Shown: in pieces, positions 1 to 64,000 of the stretch | How positions within the stretch are numbered: the stretch's first letter is position 1 | Layout of the letters: every line of letters begins with the position of its first letter | NCBI GenBank assembly: GCA_964199315.1 | Contig: OZ116708.1 | Span: 5,704,001-5,768,000 of the forward strand | Length of the DNA: 64,000 nt | Source: Orbicella franksi | Lineage: Eukaryota | Direction: 5' to 3' | Notes under the pieces: generated by a model | The model's input: the letters and a program-made list of their open reading frames with translations, nothing else | What the model was told of the DNA's origin: nothing | The model's database searches: none | Made by a program: the position numbers and the translations under genes

Positions 1-11944: not shown

Positions 11945-14900
11945 GTTTTTTACAATAACAAATCGTCAAAATCTCCGCTTTCTCTCGTTAAAGCATCTTC
12001 ATGTATCTGTCCGCTTATTGATAGTGAAAATTCGACAATGAACACGCGAATTTTTGCAGTTATTGTTAAATTTATGACTGACTGGCATTCATTAAAGCCA
12101 CTACTGAATAGACAAGAACATTACTTTCCATACACAACACTCGTGAGATCGTTCGGGCGTGCCCGAACGCGCGGTACGAAACATGGAAAACATTTAACTC
12201 CGTTGAGCTTCAACTACGTTATGCCCGTTCAAGACTCTTGTATGGTAGCAGACACATTTTTTGGAAGAAAAGGAAAGAAAACCACAGCCCTGTACTCTAA
12301 ACAAGATGATTAAAAAGTCAAAAGTGAAATTCACAGTTATCATTATTCTATCTTTACGTACAGTAAACTTGGAAAATTTGCTTCGCGCAACATTATGCGC
12401 ATCGTTTTCATTCTAGGTGAACATGCTCATAAGGGAAGTGAAATATTTATCTGATATTTTACAGTCTTGGCAAGAAATTTGTTTGACATTCTCAACGAAC
12501 GAAATTTAAACAAAATTACTAGAGTCAACCTCTATGACCTAGGTCACGGTACAGTCGTTCTAAAAATACCTTTCCCTCTACTTCTCCCCATTCTTCTCTC
12601 ATAGCCTATACTTGATCTAAGTCTCCAAGCTTCATCCCAGTTTACATTACACAGTAAACATTCCAAAGCAACGATGGGCGCATACGGAAGAGTTCGTTTT
12701 GTGCTGCTATGCACAGTTTATATTTTAAAGCTATCCAGTTATGACAACATCGTAATGGCTTCTACAATATCTCCTTCGGGTAAGCTGGATTTAGTGGTTC
12801 TCTTAACCATGATCGAGAAGGAATGTGATGTGTCTTCCTGTTTGTATCATGTTATATCAATTTGATTTTCATACCTGTACTCTCTGCAGACTCACGTAAT
12901 AACCCCTACCCGACTTCGAAACAGACTGCAGACTGCCTAGTGCTATGATAGAACAGCACTTTGTTTAACGACAGAAAATTTCTAAACATAGGGGATGAAA
13001 GCGGGATATGGATGGTCCTTTTTCCAGTGTTTTGAATGGCAGAGTCCCGTCGCCAAGGGCGCACCCGTGAGAAAGTTGGATTAAATTATTCAAATTCATC
13101 TCCGGTAATCCTTCTTATATTGCCAAACTCGGAAATATTCATCAAGCACTTTTACGAATTGGTGATTCCTAGCATTTTGCGAAATCGAATATTCATGCCT
13201 GGAAGATACTGATTTTTGGTCGCTTGGAAAGGGGGAATAATGTTATTTATTCAAATCTACGGATATTTCATCTGCTTTTTAATAGAAAACCATAGTTGTA
13301 AACCGCTTTAATCCTATTGTGAGACTACTGTCCCATTGCAGTTTAACATTTCTTTACTCTGCTCAGGAAGCCGGCGAACAGATTTCCGAGCGGCTGTTGT
13401 TTAACAACGGCTTAAACAACAGCCGGAAATCTGTTCGGGTTCGTAGATTGACTAAGTGTTGAATCAGCGACAACAATGGCTCTCTAATGGCTATTCCGAC
13501 AGTGCATTGTTAATAGAAGGAAATGTTTATAGAGCCCAGGCAAAGGAACAAACAAAGATGACAAGATTTATGTTGGAAGGTCCACGACTGTGCATAATCT
13601 TATGCTTTGTTTTCATGAACCGAAACGTTTCTGTTGGTTAGTTCGGATCCCAATCCGAAGTAAACCATAGCCAAAAAAGCGACCAAAAAGTTATCACTTG
13701 TCGGGTTCTATAACCATTCCCCCACCGGCTATTATTAACTTTGAGGAAAGGAATAATTTATGAGAAAAGGAATAATTGAAAAAAATTACCAGACACCTTT
13801 TGACGGCTTGAATCAAGTAAGGTCATTCCAAGACCTCTGGAGTCATTCCAAGTAATTCAGAACATAATAATACATTGAGAGTAGTATAGAACGCTCATAT
13901 GACCGGTAACCAATCGGGAGCCGAGAAAGACAAGAGGCTATTGTTTGGAGAACAATGGACGCTATTGTTTTCCAAATCCAAGATGGCGCTATTTCTTTTA
14001 AGCCAATCAGGAATTTTTAGAGTGGGCGAAACAGAAGGAAAATCAAAGTAATTAAGCATGCAAGAGGTAAAACTACTTATGACGTCATAAGTTTGTCAAA
14101 CTCGATACTTACAGTGTCCTGTGGTCCTAAACGACGAAGGTCCGTCCGGCAAGTGGCCATGATGAAGACCGAGAGACTTGGGTCCGAGTCTAGCCTATAT
14201 AGGGTGGTGCAAAGCATCGTGGGACGATGACCTCATCGATATCCAATCAGAATACTCACAGATGGGCTTCCCCAGTCCCCCTCTGTTAAGGAGAGTATTA
14301 AACCAAACATCACACAATGTCAAATGTCACGAATTTTAATATCAAAACTTTTGCGCTAACCGCAAGCAGCCGGTTTTGCTTAGGCCTAAAGCAGTATTCT
14401 TAAGCTTTTTTAAACTAGCGAACAGGTCTAAATCGCTATTATTTTAAGCAGTTTTAAGCCTGCGTTCAGTTTAAAAATACGGTAAATGCGGCCCAAATTA
14501 TGATATTTCGCAGTCTCAAAGAAATCTAAAAGTATGCGACACTTACACTTACACAAATGGTAAAATTTAGAGTTATTCAAATCAAATAAGTCTCAAAGGA
14601 GCGCTTTTGTTTACTCTATTGTTTAGTTAAACAAAGAACTGTATGCATAATAAATGTATGGGGTTATACGGAAATCTTGCCCAAACACTGCAAATCGCTC
14701 CTAATTCAACAATTATAGTTGTCTAAGCGGGTTTCCAATAGCGTCAAAAATAAATCACTTACTTCAAACATAGTCCTTTCCTCCAAAGCGTCACACAACT
14801 AGCAATCGCTCAACTCCATAGCCACTAAGACAGGAAAGAATGTTACGCTTAGAAAAGAAGACGTGGCTGAACGTTGTCACAAGTAAAATGAATTCTATCA

Positions 14901-15163
14901 AGACCGATTGACTTATAAACGGGTATTCACAAAACAATAAACAATGTCACGTGGTTAACAACCAATGAGAGGACGGGGGATAGGGGGGTACGCGATATCA
15001 CGTGGTTACGAATCAATGAGAAGACGGGGGATAGGGGTTATACCGCACAGTAATTTCATTAAACTGTTATAAGCAAAACAGAGTCTGAGTCTTTACAACG
15101 TTTATTGAATAGTAACTCAAAAGAAAGAATTGATTATAATTTTAACTCTTAAAGCTTGACCGG

Positions 15164-15469
15164 TTACAAAGTGTTGGGAACTAAACTCGTTTCCAGTTTC
15201 TCAGACTCTTGGTCCCTGGCCCCAAAACGCACGATATTCTGCCCTAGTTTTCTTAGCTTTTGGTCATGAAGTCTTTGCCTGATGCGTTCCTCATTCTTGG
15301 CATAATAACTTCTCCAATATTCGTTGATCCGTTCCCTGTTGTTTTTACAGTATTGTCTTCGGTAATTTCTAATGTGCTCTTTGTTCTGTTGACAATAGTC
15401 TCTCTGGCTGCTGGCGAGTCGTTCCTTCTTGTTTTCATACCATCTTTTACGACACCACCACCACCTCAT
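15164..15469 (-). pseudogene. Polinton-arm ORF remnant with Y..N.E.I..Y helical repeats (left copy)
   Basis: KKERLASSQRDYCQQNKEHIRNYRRQYCKNNRERINEYWRSYYAKNEERIRQRL; the N-terminus runs into the satellite. Confidence 0.45.
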
Positions 15470-17350
15470 CCACTACCACCACATTTACCACCACATTTAC
15501 TACCACATTTACCACCACATTTACCACCACATTTACCACCACATTTACCACCACATTTACCACCACCACCACCTACACCGCCACCACCACATCCACCACC
15601 ACCACCGCCGCCACCACCACCACCACCACCACCACCACCACATCCACCACCCCTACCCCACCACCACCATATTCACCACCACCGCCACCACCACCACATC
15701 CACCACTACCTACATCACCACCACATTTACCACCACCACAGCCACATCCACCACCACCTACACCACCACCACATTCACCACCACCACCGCCACATCCACA
15801 ACATTCACCAGCACAGCCAAATCCACCACCGCCTACACCACCACCACCACCGCCACCACCACCACATTCACCACCACCACCACCACCTCATCCACTACCA
15901 CAACATTTACCACCACCACCACCTACACCGCCACCACCACATTTACCACCACCACATCCACCACCACCACATCCACCACCACCACATCCACCACCACCAC
16001 ATCCACCACCACCACATCCACCACCACCACATTTGCCACCACCACCAACAACTAAACCACCACCACATTTACCACCACAGCCACATCCACAACCTACACC
16101 ACCACCACCGCAGCCACCACCACCACATCCCACCTACAACACCACCACCATATTTACCACCACCACCACATCCACCACCACCTACCCCACCACAACCACA
16201 TTCACCACCACCGCCACCACCACCACATCCACCATTACCTACACCACCACCACATTTACCACCACCATAGCCACATCCACCACCACCTACACCACCACCA
16301 CATTCACCACCACCACCGCCACATCCACCACATTCACAACCACAGCCATATCCACCACCACATCCACCACGACTAGGTGGTGGTGGTGGTGGTGGTAGAT
16401 GTGGTGGTGGTGACGGTGGTCAATGTGGTGGTGGTGGTAAATGTGGTGGTGGTGGTGAATGTGGTGGTGGTGGCGGTGGTGGTGGATGTGGTGGTGGTGG
16501 TGTAGGTGGTTGTGGATGTGGTGGTGGTGGTGAATGTGGTGGTGGTGGCGGTGGTGGTGGATGTGGTGGTGGTGGTGTAGGTGGTTGTGGATGTGGTGGT
16601 GGATGTGGCTGTGGTGGTGAATGTGGTGGATGTGAAGGTGGTGGTGAATGTGGTGGTGGTGGTGGATGTGGCTGTGGTGGTGGTGGTGGTGATAGGATGT
16701 GGTGGTGGTGGCTGCGGTGGTGGTGGTGTAGGTGGTGGATGTGGCTGTGGTGGTGAATGTGGTGGATGTGGTGGTGGTGGTAGATATGGTGGTGGCGGTG
16801 GTGGTGGTGTAGGTAGATGTGGTGGTGGTGATAGGATGTGGTGGTGGTGGCTGCGGTGGTGGTGGTGTAGGTGGTGGATGTGGGTGTGGTGATGAATGTG
16901 GTGGATGTGGTGGTGGTGGTAAATATGGTGGTGGCGGTGGTGGTGGCGGCGGCGGCGGCGGTGGTGGTGGTGGTGGTGGCGGTGGTGGTGGCGGTGGTGG
17001 TGGCGGTGGTGGTGGCGGTGGTGGTGGCGGTGGTGGTGGCGGTGGTGGTGGCGGTGGTGGTGGCGGTGGTGGTGGCGGTGGTGGTGGTGTAGGTAGTAGT
17101 GGATGTGGTGGTGGTGGCGGTGGTGGTGAATGTGGTGGTGGTGGTGTAGGTAGTGGTGGATGTGGTGGTGGTGGCGGTAGTGGTGAATATGGTGGTGGTG
17201 GGGTAGGTGGTGGTGGATTTGGTGGTGGTGGTAAATATGGTGATGGTGGTGGTGGATGTGGTGGTGGTAAATGTGGTGGTGGCGGTGTAGGTGGTGGTGG
17301 TGGTAAATGTGGTGGTAAATGTGGTGGTAGTGGATGAGGTGGTGGTGGTG
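15453..17350. repeat. Degenerate (CCA)n then (TGG)n low-complexity satellite
   Basis: CCA-based tract 15453-16370 with variants (CCACAT, CCTACA, CATTTA) switches to a GGT-based tract at 16376-17350. Confidence 0.9.
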
Positions 17351-17639
17351 TCGTAAAAGATGGTATGAAAACAAGAAGGAACGACTCGCCAGCAGCCAGA
17401 GAGCCTATTGTCAACAGAACAAGGAGCACATTAGAAATTACCGAAGACAATACTGTAAAAACAACAGGGAACGGATCAACGAATATTGGAGAAGTTATTA
17501 TGCCAAGAATGAGGAACGCATCAGGCAAAGACTTCATGACCAAAAGCTAAGAAAACTAGGGCAGAATATCGTGCGTTTTGGGGCCAGGGACCAAGAGTCT
17601 GAGAAACTGGAAACGAGTTTAGTTCCCAACACTTTGTAA
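17334..17639 (+). pseudogene. Polinton-arm ORF remnant (right copy)
   Basis: Mirror of 15164-15469 with one amino-acid difference (QRAY vs QRDY), followed by AATAAA near 17697. Confidence 0.45.
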
Positions 17640-20524
17640 CCGGTCAAGCTTTAAGAGTTAAAATTATAATCAATTCTTTCTTTTGAGTTACTATTCAATA
17701 AACGTTGTAAAGACTCAGACTCTGTTTTGCTTATAACAGTTTAATGAAATTACTGTGCGGTATAACCCCTATCCCCCGTCTTCTCATTGATTCGTAACCA
17801 CGTGATATCGCGTACCCCCCTATCCCCCGTCCTCTCATTGGTTGTTAACCACGCGACATTGTTTATTGTTTTGTGAATACCCGTTTATAAGTCAATCGGT
17901 CTTGATAGAATTCATTTTACTTGTGACAACGTTCAGCACACGTCTTCTTTTCTAAGCGTAACATTCTTTCCTGTCTTAGTGGCTATGGAGTTGAGCGATT
18001 GCTAGTTGTGTGACGCTTTGGAGGAAAGGACTATGTTTGAAGTAAGTGATTTATTTTTGACGCTATTGGAAACCCGCTTAGACAACTATAATTGTTGAAT
18101 TAGGAGCGATTTGCAGTGTTTGTAAATGAAGTTAAATCTTTACTTCAAGCGCGAAACGTTTCTTTGAAATTCCTTTGATTTTATTCTCAAGGGTTAAGAT
18201 ACAGTCTATCATGATTTCAGCTTCTAAACATGTGCTTTTCGGTTTTAATTTATTCCATGTTTCATCTCTGACTAATTATGTTAATTCTTCAATGGTCGCC
18301 CAAAATGCCTTTTGTTTGTTCAAGATTCCTTTGAATGATGCTTTTCTCAAGAGAACAGTCGAGATCAAGGAGTTTAGATTTTATTGCAAACTGCCATTAG
18401 CAATTCATTTTCACTTGAAGTATTTCAATTGTGTTTTTTTTTTCTTCTCACCTTTTACCCTATAAATTTTTGTCTTCGCTTATTATTCGTTACTCGTCAA
18501 AGATTGCATTTACGCTAGATCAAATTATTTCTGTTCCGTTTCTTTTGATAGTGTTATCTGATTTGAGACACAATGACCAGCTTTCTGTAATTTTAGCGCA
18601 AACGTTTTGGACATTAAAGTTCATTTGAAACATTATGCGATGACGATAGAAACCGGTCTTTTTACTCGATCAACATGGCAATGACGTCATATCTTTTAAT
18701 ATTAGCGCAAAAGTTTTGATATTTAAGTTCGTGACATTTGACATTGTGTGATGTTTGGTTTAATACTCTCCTTAACAGAGGGGGACTGGGGAAGCCCATC
18801 TGTGAGTATTCTGATTGGATATCGATGAGGTCATCGTCCCACGATGCTTTGCACCACCTTATATAGGCTAGACTCGGACCCAAGTCTCTCGGTCTTCATC
18901 ATGGCCACTTGCCGGACGGACCTTCGTCGTTTAGGACCACAGGACACTGTAAGTATCGAGTTTGAAGTTGCATGACAATTTTGCGTGACCCTAGCGTGAC
19001 AAACTTATGACGTCATAAGTAGTTTTACCTCTTGCATGCTTAATTACTTTGATTTTCCTTCTGTTTCGCCCACTCCAAAAATTCCTGATTGGCTTAAAAG
19101 AAATAGCGCCATCTTGGATTTGGAAAACAATAGCGTCCATTGTTCTCCAAACAATAGCCTATTGTGTTTATCGGCTCCCGATTGGTTACCGGTCATATGA
19201 GCGTCCTATACTACTATTGAGGTCTTAATATCTCTTGTGTAAGCAGCAGATAAGATTTGGTGGTCTGCGGAGCGCAGCCAAACAACTTTCAAATACGGAA
19301 CATAAAAATAACGTTGAACAAAGTTGACTTCGAAAATACCCAAATATCCAAGGAAGTTTTAGCATCGAATAAAGTCCCCAGGCAATTTTCAGACTAACTT
19401 GTGTTTAATCACAACTTAAAGTTCAAAGTTCTCTTGAACAACTATTGAATTCGGTTTTTCGTAATATCCACAATAATCATAATTTTGGTAAGTGATATCA
19501 GACTCAGAAGCCTTTAGCTTCGGGTGATAGCACTTATATAGTCTTGATTACTCTGGATATCATACTGACCTACGTAGCTAGCGGGATTTCGCGCGCGAGT
19601 GCTTTTGTTTTGGCGGCAAGTCGTGGGGGGCTTAGTGAGGAGCACGGTATCGGCCTAGTGTAAACGTATCTAAACGCAGTATAACACAACTAGACGCCGT
19701 GACAACGTCTAACTCGTTTAGAAAATGTATAAGTTTTACCAAGAGTTGGGGAAAAACCTTAGGCCATCGTTGAGTATATACTTTTTTATGTTTTCAACAG
19801 AAACTTGGACATTTCAACGCGAGCGGTTTCTGATAACATTTACTTCAAGTATTTTCACTGTCCAAACATTTCCCATTTTCTTTCTTCCCTGTATAACAAA
19901 ATACCTCGCGTGTCTGAACTTCCGATTATATCTAATCCTGTAATATTAAGGTTCTTTTTATCCTTTATTTGTTTCAAATTTGTTTCAATTCGAAGTATTA
20001 TGTTTGCAGAGGGTGTCTCGTGTTGAAAAGGTGTTATTTATTAGCTTCCATTCTTTTGATTCTTATGTCGCGGCTGCCACTCATTTTATCATTACTTAAC
20101 CACCGTCAATACAAAAGACAAAGGATGCGTTCCTTTGGCATGATTCGGATCACAATCACTGATAGAAAATTACTCGGAGTATCTTTTCTTTTTAGTCAAC
20201 GTGATAATGGAAGCAAAGTCTCTTACAAAATGAAAATCAAACCAAAAGAATTCCAGGTAGTCGTGACCGCCGAGAACTGCCGTTTTAATTTGAATATTGT
20301 ATTTTTTTTTTTAGGGGACGGGGGGGGGGGGGGGGAGGAAGGTGCTCCTTTTTCGCCGCTCGTTTTATGAGCTAAGGAATAAGGTGGACTGCCTGTAATC
20401 TAAGTAGTTACGGCGGAAAACCCGAGCGTTATGATATAAGATTTTCATAATAAGAAATAAGATTTTCAATTATTTATTCTTTTAATGCCAGAAGTCTTGT
20501 TTTTTTCAATCGCACATTTTTTAG

Positions 20525-20839
20525 GCAAGAGCTCCGAAGCGCTATCCTCCAGCATGGTAATAAATGTCGCCGTAACATCAGCTGTGGAGGTATCCGGTGC
20601 AATAACAACAACTGAAGGATTTTACAGTGTTGTAACATCTATGGTATCGCCCGGCCCAACAATAACCGTGGGATCGCCTAACGGATCATCAATTGCGGTA
20701 CAGGCATCTCCCAGTGCAGCCACACCGGGATCGTCTGGTGCAACATCGTTCATGTCTACGACGTTGCGCTCTGTGCAAGTCAGCGTCGAGCCAACGGCTG
20801 CCTCAACAGTAAAACTAACAACAACCTCTTCTGTAATTG
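20525..20839 (+). CDS. Ser/Thr-rich mucin-like exon ST3 (315 nt, phase 1-1)
   Basis: TTTTAG| acceptor, open frame GKSSEALSSSMV...TTTSSVIG, G|GTAAGT donor; the 3' end is homologous to ST1 and ST2. Confidence 0.7.
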
Positions 20840-22163
20840 GTAAGTAACAATTATGAGTGAATGGTTACAACTGCGGTAAGTTCAAGTGCCCAATTCTGTC
20901 GACTAGTTTCTACCGAGAAAAGGGAAAATGTGATTTGTACATTTAGATTTGACGAAAGGATAATTTTATTCACAATCCGACTAATCTGCGATCAAGTGAG
21001 TTTTTTTTTCCAAGCTTCCCTTTACAGTCCGCTCGAAAAACTACGCCTGAGACATTCCCTTTGGAAAATGTCTACCACTTTGACTGACTGGCATTGATTA
21101 GCATGGCCACTAATAGCCAATGAACACTACTTCTGGCACAATTAATACACTACAATCGTGAGATCGTTCGTGAGTGTACGCGAGGTACAAAGCATGTTTC
21201 ATCACCAAATACTGGGAGGTGGAAGTTTTGCGGCAAATTCAGCATACATTTGATATTTGAACGTTTACAAAGAAACGGAGGAAGCTTTTAACTCTGTAGA
21301 ACGTCGACTTTCTTATGCACCGTTCAAGAATGTTCCACGGAAGCAGACCCAATTTTTTCGAAAGAAAAGGAAAAGAAAACCACTGCCGTGTTCTCTAAAC
21401 AAAATGATTAAAATGACAAAAGTGAAATGCACGCGTATCATTATTCTTATTTGTACAGAAGCGAGAGTTAAGTAGCTAGCCCTAACTAGCTAAATAGGAC
21501 TGCTCAGATTTAAAAGGAAACATTTTTTTGTGTGCAGTAAACTTGGAAAATTTGCCTCACACAAAATCATGCGTATCATTTTCATTTTGGGGCAACATGC
21601 TCATAAGAAGGGTGAAATATCTGTTTAACATTTTACATTCTTTTCACGTAATTTACATGACATTCTCAACGAAAGAAAGGTAATATTACTGGAGTTCATT
21701 GCCCGCCAGATTTCTTTTGATAAAGTCAGGATTCAAGCCAAGAGTGTATCGTGTTGTGAAGAGGCTCGATCCTACCCGGACGAAACATTTATAAGTTAAT
21801 TTGCATATTTACTTCGGCACATAAAATTTCTTTTAAAGCATTAAAACGCGCTTTGTCAAATTGGATATAGTAAAATTTCCTCATAGTGAGTCACTTGATT
21901 CCGATAGCGCCAACCCCGGTCCCAGGCATAATCCGGGACTTTGATGCGAGGTTGGCTCTGTAAACTGAGTGTAAAAATTACAAAAATCTGAGTGACGCAG
22001 ACCGTGCTCAACGAAACGTATTGAACAATGCCAGCAATCCAAGATAAGCACTTTTGTCATTTTCACTCATGACTCAGTTTGTTCTTTTTATTTGTCACTA
22101 CTGTTCGTTAAGAAATGCAGTTTTGTCGTCTACTGTAGTCAACTGATGTGTGCTTACTTACAG

Positions 22164-22562
22164 TGGATGGGTGTAACAATTACACAATCCTGAGTGAAGC
22201 AGACCGCGCTCAAGGACAAATAGTTATCAGCAAATATAGATGCGATAGGGATGACCTGGTACCAGGTTGGTATCGTTTCCAAGGAGCTGCCGGAAATCAG
22301 ATGGCGGGCAAATGTGTTCTCACGAATTACTGCGGTACTCGGCATCCAGGATGGCTCTATGGCACACACCCGACAGTTGCTGAAGGTGTGGTCACTCGTA
22401 AAGTCTGTTATCATTACTGGGATTATTACTGGTACGGGTCAAGCAACTGCTGTTACTGGAGTAACAACATAAGAGTCAGGAACTGTGGGGCTTTCTTCGT
22501 GTATGAGTTACAAAAGCCGCCTCGTTGCGATCTTCGTTACTGTGGTAACGCCAGTGGTGCAG
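22164..22562 (+). CDS. UMOD/GP2/OIT3-like D8C (D10C) exon D1, long-loop type
   Basis: CTTACAG| acceptor; GCNNYT...GWYRFQG...CGTRHPGWLYGTHP...CC...NCG..FVYEL..C..RYC; G|GTAAGT donor; 399 nt. Confidence 0.9.
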
Positions 22563-23412
22563 GTAAGTTGCCTTGTTTGCTTTTTTGAGTGTGTCCGTCA
22601 ACAATCAATTATCAAGCAATCATCATCATCAATCATCAAACAAAGTTTAAAAACATTCTCCAGAGGTATTTCAGTGCCATCTTAACTTTTCGAGTGTAAG
22701 ACGGCTCTGAACGTCTCTGGATGACAATAAAGCTGTATCTTATTAGTTTGATTACAACTCGTATTGGTATTACGTAACATGTGTCTAGAGAAACTTCCAT
22801 GTTAAGTAATTCTTAGCGTATTTGTAGAAATATCAGAATCACTTCTATCCTCTAGTTCTTTATCATGAACAACAAACATATATCTGCCTTGATTTTTACG
22901 ACGAAAAAAGGCACTTTTCCCTTTTTTTCACTCTCTTAACCCCAGCAGCGGTTTTCATGACGATTTGGCCCAAAACTTAGCTTTCTCGAAAGAGAGCGAA
23001 AAGCGTTTCTGTACCATGCTCTCAATTGTCGTTGTATTGAGACAATAATGACCAAATGCAAATTAATAAACTCCGACACCGAAAAACACACTAGAATAAC
23101 TTGCTGGGTTAAATTCAAATCCCTAGAGCTTAGCGTGTTTGCTTTAGAGATTCGGGAAAGTCTGCGTGCAAACATGGTGGCCCATCAGGCCGACGTTCAT
23201 CTCCGGTTTATTAGACTACAATTGTTTATAGATCTTTTTTTTAGATAAGAATACTTGTGGGCAGCACGCAGCAACAACTAATGATCTTATACAACTGAGT
23301 TCATTAATCGACCGGTTTCGTCTGCAAGTGAGACTTCGTCAAGATTAAACTTTAAGATACAAAGATGGAACTTAGTTTATACTAAATATTGGCGGTACAA
23401 AGTACGCTCCTA

Positions 23413-23421
23413 CATGTTCTC

Positions 23422-23455
<34 letters not shown>

Positions 23456-23597
23456 AGTTTGGGAGAACTCGAAAAAGCTGTGGAAACACTGCGACTCGTG
23501 TTCCCACAACATTTCTCGTTCTACACTCTTTCTCCCAAACTTCCACTGGTATTTCTATAACTCGATAGAAACACGGTATATGTTTTCTATTTCTTAA
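23413..23597. repeat. Short palindromic (hairpin) interspersed element
   Basis: CCGTGTTTCTATCGAGTTATAGAAA ... TTTCTATAACTCGATAGAAACACGG inverted arms. Confidence 0.65.
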
Positions 23598-61410: not shown

Positions 61411-63139
61411 GACTCGCATATTTACAATTTTCACAGAAATGGATATGCAGATTAAGTTAAAAATGCTTGATAATAGCAACAGCGCGAACCCACAGGTAGC
61501 CTGGGCTAATCTAGGCGGGCCACATCTATATTTATATTAAAATAAATAAATAAATAAATAAAAAATAAGATTAGATGAGAACACAAAGAAAAAACAACTT
61601 TGATTACATTGCAAATGAATACATCAAGGTTGTCAAATCTTAAACTACGGAGAAATATATAATGACATGGATGATAATGTACACAACTAAAACAGTAGTG
61701 AAAATAACGCCCGAAAAAAATTCATGTACACATTTGCTTTTGTCGTGTAGATAGACCATCCATGCCTTTATATTTAATTACGTTGCCGTTCATGGGCTAT
61801 AACACACGACATTTAGGCGCATAATTAATTGAATTTGCTAATACGCACGATGCATTTAAGATAGTAAAACCCCTCAAGGCCAGCACAAACGCATGCAACA
61901 TATCAACACAACATACTGTCGTCGCCCTGTCGGTCCCTGTTGCACCAACGAAGATTTTGCTTAATATGACAATTAAAGAGGGCAAACAGGCATGTAAAAG
62001 ATGTGCACAACAATGTCTGCCCTATGTTTCCTGCGTTTATCTGAGCTTTAGCGGCAATTGAGAAGTCCACAACAGCAATTTAATAAACGCTGGTAGAAAT
62101 TTCTTCGAGAAAAAAAAAAAGAACATTCTATTTAAATCTACCGTAAAGTGCCGAACGTAACGACCCTCGTAAAAGTTGGCGTGTTAAAGATTCCCGATAT
62201 TTTAACGTAGCGTAGTGCTGCCCCACAGTTTCTCCTCTATTGGTAAGACGCAGTGCAACTCACCCCCGTTAAAGTTACCTTTCGTTTATAGAAAAGACAA
62301 TTTCTGATTTACCTTGTGCTTCTATTTCAAACGACAAGTTCTCGTGCAAGACCTTTCAAATGAGTTTGATTTGCATGAAAATGAACCTGTAAGCTAAACA
62401 CATTTTCATATGAATGGTTTCGCACGAAGATTTGTCTTGACACAGAGGCACAAGGCAACTCGTGAATGGCTTATTGTGAGTGTTTTAGGGGCGGGGGAAG
62501 GGGGAAGAGGGTGAGAAGTTGTGAAACCGGGATTGAGAGCAGAGGAGAATTTGTGCTGTGGTGCATATTCTAGATTTTGAGGCAGTAGGCTTGACAAAAG
62601 TGGATATATTTTTTTTATACACTGTCGATCAACCAATCAGATCTAAGCTGTTTTGTCTCAAGGGTTAGTTACATATTATTTGCCCTATTGTTATGTTGAC
62701 AAACAGTATTGATGACAAGATATCTACAAGCAGAAAAGACTTCGTTGAAAAGGGAAACCCTAGCAAAGATCCAAACAATGCAAACAATGTAAACAATGTA
62801 GAATATGTCACTCCCATCCAGATAATACAAACAGGAAATAGAATTCGTGATCATCTTTATTGAAAAGCACAGCGCCACTTTCCTTACAACTACCACTGCT
62901 TTTTCACGAAAAGTTCTTGTACAAGACAATGGTGTGTTCAAATAACTCAGTTCTTCAAGGCAAACAAGAAAGCATTTTAGAGATTCCAGGTGTATATTGG
63001 TCACGCTTTGCTTCGCACGAACAACAAGTTGTCAGTCAAGCGGTGACCAGTTTGTCTGAGTCGAGCGGTCGGTGGTGTTTTTAGCACAAGCGTTGTGCTT
63101 TATTCAAGATACTATTGAATGGTTAGGATAAGGAAAGAA

Positions 63140-63194
63140 ATGAAAGCCTTCATTGTACTATGCTTCTCGCTTTGCCTTGTGGGAAGTAGTAAAG
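63140..63194 (+). CDS. Signal-peptide first exon F (MKAFIVLCFSLCLVGSSK-G)
   Basis: Paralog; the donor is weakened to G|GTGTCA by a small deletion. Confidence 0.55.
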
Positions 63195-64000
63195 GTGTCA
63201 TACTTTTTTCGCATGGTTGAAGTGCCTTGTTATGCAATCTCGAGATGTTCCAAAGATTGAATCCCTTTCCTTCTGAACTCTGTTCAGACACAGAGTAAGG
63301 TTTGGAGGAAGGTGTGATTGAAATTCATCCATCCTTATTTTGTAATGTTAAATGTGTTAAACGATGACAAACCTAAATTACTATTTGTCCTACGTTATGC
63401 TACGCAAGAGTGAGTGAGCCTGTCAGCATACTGTTCAACGTGTGTCTCAAGAAACATCTGCTTTGGTTTTTCAATACTTCTCTTTCATGTGGTGTAATTT
63501 TAATGCAAAACTGAACTAGTTTTCCACAACTTTCTGCAAACCTGTTTCAAAGCTTAGGTTAAACTGTAATTCAGTCCAGTGATACGCGATGGGACCTTGT
63601 CTCGTAATAAATTCTGAGGTTTATTTTCATATTGTTCGTGATACTTTTGCTTTCTCATAACCAGTGTCTGATTTCAAAAGTTTAATCATTTTTCTTGAAT
63701 ATTTTCTCCATAATAAACGTATAAGTTTACCGTACGTGCGTGTTTAGTTTCCGCAACGATAGCGAGAACGTGACCTTAAGACTCGGTCGAAAGAACACAA
63801 AGCAAAAACAACTTTGATTACATTGTAAATGAATATATCAAGGTTGTTAAATCTTAAACTGCGGAGAAAGATATAATGACATAAATGATAATGTACACAA
63901 CTAAAACAGTAGTGAAAATAACGCCCGACAAAAACTCATGTACTCTATTGCTTTAGCCGTGAAGATAGATCATTCATGCCTTTATATTTAATTACGTTGC

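What the first reader, a model, noticed from the sequence alone, without database searches (positions are those of the whole stretch)
13880..19215. Copy-back-like defective Polinton: intact termini and TSD around a 3.4-kb fold-back instead of genes
Seen: the layout is TIR-L, 0.32-kb unique, arm, inverted arm, 0.58-kb unique, TIR-R, flanked by a perfect ATTGAG TSD. The inner arms differ by only a few SNPs, fewer than the TIRs. Decayed coding-like sequence on the minus strand of the right unique segment runs into the arm, suggesting the right side is native and the left arm is an inverted copy. Known: Polintons are thought to replicate by protein-primed strand displacement, and linear DNA viruses generate snap-back defective genomes by template switching. 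Inference: a defective-interfering-like Polinton derivative, possibly mobilised in trans by an autonomous partner.
Basis: partly seen in the sequence, partly recalled or inferred. Interest (0 to 1): 0.7.

Follow-up and report, generated by a model that had tools for sequence, protein, structure and literature searches.

The report
Mirror-ended, gene-less coral Polinton derivative
A 5.3-kb insertion in an animal (likely coral) genome has the ends of a virus-like Polinton transposon but no genes; both halves are the same end of a large gene-poor Polinton family, likely duplicated by copy-back during replication and likely inserted with a helper element's enzymes.

Summary
The layout is real: AGTAGT…ACTACT ends, ATTGAG duplication, 0.48-kb TIRs, 0.82-kb inner arms. 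The ends match POLB- and integrase-bearing Polintons in the same genome.

The nested reading is wrong. In sister copies, TIR + 'right unique' segment + arm form one continuous ~2-kb TIR. The 'left unique' segment is the 3' tip of a Merlin transposon that replaced 578 bp of that TIR. The central 1.9 kb is two GGT/ACC arrays that are not mirror images.

A fold-back exists at whole-element scale. Typical copies carry the array at one end and an ATPase core inside; this copy has the array end twice and no core. Its central junction is unique, so it was not amplified.

Copy-back support is family-wide. Arms differ 0.17% within copies against 3.7% between copies. A sibling palindromic lineage occupies 7 loci. 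One copy carries a chromosomal transposon in both arms. A second Polinton family has ~8-kb arms holding POLB twice. Copy-back during replication is inferred; in-place conversion is not excluded.

This scan noted palindromic Maverick-ended elements in two other genomes. New variant of a known kind.

The parts
13874..13879 (+). left copy of 6-bp target-site duplication ATTGAG
13880..14359 (+). outer part of left TIR, begins AGTAGT; shared with full-length POLB/integrase Polintons of this genome (82-94% in pieces); lacks 34 nt present on the right
14354..14359 (+). CGCTAA microhomology shared by the Polinton TIR and the Merlin element at the deletion joint
14360..14681 (+). 3'-terminal 322 nt of a ~2.1-kb Merlin (ISXO2/IS1595-like DDE) transposon, replacing the 578-nt segment that the family has here
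   Evidence: PF12762, E 5e-17 and 2.7e-16 in two full copies; 8-bp duplications
14682..15500 (+). left arm = inner part of the family's long TIR plus the first ~60 nt of the array; holds two 43-nt repeats (14944-15037) and, on the minus strand, the truncated C-terminal part of a K/R/Y-rich ORF (15164-15472)
15441..16372 (+). ACC-rich low-complexity array, of the kind that lies upstream of the ATPase in typical family copies
16365..16382 (+). central joint CACCACGACTAGGTGGTG where the two arrays meet head to head; single match in the genome; CTAG absent from the arrays of the 18 other copies examined
16376..17362 (-). GGT-rich array (the same kind of array, opposite strand); not a mirror image of the left one beyond its outer edge
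17303..18122 (-). right arm, inverted copy of the left arm; 17653-18232 also matches (71%) the region upstream of POLB in a full-length copy
18123..18701 (-). normal middle segment of the family's long TIR, present at both ends of most sister copies; lost from the left end here
   Evidence: loose ends
18702..19215 (-). outer part of right TIR, ends ACTACT
19216..19221 (+). right copy of target-site duplication ATTGAG

Best explanation
This is a gene-less member of a multicopy Polinton-derived family with ~2-kb TIRs, in which the array-bearing end is present twice and the ATPase core is missing; it likely arose by a template switch inside the GGT array during protein-primed replication, was likely inserted by a helper Polinton's integrase, and was likely damaged afterwards by a Merlin insertion plus deletion in the left TIR. 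Shown: Polinton ends and 6-bp duplication; the long family TIR; two identical end types; no core; the Merlin tip with microhomology; arm pairs far more alike within than between copies. Inferred: (1) a displaced strand or two co-replicating molecules switched template in the low-complexity array, joining two array ends head to head; (2) the two arms were made identical from the terminus to ~15500 in the last replication round; (3) POLB and integrase came in trans; (4) after insertion a Merlin landed at the arm's outer edge, a deletion at CGCTAA removed 578 nt of TIR and most of the Merlin, and point changes and array slippage accumulated. The copy is a dead-end singleton; siblings with other fold points were re-inserted several times.
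For: Ends shared with four 19-25-kb copies carrying POLB (PF03175, E 8e-40 and 9e-25 in two) and integrase (PF00665, E 6.5e-15 and 1.4e-13 in two). Typical 6-7-kb copies run 2-kb TIR / array / ATPase / acidic ORF / K-R-Y-rich ORF / 2-kb TIR, with no POLB or integrase ORF seen. 27 of 30 two-ended copies have perfect, mutually different 6-bp duplications. 600-nt arm: median 0.17% within a copy (10 copies) vs 3.70% between copies (396 pairs); the two arms group together in 10 of 10 copies. Of 27 arm-array joins only the window and one C6 copy have two facing each other, and the C6 copy keeps its core. A palindromic sibling lineage shares one hairpin centre at 7 loci, four with distinct perfect duplications. 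L036 has a 1163-bp high-copy transposon at the same site in both arms, with 1 difference in 3362 paired nt. Insertions stay one-sided in L037, L068, L092, the C744 copy and the window, so arm copying is episodic. A second family has 8.2-kb arms 99.8% alike with POLB sequence in both and perfect duplications.
Against: The window's own junction is unique, so nothing shows that this molecule replicated as a fold-back. Its arrays are no more alike than arrays of related copies. The outer 500 nt are more diverged than the inner arm in 17 of 25 copies (p=0.004; both CpG and non-CpG sites), which repair from the terminus inward does not predict and in-place conversion might. No undamaged helper of this family was found: the 4 close POLB copies have shortened or interrupted frames, and the 79 other POLB matches are 66-74% identical. 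Ten of those were inspected and share at most ~45 terminal nt. No read spans the element.
Confidence: 0.66

Rival explanations
1. The duplicated end and matched arms arose in the chromosome: a break in an integrated copy was repaired from its own other end or from a sister copy, extending the TIR, as proposed for Galileo, with no replication intermediate involved.
For: Marzo et al. 2013 (PMC3573991, Discussion read) describe TIR extension by non-allelic repair and note inverted-repeat expansion in Polintons. The window junction is unique. Inner arms are more alike than outer TIRs family-wide. Best matches change along the right half, a mosaic pattern. The symmetric insertion in L036 could be in-place conversion.
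Against: The sibling palindromic centre occurs at 7 loci with different duplications, so those fold-backs existed before insertion. Five one-sided insertions persist against one two-sided. Nine of the window's 11 arm/TIR differences are one arm departing from the allele nearly all other copies carry, so the arms drift rather than stay converted.
Confidence: 0.24
2. One reading: short intact TIRs, two native unique segments, and an inner 3.4-kb snap-back whose right side is native; a family of such 5.3-kb elements mobilised in trans.
For: The dot-plot layout is as described; inner arms differ less than outer TIRs.
Against: The right segment belongs to the family TIR. The left segment is Merlin DNA. 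The centre is not a mirror. No second copy exists. The outer-versus-inner difference is a family-wide trend.
Confidence: 0.03
3. Assembly or library artefact (chimeric fold-back reads).
For: No spanning read was available; only short contigs were laid, on the left part.
Against: Perfect flanking duplication; arms carry private differences; 27 of 30 copies have perfect distinct duplications; a 110-nt contig of run X11 covers 13850-13959 with 1 mismatch (30 nt of flank, one short of the tool's bar for a bridge).
Confidence: 0.04

Closest known systems
Polintons/Mavericks (polintoviruses), including those of stony corals (PMC8097293, PMC11131425; passages seen)
   Same: (AGT)2//(ACT)2 ends, 6-bp duplication, TIR shared with POLB + integrase copies in the same genome
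   Different: 5.3 kb against 12.7-24.6 kb; no genes; family TIR ~2 kb (paired length 0.4-3.4 kb across copies) against 46-1447 bp reported for intact vertebrate elements. The coral survey required hallmark genes and long loops between TIRs, so such copies fell outside it.
Non-autonomous or gene-depleted Polintons (Polinton-1N1_DR named in PMC9341505, one passage, 'N' read as non-autonomous from recall; polB-less and 2-kb-TIR butterfly Polintons in bioRxiv 10.1101/2025.02.07.637071, section 12 read; pPolB+TIR without integrase in C. elegans, PMC11414722, passages)
   Same: deletion derivatives keeping the ends; TIRs of ~2 kb that have taken in internal sequence
   Different: here a graded series of fold points down to near-complete palindromes, with arm pairs reset copy by copy; the butterfly 2-kb TIRs hold capsid and protease genes and flank full-length elements
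Galileo/Foldback long-TIR transposons (PMC3573991, abstract and Discussion read)
   Same: TIR extension by recruiting internal sequence, two-TIR gene-less copies, chimeric copies, repeat arrays in the arms
   Different: Galileo is a cut-and-paste P-element relative with no polymerase of its own; the ends here are Polinton ends
Copy-back/snap-back defective viral genomes; adenovirus genomes with a duplicated end formed between inverted repeats (recalled; Lieber et al. 1999 seen only as a reference line in PMC3185507)
   Same: one end present twice, interior lost, needs helper functions
   Different: integrated and inherited; packaging and interference not shown; replication-time origin inferred only
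Merlin (ISXO2/IS1595-like) DNA transposons
   Same: the left 'unique' 322 nt is the end of a 2.1-kb element with PF12762 and 8-bp duplications (superfamily name from recall)
   Different: only a remnant here, unrelated to the Polinton

Membership tests
Polinton/Maverick | 5'-(AGT)2...(ACT)2-3' end motif | tested here: met
   motif described in PMC8097293
Polinton/Maverick | 6-bp target-site duplication | tested here: met
   ATTGAG on both sides; 27 of 30 family copies
Polinton/Maverick | TIR shared with POLB + integrase elements | tested here: met
   C1, C6, C8 and C9 copies
Polinton/Maverick (autonomous) | protein-primed POLB and retrovirus-like integrase genes, capsid module, 12-25 kb | tested here: not met
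   outside the arrays no ORF over 109 aa; two segment ORFs scanned gave no Pfam hit; 5.3 kb
Non-autonomous Polinton derivative | ends kept, mobility genes lost, family copies at many sites with distinct duplications | tested here: met
   this particular structure is single-copy
Copy-back/snap-back defective genome | both ends derive from one end and the interior is lost | tested here: met
   arm-array join on both sides, no ATPase core
Copy-back/snap-back defective genome | formed during replication, before integration | tested here: inconclusive
   supported for a sibling lineage; window junction unique and arrays not mirrored
Defective-interfering element | replicated or packaged by a helper and interferes with it | not testable with these tools
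   no undamaged same-family helper found; no assay possible
Merlin/ISXO2 transposon (14360-14681 only) | DDE_Tnp_IS1595 domain, short TIR, 8-bp duplication in full copies | tested here: met
   (full copies L130, L131); the window holds only the 3' tip

The most novel reading that the evidence does not exclude
Coral Polintons breed a population of copy-back satellites: integrated copies are excised, replicated by a helper's polymerase with one arm copied onto the other (even carrying along a host transposon that had landed in one arm), and re-integrated in trans. The series runs from 2-kb-TIR ATPase carriers through near-complete palindromes to 18-kb elements holding only the polymerase twice. 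That would be a genomic record of the Polinton excision-replication-reintegration cycle and of defective-interfering genomes in a Polinton.
Probability: 0.4. Interest if true: 0.7.

Novelty: new variant of a known kind. Interest (0 to 1): 0.45.

Why it matters
The Polinton replication cycle is a model built by analogy with adenovirus (recalled; the original paper was not held). Families whose arms are reset copy by copy, with mapped fold points and passenger insertions, let that model be tested from genomes and long reads. Gene-based surveys of coral polintoviruses miss these copies, so Polinton-derived DNA is likely undercounted. The window copy itself is a decayed singleton; the value lies in the family.

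Tried and rejected
Nested fold-back inside short TIRs: rejected. Arrays as a mirror image: rejected. Further copies of the 5.3-kb structure: none with up to 1 mismatch at the centre. Right segment as a decayed gene: no homologue beyond its own copies among ORFs of 22 Polinton stretches. The K/R/Y-rich family ORF had no Pfam hit and only weak unnamed viral look-alikes in the Atlas (score 0.90, recognition 1849).

An undamaged same-family helper: terminal-motif search (64 matches) and POLB searches (74 of 391 and 83 of 284 candidates scored) found only damaged close relatives; unscored candidates remain. CpG decay as the cause of the outer-TIR excess: not sufficient, the excess is about 1.5-fold at both site classes.

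Presence/absence: only contigs were laid, on 12600-15400. A run-X11 contig crosses the left junction at about half the flank depth (31 vs 67), and a run-X4 contig runs on for 68 unlike letters after 13856. These are hints only, and the source of the assembly may be among the runs. No listed contig bridges the Merlin joints (2388 pieces not shown), so that is open. The right junction and the empty allele were not examined in reads. The flanks have no paralogous empty site among loci held.

Literature: searches listed no paper on copy-back or palindromic Polintons. In one search none of the 20 listed (of 214) contained 'polinton'. PMC1450207, PMC5898198 and PMC112965 were not held. No supplements were read; Repbase entries or supplements may already hold such families.
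Full report
OBSERVATION. The element spans 13880-19215, starts AGTAGT, ends ACTACT and is flanked by ATTGAG on both sides. The outer repeats (13880-14359 / 18702-19215) differ at 8 of 480 columns plus a 34-nt gap. The inner arms (14682-~15500 / ~17303-18122) differ at 3 positions and one 1-nt indel. The centre is not a mirror: an ACC-rich array meets a GGT-rich array at CTAG. They share 24.5% of 24-mers, against a median 14.8% and 90th percentile 31.2% between different copies (190 pairs). Outside the arrays no ORF exceeds 109 aa. The host is likely a coral: public runs labelled coral metagenome hold the stretch.

POLINTON IDENTITY. The TIR has 98 matches in the own genome (40 of 177 candidates scored). 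A terminal motif gave 64 matches. Four 19-25-kb copies (C1, C6, C8, C9) share the ends and carry POLB, and integrase, ATPase and capsid-like ORFs were seen among them. Pfam gave PF03175 at E 8e-40 and 9e-25 and PF00665 at E 6.5e-15 and 1.4e-13; the ATPase match was under the cut-off; the capsid labels are my recall and had no Pfam hit. Their own TIRs are about 0.3-0.8 kb. All four POLB frames are shortened or interrupted. The other 79 POLB matches are 66-74% identical; ten inspected have AGTAGT ends but share at most ~45 nt with ours. So a helper is needed and none of this family was found undamaged.

THE FAMILY. In 11 of 18 sister elements first fetched, the 'right unique' segment lies between outer TIR and arm at both ends; the 'left unique' segment occurs in none. 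Contigs from other runs that leave the window sequence at 14360 or 14682 continue into that same segment (loose ends). Typical copies are 6-7 kb: ~2-kb TIR, array, packaging-ATPase-like ORF (Pox_A32 E 9e-4, under cut-off), acidic ORF, K/R/Y-rich ORF, ~2-kb TIR. Of about 55 family loci fetched I mapped both ends in 30, window included; 27 have perfect, different 6-bp duplications. Left out were one-ended or unresolved copies and the locally duplicated L045/L046. These elements lack POLB and integrase, so they were inserted in trans (inference).

WHAT IS SPECIAL HERE. The array normally sits at one end only. The window has the arm-array join on both sides and no core. Of 27 matches to that join (the control pattern gave 10, so some are chance), only one other pair faces inward, and that copy keeps its core. 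The central joint occurs once in the genome. The left 322 nt are the 3' end of a 2.1-kb transposon with PF12762 and 8-bp duplications. It ends exactly at 14681 and joins the Polinton TIR at a shared CGCTAA. The nested look therefore comes from a one-sided insertion plus deletion. Neither arm is native: on the native side the K/R/Y-rich ORF continues into the core, while here both arms are cut at the array.

ARM COPYING. Over a 600-nt arm segment (29 arms of at least 520 nt from 22 loci tested), the two arms of a copy differ by a median 0.17% (10 copies, maximum 2.0%), and arms of different copies by 3.70% (396 pairs, minimum 1.15%). The arms group together in all 10 copies. A sibling lineage with a shared hairpin centre occurs at 7 loci; four have distinct perfect duplications, one has unresolved ends and two lie in a locally duplicated region. 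L036 carries a 1163-bp high-copy transposon in both arms with 1 difference in 3362 paired nt, whereas insertions are one-sided in L037, L068, L092, the C744 copy and the window. An unrelated family has two ~18-kb copies with ~8.2-kb arms, POLB sequence in both and perfect duplications.

AGAINST THE REPLICATION READING. This copy was not amplified and its arrays are not mirrored. The outer 500 nt are more diverged than the inner arm in 17 of 25 copies (p=0.004), at CpG and non-CpG sites alike. Nine of the window's 11 differences are one arm departing from the family allele, one is a family polymorphism and one could not be scored, which fits drift after insertion. Reads were contigs on the left part only and give hints, not proof.

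MECHANISM. Most likely (0.66): a template switch in the array during protein-primed strand-displacement replication joined two array ends; the arms were equalised; a helper integrase inserted the product; Merlin damage followed. The replication model and the adenovirus end-duplication parallel are recalled, since the papers were not held. Main rival (0.24): the same structure made in the chromosome by repair between repeats, as argued for Galileo (PMC3573991, Discussion).

KNOWN VERSUS NEW. Intact vertebrate Mavericks are 12.7-24.6 kb with TIRs of 46-1447 bp (PMC8097293, passages). The coral survey needed hallmark genes and long loops and has no occurrence of 'defective' or 'autonomous' (PMC11131425, passages). 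Butterfly Polintons with ~2-kb gene-bearing TIRs and polB-less derivatives are described (bioRxiv 10.1101/2025.02.07.637071, section 12). Polinton-1N1_DR is named in PMC9341505 (one passage). PMC11414722 reports POLB plus TIR without integrase (passages). PMC6431247, PMC5499653 and PMC3185507 were seen as passages and added nothing specific. Searches listed no study of copy-back or palindromic Polintons; subscription papers, Repbase and supplements were not seen. Two unchecked notes of this scan describe palindromic Maverick-ended elements in other genomes; none exists for this genome.

VERDICT. Real feature; non-autonomous Polinton derivative, not an autonomous Polinton; works like a copy-back defective genome, with that origin inferred and interference untested. 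New variant of a known kind, interest 0.45.

Noticed in passing
G000:C7:22255557-22274239 and G000:C4:14529459-14547735 (L115-L120): A second Polinton family (ends AGTAGTGGTATGGGC, 63 end matches) has two ~18-kb copies with ~8.2-kb arms 99.7-99.8% alike, POLB sequence in both arms, perfect 6-bp duplications, and no integrase- or capsid-sized ORF between.
   Followed up: partly
L036:2117-3279 and its mirror (G000:C12:17994816-17998623): A 1163-bp high-copy TIR transposon (38 further loci at 98-99% among 40 scored of 1318 candidates) sits at the same site in both arms of one family copy.
   Followed up: partly
L035, L036, L041, L045, L122, L124, L133: Palindromic sibling lineage with GGT array / short hairpin / ACC array at the centre; L133 keeps 851 nt of the ATPase core in both arms.
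   Followed up: yes
L063-L065, L070, L075, L121, L125: A subfamily whose 2-kb TIR carries a ~230-aa ORF with a weak RING-finger match (PF13639, E 0.013, under cut-off) at both ends in place of the middle segment.
   Followed up: partly
L086-L087 and L097/L113-L114: Two full-length copies have the family's arm at the left end (93-94%) and a diverged inverted copy (76-82%) upstream of POLB: an internal inverted repeat that could seed end duplication.
   Followed up: partly
window 21400-27500, 32260-33070, 46700-51750; ORFs 24849-25400, 32599-33072, 50348-50866: The element sits in a duplicated region with several uromodulin-like D8C exons (PF23283, E ~1e-19) and many 75-90% repeats.
   Followed up: no
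G000 genome-wide: At least 83 POLB loci, many with 1350-1390-aa open frames, so the genome is rich in young Polintons of several families.
   Followed up: partly
L033/L034 and L098/L099: Family ends enclose or adjoin a large unrelated cargo with a helicase-like ORF (weak Parvo_NS1 match, E 0.021) and other long ORFs.
   Followed up: no
L134:7063-8493: A 1431-bp near-perfect palindrome (99%) flanked by TA runs, unrelated to the Polinton parts.
   Followed up: no
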